Positions 1 to 9,448 of a stretch of DNA of 9,448 bases are shown here, in pieces. Source of the stretch: Promethearchaeota archaeon (GTDB lineage Archaea; Asgardarchaeota; Odinarchaeia; Odinarchaeales; JBHLKK01); contig JBHLPL010000074.1 in the NCBI GenBank assembly GCA_048939465.1, positions 1 through 9,448 on the forward strand. Reading direction: 5' to 3'. Position numbers and translations under genes: made by a program. The notes below the pieces were generated by a model. The model saw only the letters and a program-made list of their open reading frames with translations. It did not search any database and had not been told where the DNA came from. Within the stretch, counting starts at the first letter, position 1. The number at the start of each line of letters is the position of its first letter.

Positions 1-1736
1 TCGTTACCAACCCCCCCTGTTACTTCTCTTATTTTTATTCTTTGATTAGTCAGTGCCGCTTCATAGCGATTATCCACGTCTGTCATACGTCCTTGTAAAG
101 CATAAGAGTCCCATTGATCTCCTCTCTCATGACAGTAAATCCAAGCTACTATGCAATAATCATTTGGTATTAGATCCTGATAGGCGAACGCAGTTGTATC
201 AATCACAGCAGGATCTAATTTGCCTGAATAAAAACCATCATAACTGTAATCAGTAGATGCCGTGAAGGATCCATCGATGACATTCCATCCAGTCGTATCT
301 CCGTCATCAAAATCATCGAAAACCAAGAAGGTATTTGGGCCATTACTCGTTGTAGTTGCAGTACTATTACCATAGTACATGAAGATTGTCGCGCTAGTAG
401 TGCTTAGATCATCTCTAACCTCAACCCAAAATACGCCATAGTCAGAGTCCACTTTCTCTTCGACCCAATAATCAAGTTCGGTTAGTCCATCATCATCTGT
501 AAATCTAATATCACCAAAATCTCTTCTACAATTGCTGCCGCAGTAAACATCGGCTCCATCATCCACACCAAGGCCATAATGGACGATCATCTTAATTTGA
601 TAATCTGTACCAGCACCAGGAGCAGGGTTTATGACATGACTCTTATGATGACTCCAACCTGAAAGCCAATTGTATTCTTCGTTTCCCCAACTGCCTTGAG
701 AAGGCTCAGGATTGATAAACTTGGAAACAAAGAGCCAATCTACAACAATACTCCCAGCAGAACCTGAACCCGCACCAGAACACATACCTAAAGAAACGTA
801 GACTGAGCCATCAATCGAGTATGTATCTAGTGAGTCAAAAAGAATGTCATTTGAATAGAACCTATTGCATCCTGTATCTGAGACAAGTTCCCAAGTGCTC
901 GGCTCATCGGGGTCGCCAATATACGCCCATTCTTGATTGTGCGAGGCATCCAAAACATCGTGTCTCATGCTAGAACCATCATACATAATATGAACTGAGT
1001 GCCCACCGTCATAATGGAAGTAGGGAAGAAGATCCATGTCTGCTAAGTTCCCCATTTCAAATGTCGGACCTTTTCTTGATGGGGAATATGCATATGACGT
1101 GACCAAAGCCTTTACTCTTATTGGTATTGTAAATGACGAAGTAGGACCAACAATACGGTGTTGCCACGTAGAATGATAATCCGTATCCGAAGTAACCGTC
1201 AATCTGCCACCTGATACGCTATGCGTGCCCATATCGCTGTCACGCACCGTCCAGTCAGCCGGTAGATCTGTACCCGTGAAGGTTGTGAATTCCAAGAAAG
1301 TAGCTTCCCCATTACTTGTAGTAGTTGCGCCGTTATTCCCATAGTAAACGTAAATAGTAGCATCATTTAAGCTCAAGTCATCTGCAATTTCTACCCAGAA
1401 TGTTGCGCTAATAGAATCTGTCTTCTTCTCCATCCAATAATCTAAAAGCGTTTTTCCATCATTATCTGTGAATCGAATGTCTCCGAAATCTGTTCTGCAA
1501 CTGCCATTACAGTAAACATCTTCTCCACCATCTGTACCGGGTCCGTAGTGCAAAGTTATCTTCACTTGGTAGTTTGTGCCCGCTCCGGAGGAAGAGTTAA
1601 TCACATGGCTTTTGCGATAGCTCCAGCCAACAAGCCAAGACTCCCCATCAGGAGAGGCGGACACAATGGTTGGTAAGAGTGAAAAGAAGAATAACACAAC
1701 AAAGGCCAAAACTACGACTCGCTTTCTGCTCCCCAT
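1..1736 (-). CDS. Secreted/surface protein with tandem DUF2341 modules (3'-partial, runs off left edge; 578 aa visible)
   Basis: Translated by hand from ATG at 1736 with no in-frame stop down to position 3, which explains its absence from the ORF track. N-terminus MGSRKRVVVLAFVVLFFFSLLPTIVSA is signal-peptide-like. Two copies of WLxGWSxxKSHVIN...GAGT(N/D)YQ(V/I)K...YC-x3-CRxDFGDIRFTDxDG...LDYWxE...FWVE...YYGN...TTTSNG start at 1637 and 668. The first module ends DWLFVSKFINPEPSQGSWGNEE. GGAGAG SD-like motif upstream. Confidence 0.9.
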   Translation of the reverse strand, partial: MGSRKRVVVLAFVVLFFFSLLPTIVSASPDGESWLVGWSYRKSHVINSSSGAGTNYQVKITLHYGPGTDGGEDVYCNGSCRTDFGDIRFTDNDGKTLLDYWMEKKTDSISATFWVEIADDLSLNDATIYVYYGNNGATTTSNGEATFLEFTTFTGTDLPADWTVRDSDMGTHSVSGGRLTVTSDTDYHSTWQHRIVGPTSSFTIPIRVKALVTSYAYSPSRKGPTFEMGNLADMDLLPYFHYDGGHSVHIMYDGSSMRHDVLDASHNQEWAYIGDPDEPSTWELVSDTGCNRFYSNDILFDSLDTYSIDGSVYVSLGMCSGAGSGSAGSIVVDWLFVSKFINPEPSQGSWGNEEYNWLSGWSHHKSHVINPAPGAGTDYQIKMIVHYGLGVDDGADVYCGSNCRRDFGDIRFTDDDGLTELDYWVEEKVDSDYGVFWVEVRDDLSTTSATIFMYYGNSTATTTSNGPNTFLVFDDFDDGDTTGWNVIDGSFTASTDYSYDGFYSGKLDPAVIDTTAFAYQDLIPNDYCIVAWIYCHERGDQWDSYALQGRMTDVDNRYEAALTNQRIKIREVTGGVGN

Positions 1737-1872
1737 TGCTCTCTCCCATAAAGAATAGGGTAGAACAAGCAAATAAAGATTATCTGTTCAAAATCTTGCT
1801 TTGCGATGCTCCAATAATCAGATGAACCGATTAAAGAGTTCTCTACAATAAGACAGACTCAGACCATTATGC

Positions 1873-1902
1873 AGGCCTTTTTACAAGGCCTAGATTTTAA
1901 AG
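1873..1902 (+). promoter_or_regulatory. Candidate TATA box (TTTTAAAG, 1895-1902) preceded by a perfect 7-5-7 inverted repeat (AGGCCTT-N5-AAGGCCT, 1873-1891)
   Basis: TATA-like octamer begins 32 bp before ATG 1927, consistent with a leaderless or short-leader archaeal transcript. The inverted repeat is read directly from the sequence. Confidence 0.4.
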
Positions 1903-1926
1903 CGAATCTTTATCATATAACAATTC

Positions 1927-2676
1927 ATGAAAAAGACCAAACCTGCGAAGCCTGAAGAGGATACCTATGGTCTGCTGATGTGGGCCTTTTACAAAGGCAA
2001 AGAGGTTATTGAAATATGGGAAAGAGACGACGGTCACATCTCTGGTTCCTCTACCGAACCAAAAATATATTTTTCAGAATATAAAGACTGGACTCAGCAC
2101 GCAAAAAAGGCCATGGAATTTGTGAAAGGAAGAGTTTTGGATGTAGCTTGCGGTGTTGGGAGACATTCTCTATACCTTCAGAGAAAGGGTTTTGATGTCC
2201 TCGGGATTGACCGCTCCCCTCTGGCTATAAAGATCTCCAGATTAAGAGGATTGAAAAAAGCCAAAGTCATGTCAATTGAAGATGTGGACTTTGAGCCAAA
2301 CTCTTTTGATACAATAATCATGATGGGAAATGGCTTCAGTCTACTTGGTAACTTCAAGAAGGCACAAAGATTGCTCAAAAGGTTTTGTAAAATTACCTCT
2401 GAGAATGGTCGAATAATGGCTGAAACTCTTGATCCGTATAAGGAAACGAGACCTGCATATCTGGAATATTTCAAGCTTAACAAGAAGAGAGGCAGAATGT
2501 ATGGACAGCTAAGAACCAGAATAAGATTTGAGAAAAACGCCGGCAAATGGTTTGATTGGGCGATGGTGTCCAAAGAAGAGATGGAAGAGATTCTCACAGG
2601 AACAGGATGGAAGGTTAAGGAATACATAGATCCGGGAAATCAGCAATACATAGCTATTCTCGAAAAGGTGTCCTAA
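1927..2676 (+). CDS. Class I SAM-dependent methyltransferase (249 aa), substrate unknown
   Basis: Motif I VLDVACGVGRHS, post-I acidic GID, motif II FDTIIMMGNG, and an N-terminal EIWERDDG segment. Confidence 0.9.
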   Translation: MKKTKPAKPEEDTYGLLMWAFYKGKEVIEIWERDDGHISGSSTEPKIYFSEYKDWTQHAKKAMEFVKGRVLDVACGVGRHSLYLQRKGFDVLGIDRSPLAIKISRLRGLKKAKVMSIEDVDFEPNSFDTIIMMGNGFSLLGNFKKAQRLLKRFCKITSENGRIMAETLDPYKETRPAYLEYFKLNKKRGRMYGQLRTRIRFEKNAGKWFDWAMVSKEEMEEILTGTGWKVKEYIDPGNQQYIAILEKVS

Positions 2677-2685
2677 AGATTAGCA

Positions 2686-2723
2686 AGATCCCTTTTTCTG
2701 TTATTTCGTCATAAAAGAGATCT
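2686..2723. terminator. Possible bidirectional terminator between convergent genes
   Basis: Imperfect inverted repeat AGATCCCTTTT...AAAAGAGATCT containing a T5 tract, 10 nt after the methyltransferase stop. The dehydrogenase stop faces it at 2811. Confidence 0.35.
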
Positions 2724-2810
2724 GGTAAGCCACATATCCATCGGAATTAACTGTATTGTAACTATCGGTACCTTTCTATATCTTTCCAGTCTAGAACTTC
2801 GCTAGGTTCA

Positions 2811-3797
2811 CTAGTACCCGATGCTTTTGTCAACAACATTGATTAGTGGGTCTTTCTTCAAAAAACGTCTAAGGTTTTCGCAAAATATGTCTGTTAATCG
2901 TTCAAGATAAAGAGGCGTGGCCCCGGCCAAGTGGGGAGTAATTATAACGTTCTTCATTTTCCAAAGCTCAGAGCTTGTAGGTAGAGGTTCCGTTTCAAAT
3001 ACGTCTAGACCAGCTCCTGCAATCCATCCCTCTTTTAATGCCTGAATTAACTTATCTTCTTGGACGACTTTTCCTCTGCTGACATTAATCAGGTAGCCTG
3101 TTTTCTTCATACTTCTAAGCTCTGCTTCACCGATCATACCTTCGGTCTCTTTAGTGAGGGGGGGAGAGAGGACAACAAAATCAGATTCAGCCAATAGCTC
3201 TTTCAGGTTTTCGAGAGGAATGATTCGGGTTTCACCTGTCTGATGGAATTGGTCCCTTTTTGTGGCAACAACTCTCGCTCCGAGAGCTTTTGCTTCTTTC
3301 GCTATCTCTGTTCCTATTCTACCGAGTCCCACAATTCCCACGGTCTTTCCGCATAATTCTTCAACTCCCTCTCCTTCCCGGATTGAAGAAAGAAAACTTC
3401 GCCTCTCCCATTTTCCTTCCATCTGATTCCTAATGAAAATGTGTAGTTTTCGGCAGAAGCAAAGAATCATTCCGAGGGTATGTTCTGCAACGGGTATAGG
3501 ATGAATACCGCTAGCGCTTGTAATGACAATATGGCTTTTGATAATCTCCGGAAATAGGAATCTTTCAACCCCTGCACCCGTAGTTTGAATCCATTTCAGT
3601 TTGTTTGCAGCTAATAACATCTCCCGCGAAAAAATACCTGCAAGCAGAATATCTGCGTCTTCGATTAACTCTAGTAGTTCCTTTTCATCCTGGCTTTTTT
3701 GGACCTTGACATTAATTGAAATATCCTCGATTCTCTTGATGTATACGCTTGGCAAATCAAAGGAGATTAGTATTTTTGGGCCGTTCATCTTCAACAA
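2811..3797 (-). CDS. D-isomer-specific 2-hydroxyacid dehydrogenase (start TTG 3797 or ATG 3788)
   Basis: Rossmann GLGRIG (3312-3329) and catalytic Arg (NVSRG), Glu (DVFETEP) and His (TPHLAG). N-terminal substrate domain LKWIQTTGAGVE...ASGIH...VAEH. Confidence 0.95.
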   Translation of the reverse strand: MLKMNGPKILISFDLPSVYIKRIEDISINVKVQKSQDEKELLELIEDADILLAGIFSREMLLAANKLKWIQTTGAGVERFLFPEIIKSHIVITSASGIHPIPVAEHTLGMILCFCRKLHIFIRNQMEGKWERRSFLSSIREGEGVEELCGKTVGIVGLGRIGTEIAKEAKALGARVVATKRDQFHQTGETRIIPLENLKELLAESDFVVLSPPLTKETEGMIGEAELRSMKKTGYLINVSRGKVVQEDKLIQALKEGWIAGAGLDVFETEPLPTSSELWKMKNVIITPHLAGATPLYLERLTDIFCENLRRFLKKDPLINVVDKSIGY

Positions 3798-4069
3798 ACC
3801 TGAAACCCAATAAGCTTCTCAACGAAGTTCATAGAGTTCTCTCTTGACACATTGGTAGACATTATAGGTATGGATATTTAATTGATCTGACTAGCAACAG
3901 CAGAAGCAACCGAGATAAGTCATCTTAAGTCCAGTTTTACGATCTTTCTAGTAATTGGATGAGAGCAATAGTATTCGTGGAGTCAAAGCTCCGGAGAGTC
4001 CTATAGCAGAGAATATTAAGGCACCGGCTGAATAGACGTCTAAAACGTCCTAAGTCCTTCAAACCCGCT

Positions 4070-4301
4070 GTAAACTACTCCCAGCTACCGCAGGGAGCTT
4101 TCCATCAGGGGTTGAGTATAGTGCACCGCACCACTCAGAATCCCATCACCTGGACGAAAGAGCCTGTTTACAGAGACTCAAGCCCTGGTAGACTGGGATA
4201 GGCCAAAACCTTGAATCTCCCGCACCAGAGCCAATTTAACAGGGCAACAGTTGGCTTTCTCAAGCCACCCATGTTTAGTTGGCATTAGAGTTCAAAAACT
4301 C
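4070..4301 (-). ncRNA. Putative omegaRNA-like structured RNA inside the mini-element (TnpB/reRNA orientation favoured; 5' boundary uncertain)
   Basis: Series of stems folded by eye: 4288-4301 (5 bp), 4252-4267 (TGGCTT-GAGA-AAGCCA, GNRA loop on minus strand), 4140-4199 (long interrupted stem with three G-U pairs that form only on the minus strand), 4113-4137, and the right-end hairpin 4078-4097. Confidence 0.55.
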
Positions 4302-4366
4302 AACGCCGGTGGGAAGTCGGCTTTCCTCCCCACCCCTGGGGATGGGGTCTCCAGCCGGAATTTAGG
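4070..4366 (-). mobile_element. Non-autonomous IS200/IS605-family mini-element (PATE/MITE-like, 297 bp, no tnpA or tnpB/iscB ORF)
   Basis: Read on the minus strand. Left end: flank TTCAT|CCTAAATTCCGGCTG-GAGA, then hairpin CCCCATCCCCAGGGGTGGGG (4347-4328). Right end: AAAG, hairpin CTCCCTGCGGTAGCTGGGAG (4097-4078), TAGT, then TTAC| at 4070. GAGA/TCAT and AAAG/TTAC follow the IS608 guide/cleavage pairing pattern (AAAG-TTAC, GAAT-TCAA). Deleting 4070-4366 restores an in-frame TAG stop for the EEP gene. No target-site duplication, as expected for this family. Confidence 0.85.
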
Positions 4367-5402
4367 ATGAAGTTTCACCGAACCATTTAGGATCTTTGCG
4401 GAACCGAGCTACCACCGGAGCATGATCTGATTCAGGAAACAGCCTGTCACCCTTGTACGCTAAGGATTCGTCTGGAAGGACTTCGTTAAAGATTTCAGTC
4501 TCATTCCAGTACGCAAAAAGGGCTTGCGAAACAATGACATGATCTATCATACATCCTTTTCCTCTGTGGAAGAGCGTATACCGTTGTTCAGCCGGGACAT
4601 TGTACTCGCACGGAATCATTACGGTCGGCTGCAGATCGGGGTTATCGGTTTCCAAAACGCTCCCAACAATCGTTTGAAAGGGCAGTGACCCGGTATCTGC
4701 ATTAAAATCACCACCAATAGCAATTACAGTATTATAAGGATCATTTTTCAGCAGTTCTTCTAGGAGAACTCGAGTTTCTAAGGCTTGTCCGACACGTTTT
4801 AGCATTGAGATGAAGAAACCTTCGGCCCATCCTTGATGCGATTTCCAAGTATATCCTTCCTTCTGTCCAGGGATATTGCTCGGCGTTTTGGATTTCAGGT
4901 GGAGATTTAAGGCGTGTAATGTTCGGTTATTGGGTAGTCTTACCTGGCAATGAAGTATCGGGCGTTCCCAACTGTACTCCCTGGCTTCATGCTCTTCCGG
5001 ATCAGCTGTAGCACTGCGCCACATGGGCGCATCAACATGAGCATGGTAGTATTGCTTACAGCTCTCGATGGGCAATTCACTCAGAGTCACCAAGTTTCGC
5101 CTTTTGAACGGTTCCTCGCTATCTTTCTTCTTTGTGTAAGTGATGTTGTAGTCCGAGTATCTTGTGTTCTGTAGGAGCTCTTCAAGAGACTCCAGATTAC
5201 TGACTTCTTGCAGGAATAAGAGATCAGCATCAATCCTTTCGATCATTGGACGAAGGATTTTAAGACGTTTAGCCCACGGTGGGTTTTCAACATTCTTATC
5301 AAGGTTCTCCAGATTGAAAGTGGCAATTCTATATTCTGGCGTGGGCCATGTTCCAATATACGGTTCAGATCCTGTATCGGTATATCCCTCTTCTCCTGAC
5401 AT
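4362..5402 (-). CDS. Endonuclease/exonuclease/phosphatase (EEP) family protein (346 aa)
   Basis: Conserved EEP motifs RIATFNLENL, LFLQEV, NLHLKSK, GGDFNAD, IDHVIVS and SDHAPV. SD AGGTGAT lies 6 nt before ATG 5402. No signal peptide evident. Confidence 0.93.
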   Translation of the reverse strand: MSGEEGYTDTGSEPYIGTWPTPEYRIATFNLENLDKNVENPPWAKRLKILRPMIERIDADLLFLQEVSNLESLEELLQNTRYSDYNITYTKKKDSEEPFKRRNLVTLSELPIESCKQYYHAHVDAPMWRSATADPEEHEAREYSWERPILHCQVRLPNNRTLHALNLHLKSKTPSNIPGQKEGYTWKSHQGWAEGFFISMLKRVGQALETRVLLEELLKNDPYNTVIAIGGDFNADTGSLPFQTIVGSVLETDNPDLQPTVMIPCEYNVPAEQRYTLFHRGKGCMIDHVIVSQALFAYWNETEIFNEVLPDESLAYKGDRLFPESDHAPVVARFRKDPKWFGETSS

Positions 5403-5408
5403 GATTTA

Positions 5409-5447
5409 ATCACCTTTCCGGCGTATATCACCCATGTCATATAAAAA
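5409..5447 (-). promoter_or_regulatory. Promoter/RBS of EEP gene: TTTTTATAT TATA box (5447-5439) and AGGTGAT SD (5415-5409)
   Basis: Canonical archaeal TATA-like element about 40 bp upstream of the ATG, and a strong SD at normal spacing. Confidence 0.55.
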
Positions 5448-5669
5448 GTACACTGCAAGAAATTGAGGCATCACTTCTAATGCTGTTTAACTCTCCACCT
5501 TCAATCATTTAAGTGATGCCAGTAGTCTTTCGGAGCACTTCCCAGAAATCCTGCAGCTATGTTTTTCGACAATTGGACAGTGACTTGTTTTTGAAAGCGT
5601 ATTCGTACTCGGGCAGTCTTCTCGGAAGTCATCCAAAATCACTGCTATTTTGAGAGCTAAGTACGATAT

Positions 5670-5747
5670 TTTACCAAATTTTTGAAATAGTATACCAAAA
5701 AATTTATATAGTAAATCTTTACCAATACTATATGAAAGAAATACCAA
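5670..5747 (+). promoter_or_regulatory. Promoter of the HTH-bPH_2 operon: BRE-like CCAAAAAA plus TTTATATA (5703-5710), flanked by two imperfect ~30-bp direct repeats
   Basis: Unit 1 is TTTACCAA-N5-TGAAA-N4-ATACCAA (5670-5698). Unit 2 is TTTACCAA-N7-TGAAA-N3-ATACCAA (5718-5747). TACCAA occurs at 5672, 5693, 5720 and 5742. Confidence 0.55.
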
Positions 5748-5801
5748 TATGCAGACGGGTGAAATACTCGGATAAGCATATGGAAAAACGAGGAATGGAC
5801 A

Positions 5802-6323
5802 ATGGCGTTGCTTTCCGCTCACGAAACAATCGTCTGGGAGCTATTTCATAAAGGGAAAAGCACCAGCGAGATTGCCGACGTACATAAGAACGAGAACTGG
5901 AGCCCATCATATGTGTCGCGAGTATTGAATCGAGCGAGAAAGAAGATCGAAAAAGCCTTGCGAAATCATGCTGTAAGTCATCGACTAGACATTGAATCCG
6001 TGCTCGATTACAAGGGTCTGCTCATCGGGTACGACTATCAGACTACCTCGCAAGTATTCCTAATCTTCACTTTGGCCCTCGGTATTGTTGTATGGTATAA
6101 GCACGCAGACTGGTCTGGAAAATTATGCCCCGAATGTCCTAAGAGGGGTGAGTGCAGAGAAACGCTGGACACAATCATTAAGGAATACGATATCAAGTTG
6201 AGACCAGATGAGAAGGCCTTGCCCATGACGGAGCAGTCTGTTACGATATTTCACAAGCTCGCGGCCAAGGAGGTTCCTCGCTACAGGAGAAAAGAAGAAT
6301 CAAAGGAAGTGGTCGGGAAATGA
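5802..6323 (+). CDS. Putative transcriptional regulator: N-terminal HTH (sigma70-r4/LuxR-like) plus C-terminal H-x7-C-x2-C-x5-C domain (173 aa)
   Basis: VWELFHKGKSTSEIA...SPSYVSRVLNRARKKI has HTH character. C-terminal WYKHADWSGKLCPECPKRGEC. GAGG SD upstream. Its stop overlaps the next start (ATGA 6320-6323). Confidence 0.75.
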   Translation: MALLSAHETIVWELFHKGKSTSEIADVHKNENWSPSYVSRVLNRARKKIEKALRNHAVSHRLDIESVLDYKGLLIGYDYQTTSQVFLIFTLALGIVVWYKHADWSGKLCPECPKRGECRETLDTIIKEYDIKLRPDEKALPMTEQSVTIFHKLAAKEVPRYRRKEESKEVVGK

Positions 6324-7039
6324 AAGAAAGAAAGGAAAAGGTGATCAAACCCCCCGTGAGTAAGATATCAAGCGGGAAGGTGTTCAGACCCTCCAAGAAA
6401 TTCCGAAACAAGATCTTGTTCACAGGCATATCTCTGGCAATAGTGATTTGGACTCTTGTCAATCTAGGGTACCACGGTATTGGCTATCTCGTTGTGACAG
6501 ATGAAGGGGGCACACTGGCTGACCTGTTTCAATACTCTTGGCTGGTGAATGTGATAGTATGGGGATTCAACCTAAGCTGGCTGATTCCACTATCTATTAT
6601 CGCGCCAATGTATGTTAACCGTATAGAGTATTCGGTTATCACTGAGTCGGGAGAGGCCATGCCTGAGATCTACGTAAAGAAGGGGGTTCTGAATGTCACT
6701 CGCAAACACGTACCATTCAGAACAATTACGAACATCTCCAGTCGAGCCGGGGCGCTCGACCGCCTCTTTGGAATCGGAACGGTTGAGATACAGACTGCGG
6801 GCTTCTCAGGCGTGAAGTCAAGAGGAGGACCCGAGGAGAAGATCGAGGGAGTTGTTTTCTATGAGGAAGTTCGAGACTTTATCTTGGCCGAGCTCCGCAA
6901 GTTCCGAGCCCCCTATACAACCACAACAGAGGTGGTCCAACCTCATGAAGGAGGAGTCTTGCAGAGGGAGGATCTTGGCCCAGAGATGCTGAGCATACTT
7001 CGTGAGATCCGGGATATCTTGAGGAAACAGAAGAAGTAA
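6320..7039 (+). CDS. Membrane protein with bacterial PH (bPH_2, YdbS-like) domain (239 aa)
   Basis: Two N-terminal hydrophobic segments, then IYVKKGVLNVTRKHVPFRTITNISSRAGALDRLFGIGTVEIQTAG typical of bPH_2. Translationally coupled to the upstream regulator. Confidence 0.85.
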   Translation: MKERKEKVIKPPVSKISSGKVFRPSKKFRNKILFTGISLAIVIWTLVNLGYHGIGYLVVTDEGGTLADLFQYSWLVNVIVWGFNLSWLIPLSIIAPMYVNRIEYSVITESGEAMPEIYVKKGVLNVTRKHVPFRTITNISSRAGALDRLFGIGTVEIQTAGFSGVKSRGGPEEKIEGVVFYEEVRDFILAELRKFRAPYTTTTEVVQPHEGGVLQREDLGPEMLSILREIRDILRKQKK

Positions 7040-7062
7040 GATCTTGAGGTGTATAAGACTCT

Positions 7063-7093
7063 GGAGGTTGATTACTACCCTCCCCCCTTTTTT
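7063..7093 (+). terminator. Possible terminator after the bPH_2 gene
   Basis: GGAGG...CCTCC stem followed by CCCCTTTTTT (T6 at 7088-7093), starting about 25 nt after the stop. Confidence 0.4.
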
Positions 7094-7250
7094 CGCTGAC
7101 CTTAATTTTCATCAAGCAATTCAGAAATCAGATTTAGAGTGTTTGTTCTATTTATGGCAGACTCTCCTTCCAAATGCTATTTCTGGGACTAAAGACTTAA
7201 ATTTATCAGGATTATGGCTAATTGCAGTGTATTGAGAAGGTGTGTTCCTA

Positions 7251-8075
7251 ATGGCTCCGAATGTTGCCGTACTGGATATCGATTCTCTCGCCGAGGCACT
7301 TGACCTCATCGGTGGTTTGAATGATCTGAATACGCCTGAGACAAGAGTTATCGTAAAGGTTGGAATCTTCAACGTTGAAACAGGAATTTGTACTACTGTC
7401 GACACACTTAATTCAATCATCAATTCCTTCGATAAGGCAACAGATATTCTGGTAGCAGAATCTGACAGCTTTGCTGGACCAGGGCTTGAACGGCTGAAGA
7501 TATGGGAAGTCTGCTACAATGATAGAGTTGTTCCATTCAACCTATCAGACGACAAGGACAAGAAGACGGTCGATATTGCTGGAGAGAGTGTGCCATTATC
7601 CCATATACTATTTGAGCCGAATACTTTCGTCAGCACTCACGTACCCAGAAGATATGAGGATGCTGGAGACGAGGATCTTATGAATATGGGTTCTGTCATC
7701 AAGAATCTGCTGGGTCTGATTCCAGATACGAAGAAATTCAGATTCCATGAGCAGCTGCCTGCTGCTCTTCTAGATATGTATGAGGCAATTGGAGGAATAG
7801 ATCTTGCAGTATTGGATGGAACTCACGTCTTCCTAGGACGAAAGAAGAAGAGAGTAACCGTCTCTCCAAGACTGCTCATGGTTGGGAAGGATGCATTTGC
7901 GGTTGAAGCAGTCGGAGTCCACTTGGTTGGTCTTAATCCAACAGAGAATCCTGTACTGCAAGAAGCCAGGAACCGAGGATTGGGTGAGATTAATATTGAC
8001 AAGATAAATATTCTCGGAGATATTGAAGGGCCAAGAGATATGATTATTCAGGCATTCAGAGGAATTGGTTCCTAG
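7251..8075 (+). CDS. DUF362 domain-containing protein (274 aa; ATG 7251 preferred over GTG 7242)
   Basis: DUF362-like order of motifs VIVK, VAES, STH, KNLLGLIP, AVLDG, VGKDAFAVE, LGEINIDKI. AGGTG (7238-7242) sits 8 nt before ATG 7251, so the GTG in the track is part of the SD. Confidence 0.75.
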   Translation: MAPNVAVLDIDSLAEALDLIGGLNDLNTPETRVIVKVGIFNVETGICTTVDTLNSIINSFDKATDILVAESDSFAGPGLERLKIWEVCYNDRVVPFNLSDDKDKKTVDIAGESVPLSHILFEPNTFVSTHVPRRYEDAGDEDLMNMGSVIKNLLGLIPDTKKFRFHEQLPAALLDMYEAIGGIDLAVLDGTHVFLGRKKKRVTVSPRLLMVGKDAFAVEAVGVHLVGLNPTENPVLQEARNRGLGEINIDKINILGDIEGPRDMIIQAFRGIGS

Positions 8076-8204
8076 GAAGTAGGCAGTAAGCGAGGAAGAA
8101 CGAAAATATTACAAATATATAAAAAAAGGGTTATGTCGAGAGCAACTGTGCGGAGCCCGTGCTCCCCTGGAAATTTAACTCAGCCTGTGATTTTCCAAAT
8201 GCTT

Positions 8205-8717
8205 CTACTGAGCCTCACCCTTCACCTTAGCGAAGTCTATTCTCAATCTGATTTCCTTACCAGGCTTTATTTGCGCTGAGATCCAAGATTTATCATCCGG
8301 AAGCGCTAATGTGCTGCCTATTGTCTCTATAAAGCCTTCAGGTATTGTCATGGCCCATCTTCTCAGGATGGGTGAGATTTCATGTCCCAACATCTCGCTA
8401 TGAATTGGCACAAGGGATGCTTGGTATTTCTCTTCGCCGAGTTTAGCTGCTTCTCCGACTGCTTCCTGTGCCGCTCCTCCGACCGCTTCCCCCACGTCTC
8501 CTCCACGTATTGCTGCCAAGCCTACCTTTGCCGCACTGACTGCTGCCCTCAGTTTACCGAAACCACCCTTTTTCTTGGCTAGGAAAGAGAACGTATAACA
8601 ACCTTCTCCTCGCCCAGGAGTACATCTTTCGTCAACAGCATAGCTCTTATCGTCATTCTGCATCTTTTCGGCCGCTTCTCTCAGCTTTCGGGTTAACTCT
8701 TTGAGAATGTCGCCTAT
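8205..8717 (-). CDS. Hypothetical protein with central Gly/Ala-rich segment; start uncertain (ATG 8663 = 152 aa, or ATA 8717 = 170 aa)
   Basis: Protein-like composition. The frame stays open upstream to 8762 with no ATG/GTG/TTG. A T7 tract on the minus strand at 8121-8127 may be its terminator. No family recognised. Confidence 0.7.
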   Translation of the reverse strand: MGDILKELTRKLREAAEKMQNDDKSYAVDERCTPGRGEGCYTFSFLAKKKGGFGKLRAAVSAAKVGLAAIRGGDVGEAVGGAAQEAVGEAAKLGEEKYQASLVPIHSEMLGHEISPILRRWAMTIPEGFIETIGSTLALPDDKSWISAQIKPGKEIRLRIDFAKVKGEAQ

Positions 8718-8944
8718 TGCCTTCCCCCCCTTAAGTCCCCTTAAGAGGAACTTTCTGTTGGTTCACAGTATTGAGGTAGGTAATAAATAAATGTTTAGAA
8801 AGAGCAAAGATCCTGTTTTGCTCGTGTTTTATTAGTCGGATGAGGGCGATCTAATGGCTTTTGATACGAAAGCTTATTTTTTCTCAAACTGTGTAACAGG
8901 CATACCATAACTTCGAATTTCAGCTCCAATTATTCAAGGTTTCT

Positions 8945-9448
8945 TTAGCTAGAAAAATCAATTTCATCGGTGAGTTTCAAGGTAACTCCTGCTTCATTCA
9001 ATCTTCTATTCCAAGATTCAATCGATTTCTTTGCGAGTTTTTCGAGTCCATCACGGCTGTGGCCGTCTCTTACAAGAATTACTTCGTAACCGAGTTCTTT
9101 TGCTCCTCTACAAGTAGCTTGAACACAATTATGGGTCCAAATTCCTACGATTACCAATTGGTTTATTTTTCTTGCATCTAATTCTTTTTTGAGGTTTGTG
9201 TTTTCGAAAGCATTGGGTTTTTCCTTTACTATAAACGTATCATTATCGTCAACTTTCAATTCTGGATGTAATTGCCACTCAACAGAATCTTCCACTAGCC
9301 GGGAGCTACAATGTTGAATAAAAAACACAGGAATATGTGCGAAATGTGCACCGTCAATTAGATGGTTTATGTTTCTTAGTAATTGATTTTCTTTGTATAT
9401 TGGTGTCGAGCGAATGAAAAGTCCGTATTGGACGTCGACTACTACTAA
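8945..9448 (-). CDS. Isochorismatase-family cysteine hydrolase (5'-partial, start beyond right edge)
   Basis: The frame continues upstream of the track's GTG 9328 without stops: LVVVDVQYGLF...NINHLIDGAH...PVFFIQH. The Asp-Lys-Cys triad is visible: Asp in VDVQ (9434-9436), Lys in IVKEKPNAF, Cys in THNCV (9125-9127). Confidence 0.92.
   Translation of the reverse strand, partial: LVVVDVQYGLFIRSTPIYKENQLLRNINHLIDGAHFAHIPVFFIQHCSSRLVEDSVEWQLHPELKVDDNDTFIVKEKPNAFENTNLKKELDARKINQLVIVGIWTHNCVQATCRGAKELGYEVILVRDGHSRDGLEKLAKKSIESWNRRLNEAGVTLKLTDEIDFSS

Follow-up and report, generated by a model that had tools for sequence, protein, structure and literature searches.

In IS608 of Helicobacter pylori, the tetranucleotide AAAG pairs with TTAC at the left end and GAAT pairs with TCAA at the right end. 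In ISDra2 of Deinococcus radiodurans, the omegaRNA (also called reRNA) of TnpB is a multi-stem RNA that arises from the 3′ end of tnpB together with the right end of the element; the flank beyond serves as its guide, a pseudoknot involves the 3′ part next to the guide, and the transposon-adjacent motif (TAM) is TTGAT. Palindrome-associated transposable elements (PATEs) of the IS200/IS605 family were defined in the archaeon Haloquadratum walsbyi and rely on a TnpA whose gene lies outside the element (Dyall-Smith et al. 2011, PMC3119063). In Geobacillus stearothermophilus, PATE-like elements frequently carry omegaRNAs that need TnpB in trans, and several families of them are served by one TnpA (Meers et al. 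2023, bioRxiv 10.1101/2023.03.14.532601). Stand-alone omegaRNAs of the OMEGA systems are described as mobilised loci that have neither effector nor transposase and are reported to act in trans with compatible effectors (PMC10691335).

We analysed a 9,448-nucleotide stretch of DNA from a Promethearchaeota archaeon (the window), in which a gene-less 297-bp segment at 4070-4366 can be assigned with high confidence to the PATEs that carry an omegaRNA scaffold. As in ISDra2, the scaffold appears to originate from a tnpB 3′ end plus the right end and has several stems, a likeness that does not extend to any claim of sequence similarity; the TAM here is TTCAT, and the pseudoknot (GUAAAC/GUUUAC) is a predicted one. 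The segment shares with the Haloquadratum PATEs its shortness, lack of protein-coding capacity and multiple copies, its subterminal imperfect palindromes and the absence of inverted terminal repeats and of target duplication, but it belongs to another phylum, and a tnpB-bearing parent of the same clade was found only in other families of that phylum. In G. stearothermophilus, matching TnpB or IscB families reside in the same genome and were tested, whereas here no same-clade TnpB was found. Similarly, the genomes with stand-alone omegaRNAs also hold effector loci of the same system (PMC10691335), whereas none of the clade was found here. This kind of element has thus been published before, archaea included, and the window element is largely ordinary. 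It leaves the current understanding of TnpB and IS200/IS605 systems unchanged and adds a well-delimited example, from an Asgard archaeon, of a gene-less IS200/IS605 element with a TnpB guide-RNA scaffold.

A first-pass annotation of the window had proposed that the segment is a non-autonomous IS200/IS605 element that kept a TnpB-type omegaRNA. That proposal is now backed by further copies, an empty site without target duplication and homologous tnpB-bearing relatives. The element and its surroundings, read in the direction of the minus strand, are as follows.

4362-5402, minus strand: host gene of the endonuclease/exonuclease/phosphatase (EEP) family (Pfam PF03372), now ending ...ACT TCA TCC TAA
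4367-4371, minus strand: TTCAT, the flanking target and putative TAM just 5′ of the left end, from empty-site alignments and from TCAT in copies and relatives
4070-4366, minus strand: whole mini-element of 297 bp, running from left end through promoter-like region and tnpB start remnant to omegaRNA scaffold and right end
2811-3797, minus strand: 2-hydroxyacid dehydrogenase gene on the other flank

The boundaries of the segment were obtained from element-free versions of the locus. In two congeneric genomes (G001 and G002), the match between the orthologous EEP gene and the window starts only at 4369/4370. When 4070-4366 is removed, the window is colinear through both flanks with a contig of one of these congeners (G002:C11) and also with C145, a contig of the same bin that holds an element-free version of the locus at 88% identity. 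Across the junction, the window reads GGTGAAACTTCAT followed by AGCGGGTTTGAAGGACTTAGGACG, against GGTGCAACT, a three-position gap and TAGTGGGTACGGAGGACCTAGAACG in G002:C11; that is, TTCAT/AGCGGG in the window faces ACT, the gap and TAGTGGG in the congener. In C145, position 4367 meets C145:1849 and position 4069 meets C145:1850, and the junction reads ACTTCTT AGCAG. Neither comparison shows duplicated target bases. The segment is therefore a discrete 297-bp insertion 3′ of TTCAT with exact boundaries, and the alternative that relatives keep it at this locus between conserved flanks does not hold, the locus being element-free in G001, G002 and C145. A contig from a second study (X5 record 26, spanning 3351-4406) carries the element at this position, which shows that the insertion is not an assembly artefact. 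No clean empty-site joint (4069/4367) was seen in the contigs of four DNA runs.

Two further joints were observed among the contigs of the four DNA runs. One contig has the arrangement of C145 and G002, with a joint of 2792 to 4369; a joint of 4058 to 4377 is also present.

A position just behind the EEP stop codon, the same orientation as the gene and a strong fold would also suit a non-mobile host structured RNA or a 3′-UTR or terminator element of the EEP gene. This explanation is scarcely credible, because the segment is missing at the G001, G002 and C145 loci (with both flanks conserved in G002 and C145), is present at eight other unrelated loci and is homologous to the ends of tnpB transposons. 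The adjacent 346-amino-acid open reading frame (ORF) had also been considered as a TnpB; it was ruled out as such, being the EEP-family protein.

Within the segment, the following parts of the left end, the promoter-like region and the right end can be distinguished.

4318-4366, minus strand: left end, comprising leader, GAGA, imperfect hairpin and an outer stem CGGCU/AGCCG
4366-4355, minus strand: 12-nt leader CCTAAATTCCGG, the first bases of the element
4351-4348, minus strand: GAGA, directly 5′ of the left hairpin in the sequence
4347-4328, minus strand: left imperfect G+C-rich hairpin, CCCCATCC-CCAG-GGGTGGGG in the sequence
4288-4304, minus strand: A/T-rich box GTTGAGTTTTTGAACTC, conserved in family copies that have the left end
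4298-4291, minus strand: TATA-like TTTTTGAA within the A/T-rich box, a candidate promoter
4272-4270, minus strand: remnant tnpB ATG, about 25 nt downstream of the A/T-rich box
4266-4253, minus strand: GAGA-tetraloop hairpin, copy-specific, inside a short unconserved stretch
4070-4232, minus strand: omegaRNA scaffold homologue and right end (182 bits with covariance model R1, described below; covarying helices)
4101-4098, minus strand: AAAG, directly 5′ of the right hairpin in the sequence
4098-4077, minus strand: H4, the right-end hairpin, from the sequence and from compensatory changes
4075-4070, minus strand: 3′ tail GUUUAC, with the terminal TTAC at 4073-4070

The end hairpins, GAGA, AAAG, the TTCAT flank and the terminal TTAC had all been assigned to the minus strand before, and each was found at the coordinates assigned to it. 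The 3′ end of the element runs from AAAG through the H4 hairpin to AGTAGTTTAC. The hairpins at the two ends, read by eye, are not inverted copies of each other, so no terminal inverted repeats are seen. Copies and relatives retain both of these hairpins, with compensatory changes. The tetranucleotides at the hairpin feet resemble those of IS608, in that GAGA and AAAG match TCAT and TTAC and the AAAG/TTAC pair is an IS608 pair, but this pair stands at the right end here and at the left end in IS608. Both GAGA/TCAT and AAAG/TTAC are consistent with the IS608 rule; they do not covary among the copies.

The interior was likewise correctly described as having no long ORF, as none of at least 50 amino acids lies inside the segment. 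Its G+C content is approximately 0.53, against approximately 0.42 in the surroundings. Compared with shuffled sequences, the segment folds with z of −3.8 on the minus strand and −3.7 on the plus strand; fold strength alone therefore does not pick the strand. The GAGA-tetraloop hairpin described earlier is present at 4266-4253. In Rfam searches, nothing in the whole window reached the gathering score, and 3850-4500, searched at E values of up to 10, gave chance-level matches only (E > 1); HEARO and related models did not match, and the suggested comparison with HEARO and omegaRNA models thus identified no family. A tRNA and tmRNA scan of the DNA found none.

The segment belongs to a repeat family. 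The genome of this organism (G000; 152 contigs, 91% complete) holds nine copies at unrelated loci, and further copies with unrelated flanks occur in the congener G002. Both ends are present in four of the nine (C144, C10, C62 and C69, the last with an internal deletion), whereas the other five (C138, C139, C64, C146 and C77) have no left end. The other copies are 69-84% identical to the window copy. At the right terminus, the copies have in common the hairpin followed by (A)GTAGTTTAC, beyond which similarity stops. Left-ended copies have TCAT, CTAT or CCAT exactly 12 nt before CTGGAG (11 nt in C69): TCAT flanks three of the five left-ended family copies (C144, C62 and C69), CTAT flanks C10, and CCAT flanks the copy in G002:C152. 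More copies with differing flanks had been expected, and there are nine in the genome and more in G002; the further expectation that all would follow TCAT holds for three of the five. The GAGA-tetraloop hairpin is conserved in none of the other copies. The divergence of the copies from the window copy (16-31%) and the five copies without a left end make the family look old.

None of the nine copies has a tnpB or tnpA gene beside it. The left-truncated copies had been considered as lying behind hidden nuclease genes, but their neighbours encode DUF58, peptidase M20, pyruvate:ferredoxin oxidoreductase subunits and similar proteins, and a 416-amino-acid ORF on C138 has no Pfam match. A comparison of the G002:C152 copy with G000:C138 as a possible empty site was set aside, as the region is rearranged and not clean. 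Exact-pattern scans with a two-block scaffold motif over collections of metagenome and genome contigs returned no matches.

The origin of the interior was revealed by more distant relatives. The right 166 nt of eight family members were used to build a covariance model (R1), with which 151 sampled genomes of the phylum were scanned. The window copy is the best-scoring copy, at 182 bits. In other families of the phylum, R1 matched five times in G037 (42-71 bits), once in G007 (69 bits) and once in G027 (50 bits), with E values of 1e-16 to 1e-8. The matches that were examined (four of those in G037, G007 and G027 and four weaker ones) overlap the last codons of a same-strand ORF of 383-454 amino acids, and all eight ORFs are TnpB by Pfam, with PF07282 in every case and PF01385 in most. 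Moreover, translation of the interior of the C10 copy gives a match to the C-terminal 60 amino acids of the G007 TnpB (39% identity, E = 2e-4), and the translated interior of the G002:C152 copy matches them as well. The G037 and G007 elements, of about 1.35 kb, have a left end in common with the window family, consisting of the (T)TCAT flank, about 12 nt, GGAGA, the hairpin and the A/T box; TCAT is the left flank of three tnpB-bearing relatives (L065, L085 and L066). Matches at tnpB 3′ ends on the same strand, together with the common left end and TCAT, indicate that the interior is a TnpB omegaRNA scaffold in minus-strand sense. The search for longer relatives with the same ends plus tnpB, which the first-pass annotation had suggested, was thus successful in other families of the phylum, but not in this genome or in its two congeners.

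The conserved A/T-rich box has the consensus GTTGAGTT(C/T)TTAA(G/A), which the G037 elements carry as GTTGAGTTCTTAAG. In an intact G037 element (L065), the box is followed after about 25 nt by the likely transcript start and after about 45 nt by the tnpB ATG, and from this sequence context it may be a TATA-like promoter element. Of the left end, the window element retains approximately 100 nt, with the likely promoter and the remnant ATG among them; after an unconserved stretch, it also retains the last approximately 165-200 nt, which correspond to the parental tnpB 3′ end and right end. A tnpB-only IS200/IS605 element very probably gave rise to it by internal deletion, which makes it an element of the PATE/MITE type.

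The helices of the scaffold upstream of H4, all on the minus strand, and the flank into which the RNA would extend are as follows.

4221-4193, minus strand: scaffold helix H0, GGGA/UCCC
4179-4160, minus strand: hairpin H1, with the loop GUAAAC at 4171-4166
4156-4144, minus strand: scaffold helix H2
4136-4114, minus strand: scaffold helix H3
4050-4069, minus strand: predicted guide AGCGGGTTTGAAGGACTTAG, beginning AGCGGGTTTGAAGGAC, in the ancestral EEP 3′ UTR that now flanks the right end on its 3′ side

These helices were evaluated in an unguided MAFFT alignment of 14 sequences, eight of them family members and six tnpB-linked relatives. H0-H4 are 91-98% paired across the 14 sequences; the sequences are related, and the scaffold region is coding in the tnpB-bearing relatives, such that conservation there may be partly at the protein level. 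In a control with slid partners, pairing was mostly 20-50%, but H0 still reached 89% and H3, at one shift, 76%; the control therefore fails to set H0 apart. H0, H1 and H4 show double compensatory changes, in agreement with the covariation in the stems that had been anticipated from a covariance-model check. They include GAGUCU/AGGCUC versus CAGUCC/GGACUG in H1 and, in H4, CUCCCUGC/GCUGGGAG versus CACCUAUU/AAUAGGUG, with CUUUC/GAAAG in C64. On the complementary strand, the helices are 64-91% paired, with H2 the lowest (64%), a loss of pairs that is in keeping with a functional single strand in minus orientation, be it RNA or top-strand DNA. In H1, the loop GUAAAC (4171-4166) hardly varies and is perfectly complementary to the tail GUUUAC (4075-4070); this pairing is present in 96% of cells, with one compensatory change (GUAGGC versus GUCUAC in C139). 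On sequence grounds, loop and tail form a plausible candidate for an omegaRNA pseudoknot, although the inference is weak because the tail is also the TnpA cleavage site, whose needs could explain the invariance of GUUUAC. Within the family, a long-range closing helix between UCUACCAGGG and CCCCUGAUGGA was also predicted, but the G037/G007 relatives do not retain it and it was discarded.

The same evidence bears on whether the segment might instead be the guide module of another nuclease (IscB or IsrB, with a plus-strand RNA preceding the gene) or a MITE of a DDE transposon. Such elements would be compatible with hairpins of a generic kind and with the plus-strand fold (z of −3.7), but all eight ORFs checked are TnpB and lie on the same strand as the minus-sense RNA, so that an IscB or plus-strand partner, named earlier as a possible counter-finding, is unsupported. 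In addition, the helices lose pairs on the complementary strand, there is no target-site duplication, no terminal inverted repeats were seen in the sequence, and HEARO and related Rfam models do not match. We regard both of these alternatives as extremely unlikely, and the TnpB-type scaffold is retained as the reading of the interior.

The right boundary fixed by the empty sites determines what the guide would be. By analogy with TnpB biology, 4069-4050 is the putative guide; the sequence proposed earlier follows from the exact boundary in the empty-site alignments. The TTCAT previously predicted as TAM is likewise in keeping with TCAT at the left flank of three of the five family copies and of the three tnpB-bearing relatives. 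Within two mismatches, the window guide matches only its own site in the genome. For the nine guides together, a search of the genome at up to two mismatches found only self-matches with the element end and no second target, none of them flanked by a TCAT-type motif; nothing thus suggests a repertoire aimed at other DNA.

The proteins that might act on this element in trans were sought in the same genome. It has one intact tnpA (C105:1150-1557; Y1_Tnp, E = 7.5e-37) and three tnpB genes, one beside that tnpA (C105:1557-2840), one on C2 (C2:26093-27244) and one split between C70 and C55. The left hairpin of the window element resembles the hairpins of the tnpA-tnpB element on C105, and the right ends of the resident tnpB genes have the same architecture as the family, namely GGAAG, a hairpin and then GGAGTAGTT(C/T)AC. 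R1 gives 14-20 bits only on the right-end regions of the resident tnpB genes; the nearest resident type, that of C70 and C55, has in common with the family the GUAAAC hairpin, the terminal hairpin and the GUUUAC tail, and little else. Where alignable, the resident TnpBs are 21-25% identical to those of the G037/G007 clade, and one pair does not align. A blastx comparison of the copies with the TnpBs of the genome yielded an 8-amino-acid match at chance level only (GLSLCKQA versus GLGFCKQA). Profile-guided searches and tblastn detected no TnpB of the G037/G007 clade in G000, G001 or G002. With a completeness of 78-91% and contigs that break at IS copies, as in the case of the tnpB on C70 and C55, the assemblies could have missed a cognate tnpB, so its absence is unproven.

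From these elements, a mode of action can be proposed. A Y1 TnpA acting in trans, for which the single tnpA on C105 is the candidate, would place the element by single-strand 'peel and paste' transposition. Transcription that starts at the retained TATA-like box, or that reads through from the EEP gene in the same direction, could yield an RNA of about 220 nt. This RNA would cross the right end into the flank, and its last 16-20 nt, within AGCGGGTTTGAAGGACTTAG, would be the guide. A compatible TnpB, if one exists, would be directed to TTCAT plus AGCGGGTTTGAAGGAC and the bases that follow, which is the element-free form of the site. Targeting of that form would favour retention of the element, in line with the homing model, which we follow for the element-free site as the target (Meers et al. 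2023, bioRxiv 10.1101/2023.03.14.532601).

Whether the RNA module has a present-day function is where the readings diverge. Loading of the window RNA by a TnpB in this organism today is doubtful. A selfish or neutral passenger, with the RNA module intact but unused, is the more likely present state of the two, and we hold the case for it to be evenly poised. The same balance applies to the idea of an inert relic, a PATE whose RNA module has no partner after loss of the cognate tnpB lineage from the genus; the scaffold would persist only because too little time has passed for neutral decay of the copies, or because of their descent from once-active masters. An inert relic differs from the preferred reading, a PATE with an omegaRNA scaffold derived from a tnpB element, only in present-day function. 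It would fit the failure to find a same-clade TnpB in the three congeneric genomes, the 16-31% divergence from the window copy, the decay of the family (five of the nine copies left-truncated and one internally deleted) and guides that have no second target in the genome. Set against this, the window copy is structurally intact and has the top R1 score of 182 bits, and the assemblies, at 78-91% completeness, may have left a cognate tnpB unassembled. Furthermore, absence of the element from three related versions of the locus means that it was probably inserted after those lineages split, which speaks for fairly recent mobility.

A related possibility is that the family has been domesticated as a TnpB-independent small RNA or cis element with a host regulatory role. 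Scaffold structure does persist in copies that have no left end, the C138 copy of G000 and the G002:C120 copy are possibly orthologous, and a same-clade TnpB was not found. We nevertheless consider domestication highly improbable, as no locus is conserved across all congeners, the flanks are unrelated and copies show decay (deletions, and broken pairs in C64, C69 and C146). That the scaffold is kept in a genus without the matching TnpB clade because it is used by a divergent resident TnpB, or because it has a role independent of any nuclease, is unlikely in our estimate; if true, guide RNAs would be shared between clades, or a transposon RNA would have been domesticated in an Asgard archaeon. 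For the PATE with an omegaRNA scaffold, the question raised by a genus in which the element's own TnpB clade was not found is how promiscuous omegaRNA loading is, the sole point at which the locus goes beyond routine annotation. The exact boundaries, the empty site and the predictable TAM and guide make the element a ready substrate for tests of archaeal TnpA and TnpB in trans.

The empty sites also allow the effect on the host gene to be read. The EEP orthologues end in GET* (G002), GETS* (G001) and GTS* (C145). These termini show that the insertion split the EEP stop codon (ACT TCA T/AG), such that bases of the element end the protein one serine later: CC TAA of the leader supplies the new EEP stop, and the protein is one serine longer. 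The locus illustrates how an element can land inside a stop codon without harm to the host gene.

A second version of the locus, without the element, is present in the source bin (G000). Contig G000:C145 (2973 bp) is 88% identical to window 2620-5517; it reads TTCTT at the position of the TAM and differs at 4 of 16 bases at the guide position. This contig represents either a related strain that was co-binned or a paralogous segment, and the contamination of the bin is reported as 3.8%.

The region next to the element was compared across the following segments.

Window 2713-3962: dehydrogenase region of this contig
L032 (G002:C11) 612-990: corresponding segment in the congeneric genome G002
G000:C145:1955-2615: corresponding segment in the element-free version

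Only in this contig, as compared with G002, C145 and a second congeneric genome, G001, do the methyltransferase gene and the endonuclease/exonuclease/phosphatase-family (EEP) gene flank the 2-hydroxyacid dehydrogenase gene (2811-3797). A different segment of ~400-660 bp fills its position in the G002 and C145 versions, and in G001 the ortholog is placed on another contig. This restricted placement indicates a second rearrangement that adjoins the element and is independent of it.

Other genes in the window were profiled with Pfam in two regions.

Window 3-1772, minus strand: other genes
Window 5802-8075, plus strand: other genes

The window encodes a DUF2341 protein of >590 aa, which continues past the window edge, a bPH_2 (bacterial PH) domain protein and a DUF362 protein; several other window ORFs of 105-173 aa had no Pfam match.

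In every left end compared, a stop-codon triplet occurs within bases 2-5, despite varying sequence.

Window 4366-4360: TAA
G000 copy on C10: TAA
G000 copy on C62: TGA
G000 copy on C69: TGA
G002:C152 copy: TAG
L085, tnpB-bearing relative: TAG

In the window, this triplet took over from the EEP gene's own stop codon, which the insertion had split. The pattern may nevertheless be chance, because the window copy alone sits in a stop codon. A left-truncated copy adjoins the same neighbour gene in both species (G000:C138:457-700 and G002:C120:1351-1525 (L028); 86% identity); in one of the two, however, gene and element have the opposite relative orientation. It may be an old orthologous copy that underwent a local inversion.

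Gene-less elements of ~220 bp, ending in ...AAGCTCCTTCTGCAAGGGAGGAGTAGTTTAC, form a second and more numerous family in G000. In scaffold they are very similar to the right end of a tnpB that is split over two contig ends, the parts sharing the peptide FLEYKATLKGIRVVYVKPHYTSKEC.

G000:C70:1-1000, minus strand: tnpB part
G000:C55:5650-6043, minus strand: tnpB part
G000:C25:178-343, C66:3252-3414, C38:1716-1878, C59:1616-1781 and C118:3635-3796: ~220-bp elements, among other sites

Once joined, this tnpB encodes ~385 aa, and its division between contig ends indicates that IS copies break the G000 assembly. The ~220-bp family does have a resident TnpB.

The tnpA-tnpB element on C105 has in its left end a hairpin followed by AGTAGTT(T/C)AC, the motif that terminates right ends.

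G000:C105:1005-1045: C105-type left end
C5:3072, C23:1999 and C73:16377: sites of family 'D'

Its left flank is TTTAC or TTTAT, which indicates that this type uses a TTAC-like target, in contrast to the TCAT of the studied element's family.
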